From an uncultured virus (IMG/VR IMGVR_UViG_3300046522_000747) (taxonomy: Duplodnaviria; Heunggongvirae; Uroviricota; Caudoviricetes): a stretch of 63,704 nucleotides of DNA. Both the position numbers and the translations under genes were made by a program. A model generated the notes under the pieces. That model was not told the origin of the DNA and made no database searches. It saw only the letters and a program-made list of their open reading frames with translations. Positions 1 to 63,704 of the stretch are shown piece by piece. The stretch's first letter is position 1. Each line of letters opens with the position of its first letter. The stretch is from IMG/VR virus record IMGVR_UViG_3300046522_000747. The stretch is one strand, 5' to 3'.

Positions 1-56
1 ATGTTCCTCGTATAACGGTTCTCGCATAAAGACTTGTCTAAATGCTCTTACTTCCA

Positions 57-95
57 AATATATCCTTCTTCTCGGAAATTGTCAATGCTATTTTA
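57..95 (-). promoter_or_regulatory. sigma-70 promoter for a gene beyond the left edge, with a partial GTCAAT-N3-ATTGAC motif
   Basis: TTGACA (80-85), 17 bp, TATATT (57-62) on the minus strand; GTCAAT-gct-ATTTTA. Confidence 0.55.
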
Positions 96-103
96 CGTTT
101 ATC

Positions 104-1048
104 CTATAAAAAAGTTTTCCATTCCACAGAACCTAGGGCTAAAAGCAGGAAAATGAGGATGGATGAGCACAGGAACTCCATTGATTTATCTGGAATTTTG
201 TACATGTCAATGCATTTGTCCCCTTCCACCATGGTTTCCGTAATCGACGAAATGAACAAGTTAGAGTCTGGGGTTCCGAACAGGTACTGACTATTGTGCT
301 GATTCTCAATTGTGTCAAATCCTATAAGGCCAATTCCAGCCACATTCAGAATCTTGTTTCCGGACAGGCTCAGAGGAACAGCGCCTCTATCCCAGGCGGT
401 GAGAAGCCCTCGGCGTTCGAGCCTGCCTGCGAAGGTGTCTACGTCCCAAGTAGAAAGATCTTTTGCGATACTGAGACTGAATTTACCGGGTATTGAAATC
501 ATGTTTCCAGTTAAATATAATGGATCGTTTTCGGTGATAATGCTTTCAAGCAGCCTGATATCTCCCGATGGGCCGTCTATTCCGCCGCTCTTCAGGAGAT
601 CACGGTTTTTCTCGTAGGTGCTTGCGGTCAATTCTAGAGACACGCATTTTATTGTTTCTGAAATGATTTTTGTTCGTTTGTCCTGGCAGACCATGGCTGT
701 CCCGGATTTATCTCGAACAAAGAACGGATTGTCTGAGTGGAAAATACGAAGTGTATGGTTGGAGCTGAAGGAAACTGCCTTCACCTCCCAGAAGATGCAG
801 GGGCGTTGTGTGATGGGGGATAAAAGGGTTTTGCCTTTGATGCCAATGGCCTCCCCCTCTATTTCGACAAAGCCCTTCTGCTTGTCGGTGATCAGAGATC
901 TCGGAATGGCTTCCATGGAGGATGCAAGGGCAGAAAGTGCTTTAAGATTATTCCAGTACTTAAATCCAGAAATGAGCAGAGCTGTAATCACCAGCTGAAT
1001 ACAGCCCACGAGAATTAGATGATCTTTAACTAGCCATTCTGCTGTCAT
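104..1048 (-). CDS. GIDE-domain membrane protein
   Basis: N- and C-terminal TM helices; GFVEIEGEA..LLSPITQRPC..PFFVRDKSGTAMV matches the GIDE pattern; start at 1048 or 1090. Confidence 0.65.
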   Translation of the reverse strand: MTAEWLVKDHLILVGCIQLVITALLISGFKYWNNLKALSALASSMEAIPRSLITDKQKGFVEIEGEAIGIKGKTLLSPITQRPCIFWEVKAVSFSSNHTLRIFHSDNPFFVRDKSGTAMVCQDKRTKIISETIKCVSLELTASTYEKNRDLLKSGGIDGPSGDIRLLESIITENDPLYLTGNMISIPGKFSLSIAKDLSTWDVDTFAGRLERRGLLTAWDRGAVPLSLSGNKILNVAGIGLIGFDTIENQHNSQYLFGTPDSNLFISSITETMVEGDKCIDMYKIPDKSMEFLCSSILIFLLLALGSVEWKTFL

Positions 1049-1418
1049 GATGTTCAGTACCAAGGTTATGCGTTCGACGGAAGTTTCCAATCATGTTGTT
1101 AACCATGGCGTTCAGTGCAAGCAAGTTCTCGGAAAAATTTTCAAAGGTCAGGTCGTGACGAACCACTTCAATATTCATGGCACCATCGATCTTGACGTGA
1201 ACCTCAAAGCATATGGGCTCCACTTCGTTGATTTCACAAGGCGATACTTGTGCGTCGATGACATAAATTTGTAGTGAATCACAGTGCTCGTTGATCTGCT
1301 TTTCCCAAACGCATGAGCGCTTTCCGAAGCCGCCTTCCGTGTATCCGAATCCTGCCTTAATAAGATTCAAGCACACGGTTTGTGTGGCTTGAAAGGCCGA
1401 AATCTTGTGGTTGTCCAT
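1026..1418 (-). CDS. hypothetical protein
   Basis: 130-aa ORF with AGGAG RBS. Confidence 0.7.
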   Translation of the reverse strand: MDNHKISAFQATQTVCLNLIKAGFGYTEGGFGKRSCVWEKQINEHCDSLQIYVIDAQVSPCEINEVEPICFEVHVKIDGAMNIEVVRHDLTFENFSENLLALNAMVNNMIGNFRRTHNLGTEHHDSRMAS

Positions 1419-1454
1419 AATTGTAACTCCTATTATTTTACTATTTTTTTGAAT

Positions 1455-1478
1455 AAAAAAACCGCCTCTCGGGCGGTT
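1455..1478 (-). terminator. intrinsic terminator
   Basis: AACCGCC/GGCGGTT stem followed by a U-tract on the minus strand. Confidence 0.75.
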
Positions 1479-1496
1479 ATTGAATATTTCCGCCGT

Positions 1497-1592
1497 TTAA
1501 AGAGTTGTATACGCCTGAGAAAATAGAGAAAAGCCAATGATTGACTGGTCTACTTTGTCTGACGCTGAAGTTTCTTTAATTAGCGAAAACAT
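1497..1592 (-). CDS. putative 31-aa small protein
   Basis: MFSLIKETSASDKVDQSIIGFSLFSQAYTTL; GGTGA upstream and terminator directly downstream; not in the ORF track. Confidence 0.35.
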   Translation of the reverse strand: MFSLIKETSASDKVDQSIIGFSLFSQAYTTL

Positions 1593-1686
1593 GAAAATCA
1601 CCAAGGTGAAAGGCCTGGGTTTGCTCCAGAGCCTTTAATATTGAATCAAGCGAGCATATTAACCAAAATAATATCTTATGTCAAAG

Positions 1687-2514
1687 CTATTTGTTTTTCT
1701 TGTAAACAAAATTGAGTCCTTTATCCATCGCTGTGGGGTTATTCACAAAAGTCATGTAGACGCTACTACCCTGTGTGAATGCAAAATCTTCCGCACGCGC
1801 TCCCTTTTTTCCTCCGAAAATACTGGTTTCCGTTGTATAGGACGGATCAAATCGGTTCCACAAAGTTCCATAAGCTCCGGTTTGTTTAAGCAGGCTTTGG
1901 GAGATCAGTGTGTGCTGTGTGATGAGGGGGTCATCTTGCGTCATAATTTGTACCAAGTCCTTCAGGGACAGGTCACAATTGATGTTTGCTGTGATGATGC
2001 GCTGGCCAGATTTGATGGCGTCAGACGTCGGTGTCAGGCAGCTGTTCTGGAAAGGTTTGTCTGCGCTGGCCAGTGTTTTCTCTACAAGCTTCATGGCTTC
2101 TGGGCCATTGAGATTGAACACCAGATTCTTTTTCTCACCCTGGAACAGCATCATTACGAGAGAAAGTGATTCTTTGTCAGTTTGCTCCGTGTCATAGCTC
2201 GATGAGCTTGAGAGCACCAGATTGTTCTCCAGCATGGCTGGATCAGTTGGCAGAAATCCATTGGTTCTAAAGATGACCTGCTTTCCATTGACCGTGTACG
2301 TAGCAGTCATATTCCCATCGGGATCAGGTGTTTTGTTGGCTTGAAAGCTTTTCGCAGCCTCAGCGCCGAATTCATTTTTGTAATCGTCTTCGATAGTCAG
2401 CTTGTCGATGTAGCGAAGCTGGCCTTGTTTTGCCGGTGCAATGAGCGCTGCGCCTGCAAGGACCGAGGCAGAGATGAGCGAAACAAGTGCAACGGTAACC
2501 ACGCGGTTTGACAT
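1687..2514 (-). CDS. exported hypothetical protein
   Basis: N-terminal hydrophobic signal/anchor; AAGGA RBS. Confidence 0.75.
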   Translation of the reverse strand: MSNRVVTVALVSLISASVLAGAALIAPAKQGQLRYIDKLTIEDDYKNEFGAEAAKSFQANKTPDPDGNMTATYTVNGKQVIFRTNGFLPTDPAMLENNLVLSSSSSYDTEQTDKESLSLVMMLFQGEKKNLVFNLNGPEAMKLVEKTLASADKPFQNSCLTPTSDAIKSGQRIITANINCDLSLKDLVQIMTQDDPLITQHTLISQSLLKQTGAYGTLWNRFDPSYTTETSIFGGKKGARAEDFAFTQGSSVYMTFVNNPTAMDKGLNFVYKKNK

Positions 2515-2522
2515 GATGTTCC

Positions 2523-3119
2523 TTATGATTTTAGTTTTGTTTGGATAGTGTAATGGAATTCTGAAAGATAATCTGTTGAAGCACCGGATGCTTGATTATC
2601 GATGATGCTGTCAAATGAGATTGTCGCCTTTCCCGGCACCTTGACGGAGATGTTTGGCATATCGAAAAAGGATTGACTGTGCTGGATGGTGAGGCTGCCC
2701 ATGCTACAAGACCTTTCAGAAGATGCATGCCACGTTTCCCAAAGCGAGTGGCTCTTCTGCATGTCTACAAGGTCGAGCAGAGCAAAATGCGCAATGGCGA
2801 GGGCTTCGGCATCAACCTTTCGGCTGTCGATCTGGGAAGCGGCCATAAGAAGGCTCTTCGACAGTTCCGTATAATCGGTTACGGTGGTCGCCTTGATCTC
2901 ATAGTCATGGCTGGTAAACACCAGCTGATTGTTCTCGTAAACTTGCGTCAATACGTGCTGATGAGCCAAGACTGAAGAGGTGAAGCGAAATCGTCTGTCG
3001 GCGGAAGGCAGCGTCCAGGCAGCCTTGATGACATACGCGGGGTCCATTCTCTTATCCTCATCAAGAAAGCCCTTGGTACGTGCGAGCAGTGCAATAAGGC
3101 CCACTGGGGCTAGACTCAT
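2523..3119 (-). CDS. hypothetical protein
   Basis: 198-aa ORF, co-oriented and tightly spaced with the next gene. Confidence 0.7.
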   Translation of the reverse strand: MSLAPVGLIALLARTKGFLDEDKRMDPAYVIKAAWTLPSADRRFRFTSSVLAHQHVLTQVYENNQLVFTSHDYEIKATTVTDYTELSKSLLMAASQIDSRKVDAEALAIAHFALLDLVDMQKSHSLWETWHASSERSCSMGSLTIQHSQSFFDMPNISVKVPGKATISFDSIIDNQASGASTDYLSEFHYTIQTKLKS

Positions 3120-3226
3120 GATGATTGCCTTGTCTGGTTGGTGGCCGGATTATCCAATGCTCAATTCAACAATTGGTAATAAGATCCGACAGAAGTGATA
3201 TAATTTCCTGAAATAAATATACCAAG

Positions 3227-3243
3227 ACATTGACAAATGTCAA
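3227..3243. promoter_or_regulatory. TTGAC-N4-GTCAA palindrome (FNR/Anr-like geometry)
   Basis: ACATTGACAAATGTCAA, identical to 54157-54173; lies between divergent genes. Confidence 0.55.
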
Positions 3244-3259
3244 CAATAGAGGATGAATC

Positions 3260-3775
3260 ATGCATGATATGCAGCTGCTGATGTCGGAAAACCGATTTGT
3301 TGGATACCGGTTTTCTGTGAAGGTGGTCGTTGGAACAACTCTTTCTGAAAAAATGCAAAAGAAGGTTGATTTGAGCCCGGTGTTGGGAGAAACCACGCTG
3401 ACATTGACCACGCCTGTTGCTGATATAGACCTCATGCTCGAATTGTCTGCAAAGAAAATCTATCAAAATATGAAGGCCCATGAGGCTTTGATCGATGACG
3501 TAACCATCGATAGCATTATCGATGAGGACGGTCATAGTCATGAGTCTACAGCTTTAAGCGCCCTTCTCTCTTGGCTGAACCACTATGACATTTCAGATGA
3601 TGCTATTCGGGAATCAGTGGTCGATCTGACACTTTATGACCAAAGAATGATTCTGACCTTTTGCGAGAGGCATACAATCAGCGGCAAAAAACTCGAAGGT
3701 TTGATCAGCTATTTTACGAAAAATCCTGAGGAGGCGTTGCTGCACATGGCGGGTCGGCTGACATCAACCAATTGA
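3260..3775 (+). CDS. hypothetical protein
   Basis: 171-aa ORF with GAGGA RBS. Confidence 0.7.
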   Translation: MHDMQLLMSENRFVGYRFSVKVVVGTTLSEKMQKKVDLSPVLGETTLTLTTPVADIDLMLELSAKKIYQNMKAHEALIDDVTIDSIIDEDGHSHESTALSALLSWLNHYDISDDAIRESVVDLTLYDQRMILTFCERHTISGKKLEGLISYFTKNPEEALLHMAGRLTSTN

Positions 3776-3828
3776 CACTCATGCTGCCCTGTATATAATA
3801 AGCGACAAATACAGGGGTTACAAAACAC

Positions 3829-4578
3829 ATGTTCAAAAAGACACTTATTGCATTAGCCATTGCAGTGATGGGCACATCCTGCGTTTATGCTGATGATTTG
3901 ACAGCAAAACCCGAGTGGGATCTCAGCCCTTACAGTTCTTCTGCCTTGGTAGCTAAACAGATAGAGAAAGTCACTCAAGAGCAGGAAGAGGTTGAGGCTC
4001 AGGCTTCTGTTGATGGAGATGGAAGCCTCCCTGATTCAATTGAAAGGGCTAAACAGGCTGAGATTTTGACTCAAGCTGCGATTTCTACTTTAGAGAAGCA
4101 ATTTGTATTCAAAAATGAATCAGCGCCTTTCTTGTCCATCAACTACAAAGTTACCGTTATAAAATCGTCAACAAAAGAAGCAATTCTGAATATAAATGCA
4201 GCCCTTAAGCCTAACTCTGATGCAGATTTTGCAGAGAGAAATCAACTTGCAGCTCCTCAGCCAAAAATGGTGTTCGATGGAGCGCAGGACAAGGTGGCAG
4301 CTCAAAAGCAGCTGCTCAGTGAATACAGATTTGTCATAGAGAATAAAACAAAATCTAATGGAGTTGTAGAGACCTCTGTAAGTTATGCATTCACTGTGGC
4401 TGATGATGTACCTCCAGTAATTCAGACCAAAAATGGTTCAGAAAGCGTAAAGGCCACGAGCGAAAGTCTTGGCAGTTTTGTCCAGCAGAATGTTTACGAC
4501 AAGGGTGCATTTGTGAAGCCAATCACCGAGTATCAAATAGGAAATTACATCATCGTTGTAGAGATGATCGCAGGATAA
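3829..4578 (+). CDS. exported hypothetical protein
   Basis: Sec signal MFKKTLIALAIAVMGTSCVYA; TTGACA-16-TATAAT promoter at 3772-3799. Confidence 0.75.
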   Translation: MFKKTLIALAIAVMGTSCVYADDLTAKPEWDLSPYSSSALVAKQIEKVTQEQEEVEAQASVDGDGSLPDSIERAKQAEILTQAAISTLEKQFVFKNESAPFLSINYKVTVIKSSTKEAILNINAALKPNSDADFAERNQLAAPQPKMVFDGAQDKVAAQKQLLSEYRFVIENKTKSNGVVETSVSYAFTVADDVPPVIQTKNGSESVKATSESLGSFVQQNVYDKGAFVKPITEYQIGNYIIVVEMIAG

Positions 4579-4686
4579 TTAAGTTCGCAGCATGTCTGGA
4601 CTTTTTTAAAAAGGTTTGCTATATTGACAGTCAAGACCCCTTTGCAGGGGTCTTCTTGTATCGTTATAACAGGGTTTGGAGGCAAA

Positions 4687-5295
4687 ATGACTCCTGATGA
4701 GCTGGTGGCAATCAGAAAAGGCATCAAATTTAGCCAGCAAAACTTCAGCGACCGTATGGGCGTCGGCATTCGCACGTACCAAAAATGGGAACTCGGTGAA
4801 AGCCCAATTAGGCCTATGGTTGCACGGTCAATCCTCAATGTTGAGGAGTTGGTGAAAATTGAAAACAAGGCTCGCCAAGCGAAGGTGGTCGTTGAGAAAG
4901 CAGAGGCACTACGAGAGAGCCTGATAGCTGCTGTAGAGGGGCTCAAAACAATGGGTGCCCATGGTAAGTCTAGTGATCGTATATTGGAGCTGCTGGCACA
5001 AAACAGAGCCCCTTCCAAAGAAGAGGTGTCCAGCCTGTTCCGAACGCTGGAGAGCCCTGTTCAGCTGGCTGCTAATACGGTTGCCGTTATCCAGGCGCTG
5101 GTGCTTGAGGCCAAAAAGAGCCGCTCTGACGAAGAGGCAACTGAATACTTCAGGTCGATTCTGAAGGAAAGCATGGATCTCGACACTCATGAGCAACTTA
5201 TAGATTGGGCTGAAAAGAATTACCTGATGACCAGTACTGATGTCGTGAAGAGTGTTTTCAAGGCCGTCAGTAAGAAACTGTCTCAGCAGAGCTGA
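4687..5295 (+). CDS. XRE-family HTH protein with C-terminal helical extension
   Basis: MTPDELVAIRKGIKFSQQNFSDRMGVGIRTYQKWELG is a typical XRE HTH; start reassigned to ATG 4687 behind GGAGG. Confidence 0.8.
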   Translation: MTPDELVAIRKGIKFSQQNFSDRMGVGIRTYQKWELGESPIRPMVARSILNVEELVKIENKARQAKVVVEKAEALRESLIAAVEGLKTMGAHGKSSDRILELLAQNRAPSKEEVSSLFRTLESPVQLAANTVAVIQALVLEAKKSRSDEEATEYFRSILKESMDLDTHEQLIDWAEKNYLMTSTDVVKSVFKAVSKKLSQQS

Positions 5296-5442
5296 AAATC
5301 ATAATGATGGTATAGGCCACTCCGGTGGCCTTTATTTTGCCCCTAGCGATAGTTTTACTTAATGATGCTTATCAAATTAAAAGATTATTAATATGCAAAT
5401 AATGTTTGTAAACTGGGAGCATAAACAAACAAGGAGTAATAC

Positions 5443-7042
<1,600 letters not shown>

Positions 7043-7094
7043 CCAAGGCTCGTTCACACCCCAGGCTTATCCAGATGAGCTTGGGGCGCGTTCC

Positions 7095-7448
7095 TTACGC
7101 CAAAATTGCGATACACAAAATGAAAAGTCCGCCAAGTCCAAAGGCCTTGACTAGCCACAGTAAAGCGCTGTCTTCTGATGCGTCGCCTTGATCCATTGAG
7201 TAGAACGCGATTGCCTCAATTGCGACGAGAACTACCACCGCCGCCGCTTTTATTCCAAATGCATCATACAATATCCAGACTATAATACTGAGCAAACTTG
7301 CAGTAAATACTGCCATCAACGCAGGGATTTCAAATTTTCCAATTTTGATCTGCGCAGATGCCAATGCACCAACTGTCTTCACGAGTCCGCCAAAACAGAA
7401 ATACGAAAATAGAACAGCGGCAATTACTATGATAAATGGGTTCATCAA
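7095..7448 (-). CDS. small 4-TM membrane protein
   Basis: four hydrophobic segments; AGGAG RBS. Confidence 0.7.
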   Translation of the reverse strand: MMNPFIIVIAAVLFSYFCFGGLVKTVGALASAQIKIGKFEIPALMAVFTASLLSIIVWILYDAFGIKAAAVVVLVAIEAIAFYSMDQGDASEDSALLWLVKAFGLGGLFILCIAILA

Positions 7449-7457
7449 ATTCTCCTG

Positions 7458-7667
7458 TTAGCTTCTGTCAAACTGATCAAGATCGGTGTGTATCCGTTCC
7501 CAGTGCAACATCGTATAGCGACCCAGGTTCAAACGTGTGTCAATGGTGCGCTGGCCACAACCGGTGGTCTTCTCAGTCACCCATAGATTGATCAAAGGGC
7601 GCCCTATCCCACCTCTGAATATGCGTTGTAGCAAAGTTCGACGTGCTGGTGTTTCGATGTGGCTCAT
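7458..7667 (-). CDS. hypothetical protein
   Basis: 69 aa; AAGGA RBS. Confidence 0.6.
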   Translation of the reverse strand: MSHIETPARRTLLQRIFRGGIGRPLINLWVTEKTTGCGQRTIDTRLNLGRYTMLHWERIHTDLDQFDRS

Positions 7668-7718
7668 GATTGTTTTCCTTGAATTATCATAATTGCAAAC
7701 GCATGTTCTGATTCATAA

Positions 7719-7889
7719 TCAGCTAATTTGTTGGATGGACAGAATTGTCATAATTCCATCACCCCAGCCTTGATCCTCTTCAATGGCTTTAATCTGAGCA
7801 TCATTTTCGTCCTGGTCGTCATCCACATCGACCGTTGTGGTGGGCGTGTTGCCTTCATAATTTATGTACTGAATTTCGTATGTCTTCAT
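7719..7889 (-). CDS. small acidic protein (56 aa)
   Basis: MKTYEIQYINYEGNTPTTTVDVDDDQDENDAQIKAIEEDQGWGDGIMTILSIQQIS; fills a gap in the minus-strand gene run; not in the ORF track. Confidence 0.6.
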   Translation of the reverse strand: MKTYEIQYINYEGNTPTTTVDVDDDQDENDAQIKAIEEDQGWGDGIMTILSIQQIS

Positions 7890-7919
7890 ATGGATAGTCT
7901 GGCTTTTAGTTATGCATGC

Positions 7920-8156
7920 TTATTCATGATCACTTTTAACCATGAATGCGAGCGCTTCGACAGATGTATCGAACGTATAGCAAACAGAGTAATCACCCGC
8001 TGCGACGGATTCAGTATGCTCGATTTCAAAGCCATCCTTCCAGAAGGCTGCCCATTGCCCGGTCGGTAGCTCAAGAAGCATCCAATTCAAATGTGGGCAC
8101 GACCGTGCCATGCGTAACAAAATAGCTTTAGCTTCTGGCGAACTGCTCTGGCTCAT
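7920..8156 (-). CDS. hypothetical protein
   Basis: 78 aa; AGGA RBS. Confidence 0.6.
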   Translation of the reverse strand: MSQSSSPEAKAILLRMARSCPHLNWMLLELPTGQWAAFWKDGFEIEHTESVAAGDYSVCYTFDTSVEALAFMVKSDHE

Positions 8157-8355
8157 GAGCTTTCCTGATAGGAAGGATGATATAAACGTCTGCTGTATTC
8201 TAGATGTTTATTCATAAGCTGCAAGTGGTTATTCTTGCATAGACACCAGTGGTCGTAAGTAAATACAGGGAGACTACGCACACCGTATTTACTCTGACTA
8301 TTAGGCTTGGAATATAAATTGTGTATAGCAGCTGCGCTGAAATTGCCCAGCCGGG

Positions 8356-8892
8356 TTAGTAGCTCATTCCTGCGGCCATCGCCATCTCTTTGTCTTTTCG
8401 AATCAGGAAATCGCGAGCCACTGTCGTGCATTTTCCAAGCAGATTGAGCTTTTTACCTCTCCATTGCGCCGGATCGAAAATTCTCGGGTCATTCTCATCT
8501 CTGCCTGCACCCCAGGTGTCGTCGTATTTTGAGGCTTCCACCAGGATTGTTCCGACTGTTGAAATCAGCAGATCTTTAAGGTCTTTGTGTTGTGAATATT
8601 TAGCGATCAGGCCTGCCGTCACGATCCGCTCTCTTTTAGCGATCCAGACTTCCTCCACAAATGGGCTGACCTGTTTACCCAAGTCTTTTTGTCTTTGCTG
8701 ACACCTTGGGCCTGTTGTCTCCAAAATTTTCTGTGCGGTAACAGTGTCTCCAAATAGCATGGCCTTGCTGTACATCATGTACTGTTCCATGCAATTGAAG
8801 GTAATGTTTTTTACTTTAAAATCACGCAAATACCAATTTGAAAACGCGTCTTGAGCCGAGAAAAATAGAGTGAATCCATTAGCTATTTTCAT
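8356..8892 (-). CDS. NADAR (YbiA-like) family hydrolase
   Basis: FSNWY, EQYMMYSKAMLFGD, LVEASKYDDTWGAG and WRG..NLLGK motifs. Confidence 0.9.
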   Translation of the reverse strand: MKIANGFTLFFSAQDAFSNWYLRDFKVKNITFNCMEQYMMYSKAMLFGDTVTAQKILETTGPRCQQRQKDLGKQVSPFVEEVWIAKRERIVTAGLIAKYSQHKDLKDLLISTVGTILVEASKYDDTWGAGRDENDPRIFDPAQWRGKKLNLLGKCTTVARDFLIRKDKEMAMAAGMSY

Positions 8893-8986
8893 TTAAATAT
8901 CCTTGTCTATCCTTCCATTTTAGCACGCTTTTAATTGACTTAAAATTGAATATTCACTATAATTTATGCCTTAAAGGAGTGACAAT

Positions 8987-9766
8987 ATGCCAACACGATT
9001 CAGAGCCAAAAATTCTTTTCAATTCAAGAGCTTCACTAGCCTGACTAAGGCTCAACGCAAAGAAAAAGTTACCAAAGTAAAAAACCAAATCCGGTTCACC
9101 GAAAAACTGTTTGGAACCTCTTTGTTTACCAGTCACGCAGATATCCGAGAGGGCAATCGTCCTGACGCGTTCTGCCAAAACTTCTTGTTCAGCATGCTGG
9201 GTAATCACAAGCATGATATCTGGATCGTTGACATGATTACGGCTAATGAAGCGTTTTGGCGCGAAACCAGTAAGCGTGCTTCAGACATCGCAGAGCAGAA
9301 GTTGCTGGATGTCGGAATCACACGCCATGATTTTGAAGATGGATCTAATCTAAGTCTCAAAGAAAAGATTCATCGTTGGCTGAGCGAGCCTAAGCCAACA
9401 TATGATGTCTTTGACGGTCGCACCTTCCAGGAGGAGAAAGAACGTATTGAGGCGGAGTTGATTCTCAACACACCACCAGTTATTCACGAGGCCCTCGTAC
9501 GTGATGAAAAACATCCGGGTGGCATCTATTTTGAATTGATTGTTGATGTGCCGAAAATTGATGCATCGGTGATTGAAGCTGTGGCACAGCAACTTCGTGC
9601 CACCAACGCATCGGCCTACGTTGTTGAGCAGCCGGTTGCTCGTGAAAAACTGCCTGCAACCACATTTCATGAGGCTATGAATGCCGCTGATGCACCCGGC
9701 TATATGCTGGGCTGGCCTCTCCTTCCCTTGCCTGGGCTGATGCGTAGATTGCGCATTCAGTCATAA
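8987..9766 (+). CDS. hypothetical protein
   Basis: 259 aa; AGGAG RBS; TATAAT upstream. Confidence 0.75.
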   Translation: MPTRFRAKNSFQFKSFTSLTKAQRKEKVTKVKNQIRFTEKLFGTSLFTSHADIREGNRPDAFCQNFLFSMLGNHKHDIWIVDMITANEAFWRETSKRASDIAEQKLLDVGITRHDFEDGSNLSLKEKIHRWLSEPKPTYDVFDGRTFQEEKERIEAELILNTPPVIHEALVRDEKHPGGIYFELIVDVPKIDASVIEAVAQQLRATNASAYVVEQPVAREKLPATTFHEAMNAADAPGYMLGWPLLPLPGLMRRLRIQS

Positions 9767-10348
9767 TTCGTTTTGTAGCTGAGGCTGATAGCTGCGATAG
9801 ATGCTCAAGGCGTCTTTCTCGGCTATCAGCCCTTTCACTAATGGTTCCGGCAACTTGTACGGCCTGATTTTTAGCGTATCGGCAACATAATCCTCAACAG
9901 CCTCAGACATAAAGCCGCCCTGCTCTTCATGGAAAGCAGTCATTAGACTTTCCAGGCGTTGAGCGTCTGCTGCTCGACAAAAAACCCTCACTCCATTTGC
10001 GCCCTGCATAAGGTCAATGGCTTCGCAGTCGCTTGCTTTTAGGTAGGCTACAAATGCTGCGCCAAAGCGTTCTAGATCGGGTTGCTCCAAATACCTCTCT
10101 CCCTCGCGGCGATCATCCTCTATCACCGTATAGACCGGCTCAACAGTAAAACTGTGATCAAGAAGAAGATCTGTGCTCGCTGTCGGTCGAGTTTCAGGTT
10201 TTTGTTTAAGTATGGCTCGATAGATATTCGTGAGCGATACCAGCTTGCCGGTTATTGTCAGATCGATCTCTTCTTCCTTGCTGACCCCGGTGCTGTCCCT
10301 CAGATTTTTGTACGCGAGCAGAACGCCATAGGCTGTTTTTTTGTTCAT
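9761..10348 (-). CDS. hypothetical protein
   Basis: 195 aa; AAGGA RBS. Confidence 0.75.
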   Translation of the reverse strand: MNKKTAYGVLLAYKNLRDSTGVSKEEEIDLTITGKLVSLTNIYRAILKQKPETRPTASTDLLLDHSFTVEPVYTVIEDDRREGERYLEQPDLERFGAAFVAYLKASDCEAIDLMQGANGVRVFCRAADAQRLESLMTAFHEEQGGFMSEAVEDYVADTLKIRPYKLPEPLVKGLIAEKDALSIYRSYQPQLQNEL

Positions 10349-10465
10349 GAGAGAGTCCTTTTTCTCTCATTATAACAAAACCCGGCATAGGCCGGGTTCT
10401 GGCGGTAAACAGCGTCTCATAACATGGTATGTACTACATACTATGTAGCACAGTGACCAGATGCT

Positions 10466-11320
10466 TTACGCCGCGAGGTCTTCAAAGTCCAACCCCAACT
10501 CCTCCAGGCGATCCTGAAGTTTCCCCGTCGCGTCCTTGAGGATCTGACGGCAGCGTTCGCGGGAGATGTTCAACTGACGGCCCAGGTCGGCACAGGTGGT
10601 TTCCTCACGGCCATCGAAGCCGTAGTAGTTCAAAACGATGAACTTCTCACGGTCGTTGAGGCTTGCAATGATGTTTGTGATCATTTCGGAAGTGTCCTTT
10701 TCTTCAATATCATTCAACGGGTTGCAGTTGTCTTCCAGAAAACTGACAAAACTTTTGCTTTCCGAATCATCGTCATCGACAGACGCGTCGAGTGAAAGAC
10801 TGAACTGGACGGCTTCTGTGAGCTTGCGTACCGACGACTCATCAATATCGAGTAGCTTGGCAACTTCATGGTCAAAAACATCGCGATTGAGCTGCTGCTC
10901 CAATTTTCGTCTGGTGCGCACTACCTTGTGGGCGGCTTTTACGACGTGGGTCGGAATATGCACCGCTTTGTTTTTGATCAGCATCTCTTCGATTTTGGTT
11001 CGAATCCAGCGATCTGCATAAGTGCTGAAAGCAAAGTTCAGCTCTGGGTCAAATTTGTCTACGGCTGTCAGCAGCCCTTCGTTGCCAGCAGCGACCAGCT
11101 CCTCGTATTGAACACCCGACTTGAGGTAGGCTTTGGCAATGTGCATGACCAATCGCAGGTTGCGTTCAACCATACGAGAGCGCGCTCGCATGTCGCCGTT
11201 GCGGGCCAGTCGCGCCAGCGCAATCATCTCATCGTGAGGGATAACGTCGAGTTTCTGAACCTCGTTTTTGTAGACGGAGAAGGAACGGGCTTCTTCAGAA
11301 AATTTCTGTGCTACTGACAT
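10466..11320 (-). CDS. RNA polymerase sigma-70 family factor (RpoS/RpoH-sized, no region 1.1)
   Basis: NLRLVMHIAK, GLLTAVDKFDPE..FSTYADRWIR (region 2), SLD, and ISRERCRQI (region 4). Confidence 0.92.
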   Translation of the reverse strand: MSVAQKFSEEARSFSVYKNEVQKLDVIPHDEMIALARLARNGDMRARSRMVERNLRLVMHIAKAYLKSGVQYEELVAAGNEGLLTAVDKFDPELNFAFSTYADRWIRTKIEEMLIKNKAVHIPTHVVKAAHKVVRTRRKLEQQLNRDVFDHEVAKLLDIDESSVRKLTEAVQFSLSLDASVDDDDSESKSFVSFLEDNCNPLNDIEEKDTSEMITNIIASLNDREKFIVLNYYGFDGREETTCADLGRQLNISRERCRQILKDATGKLQDRLEELGLDFEDLAA

Positions 11321-11629
11321 TGATCTATCCTTGAATGACTATGGTTACGTTGATTATGTGACCTTCTCGGTTCGGAGAAAGTTCGCATTTCTTGTACATA
11401 ACTATACAAAGGCACGGGATTTTGTCAAAGACGAGCATTCATTTATTGTTTCAAAACGGACTTATCGTTCATTTATTTTTTCAAAAACGATGAAAACGGG
11501 TGTTTTTGGAAAAAATGTTCCATTTCCTGCCCCTGAAATCCACCCAAACGGATGGATTTTTGAGGCTGAAACCATTCTGCCTGGGCTTTAGAATTGAAGA
11601 ATTTATGGACTCTGAAGGTTTCTAGAATT

Positions 11630-12109
11630 TTAATTGCTGCTGGCTTCTACGTTAATGGCAGTCAGAGATACCCTTTGAGCCAAATTATCAACCTGCTGAT
11701 GCACCAAATCAGCATCCGCGTTGCCTGATCGCATGACACTGAGCAAATCGAGCATTTCCCCTAGCATCGATTTCATGGCTTCTTTATGGTCGGCATCTGA
11801 TTCCAGGCTGATGTCGCGGTAATCAGGACGGATATCGCTGATTTTGCAACCAAAGAGGATGGACAGGCGGTGGGCAGCTTTGAAGCCGATGGGCACGATG
11901 CCGTTGAGGTATTGCGAAAAGTTGCTTTGCGTCCAGTCCATCAGCTTCGCAGCCTTCTCCTGGGTCATTGATTCTTTTGTTTCACTAAAATGCTTCGCAC
12001 GGAATTCAGACCAGAGCGAGCGTAAATTGTCATTCGCGATCATGTCTGCTTGGGTGAATTCTTTTCTTTTGGCTTTTAATGTAGGACGTTCAGTATTTAA
12101 TTCACTCAT
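11630..12109 (-). CDS. CI/Cro-type XRE repressor
   Basis: MTQEKAAKLMDWTQSNFSQYLNG HTH resembles the lambdoid CI N-domain; no S24 peptidase domain. Confidence 0.8.
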   Translation of the reverse strand: MSELNTERPTLKAKRKEFTQADMIANDNLRSLWSEFRAKHFSETKESMTQEKAAKLMDWTQSNFSQYLNGIVPIGFKAAHRLSILFGCKISDIRPDYRDISLESDADHKEAMKSMLGEMLDLLSVMRSGNADADLVHQQVDNLAQRVSLTAINVEASSN

Positions 12110-12200
12110 GTGAGTTCCCCTGGGCTTTATTAGTCGTTAGCAATAAAAATATAAACGAAAATACTATCAGGGTCAATAATATTTAATTAAATATCAATTG

Positions 12201-12803
12201 TCATGCTGTTAGCCGGATATTCAGGGGCGATATGTGTATGCTTGAGAGGAGGTGTGCAGACCAGAGTGGCAGCTTGCCTGACTCCAGTAGCATCTTCTCA
12301 CCTTCGACCAGCAGGAGTCCTGTCAGAAGATGTATCCAGTGATGATGAAAGGCATCCTCAAGAAAATGGGGATTGGTAAAGTTCATTTTTTCGACGACGG
12401 TGGTATGCCTGGAAAAAGTTCCGTTGGCGCTTGGATTACTGCCCAGTTCTTTCTCTCGTTGAATTGAATGCGACAAATTTGATTTTAGCCGTCTGCTCAG
12501 CAATGATCTTAGGGCCTCAAAATCAATAGTCTTGAGGATGATGATCTTCGCTTCTTTGCGATTCCTGTGAATCAGCTGCTTGCGTTCAGGGCTCAATCTG
12601 GCGTCCATATAGCACTGCGTTTTCTCGTTATCCGTGAGCAGAACGGAGCCTTTTGGGTCATTGGTATGAGCAATGCTGTCATTTTTTGTATTCAGCAAAA
12701 GTTCCCAGTCTACCCCGGTATAATCTTGCGGAACCAGCAAATACAGCAATGGAGCGCCCATTGAGGTGAAGGTAAACATGTGGTTGTGAAAATTCGGGGT
12801 CAT
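12201..12803 (-). CDS. hypothetical protein
   Basis: 200 aa; AAGGTG RBS. Confidence 0.7.
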   Translation of the reverse strand: MTPNFHNHMFTFTSMGAPLLYLLVPQDYTGVDWELLLNTKNDSIAHTNDPKGSVLLTDNEKTQCYMDARLSPERKQLIHRNRKEAKIIILKTIDFEALRSLLSRRLKSNLSHSIQREKELGSNPSANGTFSRHTTVVEKMNFTNPHFLEDAFHHHWIHLLTGLLLVEGEKMLLESGKLPLWSAHLLSSIHISPLNIRLTA

Positions 12804-12950
12804 AAAGGCACCTTTGTTTCAGTAACCATAGTCACTTTTACTGCTATCGACAAATGTCCCTATGGGATCTTCGGGAAAGTCAGTGACAGGCCCACCGCTG
12901 GCCAGCTTCTTTTGCCTAGGGCAAAAGGCATGATTAGGGTGTGCCAAGTC

Positions 12951-13565
12951 CTAGAAAACCATCCGATGTACTCTCGACTCTTGAACATTGGCAACAGGAT
13001 GTTTGCCGCCTTTAAGGATGGCTTCGATATCTGATGTGGAGCTTGCAAGACCTGCAATATAGGAGCCTTCACTACTGGATAAAAGCAGGTGCAATTGAAA
13101 GTTCAATTCTTCTTCTGAGTTTATTTCATCGGCTTGGAGATATTGCATAGCCCAATAAGCGAAGTTTCGATGCATTGAAGCGACATCATCAACAACTATT
13201 TCAGTTAACACTATTTCTTGTAGTGCTGTCACATCATCTTCAATTAATCCAGGAGTATGGACAGTGATATTAAATACAATATCCTCGGCGTCAATCAGAA
13301 GATTGGACATATTGTTACCAACTAATGAGAAATCAATTAATCGCAGTGATCCAGTTGGAGTGCTACCTGCGCTGATAATCATTATTTTGAGTGTTGTTTC
13401 GTCCAGATAGGCCATTGTACAGGCGTGTGAATAAACTCGGGTGATTCGATTGCGTTGTTCAAGGTATTCAAAATCCCAAGTTCCGGCGTGATGCAGCATT
13501 CTCGTGCTGGAACTCAGCCAATTGATGTCATCCAGTAATGGATATTCCGGTACTTTCGCTTCCAT
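12951..13565 (-). CDS. hypothetical protein
   Basis: 204 aa; AGGA RBS. Confidence 0.7.
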   Translation of the reverse strand: MEAKVPEYPLLDDINWLSSSTRMLHHAGTWDFEYLEQRNRITRVYSHACTMAYLDETTLKIMIISAGSTPTGSLRLIDFSLVGNNMSNLLIDAEDIVFNITVHTPGLIEDDVTALQEIVLTEIVVDDVASMHRNFAYWAMQYLQADEINSEEELNFQLHLLLSSSEGSYIAGLASSTSDIEAILKGGKHPVANVQESRVHRMVF

Positions 13566-13646
13566 GGTAAATCCTAATTATTATTTTACATATGATAATC
13601 GAATTTTTGAATTCTTCCAATGACTCGCTATCAATTGGCAGGCAAT

Positions 13647-13669
13647 AAAAAAGACGCCGAAGCGTCTTT
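13647..13669 (-). terminator. intrinsic terminator
   Basis: AAAGACGC-ttcg-GCGTCTTTTTT on the minus strand. Confidence 0.75.
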
Positions 13670-13686
13670 AAATGTTGCGTCCACGT

Positions 13687-14478
13687 TTAGCGCTTGAAGG
13701 GAATCACGTTTCCGCATGCCTTCATGCTATTTTCTTTTGCTACGAGAGTCGTGTAGTTGATCTCCTCGACTTTCATGCCATGCAAGAACGAGTGGATGTA
13801 GTTATGCAGCTCATTTATTTCGGCTGGGCAGAGATGGGAAGGTGAGTTCTCGATCTCGACCAATGCCCTTACGCAATCTTTTTTCATTTGGCACAGGATG
13901 CTAATGAGATTTCTCAGAGAGTCGCGGAGCGTGTAGCCGTTAATATAGCGAAGACCTTCTACAGGCTGAATCCCCATTCCGACCAGGAACTCAAGAACAT
14001 CTTCTCTCGTTTCAAAAGGTTTTTTGCGAACTTCCTCAAGCGAACTGATGGGTTGGCCGCAGCTTTTAAGCTTCAGCGTTTGATCAGATTGCGGACGCAA
14101 CTGAATGACGTTGGTAAGGCCAGCTTCTATCTTGCGGTTAGCATCAATCGCAGTTTGGAAGGTGGTATCAATTTTTTCTATTTTCTGCAAGTAAGAATCT
14201 ATTTCTTTCACAGCCTCGAAAATCTTCGGCTGTTCGGTATCGAGTCGATTGTTTTCAGCTGCCGTCTTAACCTTTTTGCAGATTTTTTTCAGCATGAACA
14301 CGTTGCCGACCATTTTAAAGGTCGCCTCAGCAGCTGAAAAACCATCTACGTGGCGCAAATCTGCTCCAGTCTTTACGCCCAGGCCAATCAGGAACTCCAG
14401 TGATTGCTCTTCAGAGGAACTGTATCCTGCCCTCAGAATTTCTTCCAGGGAGGAGGTTTTTGTTTGTTGGCAGTTCAA
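13687..14478 (-). CDS. hypothetical protein made of two tandem ~130-aa repeats
   Basis: TTG start behind GGAG; SSLEE..LEFL.G.G..LR..G..KK.C..NVI motifs occur twice. Confidence 0.75.
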   Translation of the reverse strand: MNCQQTKTSSLEEILRAGYSSSEEQSLEFLIGLGVKTGADLRHVDGFSAAEATFKMVGNVFMLKKICKKVKTAAENNRLDTEQPKIFEAVKEIDSYLQKIEKIDTTFQTAIDANRKIEAGLTNVIQLRPQSDQTLKLKSCGQPISSLEEVRKKPFETREDVLEFLVGMGIQPVEGLRYINGYTLRDSLRNLISILCQMKKDCVRALVEIENSPSHLCPAEINELHNYIHSFLHGMKVEEINYTTLVAKENSMKACGNVIPFKR

Positions 14479-14750
14479 ACGGTGGTCTCCATGTGGTTAG
14501 GCGCCGGGCACCAAGCCCCCTTGCTAGCATTGCGACCTTCTTCCCCAAGAAGAACTTCGAAGCAATGCCCTTTCGTTAAAGCTTTTAGTCGCTGGGCCGT
14601 TATCTCATGTGCGGGCTGCTTCACTAACTGCTGTAACTGTGTTCTCTACATAACGGGTAGGAATATACCTATTGCTTTGATCTGTGTCAATTTTTTTACG
14701 TCAGAATTTTCATGGCTTGTAAAGTCATCCAACATCCGAATGACGATTTT

Positions 14751-14774
14751 TCGTGTAAGAGATCTCTTACACGA
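14751..14774. promoter_or_regulatory. perfect 24-bp palindrome containing TGTAAG-N6-CTTACA (GacA-box consensus)
   Basis: TCGTGTAAGAGATCTCTTACACGA in a ~540-bp divergent intergenic region. Confidence 0.6.
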
Positions 14775-15021
14775 TGCTGCATTGATTTTCTCGGCTGTCA
14801 TTTTACTGAACAGGTTGTATTACTTAACTACACTGGGCGAAAGGCTAATTGTCCCTACGTGTGTTTTATGGTAACGCTAGCCTGATGATTTTATTGAAAA
14901 TCTAAGGTTTTGGATTATTGCTTATGGTGTTGCTAGTGTGGTAGTCAGCCTTTGATTTGTATTGATTCGAAAAATATAATAAAATATAAAGTATAGAACA
15001 TGTGGCGCAAGAGGATTTGTC

Positions 15022-15642
15022 ATGAGTACATTATTTTCCGTTAAAGGCAAGACCCGTGATGGTGTCTTTATTGAGCTGACAGCATACGATCAAAATAAAG
15101 AGGGTGTGAAGGGTGTGCCAGCAAAGCTGAAGGTCGGTATTGACCCAAGCCTCCCCTGCACCCTTTATTTCAACACAACTGCCACTGGCATTGTCATCGC
15201 AGAACTGCGTGGGCCGGTGCCGAAGGTGGATGAGATGGGTAAACCGATACTCAAGATCGTAGATAACCGTGAAATGTACGACTTTGTATCTTACAAAAAT
15301 GCTGACCAGAAAGACGTGTGGGTTGAAGCGCCCCTGGGATCGTTTAGCGTTCAGGAAGGCAAGGATTCGGGCAATAAGTACATCATGGGAAAAATGTACA
15401 AGCAGCACACGCATCTCGACATGGCACGCCTGCTCTACGCGATGAGAAATCCTACTGACGCCCTTCCAAAAGAAAAGGCGATTGAGGAGCTGAATAAAAT
15501 CCAATCGGATCGCTCGAACACTTTCTTGGTTAACGTCTTCCCGAACAAGGACTCCTATTCCGCACCGGGCGCAGGAAAGCTGTTTGGTCAAGATCTGACG
15601 GTTCCGGCGCCTCGCCAGTCTTCTACCCCTTCCCCGTCGTAA
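15022..15642 (+). CDS. hypothetical protein
   Basis: 206 aa; GAGGA RBS; TTGATT-17-TATAAT promoter at 14952-14980; terminator follows. Confidence 0.8.
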   Translation: MSTLFSVKGKTRDGVFIELTAYDQNKEGVKGVPAKLKVGIDPSLPCTLYFNTTATGIVIAELRGPVPKVDEMGKPILKIVDNREMYDFVSYKNADQKDVWVEAPLGSFSVQEGKDSGNKYIMGKMYKQHTHLDMARLLYAMRNPTDALPKEKAIEELNKIQSDRSNTFLVNVFPNKDSYSAPGAGKLFGQDLTVPAPRQSSTPSPS

Positions 15643-15668
15643 TTGGCTCACTACTACCGTATGGCAAC

Positions 15669-15692
15669 AAGCCGCTCAATGAGCGGCTTTTT
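15669..15692 (+). terminator. intrinsic terminator
   Basis: AAGCCGCTCA/TGAGCGGCTT stem plus T-tract. Confidence 0.8.
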
Positions 15693-15775
15693 ATTTACAG
15701 CGCTTTCACTTGACGACCACAATGTATCCACATTATGGTGACACCACATTCGTTCATGTAGCCAGGGGTGTTTCG

Positions 15776-16192
15776 ATGAGTGCTAACTATGAGTCGCTGA
15801 CTGTTCCTGCTGGTGAATTCATTGAGACGATGCTGACGGGGTTCGTCGCTGTTGATCTCGATGCGTTCCGGAGCCGATATCGACTATTTGCAGGCAGTCT
15901 GGTGGGCCATGAATTTGACTTCATAGGTTACCTCAACACGGCGCAGACGTTCGTATACATGCAATTTGTGACGGAGAAGCTTAAGCTTCCTGCGCTGGCT
16001 GCCGTGAACAATGATTTGTTTGAACCTATCATGAGGGTTGATGAGGATGTCCGTGATCGTCTCAAGATGGGTATTGGCGCATTTACAGCTGCGTTGATGG
16101 AGGCAAACGGATACCGTAAAACCCAAAAGAAAATGGCTGTACCGCCCGTCCCTGCTCGATTGTTCTTTAAGGGCGAGTTGTTTGAGCGATAA
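15776..16192 (+). CDS. hypothetical protein
   Basis: likely start MSANYE behind AGGGG. Confidence 0.7.
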   Translation: MSANYESLTVPAGEFIETMLTGFVAVDLDAFRSRYRLFAGSLVGHEFDFIGYLNTAQTFVYMQFVTEKLKLPALAAVNNDLFEPIMRVDEDVRDRLKMGIGAFTAALMEANGYRKTQKKMAVPPVPARLFFKGELFER

Positions 16193-16222
16193 TCGGATGC
16201 TTAATAGTTTTTCTGGCCAATG

Positions 16223-16251
16223 AAAAAATCCCGGCATAAGGCCGGGATTTT
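16223..16251. terminator. bidirectional terminator
   Basis: AAAATCCCGGC-ataag-GCCGGGATTTT between convergent genes. Confidence 0.8.
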
Positions 16252-16267
16252 GGGGTTCTGGCTCTAG

Positions 16268-17422
16268 CTACTGCTTAAGCTCAAAAAGGTAGAGATCAAA
16301 CACGGCGAGCTGAGAGTCGAGATTGTTCTTGAACTCTTTTACAGATTTTTGCTGCTTGTTCAAGTCCAGCAGAAGCTCCTTTTGCTTTAGTCCAGTACTT
16401 TGCCCAAATTGTAGGTAAAGATCCTTCAATGGGGCGTCCAATTTATCGGCATCTGTCTTCAGGCTGCCGTCCATTTTACTCAAAAGGTCTTTGCCTTTGT
16501 CTTTCAGGGCTTTCTGAGCTGGGACATCATCTTTCAGCTCTGCAAGCGAATCTTGCAGCCGTTTCTTTGATAGGCCCAATACCTGGGTGGCTAGGATTGG
16601 CTTATCCAGGTTATCGATACCCAGAACGTCCAGCTGATTTCTGCCCAGCTCTATTTTTTGCTGGGCTTCGATAAAGCTAGACATGCCGACATCGCTGTAG
16701 AGAATCATGGTCTTCTGTGCGTAATCAAGACCTGTATCCATACTGCACTCACCGTTGTAGCGAACAACATCGGCAATGGCTGCTTGTACGGAATATTCAG
16801 AAAGCGACTTGGATTTTTTGGCCTCAATCCTCGTTAGCATTGAGCGACGTGACGCTTTAATCCCTGGAATAATGACGCTTGTAGACATTGACTGAAACAT
16901 CGCCTGATTCAGCTCGGCACGCGTGCCGCTGGAGATGCCCGCTGCGCCTGACAGTATCCTTGCCGCAGTCTCGCCACTTACGATGGCGCCAGCGCCGCCG
17001 AGCAACGTCGTGAGCGTCCCAAACACGGCATTGGTGTTGGTGCTCATGCGTTTCAAATAGGTAAAATACACGTTGCAACGATTTTCGGCGGAAATCAGCA
17101 GTCGATCCATCACAGCATTTCGATGGGCGGCATCATATGCCGTGTTTGCGTAATAGAATGCTTTATCGAGATCAGCTTCGGCGTATTCGGTTTTTTGACT
17201 CGCAACAAATGTTGCCCGGCTCATTGATTTTTCCAGCGGATCGATCAAATAAAACAGTCGGGCATCATCATACTGGTCATTTTTGGTGTCAAGAATCTGG
17301 TTGGTAGAGGCGATCTGAACAATGCCGCCACCGACTACCGAAGATTCTGGGTCGCCAACTTCCTGAAAGAAACTACAGCCTGACAAAAACAGTGTGGCGA
17401 GTAGCAGGCAGCGTGTAAGCAT
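16268..17422 (-). CDS. lipoprotein with Gly/Ala-rich hydrophobic hairpin and C-terminal coiled coil
   Basis: lipobox LSGC; segment GTLTTLLGGAGAIVSG..LSGAAGISSG. Confidence 0.75.
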   Translation of the reverse strand: MLTRCLLLATLFLSGCSFFQEVGDPESSVVGGGIVQIASTNQILDTKNDQYDDARLFYLIDPLEKSMSRATFVASQKTEYAEADLDKAFYYANTAYDAAHRNAVMDRLLISAENRCNVYFTYLKRMSTNTNAVFGTLTTLLGGAGAIVSGETAARILSGAAGISSGTRAELNQAMFQSMSTSVIIPGIKASRRSMLTRIEAKKSKSLSEYSVQAAIADVVRYNGECSMDTGLDYAQKTMILYSDVGMSSFIEAQQKIELGRNQLDVLGIDNLDKPILATQVLGLSKKRLQDSLAELKDDVPAQKALKDKGKDLLSKMDGSLKTDADKLDAPLKDLYLQFGQSTGLKQKELLLDLNKQQKSVKEFKNNLDSQLAVFDLYLFELKQ

Positions 17423-17520
17423 GATACTTCCTTGCAGATCAGGTCAATGTGTTTGTAAGTTATAGTCATATTTCCACAAATGTCGTTGGCTTATCAGAAA
17501 AATTTATTGAGATAGTCTCT

Positions 17521-18093
17521 TCAACTTTTCTCTTTGCCCAGATGATCAACACGCCAAATCAGGGCGAATTGTTTGCCATTACTAACCCATGTGGCGGCTT
17601 GTACACTGCCCTCCTTCATGTAGGTTTTGACCTGAATCGATGCTGGTGCCCTTGCTCCCATATTGGTGTCATTTTGAACATAAACCAAATCTGCCGAGTT
17701 AAAAACAACAGGCGGCTCATTCGCCATCAGCATAAATGAATTAATTTGAAATACGATGCCGTTTCCAGCGTAGTTTAGGGTGATGTCGGCTTCCGGAGGA
17801 ATAATGATTTTGTTTCCAGGCAAATTCGTAAGCTGGTAATTGCTTTTTTCAGTGATGCGTTCAACAAAGGCATCTATCGTTGTGGCGTTCTTGCGTGAAT
17901 CCTTGCCGGTTGAAGTTATTTTGAAGTCAAGGTCTTTGACCGGTTTTTTGAATTCTACAAGTGCCATGCTGTAATCAACATAAAATGGCACTGTTGCGGT
18001 GTATTTATCAACTGGCTTTGTGCTCGCCATCAGGCTGCCGGAGGTTAGCGAAAGGCCCATGATTACACTTAGGATTAGATTTTTAATAGACAT
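17521..18093 (-). CDS. exported hypothetical protein
   Basis: Sec-type signal peptide; beta-rich mature region. Confidence 0.7.
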   Translation of the reverse strand: MSIKNLILSVIMGLSLTSGSLMASTKPVDKYTATVPFYVDYSMALVEFKKPVKDLDFKITSTGKDSRKNATTIDAFVERITEKSNYQLTNLPGNKIIIPPEADITLNYAGNGIVFQINSFMLMANEPPVVFNSADLVYVQNDTNMGARAPASIQVKTYMKEGSVQAATWVSNGKQFALIWRVDHLGKEKS

Positions 18094-18213
18094 AAGAAAT
18101 TTCTTAATCAGAATTAAATTGGGTGAATAATTGTAAAAAGTTTGGTTTTGTAAAGTCTGAAGACTCCGCCCTTCAAAGCGGCGGAGTCTTCGATCCTGAA
18201 TACAGATGGAGGG

Positions 18214-18609
18214 TCATGGCTCCAGTGGGGAGATCCGTTCCTGAATTTCATGAATCTTGTCACTGATTGCTTTGTGCAAGATCACGTTGTTGCGATCAGT
18301 GTCACGACGCAACGTAAGCTGCTCAACGAACTCATCAAGCAGTTCTTCATCGACACCCCGTTCAACAAGTCTAACTTGGCAACATGGGGCGCAAAGGCCA
18401 GATCCACGGGCCATTCCTTTGCATCGAGCCGTTCTTCCACGGCAACCGCCCATGGTGGTTGGGCCTGACGGAAACTGCCGTTTTAACTCGTACAGCAGGT
18501 CATCAGTTGATAATGTTTTCACAAAATGATCTCCAAGGAATTCACCGAGTGGGAATTGTTTTTTCAAATCGTCATGCACAAAAATGTTCTCCAACGAAAA
18601 GACGGGCAC
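18214..18609 (-). CDS. Cys-rich hypothetical protein
   Basis: C..C..CxxCC cluster; directly downstream of recA. Confidence 0.65.
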   Translation of the reverse strand: MPVFSLENIFVHDDLKKQFPLGEFLGDHFVKTLSTDDLLYELKRQFPSGPTTMGGCRGRTARCKGMARGSGLCAPCCQVRLVERGVDEELLDEFVEQLTLRRDTDRNNVILHKAISDKIHEIQERISPLEP

Positions 18610-18635
18610 GATGGCCCGTCTCTTTTATTCAGGTG

Positions 18636-20303
18636 TTAGCGGCGAGCAGCAATTTCAGCGAGGATTTTCGCCTTTAGCTCAGGATCGGCTTCCACTTTTG
18701 CAATCACGGCAGGTTTACCACGACCAATGCCTTTTTCTTCGTACATCGTCCAGGCCCGAGCTTGGGTGAACACGCCCGTGCTGAATGCGTCAATCATCCA
18801 TTGTGGCTCACCGCCTTCTGGTAGCACTGGCGCTACGTAGGGCGTTTTCACCGCATCTACCACTGCCGCAGCCGCGCTTGGCGGACTCACCGCTTGCTGA
18901 GTATCGATTCGTTCAACAACAGGTTCTGCTGCAAACGAATTGTGTTGCGGCTCGACAGCGAGAGGAGCATTCACTGCAACTGGCTCTTCAATCAGTGGCT
19001 CATCGTCAAAGGAGCTGAACTGAATGTCGCCTTTAGCCGGTTCGAAAGGATCTTTGACCACCGGGGATTCGGAGCTGCCGTGAGACTGAAGGCCGGTCTC
19101 TCCGCCTTCTTCAGAAAAGTCCCCATAAAACGCAGGATCTTTCACCAGAGATACAGGTGGCGTGGTCTTTTGGTAAGGCTCCACAACCAGCTTGGTGGAG
19201 ACCGACTCAACCTGAGGCGTAATCGACTTAGCCATCAGCGCATTGGACGTGGTGCGGCTGACAGGATCATTGGCGCTGGCCACTACGCGGTCAGGCATTT
19301 TCTGTCGGCGGATTTCAGCCTCGATCTCATCGGCGGCTTCAGTGTTTTCTGCCAGCCACTTTTGCGAGTTTGCCTTGCCTTGGCCGATTTTGCTGCCGTT
19401 GTAGGCGTACCATGCACCGGACTTTTCGATCAGACCAAGCTCTACGCCGAGGTCAACCAGTTCGCCGTACTTGTTGATACCCTTGCCATATTCGATCTGG
19501 AATTCAGCCTGTTTGAAGGGGGCAGCCACTTTGTTCTTGATGACCTTGACGCGAGTTTCGCTGCCGGTCACCTCTTCGCCCTCTTTAACTGCGCCTGTGC
19601 GGCGGATATCCAGGCGAACCGAGGCGTAAAACTTCAAGGCGTTACCACCGGTCGTGGTTTCTGGGCTGCCAAACATCACGCCGATCTTCATGCGGATCTG
19701 GTTGATGAAGATCACCAAAGTATTGGATGCTTTGATGTTACCCGTTAGCTTACGCAGAGCTTGGGACATCAGGCGAGCTTGCAGACCAACGTGCATGTCG
19801 CCCATTTCACCTTCAATTTCTGCTTTTGGCACCAGTGCCGCTACGGAGTCGATGATGAGAACGTCGATGGCGTTGGAGCGAACCAGCATGTCGGTGATTT
19901 CCAGGGCCTGCTCACCGGTATCAGGCTGCGACAGGACGAGATCATCGACGTTGACGCCCAACTTCGCGGCGTATTCAGGGTCGAGGGCGTGCTCAGCGTC
20001 CACAAAGGCGCAGGTGCCGCCGAGTTTCTGGCACTGAGCAATGACCGAAAGGGTTAGTGTCGTTTTGCCACTACTCTCCGGTCCGTAGATTTCAACGATG
20101 CGCCCTTTCGGCAGACCGCCGATCCCCAAGGCAATGTCGAGACCCAGCGAGCCAGTCGAAATCGACGGAATCATTTCACGAGGATTATCGCCCATGCGCA
20201 TAACAGCGCCTTTGCCGAATTGTCGCTCGATCTGCCCCAACGCGGCGGCGAGGGCTTTTGCCCTGTTTTCTGTCTTATCATTGCTCTGGCTGGCTTGGCT
20301 CAT
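18636..20303 (-). CDS. recA: recombinase A with ~220-aa C-terminal extension
   Basis: GPESSGKT Walker [35 protein letters not shown]. Confidence 0.97.
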
Positions 20304-20358
20304 TTCGTGTGTCCTGTAGGATTTAAATGTTTAAATCAAATTCTTTTTTCGTAATGCT

Positions 20359-20397
20359 AATATAGTAGTCAATTAAACAATTGTCAATGACTTAAAC
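20359..20397 (-). promoter_or_regulatory. recA sigma-70 promoter with a degenerate palindrome over the -35 box
   Basis: TTGACA (20382-87), 17 bp, TATATT (20359-64); GTCAAT-gac-TTAAAC. Confidence 0.6.
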
Positions 20398-20407
20398 TGT
20401 CACATTA

Positions 20408-20551
20408 TTAATTTCTCGCGCTGGTTTCTTTCTTCAGGCGTCTGTGACGCGGGCCTTGAATAGAGTTGCACGTCCCGCATTTCTCGCCATCGTGAACCAT
20501 GTCACGATCACATTGGTTGCACCAAGTCAGAGTCCCAGTTTTGGGACTCAT
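20408..20551 (-). CDS. small zinc-ribbon protein (47 aa, possibly frameshift-extended from 20600)
   Basis: MSPKTGTLTWCNQCDRDMVHDGEKCGTCNS with two CxxC motifs; not in the ORF track. Confidence 0.55.
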   Translation of the reverse strand: MSPKTGTLTWCNQCDRDMVHDGEKCGTCNSIQGPRHRRLKKETSARN

Positions 20552-20613
20552 TTTTTTTCTGTCTGTTTGTTTTTTTGTATTCAACCGATTCTGTATCCAT
20601 GTGTCTCCAAACC

Positions 20614-20919
20614 CTATTGTTTGCCGCTAGGTAGTATAAGGTTTTTTTGAAAGCGTTCGCGATGTTCTGTCATGCATTTTTCGCAGTAACGCTCACACAG
20701 ATGAGTGATCACACCCCATGATTCAAGTGGGATGCTGGTGCGCATGATTTGCGTTCCGCACAGCGCTTGATGGGTGCCTTCAACATGAAGGTGGTAGCTG
20801 AAAGTGCCATGAATGCCCTCCCCGATCCGGATTGATTCGGCTTCATTGGGTTTTTGATCTGCTGGAGCAGAGAACCATTGGCGCAGTCGCGCCATGAAGG
20901 TTGCCAGCGGGCTCTTCAT
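20614..20919 (-). CDS. hypothetical protein with His/Cys cluster
   Basis: YHLH..ALCG..YCEKC. Confidence 0.65.
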   Translation of the reverse strand: MKSPLATFMARLRQWFSAPADQKPNEAESIRIGEGIHGTFSYHLHVEGTHQALCGTQIMRTSIPLESWGVITHLCERYCEKCMTEHRERFQKNLILPSGKQ

Positions 20920-21185
20920 TTGGCTGCCCCTTCCGATTGCTCGGCCTTCAGGGCTTCGTTAATGTCCTCAATGAGACGTTGGTAATCGATTCGGTCTGGC
21001 ATGAAGAGGAATTTCCCGTCGCTGGTTTCGCGCACCACGTTGATGCAATTGGAAAATTCCTGCACCTGAACATGCACGCGTGGCGAGAGTTGCACGCAGC
21101 CGTCTTCTTCTTGGCTGGCAGGAGTGGTGCCAGTGACGTTAATGCCCTGTTGCTTGAGGTGCTGGGCGACGGCCAGTGCGTTCAT
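20916..21185 (-). CDS. hypothetical protein
   Basis: 89 aa; ATGA overlap with the next gene. Confidence 0.7.
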   Translation of the reverse strand: MNALAVAQHLKQQGINVTGTTPASQEEDGCVQLSPRVHVQVQEFSNCINVVRETSDGKFLFMPDRIDYQRLIEDINEALKAEQSEGAAK

Positions 21186-21239
21186 GATTTTGATGCCTTC
21201 TGAAATTTGATGGATGGAGTGTAACCGCTGTAGTGGTGA

Positions 21240-21740
21240 TTACACGTCAGACTCTTCTGCCTGGGCCTGGAAGGCGTAGCCTCGATCCGTCAGGTAAACC
21301 GGCACGATGGCATAGTCCGTCGCAGATCCTGCATCACTGTTGTTTTCCAGATATTCCACGCCGTTCGTGTAGGCATATTCAAAGGAGGTGTAGGCGATGA
21401 AGTCATCCCGAGTAACGCGGGTGAGTTTGTTGTACATCGACAGGACGGATTCGTCATGTTTGCGCATGAAGGCAAAGCCTTCGGTGTGGCCGAGGTGCTG
21501 CGATGGATCGCCAAAGTGGGTGCGCAGGAAGACCAATGTGGGCAGCTGGGTGTTTGAACCAGTTGGGTCTATTCCGGCGACCATTTTGCGCAGGCATTCG
21601 ACCAGGGCACCTTGGAAATTGGAAGTGATGCCGGACTTCTCCAAACCAGGAAAAGCAATATCGAGGCGTTCACAAGCAGCTTTCGCAGCCTCTTCAATGG
21701 CTTCGCTGACGCTTTCGTTGTTAATCGATTTGAGGGTCAT
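21240..21740 (-). CDS. hypothetical protein
   Basis: 166 aa; first gene after an operator-promoter. Confidence 0.75.
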   Translation of the reverse strand: MTLKSINNESVSEAIEEAAKAACERLDIAFPGLEKSGITSNFQGALVECLRKMVAGIDPTGSNTQLPTLVFLRTHFGDPSQHLGHTEGFAFMRKHDESVLSMYNKLTRVTRDDFIAYTSFEYAYTNGVEYLENNSDAGSATDYAIVPVYLTDRGYAFQAQAEESDV

Positions 21741-21770
21741 GATGCTGTCCGGTTGATTGGTATAGAGGGA

Positions 21771-21812
21771 AGTATAGCAATACCACTGCCAACTGTCAAT
21801 GGTATTGACAGT
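21771..21812 (-). promoter_or_regulatory. sigma-70 promoter plus perfect operator-like palindrome
   Basis: ACTGTCAAT-ggt-ATTGACAGT (21792-21812); TTGACA-17-TATACT. Confidence 0.85.
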
Positions 21813-21847
21813 GATTGCATCTAATTGTTGTCAATTTGTTCGTTAGG

Positions 21848-22228
21848 CTAGTCAGCATAGCGCGCATAAACCGACTCGGCAGCCTCGATGATCTCCAGTG
21901 AGTCTTCTGGGTAGCCGTGAGAGAGGGCGCCCCTGTTGGCGATTTGCAGATAGGAATCCAGGTGCTCATTGCCGCTCGATGGGTTTCTGAAATCTTTTCC
22001 CACCAGAAAAAAATCGAAGGTCAGCGAGTAAAGCGGCGTGCCATCACAGTCGCGATTCTGTTCTTGTACGTAAAGCCGAAGCCCGCACTCCTGTATGCCG
22101 GACTCTTTTTTGACTTCCACCAGCGTGCCCAGTGGAATGTTGTGGCCGATTTTCGAGTTTCTTTCTCGACGGGAAAGGCCGTCATCACCCTTTATTTCGT
22201 TCCCGGAAACGACTTTTGCTGTGTTCAT
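21848..22228 (-). CDS. hypothetical protein, paralogue A
   Basis: HNIPLGT.VEV and RLYVQ..NRDCDGTPLYSLT shared with the neighbouring gene. Confidence 0.75.
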   Translation of the reverse strand: MNTAKVVSGNEIKGDDGLSRRERNSKIGHNIPLGTLVEVKKESGIQECGLRLYVQEQNRDCDGTPLYSLTFDFFLVGKDFRNPSSGNEHLDSYLQIANRGALSHGYPEDSLEIIEAAESVYARYAD

Positions 22229-22237
22229 TGCAGACCT

Positions 22238-22639
22238 TTAGTAGATTTTTTTGAATCGTTCCGCGACTTCTTCAGCGGTTCGAATGACTTTCAGGCATTG
22301 CTCTGGGAGGCCGTTCTGTACGGTTCCCAGTCGCATATGCCACAAATGGCAGGCCACCAGCGATTGGAGATCGCCGTTTATTGTTGGGCGCTTATCATTA
22401 TCAAACGATTCCCCTACTACGCGGTAATCAGTTGTCAGCGAGTAAAGTGGGGTTCCGTCACAATCCCGGTTATGGCCCTGAACATACAGGCGTTGACCTT
22501 CTGAGGCGCTTGCATCGTTTTCGTCGTACTCGACTTCAACGAAGGTTCCGAGCGGAATGTTGTGAGTCAGGGCCATCTTGTTTTGACGAATGGTTTTGCC
22601 ATTTTCTTCAACAATGTCGCCGATATAGAGAGGTTGCAT
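22238..22639 (-). CDS. hypothetical protein, paralogue B
   Basis: same motifs as 21848-22228. Confidence 0.75.
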   Translation of the reverse strand: MQPLYIGDIVEENGKTIRQNKMALTHNIPLGTFVEVEYDENDASASEGQRLYVQGHNRDCDGTPLYSLTTDYRVVGESFDNDKRPTINGDLQSLVACHLWHMRLGTVQNGLPEQCLKVIRTAEEVAERFKKIY

Positions 22640-22688
22640 AGGGTTGCTTCCGTAGTTTGGTAATGGCCGGATTAGGCCGACTGAATCT

Positions 22689-23180
22689 TTATTCGGTGTC
22701 AGTAGAGGTCAGGCTGAACTCTACCGAACAGGCCAAGTTGCGCAAAGCTTCTTCCAGGGTATCGCCGCCAGCTTCAAAGCCGCCGTCCTCAAAATGCAGG
22801 TCACACTTGAAATGGGTGTGTGGCTCATAGCCCTTTTCCCACCAGTGGATGACTCCAATTGGAGCGAAGCCCTCGTTTCCGGTCTTAGGGTTCAGCAATA
22901 CATTGCGGTTGCGCACCGGCATTGATTGCCCACCGACTGTAAAGGACTCAATCAGGTGATGATCATAGCCACCGGCTTGAAGTTTATTGATCAGCAGGGC
23001 TCGGCTTTCGTCGTGATCGATGCAGTGCTGCACGCGGCGCGGGTCGTTTGGCGCAAAAACACGCCACTCAAAGCCTCCAGCTGAGGAGGGTTGTTTTTCA
23101 AACTGAAACGCGCCGGTCATGCTTTCGCTACCAGCGGTGTAAAGGTCTTTGGACTTTTTGATAACGTCGTAAGAGGACAT
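22689..23180 (-). CDS. hypothetical protein
   Basis: start reassigned to MSSYDV (AGGAG RBS); the ORF-track TTG is the -35 box. Confidence 0.7.
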   Translation of the reverse strand: MSSYDVIKKSKDLYTAGSESMTGAFQFEKQPSSAGGFEWRVFAPNDPRRVQHCIDHDESRALLINKLQAGGYDHHLIESFTVGGQSMPVRNRNVLLNPKTGNEGFAPIGVIHWWEKGYEPHTHFKCDLHFEDGGFEAGGDTLEEALRNLACSVEFSLTSTDTE

Positions 23181-23205
23181 TGGCTTAGGCTCCTGATTTG
23201 GTGTA

Positions 23206-23244
23206 AATATATCAGAGTCTACGTCAATTGTCAATACTATTGAC
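23206..23244 (-). promoter_or_regulatory. sigma-70 promoter plus perfect palindrome
   Basis: GTCAAT-act-ATTGAC (23230-44); TTGACA-17-TATATT. Confidence 0.8.
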
Positions 23245-23248
23245 GAAT

Positions 23249-23500
23249 TTACAGATCACCCTTCATGCCAAGCTGTTGAGCCTTTTCGACGGTGACATTA
23301 TCCATCTCAAGAATTCGCATGAAGATGTATTCGGCATCCTCCCCATCGTAGACCAGTCCGAAATCATCGTCCCCGGAAAGCGCCACGCGATTAGGCTTGC
23401 CTTCCTGTGTTTTATTAAAAAAGAATACATGAACAAAGTGTTCTTTGTGATTGGGATACCAGCAATCACTCGTTCTTTTCAGGCAGCTCAAGCTTTGCAT
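23249..23500 (-). CDS. hypothetical protein
   Basis: 83 aa within an operon. Confidence 0.6.
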   Translation of the reverse strand: MQSLSCLKRTSDCWYPNHKEHFVHVFFFNKTQEGKPNRVALSGDDDFGLVYDGEDAEYIFMRILEMDNVTVEKAQQLGMKGDL

Positions 23501-23685
23501 GATTGCACCAGGATTATTAGGCTAATAGACAGAATCAAGATGCATGCGAACCAGCCCCCGGTGTTCGCTATAGAGGGCTGATTGGAGCCTCGCTCAATAT
23601 CCCGAAGGTCTTCATCACTCAGGTAAGATCGTGGCGTCACGGGCGTTGTGGAGCCTTCGGTGGCCTTTCCGTTCTGGTCGCTCAT
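23488..23685 (-). CDS. small membrane protein
   Basis: C-terminal TM helix; AGGAG RBS. Confidence 0.6.
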   Translation of the reverse strand: MSDQNGKATEGSTTPVTPRSYLSDEDLRDIERGSNQPSIANTGGWFACILILSISLIILVQSCKA

Positions 23686-24219
23686 TCAGAGTCTCCTGAT
23701 GAATTTCGCAGGAACGAAGTCGGTAAGCCAGACCCCGTTGTCGGCAATAAAAAACTCCGTCCCTTCTTTGACCATCTGGCGGGTGTCAATTTCCAGTACG
23801 ACCGGTTCCCTGCGCGGTCGGGCGGATGACAAGTCGCCGGACAGATGCACATGATGTCGCGTGCCTGGAATCAGGCCTTGCTTCATGATGGAATCAATAA
23901 AGCGCAATGTCGTGCCGTGGTACAGCGTCGGCGGCGGTGTTTTCTTGGTGTGATTGACTTTGACGGTCGGGGTTGAGTGGCCCTGTACACAACGAATGTA
24001 CTTTCCATCTTCAGAGAGGCCGTAACGCCCTTTTTCGTCCTCCTTCACGATCTGCATGAGCATTTCGTAGTCAAGTCCGGGACATTGCGGAGCCGCCTTT
24101 TCAATCAGCTCGCCAATATCAGCCCACGCGTCGTTTCCAAGCGCTAGCCCGATTTTTGCTGGGTCGTGCCGGAGAAAGTAGCACAGAGCAACGCTGATTT
24201 TTCTTAGTGATTTAGCCAT
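23686..24219 (-). CDS. kptA: RNA 2'-phosphotransferase (KptA/Tpt1)
   Basis: LRH, KGRY, IRCVQGHS, LYHGT, HVHLS and NGVWLT motifs. Confidence 0.92.
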   Translation of the reverse strand: MAKSLRKISVALCYFLRHDPAKIGLALGNDAWADIGELIEKAAPQCPGLDYEMLMQIVKEDEKGRYGLSEDGKYIRCVQGHSTPTVKVNHTKKTPPPTLYHGTTLRFIDSIMKQGLIPGTRHHVHLSGDLSSARPRREPVVLEIDTRQMVKEGTEFFIADNGVWLTDFVPAKFIRRL

Positions 24220-24247
24220 GACGGCCTCGGAGTAAAATTTAGATTAA

Positions 24248-24688
24248 TCAGGCAGTGATAAAGCCATGTGCGGCTCGTGATTGGCGAACACACTCTGCTG
24301 TTTCCACCCAATCGTCTGGATCGAAGCCTGCTTTGTCATCAACAATGATCGACATGTAGAACTTTTGATCGAAGCAGCCTGTTTCGGTATTGGCTTCACC
24401 AGGGTTCTGATTGACTGCATACACCTTGATGCCATTGGCTTCGAAATAATCCACGACATGATGGATTTCGTCCGGGTGCAAAGAACTCCAGATGATCAGC
24501 CGAGTTTCTTCATACGAGGAAATGGCTTGAAGCGCTGGAAGGCAGTGTTCATTAATCCAGTTATAAGTGTGAGGCTTGTAATTACTTTTTATACAGGTTC
24601 CGTGCAAATCAAGTGCCCAATACACGATTCTGTAATTGCGCTCTTGGGCAATGCTGTAAGCGCGTCGAATAGCTTTGGGTAGTGCCAT
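24248..24688 (-). CDS. HAD-superfamily hydrolase-like protein (phage type)
   Basis: ALDLHGT (DxH variant), IIWSS, VNQNP, IIVDDKAGF. Confidence 0.7.
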   Translation of the reverse strand: MALPKAIRRAYSIAQERNYRIVYWALDLHGTCIKSNYKPHTYNWINEHCLPALQAISSYEETRLIIWSSLHPDEIHHVVDYFEANGIKVYAVNQNPGEANTETGCFDQKFYMSIIVDDKAGFDPDDWVETAECVRQSRAAHGFITA

Positions 24689-24703
24689 GGTAATTCAGAT
24701 CTC

Positions 24704-25069
24704 TTATTCAGTGGCGCCGGAAAATCGAAAGGCGCTCAGGGCTTTTGCAACTTGTTCGGCATAGGCAATTTTCATTTCTCGGCTACCAAAATCGCCTGAG
24801 AGCGAAAGCGCTACATCATGGGTGAAGTCATCACTGATAATGCTGATGCGGCCATTGGATTCGCTGACACGCCATGGGCCATTTTCCTGTACCAAAAGCG
24901 GTGCAGGTACGCCATTGATCAGCACTTGTTCAATTTGACCGTTCAGTTCCATTTGGCGCAACTGTTCAAGCTCTGCCGGACTGCCATTGCTATGCGCGAC
25001 CAGCGGCCCGACGCTTTCAAGGGCTTCTTCAACTTGATCATGTGTGAGCTTGGCCATCGGTTGTCTCAT
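24704..25069 (-). CDS. hypothetical protein
   Basis: 121 aa within an operon. Confidence 0.65.
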   Translation of the reverse strand: MRQPMAKLTHDQVEEALESVGPLVAHSNGSPAELEQLRQMELNGQIEQVLINGVPAPLLVQENGPWRVSESNGRISIISDDFTHDVALSLSGDFGSREMKIAYAEQVAKALSAFRFSGATE

Positions 25070-25137
25070 TTAATGGGTTTGAATAGGTAAAGCTACCGCC
25101 ACGTTGTGTCGAATACCCCAGAGGGGCTTTCGCCTCC

Positions 25138-25761
25138 CTACGCGACGACTTTGAAAAGTGCGTTGCTTGGAAGGCGCTTGGAGCGTTGTGCTTGCAGCCA
25201 GTGCTTGCGGCAGACCGCAGTATACCGATCGTTACCGCCGACCTCGATTTGGCAGCCGCTGGTGACCACGTTGGCTTGTTGGTCGCAGCGCACATTCATC
25301 GTCGCCTTTTCCCCGCAGAAGCAGCGGCTCATTTCCAACTCCTTGAGCTGATCGGCCAACCCAAGCAGGTGTTGACTGCCTTCAAACAGGTTGCCAAACG
25401 CATCGGTACGAATGCCGTAGGCGGCAACATAGATGCCCTCAAGGTCGGCAATCTCGACCATTTGGCGAACCTGCAACGCGGTGCAGAATTGAGCTTCATC
25501 CACCATGACGGCAGTGTATTTGCCATTCTTGCGAGTGTTTTCCTTCAAAATATCAACGAGGCTATCAGTCTCGGTGAAGTTGATGCAGGTGCGGCAGAAG
25601 CCCATCCGGGACTTGATGATACCCAGGCCGTCGCGGGTGTCTTTGATGGATTTGAGCAAAAGAACGCGCAGGCCGCGCTCTTCGTGGCTATGGGCAGACT
25701 GGAGCAGTTGTGCGCTCTTACCTGCGTTCATCGAGCCGTAGTGAAATGTCAGGCTGCCCAT
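25138..25761 (-). CDS. tdk: thymidine kinase
   Basis: YGSMNAGKS P-loop, VDEAQF, YGIRTD, zinc-binding cysteines, YTAVCRKH. Confidence 0.95.
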   Translation of the reverse strand: MGSLTFHYGSMNAGKSAQLLQSAHSHEERGLRVLLLKSIKDTRDGLGIIKSRMGFCRTCINFTETDSLVDILKENTRKNGKYTAVMVDEAQFCTALQVRQMVEIADLEGIYVAAYGIRTDAFGNLFEGSQHLLGLADQLKELEMSRCFCGEKATMNVRCDQQANVVTSGCQIEVGGNDRYTAVCRKHWLQAQRSKRLPSNALFKVVA

Positions 25762-25789
25762 GCTGCTGTTCTCCGTTGTTTATGTCGAT

Positions 25790-25828
25790 ATTATACGGCG
25801 CACAGGCACTAAAGTCAATCATATTGAC
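25790..25828 (-). promoter_or_regulatory. tdk-operon promoter plus perfect palindrome
   Basis: GTCAAT-cat-ATTGAC (25814-28); TTGACT-17-TATAAT. Confidence 0.85.
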
Positions 25829-25884
25829 GGAATTTCGCCATTGAATTTCTCAATGGTTATCTATATTTTGGTGCAAATCCGTGA

Positions 25885-26379
25885 TTACTTATTCAGCAGG
25901 CGGATTGACTCCCGGAGTCGTTGCGCGTTGGCTGGAGAGCTGAGCAGATACTCTGTTTCATCCATGTCAGAAGGATCATCGATTTCATCCAAGCCGCATT
26001 GGCTACTCCAGTGGTGAAGCACGCCGAGGCCTGTTTCAAGGCTGCGCTCAAGATCGGTCATGAGCTGAACAAAGTTCAGATGGCATTCGTAGTCGCGCTT
26101 GGCTTGCGCGACCGCGATTTTCGCCAGCTTAAGGACTCGTTTGCTGCTCAAGCGCTTTTTGAATGGAAGAACGGTATCTTCCTGAACATAGGCTTGCCGA
26201 AACTGACCTTCAAAAAAGGAAAAGAGACTAATCGACGGATCAAATTTGATTTCACCCAGGCTGGGTATGTCGGCCCCTGAGCGAGCTGCGTAACGTTCGG
26301 CCCATTCAGGCGATGGCCTGAAGGTTCCGATGATCTGGAGTAGTTGTTTGCTAAGTTTCTTTTCGATGCGTGGTTTCAT
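25885..26379 (-). CDS. hypothetical protein with YefM-like C-terminal toxin-binding segment
   Basis: ends ETEYLLSSPANAQRLRESI, compared with E. coli YefM ETAYLLRSPANARRLMDSI. Confidence 0.7.
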   Translation of the reverse strand: MKPRIEKKLSKQLLQIIGTFRPSPEWAERYAARSGADIPSLGEIKFDPSISLFSFFEGQFRQAYVQEDTVLPFKKRLSSKRVLKLAKIAVAQAKRDYECHLNFVQLMTDLERSLETGLGVLHHWSSQCGLDEIDDPSDMDETEYLLSSPANAQRLRESIRLLNK

Positions 26380-26442
26380 GGTACGTTCCTAAGCGCTTTG
26401 ACGGGGCTCATGCGCTGCCCCGCCAGCGGATTTCTCGAAAGC

Positions 26443-26949
26443 TCAACAGGCTTTGAGGTGGCACTCAAACATTGGGATAAAGCTGAACGGGTAGGTTTCG
26501 TTGGGCAGTGTCACGTTGCACTCCTTCACCTCAATCATGTAATGAGCGCCAATGATCGCCTGATCGGTAGTGGAAACGCCGCGCACGATGCCTGTGCCCA
26601 CCAGCACTTCGTTATCGAACTTGACCGCCTGACCGTCCTTGAACGTGTACAGAGTGTGTTTGTTGTAATCAATCGACTCGGAGGTCTGATCGTTGGTTTC
26701 GAACGCGATCTTCCAGCCCATTTCCTTGCACAAGGTGAGCGCTTGATTGCGCGTTGGAAAGGCGTCCATCCAGAAGCCATCGGTGACTACACACCATTGC
26801 CAGTCTTCGGCTTCTTCGTTGAAATGCAGACCCACTTCAAGATCTGATTGAAGGGCAAGAGCAATGCCTTTCGCATAGGAAACAGGCGAGTCTGCTTTGA
26901 AACGCTTGGCCCAATCAGTTTTTTCGAGTTGTTCGCGAGTCAGTGGCAT
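26443..26949 (-). CDS. hypothetical protein
   Basis: 168 aa; first gene after an operator-promoter. Confidence 0.7.
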   Translation of the reverse strand: MPLTREQLEKTDWAKRFKADSPVSYAKGIALALQSDLEVGLHFNEEAEDWQWCVVTDGFWMDAFPTRNQALTLCKEMGWKIAFETNDQTSESIDYNKHTLYTFKDGQAVKFDNEVLVGTGIVRGVSTTDQAIIGAHYMIEVKECNVTLPNETYPFSFIPMFECHLKAC

Positions 26950-26991
26950 GAGATTTCTCTATGAAAATTTTGGATTTTGGTATTGCTGGTC

Positions 26992-27029
26992 ATTATAACC
27001 AGCAATCATCAATTGTCAATACCATTGAC
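26992..27029 (-). promoter_or_regulatory. sigma-70 promoter plus perfect palindrome
   Basis: GTCAAT-acc-ATTGAC (27015-29); TTGACA-16-TATAAT. Confidence 0.8.
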
Positions 27030-27030
27030 C

Positions 27031-27603
27031 CTAGGCTGATTGGTCAATCACCCTTTGGAAAAGCGCTCCAATGAACTTTTGTGCCTGCTCATCAGAGTGT
27101 TTTTTCTTGAAGTGAAGAATGTGCTCTTGACCTTCTTTGAGGGCAGTGGCGCAGGCTTCAAGCTGCTTGAGGATGGGTTCCCAGCCCTCAGATGGAATGA
27201 ATTTGAGCGTTACCCCACGGAAATTGTTGGCGTTCGCCCATTCCGGGTGATCGTCAATCAAGATGTCGCAGTATCGGCCTGCATCACCCTTGTCAGGGGT
27301 GATGGTGATACGGTCGTGCAGCGCCGGAAAATGCTCCTGTGCCCAGATGAGCTTTTCGCTGGCAGCATGAGGGTTGCCTTTCGGGATCTTGGTCAGCCCC
27401 CATGGCTCAAATTGCAATTGAATGATTTTGGCCACGGCCTCCTGCGCGCCGGGTGTGATTGGCAGCCTGGAGTAGGCCCCGATCAAGTGCTTGTGGTTTG
27501 CAAAGGAAGATTTTTCTTGCTCAACGGCCAACTCGAAGTCGGCGAGTGGGCCATCGAAATCTAGAAAGACTCGTGGTGTATCGGGGTATTCTCTTACGCC
27601 CAT
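27031..27603 (-). CDS. 5'(3')-deoxyribonucleotidase (NT5C-like HAD)
   Basis: FLDFDGPLADF, EKLIW..HFP, ILIDD motifs. Confidence 0.8.
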   Translation of the reverse strand: MGVREYPDTPRVFLDFDGPLADFELAVEQEKSSFANHKHLIGAYSRLPITPGAQEAVAKIIQLQFEPWGLTKIPKGNPHAASEKLIWAQEHFPALHDRITITPDKGDAGRYCDILIDDHPEWANANNFRGVTLKFIPSEGWEPILKQLEACATALKEGQEHILHFKKKHSDEQAQKFIGALFQRVIDQSA

Positions 27604-27656
27604 GATGGGGCTCCTTATGTGCTATTGGAATAGATTTAAATCAGTGCTGATAGTTT

Positions 27657-28679
27657 TTAACTTCCGCCGCTATACATACCAATGCTAGTAGCGCCATTAG
27701 TGATGCTAACGTCATCAATAAATTTTATTTCAGCATCAAAGCCGGTACTTTCCATCTCCTTCACTGAGTGCTTACAGATGTTAAGCATTTGCGGTGTGAT
27801 CTTTGTGTCAACGTTAAAAACAACTGAATCAGGAGACATTCGTAGGACATTATTTACTGCCCGCTTAATGTCGATCTCTGTCGCCTCGGCCGAGATTGTC
27901 AATTTGCAAATACGCTGCTCATGCATTTTTTGGTGAATCACTCGTACCTGATTATTTTTTATCAGGGATAGCAACAGGTCATCGACCTTGGCACTCGATT
28001 TTTGTGGTTCATCACCAAGCATTCCAATCAGGCTTTCGATTGCCTCCTTGCCTGAACTTGAATCCTTAGTGAGGATCACCTTATGGCCATTTTTTACCAT
28101 TAGTATTGCGGCGCGAACTGTTTCTTTGTCAAAATGCTGATCAATAACTACATAAAGCTGCTTAAATCTTGGCTTAGTTGCGTGTTCAAGAAGCTTGGCT
28201 GCCGTAATATTACCATTTTTTTGGAAATCGTTTTCGGCCTGACCGACATAAAAGAGGTTTATCTTGCAGTCGGTATTTTTATCATGCAGATCCTTGATAA
28301 GCGTAGTCATTGTATTGGTTTTGCCGCTCTGTGCGTGGCCGGATATTACGATGAGGGCGCCGTGTTCTCTTTTGGTGTCCAGCAAATTCCGCAATTCTTC
28401 CAGGTTGCGTTCTTTGCCTCTGAAAAGAAATTCTGCGTAAAATTGTTGATACGGTACGTTGCGACGAACAAAGTGCAGTTCGGTACAAATGGAATCGAGG
28501 GTTGGAGTTACCAGCGAGATTTGAGGGATAAATAGTGCGCTGGCCTGATCCCAATTATCATAGTTCTCTTCTTTCGCAACCAGCTCCAGGGATTGAGATA
28601 TGCTAATTTTTTGCCCCAGTACTTCTTTGATTGCAGAACGCAAACGGCTAGCACGGACTTTCAGTGGATCGTTTTTCAT
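27657..28679 (-). CDS. Glyoxalase_8-like N-domain fused to a PilT/VirB11-like P-loop ATPase
   Basis: LKVRASRLRSAI..ISISQSLELVAKEENYDNW N-domain; Walker A GHAQSGKT; GHKVILT; start reassigned to ATG 28679. Confidence 0.7.
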   Translation of the reverse strand: MKNDPLKVRASRLRSAIKEVLGQKISISQSLELVAKEENYDNWDQASALFIPQISLVTPTLDSICTELHFVRRNVPYQQFYAEFLFRGKERNLEELRNLLDTKREHGALIVISGHAQSGKTNTMTTLIKDLHDKNTDCKINLFYVGQAENDFQKNGNITAAKLLEHATKPRFKQLYVVIDQHFDKETVRAAILMVKNGHKVILTKDSSSGKEAIESLIGMLGDEPQKSSAKVDDLLLSLIKNNQVRVIHQKMHEQRICKLTISAEATEIDIKRAVNNVLRMSPDSVVFNVDTKITPQMLNICKHSVKEMESTGFDAEIKFIDDVSITNGATSIGMYSGGS

Positions 28680-28699
28680 TCGTTGAGCTTCCAAGTATT

Positions 28700-28878
28700 G
28701 CCAGACGCTGCCTTGGCAGCCTCGATGTCCTCGTTGTCGAAGTCCGGCAGTGGATGCCAACCGACTTTCGTATTCTTGACCCCTGTTCACCGTACCGTTT
28801 CCGGCGAGGACGACAGGCTGGGGAAGCCCTTGTTGCATACCACTGAAGACTTGCAGAAATCTTCAGTGGTATGCACAA
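28700..28878 (-). ncRNA. candidate structured leader/ncRNA
   Basis: 16-bp perfect hairpin at 28834-28875; long-range stem 28717-28733 with 28805-28820; CCG-GAAA-CGG tetraloop; promoter TTGACT-17-TATTGT at 28883-28911. Confidence 0.6.
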
Positions 28879-28944
28879 GACAACAATAATAAGCAAACAA
28901 CAAAAAGTCAATTAAATATGAAAGCTGAACTTGTGTGTTCAGCT

Positions 28945-29127
28945 TTATGGAAGGTATGGAAGCGTTTCGCTGTGCCCACAAGAAGTGCATTTAAGACAAC
29001 CTTTCAGCTTTGTAGGCCACTCTCCTTCATAGGTAATGCCTCTTGGGGCGCCAACAAGGGCGATGCCGATAGTCATCGCTCCGCTGCATCTTGGGCAATC
29101 GATTTTTGCATGAGCTGGTTCTGTCAT
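28945..29127 (-). CDS. small zinc-ribbon protein
   Basis: CPRC..CTSC. Confidence 0.65.
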   Translation of the reverse strand: MTEPAHAKIDCPRCSGAMTIGIALVGAPRGITYEGEWPTKLKGCLKCTSCGHSETLPYLP

Positions 29128-29208
29128 TATTGCGTTCCGAAGTTTAAAGGTCTGTTGCGTAAAACATCGAAGCCTGCGTGAGCAGGACTCGATATCATTG
29201 ATGCTTGG

Positions 29209-29919
29209 TCAATCGCCAGTTTTGATGCCAGCGATCCGGACAAAAAGGTTCATGATATCGATGAACAGGCTTGCCGCCGCATCCACAGCATTGTCCACGG
29301 TTTTCGGAATGCTGTTGGCGCGAGCCCAGTTAAAACCGATAGATCCGCAGAAAATTGCTGCGATGATCCAATCCATGATGCCAACCTTGACGTTGAACAC
29401 CAGTATTTGCACGACTTCCACGATCAGCGCGACAACCAGTGCCCAAAAAATGGCCGGGCCAATACTGAGGAAGAACTTCGGAAAGGCTGAGCCTAGAAAC
29501 ATCATCAGCAGCGTTACCAGCGCAGTGGTCTGGATCGCTGACTCAATGACCTCCGAGCTGTGCCCAGGCACAAACAAGACCATAACAAAGCCGATGGGGA
29601 TCACCACGAAGTTGTAGCCAATGAAGCTGACCAGAGGGTCTTCGGAGCGCGTGAACATCCAGATGCCCAGGAAGGCCGAAGCGAGGTAGCCGATCAGAAA
29701 AATCCATGGATTGATGCTTTTGATTGCTTCGAACGGGATGGTAGAAACCATGTACCAGTTGACCGCGAAACCCCAAAGCAGGACAGCGCCAATGATGCAA
29801 TTGAAGGCGGTGTTAGAAATGGTGTCCGAGCCTGTTCGTGTAAATGTGTCATTCTTAAACATGTAGAACCTCGATTGTACAAAATTTGATTTCGTTTTGA
29901 CTTGAGAAATCATGGTCAT
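29209..29919 (-). CDS. Bax inhibitor-1/YccA (US12-like) membrane protein
   Basis: seven hydrophobic segments; C-terminal AVDAAASLFIDIMNLFVRI. Confidence 0.8.
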   Translation of the reverse strand: MTMISQVKTKSNFVQSRFYMFKNDTFTRTGSDTISNTAFNCIIGAVLLWGFAVNWYMVSTIPFEAIKSINPWIFLIGYLASAFLGIWMFTRSEDPLVSFIGYNFVVIPIGFVMVLFVPGHSSEVIESAIQTTALVTLLMMFLGSAFPKFFLSIGPAIFWALVVALIVEVVQILVFNVKVGIMDWIIAAIFCGSIGFNWARANSIPKTVDNAVDAAASLFIDIMNLFVRIAGIKTGD

Positions 29920-30366
29920 CTACATGTTCGTGGTGTCCTGATTGTGAAGTGGTGTGGAAATTCCAATGTAATACTCGACAAACTGTTCTGGTGCTTCGCC
30001 GCTTCTGAACTTGTCAATCCAAAACCTATCGAGATAAAACCAGTGAGTGATGAAGGCGTCTTTACCATCGGTGTCCAGACCTCTGGTGAGTCCAACCTGA
30101 TTCATTCTTCTGCCCCATTCAGCATAGGCAACTTGCTCTTCATCACTGAGGGCCGGGTATATTGCTATATCGCCGTATTCGGCTACCAAGGCGGCGAAAT
30201 GATCGTCCGTTGTCGCGTCCCCAGGCATTGGCTCTACTGTTTTTAGCACTTTCGTGTGGAGCAAAAACTCATTGTGGCCTTTGACGTGACAGTGTTTAAC
30301 GTAGACTTCGGCGCCACTCCAGAGGGCGACCGGTCTAAGGCCTTCAATCATTTTCGCGTAGGACAT
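29920..30366 (-). CDS. hypothetical protein with GDATTD.HFAAL module
   Basis: start MSYAK (GGAG RBS); module shared with 56054-57088. Confidence 0.7.
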   Translation of the reverse strand: MSYAKMIEGLRPVALWSGAEVYVKHCHVKGHNEFLLHTKVLKTVEPMPGDATTDDHFAALVAEYGDIAIYPALSDEEQVAYAEWGRRMNQVGLTRGLDTDGKDAFITHWFYLDRFWIDKFRSGEAPEQFVEYYIGISTPLHNQDTTNM

Positions 30367-30402
30367 GCGACTCCACAACAGGGCTAATTCTCTATTTTTA
30401 AT

Positions 30403-30441
30403 ACTATATCAGTTTGTCGGAGCAAAGTCAATCGTATTGAC
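30403..30441 (-). promoter_or_regulatory. sigma-70 promoter plus perfect palindrome
   Basis: GTCAAT-cgt-ATTGAC (30427-41); TTGACT-17-TATAGT. Confidence 0.8.
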
Positions 30442-30450
30442 CATTCTGCC

Positions 30451-30750
30451 TTATGCTACCTTGATCGGTGCGCCACGGCTGCCATTTGGCCCGAACGTAA
30501 TCCAGATGCCGCGTTCTGGGGTAACCCCTTTCATAGGCAGGCCCCATGTACCTTCATCGAAAAATACTTTGGTTTCGTTCGGTGGAACGGTCTTGCCGGT
30601 GTAGGCTTCGATCAGGCGATTGGCGTCCTGGCGTGAGTGCGCACAGATGAAAGCCATCCCCATATCTGGTGTCAGTCCAGCCCAGTTTGGATCATTTTCG
30701 TTGAAGACGTGGGCGGTTCGACCTTTCCAGAAGCGTTGTACTCGTGACAT
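30451..30750 (-). CDS. hypothetical protein
   Basis: 99 aa within an operon. Confidence 0.65.
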   Translation of the reverse strand: MSRVQRFWKGRTAHVFNENDPNWAGLTPDMGMAFICAHSRQDANRLIEAYTGKTVPPNETKVFFDEGTWGLPMKGVTPERGIWITFGPNGSRGAPIKVA

Positions 30751-30782
30751 GTGGCACCGTTATATAAATGAGGTTAGTGGGG

Positions 30783-30986
30783 TTAGCGCGCTGCTTGCAG
30801 CGCTGCCAGTTGTTGTTCCAGGGCGGCAATCCGCTCCTGTTTGAGGTCGATTTCGACCTGCATTTCTTCTTGCTTAAGGGCGGCACCGGCCTCGAAGGCG
30901 GCGTCGGCCAGCATCCATTTGTCCTCGACCAGCACCGCTTGGCGACCGGAAACAAGTGACAGGAACCACTGATTGAGTGTTTTCAT
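30783..30986 (-). CDS. small coiled-coil protein
   Basis: 67 aa within an operon. Confidence 0.6.
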   Translation of the reverse strand: MKTLNQWFLSLVSGRQAVLVEDKWMLADAAFEAGAALKQEEMQVEIDLKQERIAALEQQLAALQAAR

Positions 30987-30987
30987 A

Positions 30988-31782
30988 TCATTTTCCTTTG
31001 GCGGCGATTACTTTGTCGATGCGGGCCAGCTCTTCGATCAAATGAGTTCGTTTGGCTTCAGCACTTTCGTAATTTGAAACGTTGATCAACGCCATCGTCA
31101 TCATGCTGTCGATGGCCACGCGAATGGCTTGCACAGGCACCTTGCTCGTTCTGGAGGTGCATTTGATCGCAAGCTCATCCTGGCTCATCTCGATCTTCGC
31201 GCTGATGGTGTCAGCCTTTATCAGCGGATCTGAAAGCACATCAATCGCTTCGTTCAGCGCCTGCTGGGTCTTTTCGATGTAGGCGGTCACCGTTGTTTTC
31301 AAATCTTCAACCGATTTGAAGGTTTTATCGTCATGAAGAATGCCGCTGATTGAATGATAGGTCTCGCATGGGCCTTCAATTACAGGCGCCTCGGGGTCAA
31401 AGACAAACAGCGAATCGACATCATCCACGATGACTACCTTTGGGTTCTGCTGAGACCAATTATGGCGCAGCAGCTCAAAAGGCTTGAATACGACGGGAAC
31501 AACGTGGCCGATCAGCGCGACCTTGTTCGGTGTGTATTTGTTGACATCCATCTCAAGGATGACTGGACGAGCATGACAGGTGTCAGTTGCTTCTCCCGAG
31601 ATGTAGAGCTTTTTGTTCTTGAACTTGCGTTCTGGCTGAAAGCCATTGTAGACAACGCGATCCAGGCTTTTGACGTATTTCAGGGAACCATCAAGATCGA
31701 CAACGAACTCCATGGACAGAACCGGGCCATGCGTCTGCGACATTGCAAAGGCAAAAAGCTGTTTTCCGCTGTTGTAGTCCAT
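30988..31782 (-). CDS. hypothetical protein
   Basis: start reassigned to MDYNSG (GGAG RBS). Confidence 0.75.
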   Translation of the reverse strand: MDYNSGKQLFAFAMSQTHGPVLSMEFVVDLDGSLKYVKSLDRVVYNGFQPERKFKNKKLYISGEATDTCHARPVILEMDVNKYTPNKVALIGHVVPVVFKPFELLRHNWSQQNPKVVIVDDVDSLFVFDPEAPVIEGPCETYHSISGILHDDKTFKSVEDLKTTVTAYIEKTQQALNEAIDVLSDPLIKADTISAKIEMSQDELAIKCTSRTSKVPVQAIRVAIDSMMTMALINVSNYESAEAKRTHLIEELARIDKVIAAKGK

Positions 31783-31807
31783 GGTTGATCTCCGTTGATT
31801 TGTGCTC

Positions 31808-31846
31808 ATCATAGCCAGACCCTGGCTTATTGTCAATAGCAATGAC
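31808..31846 (-). promoter_or_regulatory. sigma-70 promoter plus 1-mismatch palindrome
   Basis: GTCAAT-agc-AATGAC (31832-46); TTGACA-17-TATGAT. Confidence 0.75.
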
Positions 31847-31958
31847 AAAATAATTGCTGAACGTTTCTATGACTTACGACGGTGAATCGCTGGATTGTGC
31901 AGGGCTGACACTGTACTATCGTTCATACATTAAATTTAAAATATATAGGGGTTGATCA

Positions 31959-32204
31959 GTGAGTGAGATGACAGCGACTGAACGTGAATTAATGGGCTAC
32001 TTAGGCATGAAGTACAGCACCCTGCCGCCCCTTAGCGATGAAGAGAAGGCGTTGTTCGTTTCGTTTTTGAGGGAGGGGCGCAAGCTGGATGCACTGAGCG
32101 TTAGCGAACGAATAATCAGCGAATACATTGGCCGACAGCTAAAGAACACTTCATCCATCACCCTGGCAGTGATTGGTGAAGATTACATAAATAAGGGATT
32201 GTGA
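31959..32204 (+). CDS. hypothetical protein
   Basis: 81 aa; AGGGG RBS. Confidence 0.55.
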   Translation: MSEMTATERELMGYLGMKYSTLPPLSDEEKALFVSFLREGRKLDALSVSERIISEYIGRQLKNTSSITLAVIGEDYINKGL

Positions 32205-32250
32205 CGCGACATGCAGGGAGTGGCGCCGTGCTCCCTGCGACTGTTTTCAA

Positions 32251-32883
32251 TCATTGATCCATTGAGGCGAAAAATTCAATATCTAGGTCATTCAAGATTA
32301 TGTGAAGTACCAAAGCATTATGGCTTGCAGAAAAGCCATGTTTTTCACATGATAGTTTTACGCTCTCAAAATCTTCAGGTGCTAGTTTTTCAGCTAGGAA
32401 ATTATTGAAAGCATCGACTTCGGCATGCACTTTTGGTAAATAGTGTGCTTCTTCATCATATCCGCTGATATCTAAAAATGAATACAAAATACACTCATTT
32501 TTGGTGGCATCAACGGTTATCACTGGCTTCTCATCACAGCCCCAGCCATGTTTTTGCTTTGACAAGGGGAAGCATTGGAAGGGATAGGCGTACAGCATTA
32601 CCTGACTAAAATATTCAGTTGAACAACCAAAGAGATGTCCATACTCATCGAAATGATACAGTGCCTGCTTGATAAAATACGGTTTACCAAGCTCTTTTTC
32701 CATTGTCCTCTCTTGAATTTTTTCAATAGATAATGGGCGATAAAGCCGTAGAAATTTTGCATGCAAAAAAGGCAACCATACAAAGTCACTCAGTAATTCT
32801 GGCCCGCCGTCGCTACCAAATCGAAGCAATATGCTAGTTCGTTCGTACTTGTCTTTTACAATGATATTTGCTTGTGAGCCCAT
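32251..32883 (-). CDS. hypothetical protein (AT-rich)
   Basis: 210-aa ORF. Confidence 0.7.
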   Translation of the reverse strand: MGSQANIIVKDKYERTSILLRFGSDGGPELLSDFVWLPFLHAKFLRLYRPLSIEKIQERTMEKELGKPYFIKQALYHFDEYGHLFGCSTEYFSQVMLYAYPFQCFPLSKQKHGWGCDEKPVITVDATKNECILYSFLDISGYDEEAHYLPKVHAEVDAFNNFLAEKLAPEDFESVKLSCEKHGFSASHNALVLHIILNDLDIEFFASMDQ

Positions 32884-32969
32884 ATTAAATCTCTCGTGAA
32901 TTAATTAAGTCCACATGATTACATGAAATTTTCTTATAAACAATTTCCTGTGGTAATAATCGGTTCAAT

Positions 32970-32994
32970 AAAAAAGCGACCTAGGTCGCCTTTT
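32970..32994. terminator. intrinsic terminator
   Basis: GCGAC-ctag-GTCGC stem flanked by A- and T-tracts. Confidence 0.7.
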
Positions 32995-33006
32995 ATTAGA
33001 TCTGCT

Positions 33007-33339
33007 TTACAGGTCAATTTCTTCAAGCATCCGAGGATCGTTTTCTTTAAGTGCTTGCAGCGCTGCAAGGTTACGATCCCCCACTGTTCCAGCCAGTGCT
33101 CGCATCAGCAGATCATAAGGGCCGCGATTTTTCCGATTGAAGTTCTTCACGACGCCAGTTCTCCAGTTTCCTTTCGGGTTTCCGAATTTGGAGAGTCTGA
33201 CCTTATAAGTGCCGAAATCAGTAGGCTGTCTGAACAGATCATCAGTTTGAGTAACGCCCTCGTTGGCGATCTCGATAGTACCCAAGTGGTACGGTTCACC
33301 GACGCCCTTTGGGATCATCTCAATGGTTACTCTAAGCAT
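33007..33339 (-). CDS. hypothetical protein
   Basis: 110 aa; GAGGA RBS. Confidence 0.7.
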   Translation of the reverse strand: MLRVTIEMIPKGVGEPYHLGTIEIANEGVTQTDDLFRQPTDFGTYKVRLSKFGNPKGNWRTGVVKNFNRKNRGPYDLLMRALAGTVGDRNLAALQALKENDPRMLEEIDL

Positions 33340-33342
33340 CGT

Positions 33343-33948
33343 TTAATCCTCAGCCTTGATGGATGTCTCGTTCCAGCTTCTTTTGATCGTGATTTCTTTA
33401 TTAAGGGCATAACGTGTCTCTTGAAGAAAAGCATTGAATTCAGCAGCCAACTCTCTGGTCAGTGCCTTTTCCTTCACAGATTTATCAAAAAATACTTTGA
33501 AGTGATCGCCCGCTCGTTTTACCACAATGTACCTTGCCGGGCTTTTGAAACAGGAAGAGATGGTTACGTTCTTGCGCCCACCCGTGGTGATAAAAATCAC
33601 TGGATCGTGCCACGATGAACATTGAACCCGAATTTCGAGTAGATTGTCGCGGTTTGCAAAGTCACCAACGGTAAAGTCCAAATTCTCGGTGTAGCCGTTA
33701 TCAATAAACTGTTCGTTGAATAGCTTGTTGAAGTCTTCATTTTCTTCCAAAAATAGTCTTGGAAAGTTAGTTGCCAATTCTGCATAGAAAATGAATGACA
33801 AAAAGAGTGTCAGAATAGATCCAATTACCAAAAAACAAAGATTTCGCATCAGCAAGTCTAGTGACGGCCTCATTGCCCTCTCGAACGCACTTTTTCGCAT
33901 CTCTTTGAGAGTGTCATCCATCTTATCAAGCGATTTGTCCAGGCTCAT
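33343..33948 (-). CDS. single-pass membrane protein
   Basis: one TM helix near the N-terminus. Confidence 0.7.
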   Translation of the reverse strand: MSLDKSLDKMDDTLKEMRKSAFERAMRPSLDLLMRNLCFLVIGSILTLFLSFIFYAELATNFPRLFLEENEDFNKLFNEQFIDNGYTENLDFTVGDFANRDNLLEIRVQCSSWHDPVIFITTGGRKNVTISSCFKSPARYIVVKRAGDHFKVFFDKSVKEKALTRELAAEFNAFLQETRYALNKEITIKRSWNETSIKAED

Positions 33949-33961
33949 CTTTGCATCTCAT

Positions 33962-34408
33962 TTAGGCGGAGCGATAATGGGCAGTAAAATCAATGCGTGG
34001 CATGTCGGCGTCCAGCGCCAAGCTGATAAGCCAAGGCAGATTCGTTTGTCCGAAACGGCGGATCTCGTTCAGATCGACGGTGATAATGCTCACCTCTTCG
34101 TCGGTCAGCGTTTTGGCATCGTATATGCTGTCGGAGAACATGTAGAACGAGTGAACAATAAAGTCATCGCTGGAGAATTTGGCCAATGGGCGCCAATCAG
34201 ACTCAGTGGTCTGTACCCCAGTTTCTTCCACAAACTCCCGAATCATGCATTGAATGGATGTTTCGCCCAATTCAATGTGACCCCCTACTCCGTTCCACTT
34301 CCCGGCCTGCCACTGTGGCCGATTTTTTGTGATAACCACCATCTTGTGGCGATCCGCACTGAAGGCAAAACCAAGGGTGTACTCTGTTCTAGGGCTGCTA
34401 TTAGACAT
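33962..34408 (-). CDS. NUDIX hydrolase (MutT-like)
   Basis: GGHIELGETSIQCMIREFVEETG Nudix box; start reassigned to 34408; promoter TTGACA-17-TATGAT at 34430-34458. Confidence 0.88.
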   Translation of the reverse strand: MSNSSPRTEYTLGFAFSADRHKMVVITKNRPQWQAGKWNGVGGHIELGETSIQCMIREFVEETGVQTTESDWRPLAKFSSDDFIVHSFYMFSDSIYDAKTLTDEEVSIITVDLNEIRRFGQTNLPWLISLALDADMPRIDFTAHYRSA

Positions 34409-34463
34409 GAAAATCTCCATTTGAAGATCATCATATATAATATTGCGTTTAATGTCAATGTCA

Positions 34464-34901
34464 TTAGTCCGTTTGAGGCTTTTTTCCTCTAGCCTCTCGG
34501 CGAGCATTATCCATTTGTTTGTTAATCAAACAGTCTCCAAACCCATCCTTGGCGGTGATGCCTTCTCCACAATGAGGACAGGTTGGCACCATGTTACGCT
34601 GCCTCCAGGCCTGTTCGGCTTTCTTTGCAGCCAGCAGATGCAGGTTCGCCGCTTTGTCGGCAGCCAACTGAGTTGCTGCGGACTGATGCTTTCGGGAGGC
34701 GTCTTCCCAATGCTCTGCGAGCATTTTAAGGCCCCAGTACGCAGAGACCTGAACCCCACAATCCATGCATCTGACAATTTCGCCGTGATCATCTAGCTCA
34801 ATCGAGCGGTGAGCACAGACGTTTTTGTCGGTACGTGAAACCCACTTCCGATCTGCCTTGGCGATTCTGAAGTCACCAATCTGAATAATATTGTCTGCCA
34901 T
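34464..34901 (-). CDS. zinc-finger hypothetical protein
   Basis: CAH..CMDC..CPHC. Confidence 0.7.
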   Translation of the reverse strand: MADNIIQIGDFRIAKADRKWVSRTDKNVCAHRSIELDDHGEIVRCMDCGVQVSAYWGLKMLAEHWEDASRKHQSAATQLAADKAANLHLLAAKKAEQAWRQRNMVPTCPHCGEGITAKDGFGDCLINKQMDNARREARGKKPQTD

Positions 34902-34961
34902 CCGGCTAATTCCCCTTCAGGTGAACAGACTTCATCTTGTTCACCATTGTATGAGGGGATT

Positions 34962-35186
34962 TTACCAATCTTTGCGTACGATTGGCCACGCATTTGTCCA
35001 GAGCACCATCAAGAAGCAGCCTCCGTATGTTTGTGGCTGATTTTCCTCGCCGAGCAGTCCTCTGACCTTGTGCGCTCCCATTCCCACCCATAGTGCGTAT
35101 ACAAGACCAAAAGGCTGAGGTATCAAATTGATGATCAGCATGAAGCTGGCAAGATGAAGCAGCATGAATTTCATTGTTCCGGACAT
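34962..35186 (-). CDS. small membrane protein
   Basis: hydrophobic 74-aa ORF. Confidence 0.5.
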   Translation of the reverse strand: MSGTMKFMLLHLASFMLIINLIPQPFGLVYALWVGMGAHKVRGLLGEENQPQTYGGCFLMVLWTNAWPIVRKDW

Positions 35187-35294
35187 GTTCTGACCTTATT
35201 CATTTTCCTGTTAACTTCATCAGAGAAGAGAGGCTGAGTAGACACGAGCCACCCGCTGGGCAATTTCGCGTTAGCGGTTCATCTGATTCTAAAC

Positions 35295-35630
35295 TCAGTT
35301 TATCAGTTGATGTGGACGGTGATTGCCGCTGCGCGAAGGTTCCAGCAGGGTTAGCAGCCGCTTTATCCCTCTGCACGCGTCCTGTTTGTAGCTAATCACT
35401 CTGCTGTGTTCTGGCGCCATTTCTTCAATCCAGTGATCAACTGTGGCAATGAAATTAGGCGCCTGGGTTGCTTTAAAGAGGTGTGCGTTGGCCCTGATTA
35501 TGGTCAACAGGTGTTGCACATCCAGCCTTTCCGCTGTTTCAAGGCTCAACCATTCACTGGAGCCGAGCTTGGCTAGCCAATGTTGCAAGTGGGTGCGCTG
35601 CTCAGCGGTGAGTGCAAAGGGGACGTGCAT
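35295..35630 (-). CDS. hypothetical protein
   Basis: likely start MHVPF. Confidence 0.6.
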   Translation of the reverse strand: MHVPFALTAEQRTHLQHWLAKLGSSEWLSLETAERLDVQHLLTIIRANAHLFKATQAPNFIATVDHWIEEMAPEHSRVISYKQDACRGIKRLLTLLEPSRSGNHRPHQLIN

Positions 35631-35671
35631 GTTCTTTCTTCTCTCGAAATAAAAGCTGCGCGATTTTCCAT

Positions 35672-36181
35672 TTATGCGGACTGGAGCGCAAGCATGTTTT
35701 CGTCGAACTCGCTCAACACGATTCGAGGAGCAGTAACCTGCCACAATCCCATGGCCTCCGATACGCTAACCATTTGGGCTGGGCGGGCGCCAGTGGAGCC
35801 TGGGACGTGCAAGATATTATCGTCTTCCACAATCATGGCAGCACCAGAACCGATGCGACTTACCGGGCGAGTCCAGAGCGTATTGTGAGACAAGCGCGCT
35901 AGTTGAATAGCTTCACTCATTTCGAGCTGGATGCTAAACAGCTCCAGTTCATCATGAGGGGTGAATGGGAAATGCATCTTCGGGTTGTGACCGTAATTTT
36001 TTGTCACTTTGACAGCAAACTCAAGGGTGTGACTGAGGCCACGAACACCAACGCCGTCTTTGTGGATGATGACCATGCCCGCTTTAAATGCAGGGGCGAA
36101 TCGAGCAACCGGCTCGATAATTTCTGTGCCATTCCAGCCGTTCGGAAGGTCGTGTTCAACAGTTACGCCAATATTCAGCAT
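35672..36181 (-). CDS. hypothetical protein
   Basis: 169 aa; AGGTGA RBS. Confidence 0.7.
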   Translation of the reverse strand: MLNIGVTVEHDLPNGWNGTEIIEPVARFAPAFKAGMVIIHKDGVGVRGLSHTLEFAVKVTKNYGHNPKMHFPFTPHDELELFSIQLEMSEAIQLARLSHNTLWTRPVSRIGSGAAMIVEDDNILHVPGSTGARPAQMVSVSEAMGLWQVTAPRIVLSEFDENMLALQSA

Positions 36182-36210
36182 GGGTCACCTATGGATTCGT
36201 TAATGAGGTG

Positions 36211-36249
36211 AGTATAGCCATGCTCACGCCAAATGTCAATCACATAAAC
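36211..36249 (-). promoter_or_regulatory. sigma-70 promoter plus 2-mismatch palindrome
   Basis: TTGACA-17-TATACT; GTCAAT-cac-ATAAAC. Confidence 0.7.
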
Positions 36250-36294
36250 ATGAAAGGGCTCGCGTGAGCCCTCCCCTCTTGAATTGGCAGCAGG

Positions 36295-36618
36295 TCACAG
36301 GCCCAGGAGTTCAGGCTTGATATTTCCTGATTCAGCCCATTTGCGACCGTAGCCTTCAACTTCAGTCGCCTCTTCGGCGCTGAGTACTTCAAGCTTCTCA
36401 ATCTTATAATTGAGCTTGCTTTTTTCGTCAGGGTTGCACAGCACGCTGACCATTGGTTTTTGGCCAACTTTCAGCGTGTTGTGGATGGAGGCGCCCACCC
36501 ATACGAAACCCTGAAACGGCTGGCAATCAATCACAATGCCATTGCGGACATACCACTCAAGGAAATCTTGACCGCAGTCTTCGAGCGTGATTTTGGTTAC
36601 TGTCGCTTTCTCGGTCAT
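36295..36618 (-). CDS. hypothetical protein
   Basis: LED.GQDFLEW..IDCQPFQG.VW; ATGA-coupled to the upstream gene. Confidence 0.7.
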   Translation of the reverse strand: MTEKATVTKITLEDCGQDFLEWYVRNGIVIDCQPFQGFVWVGASIHNTLKVGQKPMVSVLCNPDEKSKLNYKIEKLEVLSAEEATEVEGYGRKWAESGNIKPELLGL

Positions 36619-36827
36619 TTCGCATTTCCTTTATGGTGAGAGTTGGTGGCGCTATGGGGTGCTGGCTGCTTGCCGTTGATCATGGCCTGTGCATCATTGT
36701 ATCGATCCAGGGACATCATCACTACGATATTCTTGCTGGTGCAGGTAACGAACACGTCGCAGTCTTTGGCTTCCTCCATGTAATTTCGCAGTTTTGCGCG
36801 TGCATCAGATCTTGAAACGATTATCAT
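36615..36827 (-). CDS. Phd/YefM-family antitoxin N-terminal DNA-binding domain
   Basis: MIIVSRSDARAKLRNYMEEA..VFVT..VVMMSLDRYN matches the YefM N-domain; start reassigned to 36827. Confidence 0.75.
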   Translation of the reverse strand: MIIVSRSDARAKLRNYMEEAKDCDVFVTCTSKNIVVMMSLDRYNDAQAMINGKQPAPHSATNSHHKGNAK

Positions 36828-36842
36828 GATTTTCCTTTTGGT

Positions 36843-36889
36843 TAGCCTATAGGCATACATACTCAGTGAATTTGTATGCCTATAGGCTA
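36843..36889. repeat. 17-bp perfect inverted repeat with self-palindromic arms
   Basis: TAGCCTATAGGCATACA-N13-TGTATGCCTATAGGCTA. Confidence 0.85.
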
Positions 36890-36896
36890 TAGCTGG

Positions 36897-37262
36897 TTAA
36901 TGAGGCTTTAGGTAAAGAATGGTGCCGGTGCCCAGAAAGTCTCTGGCCAGATCAACAGACGTTGAATGAATGACCTCATCTTCTGAAATCGAGAACCCAC
37001 AAACGACGCCTACCGTCTCTTCGCCATGCATGTATCGACCAGAATAAACTCGCCATTTAATGCAGGAGGCCATCAATTCATCAAGAAAACGTATGGTCAG
37101 TGGGTCGTTCGTAAAAACCATGGTTGCTCGTTCGCCATCGTCATCATATTGTCCGAAGCAGCGTACATCGTCAGAATAATGGCATTCGCGACGAATTTCT
37201 TCGATCTTTGCATTTTGTTCTTCTGACGGTTGGAGAATAGCGATTTTGAACAGTCTGGCCAT
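36897..37262 (-). CDS. hypothetical protein
   Basis: 121 aa; AGGTGA RBS. Confidence 0.7.
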   Translation of the reverse strand: MARLFKIAILQPSEEQNAKIEEIRRECHYSDDVRCFGQYDDDGERATMVFTNDPLTIRFLDELMASCIKWRVYSGRYMHGEETVGVVCGFSISEDEVIHSTSVDLARDFLGTGTILYLKPH

Positions 37263-37273
37263 GAGTCACCTAT

Positions 37274-37418
37274 TAAAAAATGGCTGACTGATAACGATGG
37301 GGAGCTATCAGTCAGCCGATCTAGCGCGTTCTCTAGCCTCCCTGCTTGAGCATCAAAAGTATGGTTGAAGTCAAAGGGAAGTCAATGTCCGACTGTCGAA
37401 CAAGGATCTGTGTTAAGT
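37274..37418 (-). ncRNA. candidate sRNA or attenuator leader
   Basis: consensus TTGACA-17-TATAAT (37425-37453), then ~145 nt ending in a 12-bp stem GGCTGACTGATA/TATCAGTCAGCC plus U-tract. Confidence 0.45.
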
Positions 37419-37579
37419 AACAATATTATATACAGCCCTTGGGGGGATGTCAATGAGGCTGTCGCTGACAATTTTTCATTTAATGCCGAAACAAAGGTAC
37501 AAATATGATTGACATATAATATGAAATAAATATAATGGACGAAACACTTGACCACATTGGTCGCTACAGGAGGTTTAAG

Positions 37580-38248
37580 ATGAATCGCTCTTTGCTGGCG
37601 GCAGCGATAGCTGCGGCTTCTATTTTTATCGCAGGTTGTGAGGAACAGGAGCCAACTCCTGAAGAGAAAGCGGCGTATATCAACAGCGAGGCTGAGAAGC
37701 AGGTTCGTGCTCAAGTCTCGGCAGACGAAACTGAATTGAAAACGGCATTGGTTCAGATGCAGTCGGTCGATCCATCGATCAAAGACATTTATTATGGTCT
37801 TGACGACAAGGGTAATCGAGTTCTGCACGTAGTTCATCAGAATGACAAGCCATCTGCCTCCACTTCTACTGCTGCTCCATCCTCATCGACACCAGGGCAG
37901 ACTGTCGCGGCCACCAGTGATGTTTCCGACATGGTGTGGCCAATGGTAGGCGGTATGGCAGCAGGCGCCTTGGCAGTGAGCATGATGAAGTCTGGTAGTT
38001 TCAGCAGTTTTGCTAGCAACAATCCTCCAGCCTCAAGCCGTGTCTACCGTGAAGAAGAGCGCCGCAAGGAGCGAAATGTGGCGACCTCCGGTTACGTAAA
38101 CACCATGATGGGTGGTGCTCGTAGCTCGGTGACTCGTAACCCTAATTTCGGCAGCAGCATGCGCTCCTCTGTGATTGGCTCACGCAGCTCTGGAATCTTC
38201 AGTTCATCCTCTTCCGCCCGTGCTGGCGGTTACAGTGCAGGGTCTTAA
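37580..38248 (+). CDS. YgiB-like lipoprotein with Ser/Gly/Arg-rich tail
   Basis: lipobox IAGC; AGGAGG RBS; GGMAAGAL segment; SRSSGIFSSSSSARAGG tail; upstream of a GSP-synthase-like gene. Confidence 0.7.
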   Translation: MNRSLLAAAIAAASIFIAGCEEQEPTPEEKAAYINSEAEKQVRAQVSADETELKTALVQMQSVDPSIKDIYYGLDDKGNRVLHVVHQNDKPSASTSTAAPSSSTPGQTVAATSDVSDMVWPMVGGMAAGALAVSMMKSGSFSSFASNNPPASSRVYREEERRKERNVATSGYVNTMMGGARSSVTRNPNFGSSMRSSVIGSRSSGIFSSSSSARAGGYSAGS

Positions 38249-38254
38249 TATCCT

Positions 38255-39568
38255 ATGAAAGCCGTTTATCACGAGATAGATTTTGACGTGGACAAGATCA
38301 TTCGCGAAGGGCTTCCCTTCATGAGTGCTTTTTACTCAGATGGCGACGAATTGAACGAAGATGTACACGATCTTTTTTCATTTGCTGCCAATAGCTGCAA
38401 AGAAATGCCGATGTACACCATTAAGGAGTCCAGCTGCGATAGCGTTGCTGAAACCTTCAATGACGTGTACGCGATGATGATCGAAGCGGCAACCAAAGTC
38501 TTTCGTGACAAAAAGGCGCTGTATCACTTTTTTGATTGCGAGTTTTTGCGTACACATGGTAGTTATTTTGTGGAGTACGCGGCGCATACGTTCAGTGCCA
38601 GGGGTATGATTGGGCAGGCCATGTATGGTCGTTTTGATGCTGCGTTTGACCCGGTAACCGAGAAGGTCACTGGGATCTATGAATTCAATGGCGACACACC
38701 TGTCATGCTGTTCGATTCTGTGCATATTCAGAACGATTTGACGCTTCAGGTAACCGGCTCAAATTACGCTCAGTTCAACAATTATTACCCCATGATCACT
38801 GAGATGCTGGAAAAGCATCGTCTGGATTATTCCAAAAACTTTGCGGTGGTGTGTGACACTCGATTCGTCGAAGACATGGCCACTTGTGAAACATTGGCGC
38901 AAATTTTTGGTGAGCATGCGCAAAGCCATTTTCTGGATCTCAAGGATCTTGATTTCGACTATGTGAACAAACGTAAGCCGTTCGTTATTTCTGGTACTGA
39001 CACGTATCTGGATCACATTTTCGTGCTTTCTCCTTGGGAGGAGATGGTTGCAGCGTTTCCTAAGGCCTTCGAAAACTGGCGAGACTGGGTGGATAATGTC
39101 ACGTTCATGGAGCCAGCATGGCGGTGGTTTTTGTCGCATAAGGGCATGTTTGCCTACATCACCCACCTGATGGAGACTGACAAGGACTATTACGCTCGCT
39201 GGAAGCATGTGCCGGGACTGCGCACTTACCTGACTCCGGAACCTTTCCTGAGCAAGGGGGAGCCATACGTCTCCAAGCCTGTGCTGGGCCGACTGTCATC
39301 CAACATCCGCATTCATAATGGCCTGGGCGAGCTTGAGCACGAAAGTCAGGGCGGGTATGAAGACTGTGAGCGGGTGTACCAGGAATTTTGTCCACCTCAC
39401 CGTGTCGAGGGTCGCAATAACTTCATTCTTGGCATGTGGATGGTTTCAGAGGCTCGTACGTTGCTGTCCGGTCATGTTGGTCATGCGGCAACTATGTGTA
39501 TCCGTGAGTTTGATGCGCCAGTACTGGAACTGACTAACGAGCGTTTCATTCCTCACATTGTTATTTGA
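38255..39568 (+). CDS. glutathionylspermidine synthase family ATP-grasp protein (YgiC-like)
   Basis: YGRFD, YEFNGDTP, PWE, FMEPAW..SHKG, YVSKPVLGR, VYQEF, IRE..RFIPH. Confidence 0.88.
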   Translation: MKAVYHEIDFDVDKIIREGLPFMSAFYSDGDELNEDVHDLFSFAANSCKEMPMYTIKESSCDSVAETFNDVYAMMIEAATKVFRDKKALYHFFDCEFLRTHGSYFVEYAAHTFSARGMIGQAMYGRFDAAFDPVTEKVTGIYEFNGDTPVMLFDSVHIQNDLTLQVTGSNYAQFNNYYPMITEMLEKHRLDYSKNFAVVCDTRFVEDMATCETLAQIFGEHAQSHFLDLKDLDFDYVNKRKPFVISGTDTYLDHIFVLSPWEEMVAAFPKAFENWRDWVDNVTFMEPAWRWFLSHKGMFAYITHLMETDKDYYARWKHVPGLRTYLTPEPFLSKGEPYVSKPVLGRLSSNIRIHNGLGELEHESQGGYEDCERVYQEFCPPHRVEGRNNFILGMWMVSEARTLLSGHVGHAATMCIREFDAPVLELTNERFIPHIVI

Positions 39569-39909
39569 ATGGCTTTAATAAGCCATGTGGAGGCTTTGTG
39601 TCGCACCGAAAAAGTAAGCTTGAGGGTTATGTAAGAGCCCTTGTAGGTACAATCGTTATATTGATAACTCTGTGGTTATTCATTGGGGATAGCTTTTTTG
39701 TGAATGTACTTGCTCCACTCTATGTCGTAGTGCTGAGTACAGTCGTGTTGGTTTCCCTTACAAGTTTATTGCTCTGGATAATACTTGGGACTGATAGAAT
39801 GTTTTCGTTTCTTGAAAAACTCAACGGTCAATGGTGGATTGCCTATTCGGTAGCAGTGTTGTCCATCCCGATATATTGGCTGGTTGTTGTAAAATCTTAT
39901 TATTCATAA
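39565..39909 (+). CDS. 3-TM membrane protein
   Basis: three hydrophobic segments; start may be GTG 39598 behind GGAGG. Confidence 0.65.
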   Translation: MNGFNKPCGGFVSHRKSKLEGYVRALVGTIVILITLWLFIGDSFFVNVLAPLYVVVLSTVVLVSLTSLLLWIILGTDRMFSFLEKLNGQWWIAYSVAVLSIPIYWLVVVKSYYS

Positions 39910-39921
39910 AAGAGAACAAAA

Positions 39922-40401
39922 ATGGCTGGATTTTCAGTATTGGTAGGTGACCCATATGCCACATGCGACGATGGAGACGTTATTTGCGTAACCACCAATG
40001 CTGAAGTGAAGGTTAATGGTCGTGCAGTGATGGGTCGCGGTTGCGCAAAATTTGTTGCTGATAATTTTAAAGGTATTGACAAGAAAATGGCCGACTTCCT
40101 TCTGAAGTACGGTAACAGGGTATTCAACCTTGGTGTCAATGAATACAAAGGTAAGAAAATTCGTATTGTCTCGTTTCCAACAAAAAATATGTGGCGCGAT
40201 AACAGTTCTCTAGAACTCATCAACGCCTCAGCTAAACAGCTGGTCGAGTTGGCAAACAAGATGGGTTTTGAAAAGGTGTATGTTCCGATTCCCGGTTGCA
40301 GTAACGGAAAATTGAGATGGTCGAGGGTTAAGGTTGAATTGGCTTGTTTAGATGACCGATTTATCGTTTATTCTCTGGAACAGCATTTGTTTAATATGTA
40401 A
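39922..40401 (+). CDS. stand-alone macrodomain, DarG/TARG1-like
   Basis: TTN..VMGRGCA, IVSFPTKNMWR, VPIPGCSNGKLRW. Confidence 0.8.
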   Translation: MAGFSVLVGDPYATCDDGDVICVTTNAEVKVNGRAVMGRGCAKFVADNFKGIDKKMADFLLKYGNRVFNLGVNEYKGKKIRIVSFPTKNMWRDNSSLELINASAKQLVELANKMGFEKVYVPIPGCSNGKLRWSRVKVELACLDDRFIVYSLEQHLFNM

Positions 40402-40430
40402 AAAATAACTATATTCAAGGAATTAATAAT

Positions 40431-40652
40431 ATGTTGTTTCAATGGCTTTACAATCTATTTAGCAAGAATAAAATCAACTCACGACATCTGCCTGTAGGTG
40501 CAGGCAAAAACGGCTTGGGTCATCAAGGCCCAGATGATGCTCGAACCATTATGGCTAGCACAAACGTAAAGGTTTTTATGAAGCTCGACGACTCAATCGA
40601 ATTGGTTCAGGAAAATGAGTCAGCAGAAAAAATGAAGACCCCGGCACTGTAA
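40431..40652 (+). CDS. small protein with a coupling-protein-like motif
   Basis: AAGGA RBS; contains ARTIMASTNVKVFMKLDD. Confidence 0.55.
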   Translation: MLFQWLYNLFSKNKINSRHLPVGAGKNGLGHQGPDDARTIMASTNVKVFMKLDDSIELVQENESAEKMKTPAL

Positions 40653-40730
40653 GACTAGCGCTGCCCCTCATTTAATGAGGGGCATGAGCCTAAACCCCCG
40701 CCAATACTGGCGGAAATGGCCAGCGGGTGT

Positions 40731-40943
40731 TTACTCCTCGCCCTCCTCCTCGCTTTCTCCATTGTTAAAACGGATTTCGCCATCCATGCCCTTCATGATA
40801 CTGAATGGGCTGTTTTGCATGGACGCGATTGATTCATCAGGGTCGCGACAAAAGCTTTTTACCTGACGGCGTGCTTCGTCTTCTGAGATCGAAACAATCA
40901 ACCGTTTTCCGCCGTGTTGTGGCTTGATGATTTCAAAAGTCAT
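40731..40943 (-). CDS. hypothetical protein
   Basis: 70 aa; ATGA-coupled. Confidence 0.6.
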   Translation of the reverse strand: MTFEIIKPQHGGKRLIVSISEDEARRQVKSFCRDPDESIASMQNSPFSIMKGMDGEIRFNNGESEEEGEE

Positions 40944-41383
40944 TTGAGGTGTCCATTCGGATTTTGGGCAGTATAGCGTGTTCGCTCAGCTCGTATAAGG
41001 GCTGGAGGGGCGCGCTGTTTGAGAGGGCTGCGCTCGATAATGGAGACTGGGCAAAAAGCGCCGTGCGTGCGCAGGGGGCTCTTCGTGGCTTCACTCACTA
41101 CTTCTACTGGCACATGAATGATGGCTTGCTTGGTCAAGCAAGCCCATTTGGTCAGTGCGTTGTGGGGGAAGTCCAGCGGTTGGCTTTCAATCAACGCCCG
41201 AAACATTTCGTCGAGCGATTTCTGAGGTTGATCTTGAGGCTCCGGAATCTTGTCCCGGCCAGGAATCAACACAATGCAGCCTGTTCCTTCCAGAAGCTCG
41301 ACTGTGCGCTGCTCAAGAGAGGTCAAGACCGACCCGCCAGTGACCAAGACAACGGTGTGACGGCTGAGGACTGCATCGTTCAT
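40940..41383 (-). CDS. hypothetical protein
   Basis: 147 aa; AGGA RBS. Confidence 0.6.
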   Translation of the reverse strand: MNDAVLSRHTVVLVTGGSVLTSLEQRTVELLEGTGCIVLIPGRDKIPEPQDQPQKSLDEMFRALIESQPLDFPHNALTKWACLTKQAIIHVPVEVVSEATKSPLRTHGAFCPVSIIERSPLKQRAPPALIRAERTRYTAQNPNGHLK

Positions 41384-41391
41384 GTTAATTC

Positions 41392-41616
41392 CTAGTTCAA
41401 ATCGACAGAATTACGGTAGTAGGAACTTCCAGGCGCCTGAAAGCGAATTTCTTCGCCGCACAAATAGGGCCTGACGCTAAACCTTTCGGTGACGGGGAGC
41501 TTGTCCCATTCTTCAAGAATCTTGAAGCCCAGCTGACTGGTGAGAGTGCCATCCCTGCGCTTGCGGACAAGACTCCACAGGCGAACAGGTTTCCAGCGAG
41601 GTTTGTTTTTGGCCAT
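41392..41616 (-). CDS. small basic protein
   Basis: 74 aa; AAGGA RBS. Confidence 0.65.
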   Translation of the reverse strand: MAKNKPRWKPVRLWSLVRKRRDGTLTSQLGFKILEEWDKLPVTERFSVRPYLCGEEIRFQAPGSSYYRNSVDLN

Positions 41617-41686
41617 GATGATTTCCTTTGTTGATCATAGACTCAGCATGGCGATTCTCCTCGTGTGCATTTGATTAATTAACGAT

Positions 41687-41725
41687 ATTATATCGAGCGT
41701 CTTGTTCTGTGTCAATAGTATTGAC
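41687..41725 (-). promoter_or_regulatory. consensus sigma-70 promoter plus perfect palindrome
   Basis: GTCAAT-agt-ATTGAC (41711-25); TTGACA-17-TATAAT. Confidence 0.88.
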
Positions 41726-41757
41726 AGTAAACCCTCTTCCCTGAGGGTGGCTGATTT

Positions 41758-43491
41758 TTACATGCGTTCGATCACGTTGATGCCGAGAAGCGACAATCCT
41801 TCTTTCAGCGTCTTGCCGGTCATGGAAACGAGCGCAAGGCGATGCTCCAGGGTGAGATTGCTCACCTTGTCAGACAGGATCGGGCAATGCTCGTAGAAGG
41901 ATGAGAACAGGCTCGCGACTTCATAGAGGTAATTGCAAAGGACATGCGGCGTACCGTTTTTGGCGACTTCATTGAGGATATCACCAAAGCAGACCAACTT
42001 TTTGCCCAGATCAATCTCCTGTTCCTCGACCAGCTTGAAGTAAACCTGAGCGGCCATCTCGCGATTTGTTTTGCGGAAAATACCCGCGCAACGGGTGTAG
42101 GCGTAGAGCAGGTACGGGGCGGTGTTGCCTTCAAAGCTCAGCATCTGATCGAAGTCGAAGACATAATCGCTGGCGCGATGTTTCGAAAGATCAGCATATT
42201 TCACAGCTGCGACGCCCACGACCTTGGCGATTTCGACGGCCTCGGCATTATCCATATCTGGATTTTTCGACTGAACCAGCACCAACGCCCGATCCTGTGC
42301 TTCGTCGAGCAAATCAGAGAGCTTTATAGTGCCGCCATCACGGCTTCTAAACGGACGACCATCTTTACCATTCATGGTGCCGAACTCCATATGGGTCAGC
42401 TCGCAGAATGGGTGGCAAAGCTCTGCCTGTTGGGCAATTTTGAAAACCATTTCAAAATGCTGGCTCTGACGCTTATCAACAAAGTACAGCACGCGATTGG
42501 CGTGCAGATCATGACTGCGGTGTTCTATCGCAGCAAGATCGGTCGTTGAATACAAGTATCCGCCACCGGCCTTTTGAACAATCATCGGCAACGGTTCGCC
42601 TTCCTTGTTCTGGTAGCCATCCAGGAATACGCATTGGGCGCCCTCACTTTCGGAGAGCATCTTGGCGTCTCTGAGCGATTGCATGATGCCTGGAAGCTTC
42701 GGATTGTAGAAGCTCTCGCCTTTGACATCCTTCTCGGTGAGCTGCACGTTCAGGCGCTGATAGATGGCCTGACAGTGTGAAAGAGAGACATCACGGAATG
42801 CCTGCCATTTTTTCAGGGTTTCTGCGTCACCAGATTGCAGGGCGACGACCAATTCACGAGCGCGATCAGCAAACGCAGGGGATGAGTCAAAGCTCTTTTT
42901 GGAGGCAACATAGAAGGCTTCAAGATCCTTGAGGTCGGCGCCATCATCTTGGCTTTCGCTGAGTTCCATTTGTGCGAGCAGCATGCCGAATTGGGTGCCC
43001 CAGTCGCCCACATGGTTTTGCAGGATGACGGTGGAACCCAAGTAGCGAATAACGCGAGCGACCGAATCACCGAGGATGGTAGAGCGCAGATGACCTACGT
43101 GCATTTCCTTGGCGAGATTGGGGGAGGACAAGTCCACAACGACAGTGGTTGGCCAATTATGATCAAACACGCCCAGATGGTCTGAATCTTCGAGATCTTC
43201 GAGGAGATTCTGAACCATGGAAATATCGAGGGTAAAATTGATGAAGCCTGGGCCTGCAATCTCAACCTTGGAGAAGAAATCTCCCCGAGGCAGATTGTCC
43301 ACCAATATCTGCGCGAGTTCGCGAGGCTTCATTTGAAGTTGTGGTGCAAGTACCATGGCTGCATTAGTTGCGTAATCGCCATGAGATTTGTGTTTTGTTG
43401 CTTCAAGGACAACGCGGGATTTATCACATGCCGCAGTAATGGCAATGTGTTCCAATCCTTTCAGCAATAGATTATTTAGTTGTTCTTTCAT
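41758..43491 (-). CDS. argS: arginine--tRNA ligase
   Basis: SSPNLAKEMHVGHLRST (HIGH-type), GDWGTQFG, EGNTAPYLLYAY, C-terminal ERM. Confidence 0.97.
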   Translation of the reverse strand: MKEQLNNLLLKGLEHIAITAACDKSRVVLEATKHKSHGDYATNAAMVLAPQLQMKPRELAQILVDNLPRGDFFSKVEIAGPGFINFTLDISMVQNLLEDLEDSDHLGVFDHNWPTTVVVDLSSPNLAKEMHVGHLRSTILGDSVARVIRYLGSTVILQNHVGDWGTQFGMLLAQMELSESQDDGADLKDLEAFYVASKKSFDSSPAFADRARELVVALQSGDAETLKKWQAFRDVSLSHCQAIYQRLNVQLTEKDVKGESFYNPKLPGIMQSLRDAKMLSESEGAQCVFLDGYQNKEGEPLPMIVQKAGGGYLYSTTDLAAIEHRSHDLHANRVLYFVDKRQSQHFEMVFKIAQQAELCHPFCELTHMEFGTMNGKDGRPFRSRDGGTIKLSDLLDEAQDRALVLVQSKNPDMDNAEAVEIAKVVGVAAVKYADLSKHRASDYVFDFDQMLSFEGNTAPYLLYAYTRCAGIFRKTNREMAAQVYFKLVEEQEIDLGKKLVCFGDILNEVAKNGTPHVLCNYLYEVASLFSSFYEHCPILSDKVSNLTLEHRLALVSMTGKTLKEGLSLLGINVIERM

Positions 43492-43542
43492 TGAAATGCC
43501 CCGATGTAATACAGGGCATTATACGGATGTTATACGTCTTTG

Positions 43543-44178
43543 TCAATCACAATGACGGTACAGCGCCGCCATTTGATCGCTCATTTTCTGGCATTTATCC
43601 CGGCACCAAGAACCTTGCCATTTAGATATTTCTGAATATCTGGCTTCTAGAATATCCATCTCTTTAAGATTCGCGGTGCTTATAAATGGCCAGATATCAT
43701 GCCAAACGCAATCAAAGAAAGTGCCTGTAGGCGGCATGTAGCTCAGCGCGTCGGCATGGATAATTTGAACTCTGGGGTCTTTAGAGAATGTTGGCCCTAC
43801 GAGCTTGATGACATCTTCAGAGTACTCGATGACCCAGACTTCGCTTACTCGGACTTTCTTGAGTATGGCGGTAAGTACCATGCCCAAGCCCAGGCCATTA
43901 ATCAGCACCCTGCCCCGCGCCTGATTGATAAATGCCTTATTGGATCGATACTCCATCGGCGTATTGCTCATAACGATCACGTCGCCATTGAGCATGGAGT
44001 GCTGTACGAGCTTTTTATAGGCGCCAGCAGGTGCGTAGATATCAGCATCATTGGTGACGCTGGCCCTCATTAGCGTCGAAAGGGACTCTTGCTCAGAGAG
44101 GCTGAAAGATTCGATGCGAAAGTCGCCGCTGACTCCATCGGGAACTTCTACAGGCAAAATGGTTGTATCGAGGTTCAT
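43543..44178 (-). CDS. class I SAM-binding protein, spermidine-synthase-like fold
   Basis: VMSNTPME, GRVLINGLGLG, VIE, HADA, FDCVWHDIW. Confidence 0.75.
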   Translation of the reverse strand: MNLDTTILPVEVPDGVSGDFRIESFSLSEQESLSTLMRASVTNDADIYAPAGAYKKLVQHSMLNGDVIVMSNTPMEYRSNKAFINQARGRVLINGLGLGMVLTAILKKVRVSEVWVIEYSEDVIKLVGPTFSKDPRVQIIHADALSYMPPTGTFFDCVWHDIWPFISTANLKEMDILEARYSEISKWQGSWCRDKCQKMSDQMAALYRHCD

Positions 44179-44245
44179 CAGCTGGCTCTTTTGAGGCTAA
44201 TCAGGATGGTAAAGGATCGGCTAGCAGGGCCGATCCTAGCATGGC

Positions 44246-44635
44246 TCAGTAGTCGCTGGCAGCGCCTACGGTCAGCACGCGGCGGCACAGCTCATCATTG
44301 AGCATGTTTTCTTCTCCACAATGGAATTCGTAATTAACGTCGTAATAGTCAATTTTGAAAAAGAAACGTTTGCCCTTCACCTCAAAGAAAGCCATGTCAT
44401 GTTCGTGGTGCGGGTCATTGTCTTCCGTGAACGTTTCTTTGCAGGTGCTGTTTTCGTCAGAAAAGGTTACGACCGCTGCAAGTACGGCATAGAACAGCAC
44501 GGGGTCTGTGTCGTAATACTCGACGAGGCCTGGGGCGAGGAAAACGGATGGGGCGATCTCGTTGTTTGAGTAATTTTCAATGAGATTGCGACGGAATTGG
44601 TCGTTTTTAATCTGGATTTCATTAAGCTCGGACAT
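44246..44635 (-). CDS. DUF3768-like protein
   Basis: NDQFRR, FTEDNDPHHEHD, FFKIDYYD, RVLT; start reassigned to MSELNE. Confidence 0.75.
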   Translation of the reverse strand: MSELNEIQIKNDQFRRNLIENYSNNEIAPSVFLAPGLVEYYDTDPVLFYAVLAAVVTFSDENSTCKETFTEDNDPHHEHDMAFFEVKGKRFFFKIDYYDVNYEFHCGEENMLNDELCRRVLTVGAASDY

Positions 44636-44663
44636 TGCGGCAATCTCATTTGGTAAGGAGGTA

Positions 44664-44702
44664 ATAATAGCGTCACCGGCATTTATTGTCAATGGCATTG
44701 AC
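44664..44702 (-). promoter_or_regulatory. sigma-70 promoter plus perfect palindrome
   Basis: GTCAAT-ggc-ATTGAC (44688-44702); TTGACA-17-TATTAT. Confidence 0.8.
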
Positions 44703-44769
44703 TCTTGCTTTGGGGCGAAATACGTTGCGGCGTAAGGTTTGGTTACACCGCTTATACTAAAACCGACGT

Positions 44770-45525
44770 TTATTCGTCCTCTTCGTCCGTGGAGCATGAA
44801 TCCAGCCGCCCTCTGAGCATTTCGAGGTCGGCGTCCAGTTGCTCATTATCATCGAGGTTCAAGTCCATCATGATGGCCATGATCATGTCCTTGAGTGAGA
44901 GTGAGTGAGCGCTGGCCTCGAACGTGTGCAGCTCGCGCCGGTCGTAATCGATGGTTGTTCTATCCCCTGTAGCGTAATTCAGCTCCAGGGTGAACTTATC
45001 GTTCAGCAGTTTGATCGGCTGGTAGAACACATCTCTGAGCGGTGTATAGGAGAGGCTCTGGTCGCCTTCCGTGGAGTGCCCGCAGAAGTGCGTGCCCATG
45101 CTGATTGACATTGATGGCTTGTCTGTCCAAACCATCCTGAAGCCGTGTTCTGGATCGTCGAAATTCGCGTGCCCGGTGAGTTCGTTTTTTGAGGTTATTC
45201 CGCATTGTTGGAGTGTCAGGTACTGTATTTCACCTTTGCCCCATGCTTGGTGGGCAGGTCGGATGACCCCAATTCTTGCGGGTACTTTTTCTGCGTACTC
45301 CATGAACGATTCTGTCCAGGAGGTGAGGAGTTTTAGCGTTGGGTACTTGGTCAGGAGTCGCTTGACTGACAGGAGGCTGAAATTTCCCTCTGTGCCGGAC
45401 ACCAATTGGAAGGTTGAATGGGTATTTTCGAGTATTTTGCTATCGCATACGAGTTCTTCGTCGCGGAATACTTCGCCGGTACGTGCGTTGAATGTGATCA
45501 TTTTCATGTCTCTATTGAAGGTCAT
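44770..45525 (-). CDS. hypothetical protein with acidic tail
   Basis: 251 aa. Confidence 0.75.
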   Translation of the reverse strand: MTFNRDMKMITFNARTGEVFRDEELVCDSKILENTHSTFQLVSGTEGNFSLLSVKRLLTKYPTLKLLTSWTESFMEYAEKVPARIGVIRPAHQAWGKGEIQYLTLQQCGITSKNELTGHANFDDPEHGFRMVWTDKPSMSISMGTHFCGHSTEGDQSLSYTPLRDVFYQPIKLLNDKFTLELNYATGDRTTIDYDRRELHTFEASAHSLSLKDMIMAIMMDLNLDDNEQLDADLEMLRGRLDSCSTDEEDE

Positions 45526-45724
45526 AAGTTAGACATGTGAATACCTCTCTCAGTAGCGCTCGGTGGACATCAAGTGTTTTGATTGTGCCATGGGAGCGAA
45601 GCCATCGCGCAGTTGTTATTGTCTGTAGCCAATAGTTGAATGTCAAGTATTGGGTGTATCAGTTTTTAAATTGTGCCAAAAGGCCTGATTGAGATGATAA
45701 TCAGGCCTATTGGCTCAAGGCCGG

Positions 45725-46534
45725 TTATTTGAATTGTCGAGCCCATTTTACAACACCTGCCGCATCCTGGAGATGTGATAGCGCATCCGACAATTTCGGA
45801 AGTACAACATCAGAGGTCGTAGGAAGGAAGTGAATGCGCTCTTGAGCACGCAGGCTTGGTGGGAACAGATGGAAAACCAAGTTTTCTGCATCAGCCTGCG
45901 GGTCGATGTAAATCACTTCGCGATTGTTCACCAGGGCATTGATTATGAAATTCCACAGATACGGGAATTGCAGTGAGGTGCCGGTCACGATCAGCAAATC
46001 GCACGACGCCGCCGCAAGTACTGAGCGATCCAGGTGGTCATCTTTGAGCAATTCATTAAACATGACAACATCGGGCCGAATCACCGCGCCCTCGGGTTGT
46101 CCGCAACGATAGCATTTCGGAGGAATGCTTACTTCCTCATGCAAACCTAGTTGGTGTTGGGCTTTACAATGCATGCAGTAGTGTCGATGGTACGTGCCAT
46201 GCAGCTCAATGAGCTGATCATCATCAAGACCGGCCAGCCGAGACAGGCCGTCAACGTTCTGAGTGGCCTCAAGAAAAGATTCGCATTGATCAGCAATACG
46301 CTTGATTGCCAAGTGGGTGGTAGAAGGCTCTGCGGTTTTCAGCGCCAAGGTGAAGCGCAGCCAGTATTTCCAGATAAGCTCTGGCCTTTCTTGAAGCGTG
46401 TTGAGCGAAAGGAGCTGCTCTACCGGCATGCCGAATTCTTGTTCTATGTGCGTATAGCGTCCATCAGCGCCACGGTAGGTGCTGAGTCCGCTTCCGGTGC
46501 TGATTCCAGCCCCAGTGATCATCATTACTTTCAT
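45725..46534 (-). CDS. cobB: sirtuin-family NAD-dependent deacylase (CobB-like)
   Basis: TGAGISTGSG, TQNVDGL, ELHG, two CxxC motifs, RPDVVMF, GTSL. Confidence 0.88.
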   Translation of the reverse strand: MKVMMITGAGISTGSGLSTYRGADGRYTHIEQEFGMPVEQLLSLNTLQERPELIWKYWLRFTLALKTAEPSTTHLAIKRIADQCESFLEATQNVDGLSRLAGLDDDQLIELHGTYHRHYCMHCKAQHQLGLHEEVSIPPKCYRCGQPEGAVIRPDVVMFNELLKDDHLDRSVLAAASCDLLIVTGTSLQFPYLWNFIINALVNNREVIYIDPQADAENLVFHLFPPSLRAQERIHFLPTTSDVVLPKLSDALSHLQDAAGVVKWARQFK

Positions 46535-46629
46535 TGCTATTTTCTCTTTAAATATGGGGGTGGAATCAGTTTGCTTAAATGGTTTCTTTAGACATTATTG
46601 CGCTCCTTTTTATTTATAATAGTACCTTA

Positions 46630-47280
46630 TTATTGTCGTGGTGTAATCCATTTGTAATAGCCTTTGCACATGCCATAAACGGTGATGAAGCGAGCCATGT
46701 GCTCTGCTGCTCTTGGTTTGCTATGACCGACTGACGGTGCCAGCGCATGGGTTTTGCCAATGTTGAAGCTTATGATGTCGCCCGGTTGTGGGATCAGCAA
46801 TTGTATCGATTTTTTGGGGCCGCTCATCAGTACCCGCTGATCAGGATTGCCGGTACAGATAAAGATATTCTTCATTCCGCAATGCCGCACATGTTGATCA
46901 TTGTGCCAGCCAATCAAGTCGCACGCCGTTCCGCCCACCTGAACCACGCGGCGGTAGGTGGAGACGTAATCTCTCCAGTTTTCCACTTGATGCTCAAGCG
47001 TGCGCAGGATCAAGTCATGATCACGGGCATACAGCTGGTCGCTGTTAAACAGCCAAGCCTCTCGTGTGCCGTAGTTTCTACGCAGATCATTGATATCGAG
47101 ATGGAGCCGTTTTGAGAAGTCCTTGAAGTCTGGCTCTTCAATGTCCTGGGTTACCATGACCCTAGTGTCGCAGGGATTTTTAATCCGACCTCGACTCACT
47201 TCGCTTCTGATTACTTTGGTCTGAATGTCGTCCAGACGCTTGATCAGTGCCATGTCAGAGATATTGCCGATGATTTCCAT
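46630..47280 (-). CDS. putative 2OG-Fe(II)/cupin-fold oxygenase
   Basis: IGWHND (HxD), GDIISFN..KTHAL (distal His), RF. Confidence 0.5.
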   Translation of the reverse strand: MEIIGNISDMALIKRLDDIQTKVIRSEVSRGRIKNPCDTRVMVTQDIEEPDFKDFSKRLHLDINDLRRNYGTREAWLFNSDQLYARDHDLILRTLEHQVENWRDYVSTYRRVVQVGGTACDLIGWHNDQHVRHCGMKNIFICTGNPDQRVLMSGPKKSIQLLIPQPGDIISFNIGKTHALAPSVGHSKPRAAEHMARFITVYGMCKGYYKWITPRQ

Positions 47281-47422
47281 GCCCGCCCCTTTGATTACTA
47301 GGGACGCAGATGGTCGGCCCCTTACAGTTGCTTGCGCTTTGCTTCCGATAATTCTGTTGCGCTGAATAAGAAGCCCTGAAAAGGCTCAGGGCTCATTATA
47401 CAAAACCTTGAAGCGTTGTCAA

Positions 47423-47761
47423 CTACAATGACATTGGTGCGGCAATTTTCGCGAGCAACTTTTTTGCCTTTTCTCGGGCGGCTTCTTGCTTTTCTGGACT
47501 TCCAGTCAGTAGATCCTCCATGATTTCTGCCATGGATTCTATTTGCCAAATAAAGGACATTTTTTCTATGCGATGCTCTTTTTCCAGGCGTCTTACCGTC
47601 TTATCGTTTTCAATCGCGACCAAAATTTGCGCGTTCATGCTGCGGTGATTATCACGAGCAGCTTCGGCGATCTCTTCCCGCTTGCCATCCGGGAGTCTCA
47701 CGACGAATTTATCAGCCCCCCTGCTCTTCTTGTCATACCCCAAGTAGCTTGTATTGCTCAT
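47423..47761 (-). CDS. Arc-family ribbon-helix-helix regulator, AmrZ-like
   Basis: [34 protein letters not shown] is very close to Pseudomonas AmrZ. Confidence 0.85.
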
Positions 47762-47881
47762 CGATTCTGACCTGTGTCCTAAAAATGTTGCGCAGAACAT
47801 AGCATCATACTGGCAAATTGCAATTCCCAGAGTGGTTTTCGGTGTATAATTGATAAATTAAGGGATAAATTGGAGTTATAG

Positions 47882-48604
47882 ATGAGTCAATTTGATGAAT
47901 TGAAGTATAAGCTGATTACGGATCGGATGGCTGCAATCGGTGTCACGCTGGACAGCCCCAAAACAGACAGGAAGGCCGTAGAGCGTGAGTTGAACCTGCT
48001 GAGCATTCAGTGGAATGAGCATATCATTTCGGACGGTCAGGATATCAAAGACATCCCTGCTGGGGGTTTTAGGGACGGCAAAATCTTCAATAAAGAGGCC
48101 TTCATCGAATTCTGCGAGGTCCATCTTGAAGTCAGAGAAGGTGCAGTCGTTGCGGCTATGGACAAGACGTTTATTGATGAGCTGAAGCTTGAAAAGTCTA
48201 GCTGCCCTATCGATGAGCGGATTGGCCGCCTGAATCGCATATTGGAGGCCCGTGATGACGTAATGCTTCAGTACCGAGCCCTGGGTTATAATCCAATCGA
48301 GCGAAGAATTGCCTACGAGTCAACATTGCCGGTTGATCGTATTAAGGATTTGGTTTGGGGCTGGGACAACAGGGCTCTTGAGCCATTTGTGGATATCACG
48401 TCGAACAGCATTTTCTATTCAAAGAATATTGAAAAAGATCTGATGAGTTTCATCGAGAACATGGACAACGAAATCGTCGTGCGTAGTGTAGAGCAGACTG
48501 CTGAAATGATCCCTGGTCATAAAAATACCAGTGACTATCTTCACAACCAAAAAATGAGAGCAGAAATGCGGGCTGAGATGAGCAAGGGAAACGATATTCG
48601 TTAA
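47882..48604 (+). CDS. hypothetical protein
   Basis: 240 aa; GGAG RBS; own TATAAT and terminator. Confidence 0.75.
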   Translation: MSQFDELKYKLITDRMAAIGVTLDSPKTDRKAVERELNLLSIQWNEHIISDGQDIKDIPAGGFRDGKIFNKEAFIEFCEVHLEVREGAVVAAMDKTFIDELKLEKSSCPIDERIGRLNRILEARDDVMLQYRALGYNPIERRIAYESTLPVDRIKDLVWGWDNRALEPFVDITSNSIFYSKNIEKDLMSFIENMDNEIVVRSVEQTAEMIPGHKNTSDYLHNQKMRAEMRAEMSKGNDIR

Positions 48605-48622
48605 GTGCTCAAGCCTGATCAT

Positions 48623-48647
48623 AAAGCGCCTTCCAAGGCGCTTTTTT
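48623..48647 (+). terminator. intrinsic terminator
   Basis: AAAGCGCC/GGCGCTTT stem plus T-tract. Confidence 0.75.
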
Positions 48648-48657
48648 GTTGAGGGGC

Positions 48658-48990
48658 TTAATCAGGTTTGGCGCCACTGAGGGCTTGTGAGATGACAGTC
48701 TTGGCCATTTTCCCACAGTCTGGCGTATCAACCTCAAATCCGTAATGTTGAAGGGCCGCAAGCGCAGCATTGAGTTGCGCTTCCATTTTTTCATATTCGA
48801 CCAGGAATGAATCGAGTGCATTTTTCACCGACTCGCCCTCCTCCTGAAGCGCGACAACCTTGTCGGCTACCCGCCCATTCAGCACCCCGCCATGTTCGCG
48901 ATTAGCGTAACCCTGTGTGCGCTCATGGCCGAGGTTGATCACTTTGGTCAAAAAATCTGAAGCGGTTGAGATGATTGCACTGTTCGCCAT
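48658..48990 (-). CDS. coiled-coil hypothetical protein
   Basis: start reassigned to MANSAI (GGAG RBS). Confidence 0.7.
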   Translation of the reverse strand: MANSAIISTASDFLTKVINLGHERTQGYANREHGGVLNGRVADKVVALQEEGESVKNALDSFLVEYEKMEAQLNAALAALQHYGFEVDTPDCGKMAKTVISQALSGAKPD

Positions 48991-49026
48991 GATGGTGCTC
49001 CATTTAAAGCTGATAATAATTGTGAT

Positions 49027-49065
49027 AATATAGTCGCGCATAATAGGCATGTCAATGCCATTGAA
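49027..49065 (-). promoter_or_regulatory. sigma-70 promoter plus 1-mismatch palindrome
   Basis: GTCAAT-gcc-ATTGAA (49051-65); TTGACA-17-TATATT. Confidence 0.75.
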
Positions 49066-49080
49066 CATTAAGGGTGTGCA

Positions 49081-49692
49081 ATGTTAACACTTCAGGAACA
49101 ACTCATCGATGCGTCCGCGTTAGTGGCTAAATTTGATCTGGAAATAATGGTGAATGATTTTGCTCTCAAATTTTTTACCGATGGTATTCCGCCTCAATTT
49201 TTGCTGGATCGCCCGGATTTTGTGGAGCTATGTGAGGCAATATCCTATGCGGGTTATAGTTTGGCTGAACAAGAATGTGAAGTTACAAACCAATTGCTTT
49301 TAGGTAATACGTTGTTTGAAGAGGCATATTGTGATGGCATGGACATATTTGAAGAGTATCGACGTGAACGTCAAGCTGAACATGAAGAGTGGCTGAGTGA
49401 GCAGCGAGCACAGGCTCTCCGAGTTGAAACTAAAAAAATGATTGATGAAAACCGGTGGGAAGAACTTGGGTTGCCAACACCTGAAGAACTTTCCGCGTTG
49501 TTATACTCTGGTGAAAGTACCCACGTCTGTGAGCACTTCCTTGTGTATGAAAAAGAAGAGGAGATGCTTTGGTACACCAACCCATACGGGTGCGACGGCG
49601 GGCTAGGCAAAGAACCAACAGTTAAGTGCATGAGAAGTTTTTTGACAAGAGTGGCGCTCGGCGGAATGTATGGCCCATCACCAGATTATTAA
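49081..49692 (+). CDS. acidic hypothetical protein
   Basis: 203 aa, Glu-rich. Confidence 0.7.
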   Translation: MLTLQEQLIDASALVAKFDLEIMVNDFALKFFTDGIPPQFLLDRPDFVELCEAISYAGYSLAEQECEVTNQLLLGNTLFEEAYCDGMDIFEEYRRERQAEHEEWLSEQRAQALRVETKKMIDENRWEELGLPTPEELSALLYSGESTHVCEHFLVYEKEEEMLWYTNPYGCDGGLGKEPTVKCMRSFLTRVALGGMYGPSPDY

Positions 49693-49741
49693 TGCCGGGT
49701 CAGGATGCGTGGCATTGCACCCTCCCCTGGCGCCTGTGTGA

Positions 49742-50146
49742 TTAATAAACTGATGTAATGTCTTGTCCTAGTTCGTTGTTCAAATAGCTAACGAATCCGT
49801 CATGAATTCGGATGTAATTTTTTCTGTACCGATGAAACAATTCTGATTGAATTCCTCCATGCAAATCAGGATCTCGGAGGATTTTGTAGCACTGGTACTG
49901 TGAGCTGGCTCGATGAAAAGCGGCAAGGTCTTCCTTTTCAAGAAGTTCAACAACACCATTGAGTTGTTGGACTACTTTTTTGTAAGCAAGACGATAGGTA
50001 TGAAATGTTGGTGAATCAATTTTATTAAAGGGAACACGCCCATCAAAATTTGAGTATTCCATCACCCCGCTATGGAAACCTTCTTTTCTGAAGATTCCAG
50101 ACAGCACCATACGTTCCCTGTTGGTTAGTGGAATAATTTTAATCAT
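49742..50146 (-). CDS. hypothetical protein
   Basis: 134 aa. Confidence 0.65.
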   Translation of the reverse strand: MIKIIPLTNRERMVLSGIFRKEGFHSGVMEYSNFDGRVPFNKIDSPTFHTYRLAYKKVVQQLNGVVELLEKEDLAAFHRASSQYQCYKILRDPDLHGGIQSELFHRYRKNYIRIHDGFVSYLNNELGQDITSVY

Positions 50147-50192
50147 TGGTTAAATCTTTGTGAGTGGCTTGTGATGTTCGAGCGAGATCAGG

Positions 50193-50465
50193 TCAATAGT
50201 CTTCTTCATTGGCTCGTTTTTGCTCCATTTCTCGGCACATTTCTTCGTACCGACGATCCATCTCCTTTCGACATTCAGGCTTTTCGCAAATAATGCAATT
50301 ACTGTTGCCATACCAGTGCAGGAGATGCTTCTGCTCAACTGGATGGACAACGTTGCATACGTCACATGTCCTGTACCGATCAGAGTCGCTGTAGGCGCTT
50401 GGGGGCGCTCCAAACTTAGGTGAACTCATGTGCAGCTCCTTCCCGCTTTTCGCGGAATTGTCCAT
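50193..50465 (-). CDS. small zinc-finger protein
   Basis: CDVC..CIICEKPEC. Confidence 0.65.
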   Translation of the reverse strand: MDNSAKSGKELHMSSPKFGAPPSAYSDSDRYRTCDVCNVVHPVEQKHLLHWYGNSNCIICEKPECRKEMDRRYEEMCREMEQKRANEEDY

Positions 50466-50471
50466 GCGGGT

Positions 50472-50825
50472 CTACTCATCGTCGGCCTCGCCTTTTCCAG
50501 GGTTTTTGAGGGCGTCGAGTCGTTGAATTTCTTCCCAGTCTTTATCGAAGACGGCAAACTCATAGCGCTTGCGTATAGGCTCTCTTAGCCCTGCTGCCAA
50601 GCGCTCAAGGTGTACGGCCATCTTTTCTCGCATTTCTTCAAAGTTTGCAGCTTGTATGGGCGCAATGTCGATCTTGGCCGTGATTTCGCCAGTTTGTTCC
50701 CGTACCGACATATTCAGATCAGCCGTCAGGATAGTTTTGAAATGCGCAGTGTTGTGCTTGATTTCATACTGCGCGGTATACAGTTGCTCGCTTTCGGAAA
50801 ATTTTGTTCCGATTAGTGTCATCAT
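50472..50825 (-). CDS. hypothetical protein
   Basis: 117 aa; GAGG RBS. Confidence 0.7.
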   Translation of the reverse strand: MMTLIGTKFSESEQLYTAQYEIKHNTAHFKTILTADLNMSVREQTGEITAKIDIAPIQAANFEEMREKMAVHLERLAAGLREPIRKRYEFAVFDKDWEEIQRLDALKNPGKGEADDE

Positions 50826-50851
50826 GAATGGAAACCTCTTTTGATGCGCCG

Positions 50852-50966
50852 AGTGTAGTCACAATAGCACGATCAGTCAACCACAATGACATAATGGGTA
50901 ATGTTTTCCGTGACACTCACTGCGAATGTCAATCCGGTTGACAGTGGCGCCATCTGCGCGTATAAT
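50852..50966. promoter_or_regulatory. back-to-back divergent promoters, each with the palindrome over its -35 box
   Basis: minus: GTCAAC-cac-AATGAC (50876-90), TTGACT-17-TACACT; plus: GTCAAT-ccg-GTTGAC (50928-42), TTGACA-17-TATAAT. Confidence 0.8.
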
Positions 50967-50972
50967 GGCGCA

Positions 50973-51305
50973 ATGAAATACGATAAGAATGAGGTTCAGG
51001 TGATCGACAAAAATATCAAACCGTTTATTCAATACGCAGTTCTTGAGTCGGATGGCTCGTTTGCACGCATTTTTGGTTCAAAGGTTCAGGTAAAAATGTG
51101 TGATACGCCATTGCCGATTGTGAAGATTGAAATGACCCCTTCTGATGAGGGTAGTTACTGGGGTTGGTTGCAAGCCAATGGTGAGGTATCGATGATCTGG
51201 CCATCGTTTGTCCGGCTTGCGATGTGTTTCTCAGGCGGCATAGATTCTTCGGAAGCGCTTGGACTTGGCGTCCGTATTCAGCTGGATGCTCGACAGGTAG
51301 ACTAA
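50973..51305 (+). CDS. hypothetical protein, probably leaderless
   Basis: ATG 7 nt after TATAAT; YWGW..MIWPS..MCF motif. Confidence 0.65.
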   Translation: MKYDKNEVQVIDKNIKPFIQYAVLESDGSFARIFGSKVQVKMCDTPLPIVKIEMTPSDEGSYWGWLQANGEVSMIWPSFVRLAMCFSGGIDSSEALGLGVRIQLDARQVD

Positions 51306-51338
51306 TTGCCTAATTGGCCATGGATAATGAGGTGACAC

Positions 51339-51617
51339 ATGTTTGAAGACGACGAGAACAAAGATCCAGAGCAAGCCTTCGACTCGCTGATGGAGTATTT
51401 CTTTGATGATCTTGATGCACTAAATAAAGCGCAACGGGATCACGACGAGGCGTTCAATAGCGCTGATCAGTATAAATGGAGCTACTACGGCTCTGAGTTC
51501 AAAGACAAGATCGATGATGCCAAAAAGAGCATGTCGAACCGCCTCAAAGATATGATCGACGCACGTATTGATGCTCGCCTTTCGGCGCTTCAAGCGGGCT
51601 CTGGCCAAAGCGAATAA
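51339..51617 (+). CDS. acidic hypothetical protein
   Basis: 92 aa; GAGGTGA RBS. Confidence 0.7.
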   Translation: MFEDDENKDPEQAFDSLMEYFFDDLDALNKAQRDHDEAFNSADQYKWSYYGSEFKDKIDDAKKSMSNRLKDMIDARIDARLSALQAGSGQSE

Positions 51618-51629
51618 GCGAGAAAACAA

Positions 51630-52160
51630 ATGACAGAAACGATCAATCTGCACAGTGAAATCGAGCGGAAAACTCTGTTCGGTCGGCTGATTTTGGAGCA
51701 CGTTGATAAGCCAGCGCTGGTTGAGCTTACCAAGATTGAGGGTTATGACATCACTGCCATTGAGGTCGATGTTCACCTTAATGGCAGGCCTATCAGCCAT
51801 GTCTCCCTGCAAAAGTTCCTGGAGTCTGTGGTGGAGCGGTGTACCGAGAGTGCCTGCAAGAAAATCGGCTATTACCCGTTCAAGGATAAGGCCGAGTCCA
51901 AAGCGACTGAACTTCTGGATGTCAAAAATGCGGCCATTGATAACATGGCTGATAAGGTCTCCAGTCGTATTCAGGAGTTGATGTGCAGTTTGAGTTCACT
52001 GGAGCGTGAGGCTCGCTACTTCAGCGAGAAGCTCTATGAGGATGTGGAAAGCAAGACAATGCTTCGAAGTATTCGCGAGCAACTTCGCAAAGGCGGTCTG
52101 TCTGAGGAAGATCGTGCCGCCCTGCTGTCTCAGCTTGAAGCAATGGATCTGGGTTATTAA
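51630..52160 (+). CDS. hypothetical protein
   Basis: 176 aa within an operon. Confidence 0.7.
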   Translation: MTETINLHSEIERKTLFGRLILEHVDKPALVELTKIEGYDITAIEVDVHLNGRPISHVSLQKFLESVVERCTESACKKIGYYPFKDKAESKATELLDVKNAAIDNMADKVSSRIQELMCSLSSLEREARYFSEKLYEDVESKTMLRSIREQLRKGGLSEEDRAALLSQLEAMDLGY

Positions 52161-52353
52161 TGCGAGCGCCGAGACTTCGGCGCTGGTGTTGTATTCAGCT
52201 TACGTTTTGCAGTATTGGGCTCGGTGTAAAAAACACCTGCTTGGCAACAAAGATGGACATCAGTAGAGCCAGTGAAGCAAGAAATATCATGTGAAACACA
52301 TCAACCGACATTTAGTTTACCTTCTGCGTTTAATCTACGTGAATTGACCAAGA

Positions 52354-52698
52354 TCATTGGTCGGTAGTCCTTGCCTCCATCATTGTTGCTGCCCTTGTGG
52401 GGTTTAATGTGGAGGCAAGCTTTGCTGCCTGGATCTTTTCCTGCCTTTGTGATGCAAAACAGCGTTTCTGCTGATTTATCAATCCTTTATCGCCGGATTT
52501 GCGGACGCAGGTTGATCCAATGAGCGAGATAATATCATCGCTGGATACCACTTCAAAGATGTTTTTGATGAAAGTCCCACAATGGGCACAGGGTGTGTCG
52601 CGGCAGTCTGAAAGTCGATAATCAAGAATCTTGAATGGCGGCTGCCCAAGGCCGGACGCCTCAAACACGTGGGTCGGTAGCAGTTTAATATCGCTCAT
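52354..52698 (-). CDS. zinc-binding hypothetical protein
   Basis: CAHCGT.IK..IGSTCV. Confidence 0.65.
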   Translation of the reverse strand: MSDIKLLPTHVFEASGLGQPPFKILDYRLSDCRDTPCAHCGTFIKNIFEVVSSDDIISLIGSTCVRKSGDKGLINQQKRCFASQRQEKIQAAKLASTLNPTRAATMMEARTTDQ

Positions 52699-52747
52699 AC
52701 ATCAGTCTCTGCGTATAGCGATTATTATAGCAGGTGGGAAGCCCACC

Positions 52748-53407
52748 TCACAGAGGTGGTACTTGGGTTCTTTGCACTTCATGGCGTAGCGCATCATAGA
52801 TTCGCTGTGCGGTTGTCTTCCCCATGCCCTTGATTGCACAGAGATCAGCAATCGATGCGTTGAAAGCAGCCAGGGCGGAGCCGAAGTGATTCAACAGCAT
52901 GGCGGCGTTATTAGGCCCAACGCCAGCAAGGCCCTCTACCAGATACCGGGACATCAGATCCGATGTCTTCGGCTTCCCTGTACGGATCGGGACGACGTAA
53001 TCCAGCCCCTCTTGTAGATGGCGGGCCATGGTCGCAAGCATCATCGCCGTTTCTTGAGGATTTGCCAGCGTCACCAAGTTAATGCCTCTGATTGCTGTAA
53101 TGTACGAGATGGCGCCAGCAATGGCCTTGTGTTTCATATCTGAACGAGTTCTAAACACGTCACCCTCGATAAGAATCATTGGAGTGGCGTATTCCAGCTT
53201 CATTTTTTCTATTTGCTGAAAGAGGCGCTGGTCTTTTATGGACTGAACGAAGTCGATAGCTGATTTTCGCTCCACAACCGTATTCTCATGCAGTATGTAA
53301 TCACCTGACGAAAGTTCCTTTACCATCACCTCTATGCCTTCCATCGCCTTAAGCTGCTGGATCATAGTGGATTTGGTCTCTCTGCTATCGGCGACGATGA
53401 TTGCCAT
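52748..53407 (-). CDS. ERCC4/XPF-family nuclease with tandem HhH motifs
   Basis: DSRE, GDY, VERKS..DF..SI.D.RLFQQ, LIEG, GVGP and GMGK HhH motifs. Confidence 0.88.
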   Translation of the reverse strand: MAIIVADSRETKSTMIQQLKAMEGIEVMVKELSSGDYILHENTVVERKSAIDFVQSIKDQRLFQQIEKMKLEYATPMILIEGDVFRTRSDMKHKAIAGAISYITAIRGINLVTLANPQETAMMLATMARHLQEGLDYVVPIRTGKPKTSDLMSRYLVEGLAGVGPNNAAMLLNHFGSALAAFNASIADLCAIKGMGKTTAQRIYDALRHEVQRTQVPPL

Positions 53408-53457
53408 GCTTGACGCTCCGCTTCAGATAAATATCTGGCAAATATAGTGCAAAAAGA

Positions 53458-53730
53458 TCAGTCTGGCGCGATGATTTTAAGCTTTCGCTGATGAATCAGT
53501 ACCTGCCGATAATGGAGATACCCGTAAAGCGAGAATGCAATTGCCAGAGATCGAGTCACCGAAATCCAGTGAAACGGTTGATCGATCAGAGGAAGATGAA
53601 ACACCTGCGCATCATTGAGCAGTGCTGTTGCCAAAAATAGGCAGGCGCCCATGAACGCGGCAACACCACTACTGATCGAGAAATACATGACCTTGCGCTT
53701 AAGCAAGGCCGAGTCATTTGGGATTGTCAT
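53458..53730 (-). CDS. 2-TM membrane protein
   Basis: two hydrophobic segments. Confidence 0.6.
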   Translation of the reverse strand: MTIPNDSALLKRKVMYFSISSGVAAFMGACLFLATALLNDAQVFHLPLIDQPFHWISVTRSLAIAFSLYGYLHYRQVLIHQRKLKIIAPD

Positions 53731-53761
53731 TCTTCATTCTCATATTATCGTGCCTGTTATC

Positions 53762-54118
53762 TTAGCGTGTAAACAGGCGCGACGACCAAGCACTAACGTT
53801 GAAACGATGCACATTGAAGCGCTTGAGGGATTCAAGGTTGCAGCCATAGAGGAACGCTGCCATTCCCAGGCAAATGACCGAGGGATCTTTGTAGGCAAAA
53901 AACGACACAGCCCACAAGATAAATACAACGGGAATCACATCAGTGGCGGTATTGAATGCCCACCGCAGGGAGGCCACGGCGGCGTTTTTAGAATCAGCGG
54001 GCTGAGCAGGTGTTTGTTTGACTGGGTTCAGTTCAGCGTCAAATTGAGCTGCCAGAATTTTGGAAATCGCATCCACATCGATTTCGATTTCGTCAGCTTT
54101 TGTCTGCTTGATCATCAT
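53762..54118 (-). CDS. 2-TM membrane protein
   Basis: two hydrophobic segments. Confidence 0.65.
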   Translation of the reverse strand: MMIKQTKADEIEIDVDAISKILAAQFDAELNPVKQTPAQPADSKNAAVASLRWAFNTATDVIPVVFILWAVSFFAYKDPSVICLGMAAFLYGCNLESLKRFNVHRFNVSAWSSRLFTR

Positions 54119-54156
54119 GAATCAGTCCGGTTGGAATGTGCCCTCATTATATCGTC

Positions 54157-54175
54157 ACATTGACAAATGTCAATG
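54157..54175. promoter_or_regulatory. TTGAC-N4-GTCAA palindrome in a divergent promoter region
   Basis: CATTGACA-aa-TGTCAATG; the same 17-mer occurs at 3227-3243. Confidence 0.6.
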
Positions 54176-54228
54176 ATGCAAACATGATTTCCTGCGTGAA
54201 TGTGGTAAAATGGTTGAAAGGAGATTGT

Positions 54229-54813
54229 ATGAAAATCACAAAAAAGTCATTGCATGAACGCTTTACCGCGTCTGAGGAGGCCCTCGGTGTTTACTATGGG
54301 GACTACGCGACAGGGGAAACCGAGGAGGAATTTTCTGGTGATCCTGATACATTTGAAGAGTCTGCCATGCTGCCCACAAAGCTTCCAATGAGTATTTGCA
54401 CTAACAGTGCAACGTACATCTGCGGCGTCCTGGGTCATGGTGATATTTATGGATTTTCCGCAGAGCAAAATCCTGCATTCGCGGAAAGGGTCAAGATCCC
54501 TAATGGCCATGATTTTGCAGTAATTCATTCTAGATACATCGTTGATCCTTGGATTTCACTGTACACAGGTGATTGCGAACAAGGTACGTTTGATCTCAGA
54601 GACCCCAAGGATGCAGAGATAATTCGTGAGATTTATGGAGAGCCTTCCAATTGGTCGCTTCGCATGTTCAACACCAGCGAATATCCGGAAGACTGGCAAA
54701 AAGGTTCACCCGTTTACAAGCCACAGAGTGACGCAGATTTTCCCGCAAATAAGAAAATTTTCATAGGTTCAGACAAAACCAGACAGCAATCGAACCCTTC
54801 GTTATCACTTTAA
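54229..54813 (+). CDS. putative papain/transglutaminase-fold enzyme
   Basis: ICTNSA..GHDFAV..YIVDPW gives Cys-His-Asp order; AAGGAG RBS. Confidence 0.55.
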   Translation: MKITKKSLHERFTASEEALGVYYGDYATGETEEEFSGDPDTFEESAMLPTKLPMSICTNSATYICGVLGHGDIYGFSAEQNPAFAERVKIPNGHDFAVIHSRYIVDPWISLYTGDCEQGTFDLRDPKDAEIIREIYGEPSNWSLRMFNTSEYPEDWQKGSPVYKPQSDADFPANKKIFIGSDKTRQQSNPSLSL

Positions 54814-54923
54814 GTAAACAATGCAAGATACTGATATTTATAGGTTTTATTAATCTAGAAATCACATGAGGTTTGCATCCTGGGCCTTATGTGTGAGTCA
54901 TAAATTTCTCATTTTTGCTTCAG

Positions 54924-54950
54924 AAAAAAGGCCGCAATGCGGCCTTTTTT
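54924..54950. terminator. bidirectional terminator
   Basis: AAAAAAGGCCGC-aat-GCGGCCTTTTTT. Confidence 0.85.
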
Positions 54951-54964
54951 ATCTTTCGCTGACG

Positions 54965-55492
54965 TTACTCAGGCTTGTACACGCTGGTGTGAACACCGGT
55001 TTCAGCGGCTAGCTCCTTAAGCAAAAGGGCAACCCAATTCCAGCTGCCACCAGCAGCAAATTGTGGGCTAACAACTACTTCCACTGGTTTGCCTGCTGCA
55101 ACCGATTCAGCCAGACGCTGGAATACCTCGGTCAGACCTTTTGCAATGGCGTAATAACGAATTGGAGAGCGAGTATCGTCTTCAGCAGCGGTATCCTGAT
55201 AGCCAATCAGGTTGCATACGGAGGCGCCTGGAACGGCTTTGAATGGAACAAACTGCACGAAGCCAAGGCTGAACGGAACCTGTTCGCCGCTGCGCGTATC
55301 TTCGTAGAAGGTGTCGGTGAACCACTGTTTGTACTGAGTTTCTGGTGCGGCATCGGCAGCAGACAGCAGAGCCCCCAGTTGGGTGTTCCAAGTTCCGACA
55401 TTGCTGACGTTGTTGAGGATGACGAGACGACTTTTTTCAATCTGGCGGACGGGTTTGAGAGCATCGCCAGTAACTTCGTGGAAGAATTCCAT
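54965..55492 (-). CDS. divergent macrodomain (Poa1p/TARG1-like)
   Basis: VTGDA, SNVGTW, PETQYKQW, LGFVQFV, VCNLIG, PIRY.AI, AGGSW; Gly loops degenerate. Confidence 0.65.
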   Translation of the reverse strand: MEFFHEVTGDALKPVRQIEKSRLVILNNVSNVGTWNTQLGALLSAADAAPETQYKQWFTDTFYEDTRSGEQVPFSLGFVQFVPFKAVPGASVCNLIGYQDTAAEDDTRSPIRYYAIAKGLTEVFQRLAESVAAGKPVEVVVSPQFAAGGSWNWVALLLKELAAETGVHTSVYKPE

Positions 55493-55666
55493 TGCGCACC
55501 TTATGTATGATTTGGATTAGTGTTTGGGTGAGCACCATTGCCCTACCCTATAAGTTTTGTATAAATGAGCAGACCTTTAGCCCATGCAGCAGCAAATACG
55601 ACCTATGTCACATATTATACCATGTACCCATTGCTAGGTACATGATATCTCAGTATTTTGTTGATA

Positions 55667-55873
55667 TTAAGTGCGTTTTTCCGCCTGTACATCGATGACT
55701 TCTGGCTCAAGGGAAAAGTGCTTTTTCACGTATTCCAGACCAGTGCCTTTGGCTGCCTCGAACGTGGTCACCATCGGTCCCTCAAAGGGCCATACAGCAG
55801 AAGGAAGAGTGGTGTAGAGGCAGATTTTATCCGTGGCCTCAGTGATGATTACGACGATGCGAGAGACAAGCAC
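55667..55873 (-). CDS. hypothetical protein
   Basis: GTG start at 55873 behind AGGAG. Confidence 0.65.
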   Translation of the reverse strand: MLVSRIVVIITEATDKICLYTTLPSAVWPFEGPMVTTFEAAKGTGLEYVKKHFSLEPEVIDVQAEKRT

Positions 55874-55894
55874 GAGCCAACTCCTGGTCAAATT

Positions 55895-55919
55895 AAAACC
55901 CTTGAGGATCAAGGGTTTT
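55895..55919 (-). terminator. hairpin/terminator
   Basis: AAAACCCTTGA-N3-TCAAGGGTTTT. Confidence 0.65.
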
Positions 55920-55924
55920 GTATT

Positions 55925-55981
55925 TTACTTGCCGCGATTGCCAGAAAGCAATTCGGCAAGAAGTTCAGCGATAACAGTCAT
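55925..55981 (-). CDS. 18-aa amphipathic peptide
   Basis: MTVIAELLAELLSGNRGK; GGAG RBS; promoter TTGACA-17-TAGTAT at 56004-56032; hairpin directly after the stop. Confidence 0.55.
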   Translation of the reverse strand: MTVIAELLAELLSGNRGK

Positions 55982-56053
55982 ATATTTTCTCCAGTTGAAT
56001 GTCATACTAACAGTGTAAAATGAGATTGTCAAATGAAATATTGACACTTCCTG

Positions 56054-57088
56054 TTAGATTCGAGGTTCCAGATCGAGTGGGATACTGGAGTCAAGGGGCT
56101 CTCTTGACACAAACTCATAGTCCCATTCGTTGCTGATCGCCTCTGCGCCATACTGAGCAATCAGCGCGGCAAAATGATTGTCTGTGGTTGCATCGCCCTC
56201 GATTTCAGTTGCCGCAGCTGTTCCTGCATGATCATCACTTTTTCTCGCCTTGAACACAGGCCGACCACTTAGATCGCAGGCTCCAACGAATACCGAATGG
56301 CTTATCCGGCCATCTTCACTGGTATAGACGGCGACAGTTTTTGGAGGCTTACTGGCCTCTTCTTCCGCATCTTTATGAGCAGCGTACTCTTCAAGAGTCA
56401 TGCCTAGCTGATTGCGCTCCAATTCATCCTGAGCGGCACTGCATTCAAACTCTGCCAAGGCATCTTTGTCGCCTTCAAACATTGCATTAAATTCAGCTAG
56501 GATTTTATCCTGATTATGGCTCCTTGAAAATTCTCGGCCCATATATCGAGCTACCGAGAGATCGTTTTCCCGCTCTTTTATAGGCGCGTCAATCAAAGAT
56601 TTTAGAATTATTTTGGCGTAGCTGAGGCCAGATTTGGCCATGTCAGGGAGTGCTCTCAGAGCATTTGGAGTGATAAAGCAGCCTCCTGTCAGGACAACCT
56701 CAGAGGTAGTAATTTCACTCTTATTTCGTAAGAAAATACTCTGCCTATCAATTTTCATTTCTTTAAAATCACTAATAATCATGACTCTGCCAGGAGTCTT
56801 ACTGCTCTGCGTCATGTCAATATGCGAAGTTGACAGTCCTTTTTTTGAAAGCGTGGCATCTAACTTATCTGCTATCTCAAGAATTTTTCGCTCGCTCCAA
56901 TCGCAATCAATCAGTTCCAAGGTCATTTGTGAATTGGCGCTTTTTATGCTGATAAACCCAGATGAATATATATTTTGCTCTTCCAATAATCCTTTTACAT
57001 AGTACCTAAATTCTATCGACACCCATTGTCCACTTGCGTAACCCAAGTCAAGTTCTATGCTATGCAGCTCTACTGTATCATTGTTCAT
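56054..57088 (-). CDS. hypothetical protein with C-terminal GDATTD.HFAAL module
   Basis: 344 aa; ATGA-coupled. Confidence 0.75.
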   Translation of the reverse strand: MNNDTVELHSIELDLGYASGQWVSIEFRYYVKGLLEEQNIYSSGFISIKSANSQMTLELIDCDWSERKILEIADKLDATLSKKGLSTSHIDMTQSSKTPGRVMIISDFKEMKIDRQSIFLRNKSEITTSEVVLTGGCFITPNALRALPDMAKSGLSYAKIILKSLIDAPIKERENDLSVARYMGREFSRSHNQDKILAEFNAMFEGDKDALAEFECSAAQDELERNQLGMTLEEYAAHKDAEEEASKPPKTVAVYTSEDGRISHSVFVGACDLSGRPVFKARKSDDHAGTAAATEIEGDATTDNHFAALIAQYGAEAISNEWDYEFVSREPLDSSIPLDLEPRI

Positions 57089-57570
57089 TCCGTAATCTCA
57101 TCGGTTGCTGGTACGTTGTCAGGGTCGTATTTCCATTGAACGACGGTCACGCCCTCAGGTATGTTGAACCACGTTCCGGCATACGCATATAGGTCTGTGA
57201 TCCCGCCATTACCACGTCCCGGCCAGTAGCCCATGTATTCCACGATCACAGAATGAATCTCAGGAGGAAGCGTTAGATCGGTAACCCACTCCCCCAAGGG
57301 ATATTCGAAAGGACTGATCGCCATTGGCCTTTTGGCGTCCAAAGAGCAGTTTTCGCGCAAAAACATCCATCCGGTAATCTTTACGCTTTCAGGCACGTTG
57401 AACCACTCGCCTTTATAGGCATAGATGTCAGCATATGCCCCTGTTCCACGCCCAGGCCAATATCCTTCATATCGACCAATGACAACCTCCATGTCGGGAG
57501 GAATTGTGCCGTCATTGACCCATTTTCCGAGCTTAACTTTTTTGGTGTCAACCATTCGGGTTCCAGGCAT
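57085..57570 (-). CDS. Trp-rich protein with two tandem repeats
   Basis: LG.WV.D.T.PP..Y.GYWPGRG.G...D.YAY.G.WFN.PE.V....W occurs twice. Confidence 0.75.
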   Translation of the reverse strand: MPGTRMVDTKKVKLGKWVNDGTIPPDMEVVIGRYEGYWPGRGTGAYADIYAYKGEWFNVPESVKITGWMFLRENCSLDAKRPMAISPFEYPLGEWVTDLTLPPEIHSVIVEYMGYWPGRGNGGITDLYAYAGTWFNIPEGVTVVQWKYDPDNVPATDEITE

Positions 57571-58744
57571 TTATGCTCTTCTTGGTGTCGCTAATAAGCT
57601 TGGCCATTGTTCCGGCGCCCTGACGGTCAGTCAGCTTTTTTGTGCCTTCCAGGGCTTTCAGTTCGTTTTGAGCGGCACTATTGCCTCGCTCAGCACACAA
57701 GGAAAACCAGACGTAGGCTTGAGCCTCCCTGTCAGATCCACCGTAAGTGCCCAGAGAGAGTCCATTGGCGTAAGCGTACATTGCCGATACATCACCAGAC
57801 AGGGCTGCCTTTTCCATGTCACTACTGGCGTTGGCCTTATCGCCCGCAGTCAGGCGACGTTTCGCCCGAGCAACGAGGGCTTGTGGCTGACCGGCATTTG
57901 CAGCCGCGTCCAGGTGCGCCAGAGAGTCCGCACCTGACTTTTTACTCAATAGGTACAGCTGATACGCCGCGTCGGCATCACCCGCTTGATATGCCTCATT
58001 AAGATAAAATCTTCCCAAGTCAGGGTCATTGAGATTCGGTTGGTACACGTTAATCAGTAAAAGCCCATACTCTCGTTTCGCACGTACACTTTTGGCGGCT
58101 GCCTGCTCCATCATGCTTCGACCAAGGCTTAGGTCGCCAGTCGTTGGTTTTTTCAGCTCGTTCCAGGCAAGAACGCGCAGTGCTTCAGGGTGTCCAAGCT
58201 GATTGGCCTGCTCAAGATGAATGTTGGCAAGGTCTTGATTGACCGGAACGATATCGCCTTTCATGTAATGCTTGGCTAGCAGGTAATACGCCTCAGCATT
58301 GCCCTGTGATGCCGCCTCTTCAAGCAGCACCAGCATCGAACCGAATTCCTCATTCTTTTCGGCTGCCTTGGCTTCCTGAAGCTTATCCTCACCGCCCGAC
58401 AGAGCCTGTGTCGGAGCCACCTCCACCATAGGTGTTTCGATGGGTGCAGGCGTTGGCTGGTAGCCGTAGTAACCCGATGTGTTGTACTGGTCTTGTGACG
58501 TTGGGTAATAGGTATCTGAGGGTGGCTCAATCGTTGGGATAGGTACGGCGTCAGCAAACGGTTGCTCAACATAGGTTGAGTCGGGCGATTGATTTACAGT
58601 GGTGCCTTCTTGAACGACCGGAAGGGTTACATCCAGGTCGGTGTACTGAAAGCTTTCTCGGCGACTGGTTTCAAAGGGCGTAATTTGGACGCAGCCCGAC
58701 ATCAGTGTGCTGACGACAGCCAGTGACAATAGTGTTTTGTTCAT
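57548..58744 (-). CDS. Sel1-repeat lipoprotein
   Basis: lipobox MSGC; AASQGNAEAYYLLA, AALSGDVSAMYAYA, AYVWFSLCAERGN. Confidence 0.85.
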   Translation of the reverse strand: MNKTLLSLAVVSTLMSGCVQITPFETSRRESFQYTDLDVTLPVVQEGTTVNQSPDSTYVEQPFADAVPIPTIEPPSDTYYPTSQDQYNTSGYYGYQPTPAPIETPMVEVAPTQALSGGEDKLQEAKAAEKNEEFGSMLVLLEEAASQGNAEAYYLLAKHYMKGDIVPVNQDLANIHLEQANQLGHPEALRVLAWNELKKPTTGDLSLGRSMMEQAAAKSVRAKREYGLLLINVYQPNLNDPDLGRFYLNEAYQAGDADAAYQLYLLSKKSGADSLAHLDAAANAGQPQALVARAKRRLTAGDKANASSDMEKAALSGDVSAMYAYANGLSLGTYGGSDREAQAYVWFSLCAERGNSAAQNELKALEGTKKLTDRQGAGTMAKLISDTKKSINAWNPNG

Positions 58745-59058
58745 GTGTTTCCTTGTGACGAAAAAGAGTATTGTTCGTGATACTTCATCATCGAACGGGT
58801 GTTTTCAAAGCCACCACCCGTACCGAGGATGACATTGTGATCGTCCAGCCGGACAGAGCCTAGTTTTTTGAGCTTGTAAACGGCAGATCTCACACATTTT
58901 TTGACATACTGTGACGGAATAAATCGAACGCCACGTTTGCGCATTTCTGCATCGACAACCATGGGTTCTAAAAATCTGGATAGTTGCTGATCTGTGCGTT
59001 TTTTGACACTGTTGAGGCGATCATTTAACTTGGCTGAATCGTTGGCGGTCGTTCTCAT
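58741..59058 (-). CDS. small basic protein
   Basis: start MRTTAN (AAGGT RBS). Confidence 0.65.
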   Translation of the reverse strand: MRTTANDSAKLNDRLNSVKKRTDQQLSRFLEPMVVDAEMRKRGVRFIPSQYVKKCVRSAVYKLKKLGSVRLDDHNVILGTGGGFENTRSMMKYHEQYSFSSQGNT

Positions 59059-59175
59059 AAATACCTTGGCTGACAATGTAATTAAACAATAATATTGAAT
59101 CTCCAGATAACTGTCAAATGATGGTTTGTCTGTGATTACATGGTATAATAACCAAAATAATAAGAGGAATCTCTC

Positions 59176-60279
59176 ATGACCATTCAGGTTGCATTGGAAC
59201 ATCCCCGTGCAGACGAAATTTTAAAGCAAGCAGAACTTGAAAATGGTGCTCTGGCTCAATACAACATCGAACTCAGGGATGACCTGCCTCTCCACGGATT
59301 CGCCCCTTACCCAGTGGGTGTTGTTGAGGCATTCAAATTGCGCGTTGATGGTGTAGATAGCTTTCTGTTCTACAATAAACAGGATGACTACTTTCGCCCT
59401 ACCATCATGTCAGTTGATTGCGTGAAGGAAAATCCTCAGCTAATTGCTTACATCACGCCGATGGCGGATAAGCAGCGTAAAGAAAACGAAGAGCGCCAGC
59501 AAAAAATCGAACAGGCTGCAAGACAGCAACAGATTCTGGATCGGCAGCGACGTGAAATAGAAGAGACTAAGAACGCAGAGCTAGAGCGTCAGCGAACTGT
59601 ATTAAGCAAGCTTGCTACTCATCTGAATCTACCCCTATCCGATACGCTGCACTATACCGTCAAGCACACGGCTGACCGGTTGTTGGAACTGGAGTCTTTA
59701 CAGGGCGGGAAATTGAACCTAAGCGTTTTGTCCATTCCTGGCAAAGTTTTTGACATCACTTCAACAACGGTAAAGGATTCGATTAATCAGGCTATTTATA
59801 AACAGCGTTATAGGCATGATGTTGAATTCAAGGCACTGTCTGAAGAATCAATTGAAATATCATTCAAGGATCTAAAAGGCGCTGTATTGAGTAAGGGTGT
59901 TTTTGGCTTCACTGGTTTTGAGGAATTTGGAACTCTTCATGACGAAGGGTTTGCGGAAAATGTCAGCTTTATCATCGAGACAATCAATATCGATCCTGAA
60001 GAGGGTGTTGCTCCTCAGGTTACGGAAAAAGGTCGTCCAGTGCTGTTTAGAGACTCGAAATTTAAAGAGGCGTATGCGGCATTAAGCGAAATCCAGTTCA
60101 TCGATCTGCGTTATGAGTCTCTTTGCAAAGGCCCTCTTGTGGAAACAGGATCAACTGAATTACTGCCGATATTGGGCAGAAACCTGTTGGAAACAACAAA
60201 GCAGGCGCACAAAATTACGAATGAAATACTGCCTAAACCAAACCTGTCAAAGACGGAATCTACGTTCCAATTAGGTTAA
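59176..60279 (+). CDS. hypothetical protein, paralogue of 60336-61340
   Basis: GAGGA RBS; shared motifs. Confidence 0.8.
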   Translation: MTIQVALEHPRADEILKQAELENGALAQYNIELRDDLPLHGFAPYPVGVVEAFKLRVDGVDSFLFYNKQDDYFRPTIMSVDCVKENPQLIAYITPMADKQRKENEERQQKIEQAARQQQILDRQRREIEETKNAELERQRTVLSKLATHLNLPLSDTLHYTVKHTADRLLELESLQGGKLNLSVLSIPGKVFDITSTTVKDSINQAIYKQRYRHDVEFKALSEESIEISFKDLKGAVLSKGVFGFTGFEEFGTLHDEGFAENVSFIIETINIDPEEGVAPQVTEKGRPVLFRDSKFKEAYAALSEIQFIDLRYESLCKGPLVETGSTELLPILGRNLLETTKQAHKITNEILPKPNLSKTESTFQLG

Positions 60280-60335
60280 TCGCTAAATAGCCACCTTATT
60301 TATTATGCTAAAATGGATAAAAGTGAGGTGGTTTC

Positions 60336-61340
60336 ATGTCAGACATAAGAACAATAAAAGACAGAGAATTCAAAGAACTGTTGCTCGACGTGGAGCGGCA
60401 GAAACGCTACGTGGGCGTTTATCAAGTAGATATTGATGCCGATAAATCAGTTGATTCTTACAAAGTTTCAATTGATGGCGAAGACCATTATCTCTTTAAG
60501 GATTATGCTCATAATGGCTTTCAGTATAAGGCCATTCCCTGCCTTCAGCTTGCAGATCCCATCACATTCATTGGCAATATTAGACCATCTGTTGAGTTGG
60601 AAAATTCTTCAATTGTCAATGAAAGAAAGCGCGCTAGTTTAATTGGCTCAATGGCTCGGCACATGGGACTGAAGAGCGAATCGACGCTTGGGTTTTTAGA
60701 CGGTATCCGCCACCCTCGTATTGGTCAAATGCTGATGGAGCTTGAGCGGTTACAAGGCGGCAACATCGATTTTACTGCGATCAAAAAGATCACCCCTTCT
60801 GATCTCAAAGCCGATGCCAAACACGTCTACCGGGCTCTGAATGACGCAATTTACCCGCTACGTTACGGTCATGATGTAAGGGTGAATGTACAAGACAGCA
60901 TGCTGACAATTTATCTCACCAAAATCATGAGTCATGGTCGTGGGCATGCAGATATTCTAAATATTCCGCTGGAGTCACAACCTGCTCAAGCGTTGTCTTT
61001 CGACGATGATCAGATTCCTTATGAGTTCGATTACACGTCGAGAACATTGGCGCCGCCTGATAAAGTGATGGCTTTCCAAGGAGGTCGCCCTATTCCTTTG
61101 GAGCATTGTGCCTACAAAGGCTTGTACGAAGCACTTAAGCACATTGAGATCGTCCAGGCTGATCCAGTACATAAGTTTCTCAAACGTCCGGATTTCAGTT
61201 TTGGTGATGATGCAAAGATAGCTCAGACGATTAAACGCTCGATGGAGGAAATCGGCTTAAGCGCAGCTTTCGAGAAGGTGTTTGCAGTCAAAAAAACTCA
61301 CGAGGTATCAGTGGTCAGCGAAAAAGGACTTTCAATGTGA
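60336..61340 (+). CDS. hypothetical protein, paralogue of 59176-60279
   Basis: GAGGTG RBS; shared motifs. Confidence 0.8.
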   Translation: MSDIRTIKDREFKELLLDVERQKRYVGVYQVDIDADKSVDSYKVSIDGEDHYLFKDYAHNGFQYKAIPCLQLADPITFIGNIRPSVELENSSIVNERKRASLIGSMARHMGLKSESTLGFLDGIRHPRIGQMLMELERLQGGNIDFTAIKKITPSDLKADAKHVYRALNDAIYPLRYGHDVRVNVQDSMLTIYLTKIMSHGRGHADILNIPLESQPAQALSFDDDQIPYEFDYTSRTLAPPDKVMAFQGGRPIPLEHCAYKGLYEALKHIEIVQADPVHKFLKRPDFSFGDDAKIAQTIKRSMEEIGLSAAFEKVFAVKKTHEVSVVSEKGLSM

Positions 61341-61687
61341 TTACTCAATTTGTTGATATCAGTCCTTATAGCACCGTACTGGTGATGCCGTGTCAATCAG
61401 AGGCAGAATGCGCCAAACGGCTCGGTGTTGATGACGGTTTCTTGTTTGTGCCTGCCCTACTCATGGATGATTTTGACGTATATTTCCATCCTCGAATGTT
61501 TGCAGATTACGCGGGAAGAGACATTTGTACTGTATATATACCGTTACAAGATTGGGAGGCGTTTTTGAATTTAATGCCGATCAACGATTTGACATGGAGA
61601 CTGCTGAAATTACTCGATCAATGGTTACAATCTGATGCAAATTATATTCTTTTTGAGTATAATATCGATCAAGGGTTGGATGATTAA
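61337..61687 (+). CDS. acidic hypothetical protein
   Basis: GTGA-coupled; AAGGA RBS. Confidence 0.65.
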   Translation: MITQFVDISPYSTVLVMPCQSEAECAKRLGVDDGFLFVPALLMDDFDVYFHPRMFADYAGRDICTVYIPLQDWEAFLNLMPINDLTWRLLKLLDQWLQSDANYILFEYNIDQGLDD

Positions 61688-61838
61688 GAATTAAAAAGAA
61701 AGCGGATGCCGAGCCCTCTCCCTCATAATCGGGTTTCTTTTTGACCGCAGTTCATAGCTGCGGTTTTTTAATGCCTGGAGATTTATTTCCCGCTATGCGG
61801 AATGACGCCAGCCGGGTGCTTCACTCCCTCAGTCAGCT

Positions 61839-61877
61839 GTCATTTGTATTGACTCAATGGCCCGATAACGATATAAT
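61839..61877 (+). promoter_or_regulatory. sigma-70 promoter plus 1-mismatch palindrome
   Basis: GTCATT-tgt-ATTGAC (61839-53); TTGACT-17-TATAAT. Confidence 0.8.
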
Positions 61878-61913
61878 AACAATTAATCATATTCAGAAAT
61901 TGGAGTACGTGAC

Positions 61914-62690
61914 GTGCGTGTGGGTTGTCAGAGTGACCATCACCTCGATGAAGGGTTTGCGCTTCTAAAAGATGCGTACCTTGATTCGCTTAAAATTCCC
62001 GAGGTGGATGTGCTCATTGTGGCTGGCGACTTGGCAGCTGATCACGAGCTTGTTCGTAAAGCGCTGTTGCGTTTTCGCCAGTCGGTCGGCTGCATAATCT
62101 ACGTTCCAGGCAATCATGAACATGACCATAAAGACATCCACGAATCGCGGGCGTCTCTGGCAAGCATTTGCCGGGACATTCCAGGCGTACATTTGCTCGA
62201 TGATGGTTTTGTGGATATCAACGGGGTTCGGTTTATCGGATCGACTCTTTGGTCGGATTGCGGAAATCGCGAGAAACAGGCGTTGATTTCGCAGTACATT
62301 TTCAAATACTGGCCGATTCTGAATCGAGGACAGGTGTTCTCCCCTGCCGATTCAACTTTCATGCACCAGCAGATGCTGGACTATGTTCGCTATCAGCTAT
62401 CTGAAGCGCGTAGTCTGGATTTGATCCCGGTGGTGATCTCTCACCAAGCACCTTCGAAAAGGAGTGTGGGAGCCCGTTTCCTCGCCAGCGAGGTGAACGA
62501 GGCTTTCTATACCGACCTGGAGGACTTCATTGAGCTGAATGAGCCTGCCTATTGGTTTCACGGCCACATGCATCACAACTGCTTTTACAAGGTGGGTGAT
62601 GTAACTCAAGTCATTTGCAACCCTCAGGGCGGGATGCTGCGCGCCAACCCTCTTTTTGATCCGTTTTTTTCGATAGAAATCGGAAAATAA
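61914..62690 (+). CDS. calcineurin-like metallophosphoesterase
   Basis: SDHH, AGD, PGNHE, GSTLWSD, SHQAP, HGHMH, CNPQG. Confidence 0.9.
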   Translation: MRVGCQSDHHLDEGFALLKDAYLDSLKIPEVDVLIVAGDLAADHELVRKALLRFRQSVGCIIYVPGNHEHDHKDIHESRASLASICRDIPGVHLLDDGFVDINGVRFIGSTLWSDCGNREKQALISQYIFKYWPILNRGQVFSPADSTFMHQQMLDYVRYQLSEARSLDLIPVVISHQAPSKRSVGARFLASEVNEAFYTDLEDFIELNEPAYWFHGHMHHNCFYKVGDVTQVICNPQGGMLRANPLFDPFFSIEIGK

Positions 62691-62761
62691 TATTCCTGCG
62701 TGATTGGCATCACTGCGCCATCTCCGTATAATTCGGTCTCGAATTTTGTACGGTAGGCGTC

Positions 62762-63112
62762 ATGGCTTTAGCGCAACTTCTTCACTCTGGTTTCGGCTTC
62801 AACGGCTATCGTAATTACGTCCTGGCGCTGGCCTTTCCAGCCGCTGATCGTCCAGAAGATCTCATTGAAAAGCTGCTACAAAGCGGCTACGCGGACGCTG
62901 CTGCACAAAGCACGGCTTCTCTTGTCGATCAGCCAGATCCCAAGACCGGAGTTCTCATGAAAAGGGCTTTTTTCATTAAGGCTGGGCGTGACGGGCCACA
63001 GTGGGAAAACGATGAAGCTGATCATCACATCAGGGATCTGCTGCACATCCTGACGGATCACGGTGTCTTCAATTTGCCGGAGATAGATATCTCCACTGGG
63101 GTTCGGGGCTAG
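62762..63112 (+). CDS. hypothetical protein
   Basis: 116 aa; TATAAT upstream. Confidence 0.7.
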   Translation: MALAQLLHSGFGFNGYRNYVLALAFPAADRPEDLIEKLLQSGYADAAAQSTASLVDQPDPKTGVLMKRAFFIKAGRDGPQWENDEADHHIRDLLHILTDHGVFNLPEIDISTGVRG

Positions 63113-63151
63113 GTCTGTCGCGGAAGGAAGCGACTTGGCCTATGGACTAAC

Positions 63152-63178
63152 AAAAACCACCCAGCGAGGTGGTTTTTT
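63152..63178. terminator. bidirectional terminator
   Basis: AAAAACCACC-N6-GGTGGTTTTTT between convergent genes. Confidence 0.8.
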
Positions 63179-63191
63179 GTCAATGTGTCGT

Positions 63192-63704
63192 CTATTGGGG
63201 TGTGTTTTCTGCAACATCCGGTTTTGCGCTGCGATTTGCTGTTGCAAACAGGTCAAGTTTCGCTCCGATTTTTTTCAGATCGCGAACGTCAGACCGGATT
63301 TCTTCAGTTGTAACTCTGTCGTAGTTTATCGTCGCCTGCTCAGCTCGTTCTAGAACTGAAGTTGCGAATCTTGCGGGATTGCCTTTTCCAAAGGTGCGGA
63401 ACATATCATCGGTGTGGGAGCTGAAAGACTCAATATCAGTATCAATGGTTTCCAGCTGTGCTTTATAACTTGCGGTCAACACCCTGAAGTCCTCTGAAGT
63501 GGTTTCAGGATCTTCTTTTTGAATCTGCTCTAGAAACAATCGGTTCTTCGTCTGAATATTTTTTAGCTCAATAACAGCTTCACGAGCACTGGCTAGCTCT
63601 TTAATAATTGATTCTTGAAGCTTATTTTCTTCTTCATAGCATCCTGACAATGCGGTAAATACAGAGATTAGCATCAATGTGCGAATAACGCTTTTCTTCG
63701 ACAT
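63192..63704 (-). CDS. helical lipoprotein
   Basis: lipobox LSGC; coiled-coil character. Confidence 0.75.
   Translation of the reverse strand: MSKKSVIRTLMLISVFTALSGCYEEENKLQESIIKELASAREAVIELKNIQTKNRLFLEQIQKEDPETTSEDFRVLTASYKAQLETIDTDIESFSSHTDDMFRTFGKGNPARFATSVLERAEQATINYDRVTTEEIRSDVRDLKKIGAKLDLFATANRSAKPDVAENTPQ

Follow-up and report, generated by a model that had tools for sequence, protein, structure and literature searches.

The locus examined in this work lies in a 63.7-kb stretch of DNA (hereafter the window), where an open reading frame at 18636..20303 on the minus strand encodes an extended RecA of 555 aa followed by a stop codon. Its N-terminal helix and ATPase core (aa 16-277; 19473..20258, minus strand) match Pfam PF00154 at E 4.3e-141 (469 bits, cut-off 27), the protein scores 563.4 bits against TIGR02012, above the cut-off of 325.3, and the core is 84-86% identical to that of chromosomal Pseudomonas RecA. 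The P-loop GPESSGKTT, the L2 stretch, DIRR and RVKVIKNK are all present in the translation; site II, the P-loop and L2 were mapped by way of such conserved motifs, with residue roles taken from a portion of PMC4666392. The core is followed by the canonical RecA C-terminal domain (CTD1; aa 280-334, 19302..19466, minus strand; Pfam PF21096), which carries equivalents of K286, K297 and K302 in 15/15 family members. Beyond CTD1 lie a low-complexity, acidic linker of 165 aa with 12% Pro (aa 335-499; 18807..19301, minus strand) and a diverged second RecA C-terminal domain of 56 aa (CTD2; aa 500-555; 18639..18806, minus strand), recognized by sequence, profile and fold. For the whole protein the RecA_C model PF21096 gives 97.6 bits and is reported with two stretches. 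With 555 aa and two CTDs, this RecA departs from the canonical plan of one CTD, a short tail and ~350 aa. Among 120 RecA relatives listed, 113 measure 346-355 aa, the remaining seven being the extended P0004, P0005, P0006, P0017 and P0019, together with P0018 (500 aa) and P0021 (376 aa). Together these data show that ORF 18636..20303 is a complete bacterial-type RecA in which the short C-terminal tail has been swapped for a tether and a second CTD, and the span marked in an earlier note on this DNA, 18636-19480, is right in taking in CTD1, linker, CTD2 and stop codon.

The earlier note had proposed that the protein carries a duplicated CTD on a linker of ~165 aa, a proposal upheld by sequence, profile and fold evidence. 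Within the window protein, Smith-Waterman alignment of CTD1 with CTD2 yields z 5.9, a score reached by 0/2000 shuffles, and the same internal similarity holds in 7/7 testable family members (z 5.9-9.7). The gapless alignment claimed for the two domains likewise stands, running over 53 columns across the family, while hhalign joins the CTD2 and CTD1 profiles over 46 ungapped columns with 97% probability (E 9.5e-11). A CTD1 profile detects the terminal module, always at the C-terminus, in 19/19 family tails from four deep subclades. The expected RecA_C profile match at the protein end was obtained in part: the last 64 aa alone match this family and no other (E 3.3e-4, profile positions 7-53 of 57), but their 21.2 bits lie below the Pfam gathering cut-off of 27. 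Elsewhere in the family PF21096 is matched singly by 10/13 CTD2s at E<=0.01 (best 1.1e-9), with nothing else matched. Searched against all PDB chains, a CTD2-only profile finds RecA, aligned at its CTD, in 23 of the 24 matches at E<=10, and matches the isolated CTD 1aa3 at E 3.3e-5. We rejected PF27531, which is listed on relatives, as a model for CTD2, as it is also listed on ordinary 347-aa RecAs; a literature search found no mention of it.

Structure prediction agrees with the profile evidence. AlphaFold run on a CTD2-only alignment predicts an alpha-beta3-alpha2 topology (pLDDT 82.8), which can be superposed on the solved structures of RecA CTDs and bears out the suggestion that the last ~55 aa would adopt the RecA_C fold. 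The best 50 Foldseek matches listed for this model are all RecA (TMq 0.58-0.78, rmsd 0.9-2.8 A), with E-values of 4.4e-3 to 3.8e-2 and none <=1e-3, and VIA-align against 48,161 chains places RecA in the top three positions (Z 9.2, 8.5 and 6.2), the next chain scoring 4.0. Matches to a viral fold library are weak (best E 0.033) and mostly to phage RecAs. A full-length AlphaFold model built from a 4-sequence alignment (mean pLDDT 33) leaves even the core unfolded and is too poor to read. We conclude that CTD2 is a true, diverged copy of RecA_C that is predicted to be properly folded; a search of the window's six frames found no other RecA_C-like module.

The linker consists mainly of V (13%), P (12%), A (11%), S (10%) and E (9%) and carries a net charge of -14 in the window and -13 to -22 across the window's clade, whereas linkers of other subclades are neutral. 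Family linkers measure between 64 and 180 aa, and the window linker is 32-36% identical to those of clade relatives. Two short islands stand out: KMP[DG]R..A.AN..VS.T.SNA..AK (aa 335-359; 19227..19301, minus strand), which is kept in 5/5 window-clade sequences, and the acidic-aromatic [DE]PF...D..FS (aa 418-431; 19011..19052, minus strand), located in an acidic stretch of the tail. The window linker contains no tandem repeats and no third CTD copy (z -0.1); a partial third copy in the linker of one subclade is marginal (z 2.4-3.9). That the linker is flexible, as had been suggested, is consistent with its composition, poor conservation and variable length, but a simple charge-hydropathy calculation places it on the 'folded' side and does not class it as disordered.

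A 398-aa ORFan of the window at 57548-58744 has homologs in 4/4 Pseudomonas megaplasmids of ~1 Mb and occurs in 135 PLSDB records, all from Pseudomonas, Stutzerimonas or Halopseudomonas; for two other window ORFs, 0/4 of these megaplasmids have homologs, and the window sigma factor finds only weak matches on them. An origin in phage was set aside on the grounds that the window holds no tRNA, that 63 window ORFs scanned gave no structural PHROG match, and that 50,697 phage records contain neither the 57548-58744 ORF nor the RecA tail. No conjugation or replication genes were recognized in the 63.7 kb, which represent part of an element. The window is accordingly best described as megaplasmid-like, a distant relative of the Pseudomonas megaplasmids, whose supergroup takes in pMPPla107-like and IncP-2-like replicons, and probably not a phage, and because of this relationship the premise of the earlier note, that a mobile-element RecA operates alongside a host RecA, holds. 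Upstream of recA lies a promoter-like site, TTGACA-17-TATATT (20359..20387, minus strand), which agrees with the consensus at 11/12 positions and is a consensus match only. For the LexA box CTGT-N8-ACAG the window gives 0 matches, and for the Pseudomonas LexA pattern, allowing <=1 mismatch, 18, none of them in the region upstream of recA (20304-20430). A 131-aa ORF downstream of recA gives only a weak DUF3991 match.

The two-CTD layout occurs in about 15 protein clusters among 5.8 billion, and forms the sole RecA of each of four Pseudomonas megaplasmids of 0.90-1.17 Mb (pMPPla107, pBASL58, pPL1 and FeN3W). Close relatives likewise run on past ~350 aa, the extension being a trait of the family and no isolated case, and these data show that the order core-CTD1-linker-CTD2 is inherited within a small family. 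An AU test of a single origin of the extension neither rejects nor establishes it (p 0.337). No related loci were found in the viral, genome and metagenome contigs scanned, and the one RNA run covers only pieces of the conserved core. The extended gene is annotated simply as 'recombinase RecA', and literature searches for a RecA with a tethered second CTD returned no description; the layout has apparently not been described before.

Passages of PMC10954442 and PMC4666392 describe the CTD as a gateway for dsDNA, with DNA contacts made by K280, K282, K286 and K302. The window CTD2 has K at the site equivalent to K302, Q at that of K286 and R at position 300, and across family CTD2s basic residues occupy position 300 in 13/16 sequences, position 302 in 9/16, position 286 in 3/16 and position 297 in 0/16. 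By residue mapping, the known dsDNA-contact surface is only partly kept in CTD2. Net charge separates the domains within the window's clade (CTD2 +1 to +5 vs CTD1 -2 to -5). The CTD2s of the pMPPla107/pBASL58 subclade are acidic (-4 to -6) and have lost the hairpin Gly-Lys, so that DNA binding cannot be a family-wide function of CTD2 without remodelling. Between subclades CTD2s are only 22-35% identical, compared with 58-74% for CTD1s, a rapid divergence that looks more like co-evolution with a partner specific to each lineage than like binding of an unspecific ligand, for instance DNA.

Our preferred interpretation, which we offer tentatively and with rather less than even confidence, is that CTD2 serves as a second, tethered gateway hand for duplex capture, with the acidic tether taking the place of the autoinhibitory tail. 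According to this model, the extended RecA would form filaments on its own or jointly with host RecA, to which it is 85% identical, so that every protomer would bear an extra, weakly binding CTD on a leash with a roughly estimated reach of ~7 nm rms and up to ~59 nm in contour. Duplex DNA would be captured through the basic beta-hairpin tip of CTD2 and then passed to the filament, and the gain might be avidity and reach when homology is sought on a replicon that is very large and present in few copies. The canonical acidic tail is described in part of PMC13076628 as binding core residues R228/K233, inhibiting DNA binding and promoting LexA cleavage; the acidic tether and its acidic-aromatic island may assume this autoinhibitory role at the conserved basic residues of the core. 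The core stretch bound by the canonical tail is intact in the window RecA, and was counted, together with the acidic linker of the window's clade, for replacement of the tail; since linkers are neutral in other subclades, the acidic-tether idea is limited to the window's clade. With regard to DNA capture, the basic hairpin tip of CTD2 (R at 300 and K at 302 in the window) and the positive CTD2 set against a negative CTD1 in the window's clade were counted for it, and the mostly non-basic K286 and K297 equivalents of CTD2s against it.

Were the extension an artefact, an assembly chimera, frameshift or lost stop codon would have fused recA to a downstream gene. Assemblies in one run do break within the conserved core, and PLSDB gene tables show no CDS under the extended recA in 3/3 annotated megaplasmids. 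However, four complete plasmid records and >10 independent protein clusters have the same open frame, a single 25.6-kb contig covers CTD2, linker, CTD1 and a portion of the core without any difference, and a sequencing run from a second study contains a variant of the tail; these independent records and the spanning contig effectively refute such an origin, the chance of which we consider negligible. It is very improbable that the extension is instead a tolerated, functionless relic of an old tandem duplication. CTD2 is faster-evolving than CTD1 everywhere, several CTD1 signature residues are missing from CTD2s, and between pMPPla107 and pBASL58 CTD2 is no better kept than the linker (21% vs 30% identity), all as a relic would predict. 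Nevertheless, that pair is the exception, CTD2 being more conserved than the linker in 14/15 pairs, and the terminal module persists in every one of the 19 tails across the four deep subclades, retains the fold-determining pattern and is modelled with confidence. No family member has the extension cut by a stop codon, and in a natural variant the CTD2 changes are all synonymous (2 synonymous, 0 nonsynonymous), as are both changes in linker island 1 (aa 335-359), compared with 5 synonymous and 7 nonsynonymous changes across the linker. At the level of sequence comparison, these patterns show purifying selection acting on CTD2 while the tether drifts.

Among readings that grant CTD2 a function, one that we regard as somewhat unlikely has it acting as a protein-binding decoy or adaptor, which would grip RecX, a DinI-like or plasmid-specific factor, or fill the LexA groove, and so re-tune filament stability and SOS, alone or in mixed filaments. 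The pattern of CTD2s kept within subclades and diverging fast between them is typical of partner co-evolution and, with the DNA-contact lysines largely lost and no LexA box upstream of the window recA, fits this reading; megaplasmid carriage moreover activates SOS chronically, at a cost to P. fluorescens (PMC8544851), and pMPPla107 makes P. stutzeri more sensitive to quinolones (PMC4105467). The evidence from candidate partners is divided, RecX being encoded at another locus on 2/4 megaplasmids but missing from the other two, and no RecX or other recognizable regulator was found in the window or adjoining recA. Furthermore, most CTD2s have kept or gained a basic hairpin tip, which pure protein binding would not require. 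Self-association, which we judge distinctly unlikely, would have CTD2 and the acidic tether dock on the core, CTD1 or CTD2 of their own or a neighbouring filament, resulting in autoinhibition or linking filaments into bundles or condensates able to bridge DNA over a distance. A folded core joined through a long low-complexity linker to a terminal 'sticker' would suit such multivalent assembly, the canonical tail contacts the core between filaments in a crystal described in a passage of PMC13076628, the core residues so contacted are intact in the window RecA, and the window-clade linker has its two conserved islands; the variation of linker charge across subclades argues against it. On a broader view, which we consider quite improbable, the tethered CTD would give ~1 Mb megaplasmids a means of manipulating host recombination and SOS: the plasmid RecA would co-polymerize with host RecA, and its extra CTD and replaced tail would alter duplex capture, RecX/LexA access or bundling, damping the costly SOS response to megaplasmids. 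If true, this host manipulation would account for the hypersensitivity of P. stutzeri to quinolones when it carries pMPPla107.

RecA is among the most studied of proteins and its plan of N-terminal helix, core, one CTD and short tail is nearly invariant, which makes a conserved variant with a tethered second CTD unexpected. How the CTD contributes to homology search is called an open question in part of a recent preprint (bioRxiv 10.1101/2025.04.21.649820), and a structural role was assigned to the canonical tail only recently, according to a section of PMC13076628. By swapping the tail and doubling the CTD, this family provides a ready-made natural experiment, and a natural 'two-CTD' RecA could help to dissect this contribution of the CTD. 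The variant resides on self-transmissible megaplasmids with published, unexplained DNA-damage phenotypes (a passage of PMC4105467), and related megaplasmids impose SOS-linked fitness costs (a passage of PMC8544851), so that the two-CTD RecA is a concrete candidate, open to testing, for conflict or accommodation between host and plasmid.

Comparison with known systems places these features in context. Canonical RecA, as in E. coli and on Pseudomonas chromosomes (346-355 aa), shares with the window protein the N-terminal helix, ATPase core, L1/L2, site II and one CTD, but ends in a short acidic tail ~15-25 aa past that CTD, whereas the window RecA runs 221 aa further. The nearest counterparts are the RecAs of the pMPPla107/pBASL58 family, also on large Pseudomonas megaplasmids, which have the same core, CTD1, linker and CTD2 and differ in their length of 462-490 aa, their mostly neutral linkers of 85-115 aa, CTD2s only 22-35% identical to that of the window, and a sigma-70 gene that adjoins recA on these megaplasmids and not in the window; the passage of PMC6482414 that mentions these RecAs makes no remark on their architecture. 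RecAs of the 370-530 kb Pseudomonas megaplasmids (e.g. pRBL16) are likewise plasmid-borne paralogs of host RecA within a related megaplasmid supergroup, yet have a normal length of 345 aa and a single CTD. The E. coli CTD (1aa3) and the CTDs of filaments (3cmu, 7jy6) have the alpha-beta3-alpha2 fold in common with the CTD2 model (Z 6.2-9.2), at 19-27% identity and with the K286 and K297 equivalents lost and position 300 newly basic in CTD2. In design the window RecA also resembles SSB, which consists of a folded core, a disordered linker and a conserved C-terminal interaction tip: both are DNA-metabolism proteins that polymerize on ssDNA and bear an interaction element at the far end of a long linker of low complexity. 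The tip of SSB is a short acidic peptide, however, while the window protein ends in a folded 56-aa domain attached to a recombinase core. Finally, the small plasmid anti-SOS protein PsiB, which binds free RecA, offers a parallel in plasmid-encoded action on the host RecA/SOS axis, an anti-SOS role being only hypothetical here; PsiB is an unrelated protein, whereas the window protein is RecA itself with an added domain.

The extended recA gene of the window (18636..20303, minus strand) encodes a 555-residue protein in which a complete RecA is followed by a tethered second copy of its own C-terminal domain (CTD). Pfam assigns aa 16-277 to RecA (E 4.3e-141) and aa 280-334 to RecA_C, the canonical domain (CTD1); the protein scores 563 bits against TIGR02012, for which the cut-off is 325. 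Directly after CTD1 lies a 165-residue linker (aa 335-499), enriched in Val, Pro, Ala, Ser and Glu, with a net charge of -14 and with no tandem-repeat origin found when one was looked for; the final 56 residues form the second domain (CTD2). The promoter region holds a putative, near-consensus sigma-70-type site, and no LexA box was seen there. GC3 declines along the gene (core 0.66, CTD1 0.64, linker 0.53, CTD2 0.50), the linker and CTD2 values lying nearer than those of core and CTD1 to the values of neighbouring genes (0.46 to 0.63).

Taken alone, the last 64 residues match a single Pfam family, RecA_C (E 3.3e-4), at 21.2 bits, under the 27-bit gathering cut-off. Within the window's protein, CTD1 and CTD2 align with a z of 5.9, a score reached by none of 2000 shuffles, and the same similarity is seen in all seven testable relatives (z 5.9-9.7). 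Profile-profile comparison of seven CTD2s with their CTD1 counterparts gave a probability of 97% (E 9.5e-11) across 46 gap-free columns. A CTD1 profile recovered the terminal module from every one of the 19 family tails. When a CTD2-only profile of 13 sequences was run against all PDB chain sequences, 23 of the 24 matches at E<=10 were RecA, aligned at the CTD, with the isolated E. coli CTD (1aa3) matched at E 3.3e-5; the remaining match was telethonin (E 1.4). Searched one by one, 10 of the 13 CTD2s matched PF21096 (best 1.1e-9), the only family hit. PF27531, listed on relatives, was rejected as a CTD2 model because normal RecAs carry it too.

Structure prediction led to the same fold. AlphaFold2, given the CTD2-only alignment, returned a helix, three strands and two helices (mean pLDDT 82.8), and the best 50 Foldseek matches listed from the PDB were all RecA structures (TM on query 0.58-0.78, rmsd 0.9-2.8 A, 50-58 columns); their E-values of 4.4e-3 to 3.8e-2, none of them <=1e-3, are in keeping with the small size of the domain. 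A Foldseek-independent aligner ranked RecA 1-3 among 48,161 chains (Z 9.2, 8.5 and 6.2), with the best unrelated chain at Z 4.0. Together these results establish the two-CTD architecture, and an earlier note, which had described a RecA with a duplicated CTD on a linker, was correct in its coordinates and description. A weak similarity to the C-terminal helices of CTD1 (z 2.4-3.9, a score reached by 2-33 of 1000 shuffles) is seen where the linker begins in three relatives (P0010, P0014 and P0015). This stretch may have survived from an additional partial copy; the window's protein lacks it. Small viral stand-alone proteins with only a RecA_C-like domain may also exist: a 78-aa ESM Atlas cluster (105 members, 71% viral) gives a RecA_C-like match at score 0.80, a lead only, and an 80-aa BFVD entry matches weakly (E 0.14).

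A survey for this architecture, which the earlier note had called for, revealed that it recurs across relatives. The tail, used as a query against 5.8 billion protein clusters, yielded three relatives (526-555 aa); its profile, run on 1.84 billion representatives, yielded four contig-truncated RecA fragments preserving the order CTD1-linker-CTD2; and a CTD2 profile limited to longer proteins yielded ten RecAs of 445-570 aa. The clusters of two of these ten have longest contigs of 0.90 and 0.95 Mb, and one is labelled at source 'recombinase RecA (plasmid) [Pseudomonas sp. PLMAX]'. The family member P0013 was matched by 1384 records in PLSDB (72,556 plasmids), three of which match at least 80% of its length: pPL1 (1,168,067 bp), pBASL58 (904,163 bp) and the FeN3W plasmid (909,734 bp). 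Read directly, the ORF of pMPPla107 (971,889 bp) encodes a 468-aa RecA whose divergent CTD2 retains the DLGV first-helix signature of CTD1. A listing of the 120 nearest relatives by core contains 113 proteins of 346-355 aa. Its remaining seven members are the extended P0004, P0005, P0006, P0017 and P0019, a 376-aa sequence, and P0018, a 500-aa metagenomic protein with ~160 aa of core and CTD repeated internally, possibly through misassembly on its 2.5-kb contig. A sigma-70 family gene divergently adjoins the extended recA in all three annotated megaplasmids (FeN3W, pMPPla107 and pBASL58), in whose records the PLSDB gene tables, known to be incomplete, have no CDS under recA.

A core tree of 22 rows combined 14 extended and 8 normal RecAs. 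Of the near-identical normal RecAs only 7 were retained, and P0004 (near-identical), P0016 (N-truncated) and P0007-P0010 (fragments) were excluded. The tree contains four well-supported extended subclades, and a single origin of the extension is neither rejected nor shown (AU test, p 0.337). Linker length ranges from 64 to 180 aa across the family. In all but one of 15 pairs (pMPPla107 vs pBASL58), CTD2 is better conserved than the linker (for example 54% vs 36%, 65% vs 27% and 85% vs 58% identity). CTD2 is less conserved than CTD1 in every pair, with identities across subclades of 22-35% vs 58-74%. Two islands of the linker (aa 335-359 and aa 418-431) are conserved in the window's clade. In a natural tail variant from a run of a separate study, numbers being small, CTD2 has two synonymous and no nonsynonymous differences, the linker five and seven, and both differences in island 1 are synonymous.

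The CTD has been described as the gateway for dsDNA entry into the RecA filament (PMC10954442); K280, K282, K286 and K302 contact DNA, and K286 and K302 are well conserved and required for strand exchange (PMC4666392). With E. coli numbering inferred through gap-free alignment, equivalents of K286, K297 and K302 are retained in 15 of 15 CTD1s, whereas CTD2 is basic at these positions in 3, 0 and 9 of 16; conversely position 300, always Gln in CTD1, is basic in 13 of 16 CTD2s. In the window's clade net charges are -2 to -5 for CTD1, +1 to +5 for CTD2 and -13 to -22 for the linker, and in the pMPPla107/pBASL58 clade CTD2 carries -4 to -6. According to PMC13076628, the acidic tail of canonical RecA contacts R228/K233 of the core; it represses DNA binding and strand exchange and stimulates LexA cleavage. 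The core stretch that it contacts is intact in the window's RecA. RecX has been described as reaching from one subunit's CTD to the core of its neighbour (PMC9252578). Of the four megaplasmids, pMPPla107 and the FeN3W plasmid encode their own RecX homolog (PF02631), far from recA (W02:441393-441512 and W01:167659-167784; 54 and 52 bits), and no match was found in pPL1 or pBASL58.

From these features we infer a function for CTD2 and its tether. We tentatively favor CTD2 as an accessory hand that would capture duplex DNA via its basic hairpin tip, with the acidic tether, in the window's clade, standing in for the autoinhibitory tail. The main rival, to which we give somewhat less credence, is that CTD2 binds regulators (RecX, LexA or a plasmid factor) as a decoy or adaptor, a reading that its rapid divergence between clades and the loss of its DNA-contact lysines would favor. 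A self-association or bundling module appears improbable, and a functionless relic more so; an artefact is barely credible, with conservation and the independent records counting against these last two.

Regarding the replicon, 56 of 76 ORFs scanned in the window have no Pfam family, and neither tRNAs nor phage structural matches were found in it. A 398-aa ORF (57548-58744, minus), whose homologs carry TPR/Sel1 repeat annotations, has homologs in all four ~1 Mb megaplasmids (31-39% identity). It is present in 135 records of PLSDB (132 Pseudomonas, 2 Stutzerimonas, 1 Halopseudomonas) and in no phage record searched, which makes it a possible lineage marker for Pseudomonas-group megaplasmids; two other ORFs were found in none of the four. 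On sequence grounds we conclude that the window is probably a distant relative of Pseudomonas megaplasmids. Its recA is present in one run from rhizosphere (X2) and one from soil (X5), and the 84-86% identity of the core to chromosomal Pseudomonas RecA suggests that it likely resides alongside a very similar host RecA. The window also encodes an ERCC4 nuclease domain with helix-hairpin-helix in an XPF/Mus81/Hef-like layout (52748-53407, minus; Pfam E 3.7e-26 and 4.6e-11), unmatched in PADLOC; scattered NAD/ADP-ribose-related genes (NADAR, Tpt1/KptA RNA 2'-phosphotransferase, NUDIX and Sir2; 8356-8892, 23686-24219, 33962-34507 and 45725-46534, all minus), of which NADAR is also PADLOC candidate PDC-M42C (E 7.7e-40) and NUDIX matches PDC-S07 (E 2.1e-9); and housekeeping-type paralogs, namely arginyl-tRNA synthetase (41758-43491, minus), thymidine kinase (25138-25761, minus), a sigma-70 factor (10466-11320, minus), a peroxiredoxin and thioredoxin-reductase-like pair (5443-7042, plus) and a glutathionylspermidine-synthase-like protein (38255-39568, plus).

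Full-text searches of the main texts of openly accessible papers turned up no account of a two-CTD RecA. In the one passage that mentions it (PMC6482414), RecA on these megaplasmids is listed among housekeeping genes with no comment on its form; it is unmentioned in two pMPPla107 papers (PMC4105467, by whole-word search, and 10.1101/538629); PMC8544880 was discarded as a mention, all three matches falling within 'recapitulate'. P. stutzeri carrying pMPPla107 is less resistant to quinolones and a DNA intercalator (PMC4105467), other Pseudomonas megaplasmids impose SOS-linked costs (PMC8544851), and 10.1101/2025.04.21.649820 treats the contribution of the CTD to homology search as still open, which together make the two-CTD RecA testable. 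Each of pMPPla107, pBASL58, pPL1 and the FeN3W plasmid carries exactly one RecA, of the extended form, unlike the pRBL16-type 370-kb megaplasmid, whose RecA is of normal length (345 aa).

Follow-up and report, generated by a model that had tools for sequence, protein, structure and literature searches.

A pseudoknotted leader RNA preceding genes for a small "glyoxalase superfamily" N-terminal domain on mobile elements

Within the window (the whole 63,704-nucleotide stretch of DNA analysed here, IMG/VR record IMGVR_UViG_3300046522_000747), the minus-strand segment 28829..28700 is best explained as one member of an undescribed RNA family, situated in the 5' leader of the mRNA for a 340-aa protein. 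Every examined copy of this leader precedes a gene that opens with the same small N-terminal domain (N-domain), whatever lies behind the domain, and the pairing of RNA and domain on mobile DNA suggests, from genomic association, that the two work together. The features of the locus are collected in Table 1.

Table 1. Features of the leader RNA locus in the window
Feature	Coordinates	Strand	Description and basis
Terminator-like hairpin	28921..28946	-	Scan; follows an upstream 60-aa zinc-ribbon ORF (28945..29127)
Sigma-70-like promoter TTGACT-17-TATTGT	28883..28911	-	Consensus scan, 9/12; predicted start ~28876, at the foot of the 5' hairpin
5' hairpin	28834..28875	-	~18 bp including one U-G, loop CUGC; fold prediction
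Conserved pseudoknotted leader RNA core	28700..28829	-	~130 nt, P1 and helices H1-H6; covariance model and covariation
Domain 1	28780..28824	-	H1 enclosing junction AGCCUGUC, strand H2a, hairpin H3 and UACGGUGAA
H1	28824-28819 with 28785-28780	-	97.6% paired; covariation in 6/6 pairs
H2a, GUCCUCG	28805..28811	-	5' strand of the loop-loop (pseudoknot) helix; partner CGAGGAC 28733-28727
H3 hairpin, CCG-GAAA-CGG	28795..28804	-	100% paired; four pair types at the third pair
GGUGAA	28786..28791	-	Unpaired, nearly invariant; invariant columns, 9-nt junction entropy 0.25 bits
Domain 2	28700..28748	-	H4 enclosing H5 (with H2b in its loop) and hairpin H6
H4, GCCGGA/UCUGGC	28748-28743 with 28705-28700	-	97.0% paired; covariation in 5/6 pairs
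H5, UCG/CGA	28740-28738 with 28724-28722	-	100% paired; covariation in 2/3 pairs; loop carries H2b CGAGGAC 28733-28727
H6 hairpin, GCUGC-CAAG-GCAGC	28720-28707	-	69% paired; variable, aligns poorly
Shine-Dalgarno-like GGAAG	28688..28692	-	Spaced 8 nt from the start codon; left unpaired by the consensus fold
N-domain, residues 1-50	28530..28679	-	Three helices (5-21, 27-37, 43-49); Pfam, AlphaFold2
Rest of the 340-aa protein and stop	27657..28529	-	Linker, P-loop ATPase domain, extra C-terminal alpha/beta part

Results

The leader core comprises two domains joined by a loop-loop helix

The covariance model built for the leader (R1) matches the window with 120.2 bits (E 7e-38, span 28677..28836). 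Across 28 aligned copies the helices are paired in 93.6% of 827 cells (90.4% in an earlier alignment) and 24 of 30 pairs have changed on both sides, counts that do not represent independent events, the copies being mutually related. Shuffles yield 14.2±1.8 pairs changed on both sides, with none of 500 reaching 24, while controls in which the partner strand was slid pair in at most 39.6% of cells. The structured leader that the first-pass annotation had placed upstream of the N-domain gene is thus upheld by the comparison it had proposed, a search for compensatory change among the leaders of homologues.

The core fold consists of two domains and a 7-bp loop-loop helix, GUCCUCG/CGAGGAC (H2), that joins them. 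H2 is 97.9% paired with covariation in 5/7 pairs, though it was absent from the model used to build the alignment. In the window copy just four of the H1 pairs are formed, and the H3 loop is a GNRA tetraloop in 14/28 copies (hand count on the alignment). P1 (GGC/GCC), which is 90.8% paired with one covarying pair, is a plausible further helix on the aligned copies. An all-against-all scan of alignment columns for extra covarying pairs returned only the known helices above noise. Two other pairings, the "g" hairpin UUGGCA/UGCCAG (78% paired) and an outer stem CGAAGC/GCAUCG (73%), were set aside, as they compete with H4 and H5 and have poorer support.

All the sequence elements described in the first-pass annotation are present where it placed them, and its secondary structure proved right in part. 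The GUCCUCG/CGAGGAC half of its closing helix corresponds to H2, whereas the CAGCCU/AGGCUG half is specific to the window and overlaps H6. The CCG-GAAA-CGG tetraloop hairpin (fully paired among homologues) and the nearly invariant GGUGAA segment both stand. The combined AAGUC..GACUU and GGCA..UGCC stem is weakly supported at 73–78% pairing and competes with better supported helices; the CUGC-caag-GCAG hairpin is retained as H6, conserved yet variable; and H1, H4 and H5 had been missed.

The helices contain 43 G-U cells against 21 A-C cells, an excess that, together with the GNRA loops of H3, fits a sense-strand RNA. Junction entropies are 0.11 and 0.25 bits, compared with 1.57 bits at the third positions of codons in the N-domain that follows. 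Within the N-domain second positions reach 0.52, and this contrast between codon positions indicates that selection acts on the protein. The alignments show both the RNA and the N-domain to be under strong purifying selection, with nearby neutral sites saturated.

Folding energies set the 5' hairpin apart from the core. The 216-nt leader folds at -88.3 kcal/mol (z -5.5, 0/200 shuffles as good), a score owed to the 5' hairpin alone, whereas the 144-nt core minus that hairpin gives a z of -0.46 with 62/200 shuffles as good; evidence for the core is therefore comparative and not thermodynamic. Comparison with Rfam, also proposed in the first-pass annotation, points to an uncatalogued RNA: Rfam 15 at gathering score has no match anywhere in the window, relaxation to E≤10 over 28500-29100 brings in hairpin-type chance matches only (best 24 bits against a cut-off of 228.9), and a scan of 20 related loci returned only 18 tRNAs in one of them (L006), with nothing at the motif.

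The RNA begins at a predicted transcription start

The promoter TTGACT-17-TATTGT reported by the first-pass annotation is found at 28911..28883 (-), a 9/12 match of a kind that is not enriched in the region (2 sites in 27000-30000, 3.7±1.9 expected). Its position recurs among relatives. A sigma-70 site of at least 9/12 ends 0–2 nt before model position 1 in 12/26 copies, compared with 0–2 such sites at other offsets and a mean of 0.07 in shuffles, and in locus L033 a similar hairpin is preceded, at a matching distance, by a 10/12 site. These positions show that the RNA begins at the predicted transcription start in many relatives. Upstream of the promoter, the terminator-like hairpin separates the zinc-ribbon gene from the leader.

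The hairpin at 28834-28875 is real, although it extends over ~18 bp with one U-G in place of the perfect 16 bp claimed for it, and by its distribution it is a lineage-specific accessory element outside the conserved core. A TGCATA..TATGCA foot characterises the hairpins of the window and of L006, L014, L016, L019, L033 and L036; the Pseudomonas class has a different 5' hairpin, with -35-like and -10-like hexamers in opposite arms, and about half of the loci have none. We consider it improbable that the leader acts constitutively, stabilising the message or enhancing its translation so that an early gene is promptly expressed once the mobile element enters a new cell, with neither feedback nor sensing. 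Such a role would agree with a structure that starts at the predicted transcript 5' end, with a ribosome-binding site left free and with the extra perfect hairpin at the predicted 5' end in the window, but a 5' stem alone would suffice for it, and the invariant junctions, the two crossing long-range helices and the exclusive link to one domain would stay unexplained.

The leader is very probably non-coding and leaves the ribosome-binding site free

The leader core ends ~20 nt upstream of the start codon, and homologues carry GGA or GGAG at the place equivalent to the GGAAG of the window. The predicted translation start is ATG 28679, not 28838, because five full-length homologues are 333–342 aa long. 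The first-pass annotation had named translation of the leader, as a 53-aa N-terminal extension of a 393-aa ORF, as an outcome that would count against its proposal. This coding reading was rejected: an in-frame stop lies inside the leader in 21/26 loci, and the homologues start at the position of 28679.

Taken together with the possibility that the element acts as DNA (single-strand promoter, recombination site or operator), a coding role is highly improbable. No stop interrupts the ORF that starts at 28838 in the window, DNA enters single-stranded in several carriers of conjugative type, and the hexamers in opposite arms of the Pseudomonas-class hairpin would be at home in a single-strand promoter; but the upstream double-strand promoters are canonical and keep a fixed distance, G-U cells exceed A-C cells in number, GNRA loops are frequent, and the substitutions in the leader are compensatory rather than synonymous. 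A Frpo-type single-strand promoter, as in plasmid leading regions, consists of a long hairpin stem that rebuilds the -35 and -10 boxes on the transferred strand. This model was also discarded, given the double-strand promoters, a G-U bias that favours the sense strand, and the crossing helices of the core, which are unlike such long promoter hairpins.

The ribosome-binding site and start codon lie outside the conserved structure. Folding of the segments from H4b to the start codon against shuffles revealed no conserved pairing that would sequester the ribosome-binding site in the 28 copies. A hairpin hiding the site reaches p≤0.05 in two of them (L018, p 0.04; L008, p 0.01), that of the window has -0.4 kcal/mol, and a switch of this type was rejected as a conserved feature because 26/28 copies do no better than shuffles. 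A terminator scan between the leader RNA and the gene was likewise negative.

The N-domain is fused to a degenerate P-loop ATPase domain

The small helical "glyoxalase superfamily" N-domain recognised by the first-pass annotation is confirmed by a Glyoxalase_8 (PF20066) match on residues 4-49, which scores 27.8 bits against a gathering cut-off of 23.7. The match covers profile positions 9-53, the front third only; nothing in the window protein fits the glyoxalase-type remainder of the profile (54-143), whose place is taken by a P-loop ATPase domain. The public annotation "glyoxalase superfamily protein" is thus misleading for these genes. AlphaFold2 models the N-domain with a pLDDT of ~98 in the full protein and 89 alone. 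Helix 1 is rich in arginine and lysine (LKxRAKRLR) and is the only basic helix, the net charge of the window copy being ~+1 by hand count. Neither sequence searches among solved structures (best E 0.66) nor Foldseek (best E 1.2) produced a relative, RNA-binding or otherwise; a wide VIA structure search peaked at Z 4.6, to DUF1244, and the ESM Atlas returned only Glyoxalase_8 clusters at 0.82–0.83, below the meaningful level. The lack of an RNA-binding fold relative, the small net charge and the location of ribosome-binding site and start codon outside the structure all speak against binding of the RNA by this domain.

A low-confidence, disordered-looking linker (residues ~55-75 in the AlphaFold2 model) connects the N-domain to a P-loop ATPase fold that starts at residue ~76 (pLDDT 81.3). 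The first-pass description of a PilT/VirB11-like P-loop domain with a degenerate Walker B holds. T2SSE (PF00437) scores 25.6 bits for the 340-aa form and 24.6 for the 393-aa ORF, with a cut-off of 24.9, and Foldseek matches the fold to EpsE, GspE, PilB, PilT, PilU, VirB11 and DotB over ~146 columns (E 1.4e-6 at best, ranging to 1e-4). Walker A is kept (GHAQSGKT). The Walker B acidic pair and the His box form the catalytic signature of PilT/GspE/VirB11 ATPases, and this signature is missing from the window protein: its Walker B region reads VVIDQ where relatives at other loci have IDEIRD, so that DQ stands in place of DE-x-RD, and the His box (TIHA in relatives) has no counterpart in its LTKDS. 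The protein is also shorter than PilT, GspE and VirB11 and has no PilT/VirB11-type N-terminal domain. NCBIfam scores fall far below their cut-offs (29.6 against 319 bits), no PHROG family matches the 340-aa protein, and the best PADLOC defence family, mad8, was dismissed at 15–20 bits as P-loop noise.

The RNA and the N-domain travel together on mobile elements

The first-pass annotation had suggested that similar leaders are often present before other genes with this N-domain, and the loci bear this out. R1 matches immediately before the N-domain gene both in the window, where the leader is single-copy, and in 18/18 protein-found loci that have upstream sequence (one of them, L001, retaining only the 3' half of the motif), and it matches in 10/10 plasmid loci. 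Searches of whole genomes with the RNA only gave three further matches (44, 22 and 22 bits), all before N-domain-like genes. The RNA alone also revealed a second copy on plasmid pBASL58, where the gene behind it bears the annotation "glyoxalase superfamily protein". In five plasmid records the RNA is matched without the protein; in the one inspected, IS66 interrupts the gene inside the N-domain.

Searches of a library of 1.84 billion proteins, clustered at 50% identity, found the N-domain in 530 clusters (E≤1e-3), at the N-terminus in 136 of the best 150 proteins listed. What follows it varies, as the first-pass term "variable effector" had implied: VirB11-, VirB4- or VirD4-like P-loop domains, or a short glyoxalase-family protein (137 aa). 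Among 146 domain-carrying proteins, 142 also match PF20066, 45 carry T2SSE and nine P-loop_TraG, with VirD4-type, ClpX zinc-finger and deoxyribosyltransferase matches in single proteins.

The module is carried by large Pseudomonas plasmids, some of them from clinical P. aeruginosa isolates, by megaplasmids and ICE-like islands, and by the large uncultured mobile element analysed here; several carriers are of conjugative type. Pseudomonas sp. Leaf58 and P. mendocina S5.2 are examples of non-clinical carriers. The module is sporadic, as R1 matches one of 151 genomes in the family around G001 and PF20066 exceeds its cut-off in one of 400 genomes of the class, in both cases the centre itself. No DNA match was found in 50,697 phage records, nor an N-domain match there by tblastn; viral_contigs contained no relatives by protein patterns or RNA pattern, blastn against 5,426 complete E. 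coli genomes gave none, and the 65 window ORFs without a Pfam match include no phage structural family in PHROGs. Contigs from other runs share the leader and N-domain at ~92–95% identity and are unlike the window from 28532-28534, the N-domain end, a weak observation drawn from single contigs. Co-occurrence of RNA and domain could come from joint inheritance or recombination as one 5' module without any contact between them, which is a point against binding.

Neighbours of the leader loci include toxin-antitoxin, helicase, methyltransferase and integrase genes. With this company, the strict one-to-one pairing of RNA and domain on mobile elements and the flexible linker between N-domain and effector, one might suppose that the leader, whole or as a processed fragment, serves as a cofactor or antidote and holds the ATPase-like effector inactive or guides it, in the manner of type III antitoxins or retron ncRNAs. 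We regard this as quite unlikely, given that the RNA is single-copy without tandem repeats, that no terminator separates it from the gene, that the effectors are a 137-aa glyoxalase-family protein or degenerate P-loop domains rather than nucleases, and that no PADLOC family is convincing. In ToxIN-type (type III) toxin-antitoxin systems the gene for an endoribonuclease toxin comes after tandem RNA repeats and a terminator; with one RNA copy per gene, no terminator and a P-loop ATPase look-alike as its protein, the present locus was not assigned to them.

Discussion

We tentatively propose, at somewhat short of even chances, that the N-domain binds its own leader, either for autogenous control or as a ribonucleoprotein. 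The N-domain, which emerges from the ribosome before the rest of the protein and is tethered to it by a flexible linker, would recognise the folded leader of the mRNA that encodes it. Such binding, close to the ribosome-binding site, could then set the yield of protein or, alternatively, could hold RNA and protein together. The pair would constitute a portable module that mobile elements attach to varied effectors, mostly cut-down look-alikes of type IV secretion and pilus ATPases.

Leaders that autoregulate ribosomal-protein operons usually have the ribosome-binding site or start codon within their pseudoknot, whereas here both lie outside the structure. Such leaders, for instance the S15, L20 and S4 pseudoknot leaders of E. 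coli (for an overview see PMC3616713), otherwise resemble the present one as structured, often pseudoknotted RNAs in the 5' UTR of the proposed binder's gene, with RNA and protein conserved together. Both the 5' position and the conservation with the binder's gene that mark an autogenous leader are seen here, in the transcript-start position and the co-occurrence. Unlike ribosomal proteins, the putative binder is an N-terminal domain that is portable and that occurs on mobile elements in fusion with unrelated effectors.

A doubtful but still serious alternative is that the leader senses something else (a small ligand, as riboswitches do, or else the ribosome, RNA polymerase or an RNA-binding factor of the host), the N-domain having an unrelated job such as attaching the effector to a partner protein and the two travelling as one recombining 5' module. 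The core does resemble pseudoknotted riboswitch aptamers in its ~130-nt size, crossing helices, nearly invariant unpaired junction nucleotides and 5' leader position; the N-domain has no RNA-binding relative; and the contigs that diverge at the N-domain end (28532-28534) fit module-wise exchange, weakly, being single contigs. Unlike riboswitches, however, the element matches nothing in Rfam and precedes genes that share a protein domain rather than a metabolic pathway or transporter. An expression platform was found neither by the terminator scan nor as a conserved hairpin hiding the ribosome-binding site, the alternative hairpin being no better than shuffles in 26/28 copies. Weak, distant RNA variants still precede distant N-domain variants, which argues for long co-descent and not for recent hitch-hiking.

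Among uncharacterised RNAs, the STAXI and radC motifs of Weinberg et al. (2010, PMC2864571) are also pseudoknotted and lie in neighbourhoods of integrative and conjugative elements, with topoisomerase, integrase, antirestriction and radC neighbours of the kinds seen at L004 and L014. Their sequence and fold differ from those of the present RNA, and STAXI is a tandem repeat, whereas the leader motif is single and tied to one protein domain. Their models (RF01728 and RF01754) match neither the window nor the 20 scanned loci. Literature searches for "Glyoxalase_8" or "PF20066", and for "glyoxalase superfamily protein" combined with plasmid and Pseudomonas, found no paper. Neither "Glyoxalase" nor "PilT" occurs in the main text of PMC5737381, PMC2864571 or PMC11109978, works in which most motifs stand in the supplements.

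A wider reading of the binding proposal, which we think unlikely in this full form, is that the leader and the 50-aa N-domain are a co-evolving recognition pair that serves mobile elements as a portable control handle, with the effector gated by or tethered to the folded RNA. The effectors would be cut-down VirB11-, VirB4- and VirD4-like ATPases and glyoxalase-type enzymes, and the ATPase look-alikes could jam a rival's secretion or pilus machine. If true, this would represent a new class of ribonucleoprotein module in conflicts among plasmids, phages and hosts.

With this leader, the few bacterial RNAs whose long-range helices cross gain a well-supported complex fold, and a clue of unusual clarity points to its partner, one small protein domain that follows the RNA in every examined copy. 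Should the domain bind the RNA, the pair would be a compact natural RNA-protein recognition module, useful for structural study and as a tool, and would explain a widespread and misnamed class of "glyoxalase superfamily" genes. The domains fused behind it look like parts of conjugation and pilus motors, so the module may bear on the competition or establishment of mobile elements.

Conservation of the leader RNA

Genes related to that of the 340-aa protein were gathered from genomes (8 loci) and metagenomes (11 loci) and their upstream DNA was compared. These sequences can be aligned with the leader of the window, and compensatory changes are visible by eye. RNAalifold predicts 23 pairs for the leader alignment A3 (n = 19 sequences), 11 of them with compensatory changes, while a hand-derived structure that includes a pseudoknot leaves 90.4% of cells paired with both-side changes in 20 of 30 pairs; sliding the partners by 1–3 columns reduces pairing to at most 41.8%. 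The nested part of this structure, built into a covariance model (R1), matches the window once (120.2 bits) and has a match immediately before the gene wherever a locus includes upstream sequence. The leader of one locus (L001) is reduced to its 3' half, and L017, which has no upstream DNA, falls outside the leader count.

In the larger alignment A7 (28 copies, aligned to R1) 93.6% of 827 cells are paired, compared with at most 39.6% for slid partners, and both-side changes occur in 24 of 30 pairs (shuffles 14.2 ± 1.8, 0/500 as high). A7 was fitted to the nested helices, leaving the crossing helix H2 outside the model; despite this absence H2 pairs in 97.9% of cells, and 5 of its 7 pairs covary. 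Taken alone, the core of the window copy folds no better than shuffles (z −0.46, 62/200 as good), and the z of −5.5 for the leader is due to the accessory 5' hairpin. The excess of G-U over A-C cells (43 vs 21) and the GNRA tetraloops in 14 of 28 H3 loops (manual count on A7) would agree with an RNA read from the sense strand; that the element instead acts at the DNA level or as coding sequence is very unlikely.

The RNA comprises two domains separated by a variable region (see table). As H2a lies in domain 1 and H2b in domain 2, their pairing forms a 7-bp loop-loop helix linking the two. The unpaired junctions hardly vary (entropy 0.11 and 0.25 bits), compared with 1.57 bits at third codon positions of the adjacent N-domain and 1.4–1.6 bits in the variable leader parts. 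The first-pass annotation had drawn part of this fold from the window: its GUCCUCG/CGAGGAC pairing, GAAA hairpin, GGUGAA segment and 3' hairpin hold, its CAGCCU/AGGCUG pairing is specific to the window, and its AAGUC..GACUU stem is weak (73–78% paired). In locus L005:2851-4588 two N-domain/PilT-like genes lie in tandem, both equipped with a promoter-like site and a leader of their own (99.9 and 107.6 bits).

Coordinates of features in the window
Feature	Position	Strand	Remark
Bax1-I family membrane protein	29209-29919	-	upstream neighbour, 58 bits
60-aa zinc-ribbon ORF	28945..29127	-	upstream neighbour; four cysteines, weak matches only
Terminator-like hairpin	28946..28921	-	just after the zinc-ribbon ORF
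Sigma-70-like site TTGACT-17-TATTGT	28911..28883	-	precedes ~18-bp hairpin
~18-bp hairpin	28875..28834	-	5' accessory hairpin; G+C-rich stretch follows
H1	28824-28819 with 28785-28780	-	domain 1; just four pairs in window copy
Junction AGCCUGUC	inside H1	-	domain 1
H2a GUCCUCG	28811-28805	-	domain 1, inside H1
H3 hairpin CCG-GAAA-CGG	28804-28795	-	domain 1, inside H1
UACGGUGAA	inside H1	-	domain 1, listed after H3
H4 GCCGGA/UCUGGC	28748-28743 with 28705-28700	-	domain 2, encloses H5 and H6
H5 UCG/CGA	28740-28738 with 28724-28722	-	domain 2, inside H4
H2b CGAGGAC	28733-28727	-	carried in loop of H5
H6, variable hairpin	28720-28707	-	domain 2, inside H4
Start codon ATG of 340-aa gene	28679	-	downstream of G+C-rich stretch
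Thioredoxin-reductase-like	5993-7039		
NADAR	8359-8892		
Sigma-70 factor	10469-11320		
RecA homologue, 555 aa	18639-20303	-	RecA and RecA_C domains extend to residue 334
Tpt1/KptA	23689-24219		
Thymidine kinase	25141-25761		
Glutathionylspermidine-synthase-like	38255-39565		
Arginyl-tRNA synthetase	41761-43491		
SIR2	45728-46534		
ERCC4	52751-53407		

The gene and its product

The reading frame is also open from a second, upstream ATG at 28838, which would yield 393 aa. The gene starts at the ATG at 28679 and not at this one, because the full-length homologues (n = 5, 333–342 aa) can be aligned from residue 1 and 21 of 26 related loci have an in-frame stop in the 160 nt that precede the start. 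The predicted structure of the 340-aa product consists of a three-helix N-domain (residues 5–49, pLDDT ~98), a low-confidence linker (residues 55–75) and an alpha/beta P-loop domain, the last resembling the ATPase domains of EpsE/GspE, PilB, PilT, PilU, VirB11 and DotB (Foldseek, E from 1.4e-6) and matching T2SSE just above the Pfam cut-off (25.6 vs 24.9 bits). Walker A is preserved; at Walker B the sequence is VVIDQ, compared with IDEIRD in more distant relatives, and the His box TIHA of those relatives is without a counterpart. Glyoxalase_8 covers residues 4–49 only (27.8 bits, Pfam cut-off 23.7; profile positions 9–53 of 143), and sequence and structure searches with the N-domain found no informative fold relative.

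Coupling of the RNA to the N-domain

Residues 1–50 are nearly invariant, whereas identity over whole proteins is ~40%, and the N-domain recurs on proteins with unrelated C-termini. At E ≤ 1e-3 its profile matches 530 clusters (50% identity representatives), and 136 of the best 150 matches have the domain inside their first 18 residues; some of the remaining 14 may stem from gene calls that start too far upstream, as with the 393-aa ORF. Pfam assigned Glyoxalase_8 to 142, T2SSE to 45 and P-loop_TraG to 9 of 146 N-domain proteins scanned, with single proteins matching VirD4-type coupling-protein families, the ClpX zinc finger and nucleoside deoxyribosyltransferases; other members show weak TraC/VirB4 and TrbC similarity (NCBIfam). 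Codon entropy in the N-domain is 1.57 bits at synonymous (third) sites vs 0.52 at second positions, and this saturation of synonymous sites indicates conservation as protein rather than as part of the RNA.

Searches begun from the RNA lead to the same domain. Three more R1 matches (44, 22 and 22 bits) came from whole genomes, each of them ahead of a gene whose product begins with an N-domain-like segment, and the RNA ends at the start codon in 10/10 fetched Pseudomonas plasmid loci. Plasmid records numbered 33 by blastn with the RNA alone and 30 by tblastn with the domain, the matches being adjacent in the 27 records where both best places were comparable; pBASL58 has a second RNA copy, upstream of another 'glyoxalase superfamily protein' gene. 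Five records hold the RNA without a domain match, and in the one inspected (pPAC1.3a) IS66 cuts the gene after ~32 codons, within the N-domain. The analysis shows an RNA whose partnership is exclusive to one N-terminal domain, joined by a flexible linker to variable effectors. A role for the RNA as cofactor or antidote of the effector is quite unlikely.

In P. aeruginosa plasmid loci L033:5004-7964 and L044:2636-4296 the gene is interrupted by IS66-family elements, which differ between the two loci in both site and orientation, and in pIHMA87 the gene stops after 561 nt, with an IS66 element ~100 nt further downstream. In the AT-rich genome G209 (L031:1200-1650) a distant N-domain-like P-loop gene (PF20066 20.5 bits, below cut-off) is preceded by TTGACA-17-TATTCT and a 150-nt leader with possible long-range CCCUUCC/GGAAGGG pairing, perhaps a distant counterpart of the motif.

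Ends of the RNA

Of 26 copies, 12 have a sigma-70 site (≥9 of 12) that stops 0–2 nt short of model position 1; since the copies are mutually related, these amount to fewer than 12 independent events. Other offsets give 0–2 copies and shuffled upstream sequence a mean of 0.07 (max 2). This offset places the predicted transcription start at the first conserved GGC. In the window and L033 the best promoter lies 46–49 nt further upstream, and there the long 5' hairpin would be transcribed first. In the Pseudomonas class (L012:2775-2850, L034, L002, L004, L010, L040) a different potential hairpin, an inverted repeat of 16–18 bp, adjoins the core upstream. Its 5' arm bears a −35-like hexamer, TTGGCA or TCGGCA, and its 3' arm the −10-like TAnCAT; from locus to locus, changes in one arm are compensated in the other and a G-T pair is conserved. 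The repeat may act as RNA hairpin, operator or cruciform. A 'hypothetical protein' CDS is annotated on the leader in L037:2820-3011 (NZ_CP097104.1) and in five other plasmid records; like the 53-aa extension in the window, it is probably spurious.

At the other end the conserved structure stops ~20 nt before the start codon, leaving an unpaired GGA/GGAG ribosome-binding site between them. No conserved alternative hairpin masking this site was found across the copies, and a scan found no terminator between leader and gene. A plain stabiliser or translation enhancer is a highly unlikely description of the leader.

Helix 1 of the N-domain is rich in arginine and lysine. The N-domain may bind the folded leader of its own mRNA and, held beside the ribosome-binding site, would feed back on translation or keep RNA and protein together; we put this reading forward tentatively as the most likely one, at somewhat less than an even chance. 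In the main alternative, the leader senses something else, and leader and N-domain are merely co-inherited as one 5' module. Contigs of four other sequencing runs (X24, X8, X7, X13; window 28450-29000) share leader and N-domain at ~92–95% identity and are unlike the window from 28532-28534, a pattern expected of such a module, although as single contigs they are weak evidence, and we regard this explanation as somewhat unlikely. The same single contigs suggest, as weakly, that these habitats harbour several relatives whose 3' parts have been exchanged. Short contigs share just the 30-nt core, 28786-28815.

Carriers and relation to known leaders

The module is sporadic: R1 matched 1 of 151 sampled genomes and PF20066 exceeded its cut-off in 1 of 400, with no match in E. 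coli complete genomes or the phage collection and no relatives found in IMG/VR. Neighbours in related loci include RadC, DUF4942, topoisomerase III, integrases, Arc-like repressors, an RNase T-type exonuclease and toxin-antitoxin pairs, and some carriers are megaplasmids of 0.25–1.2 Mb. An Agitococcus MAG contig (L006:1-6135) has a leader copy amid 18 tRNA genes in ~6 kb, a kind of array common in mobile elements or phages of very large size. The window itself, a large mobile element, is of one of two types, megaplasmid or huge phage. Most of its other ORFs are without a match (many ORFans), and no recognisable phage structural protein or family was found among those encoded. Its RecA has an unexplained C-terminal extension of ~220 aa.

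In its putative working this element is closest to autoregulatory protein-binding leaders, from which it differs in having a portable domain as the putative binder, a ribosome-binding site that the fold does not include, and mobile elements as carriers. Neither the window nor the 20 related loci scanned match any Rfam 15 family, a literature search found no mention of Glyoxalase_8 or PF20066, and three large motif surveys name neither glyoxalase nor PilT in their main texts. Both the RNA family and its coupling to the N-domain are well supported, and what they add is a complex RNA fold, matching no Rfam 15 family, that stands at the 5' end of a message with nearly invariant junctions.
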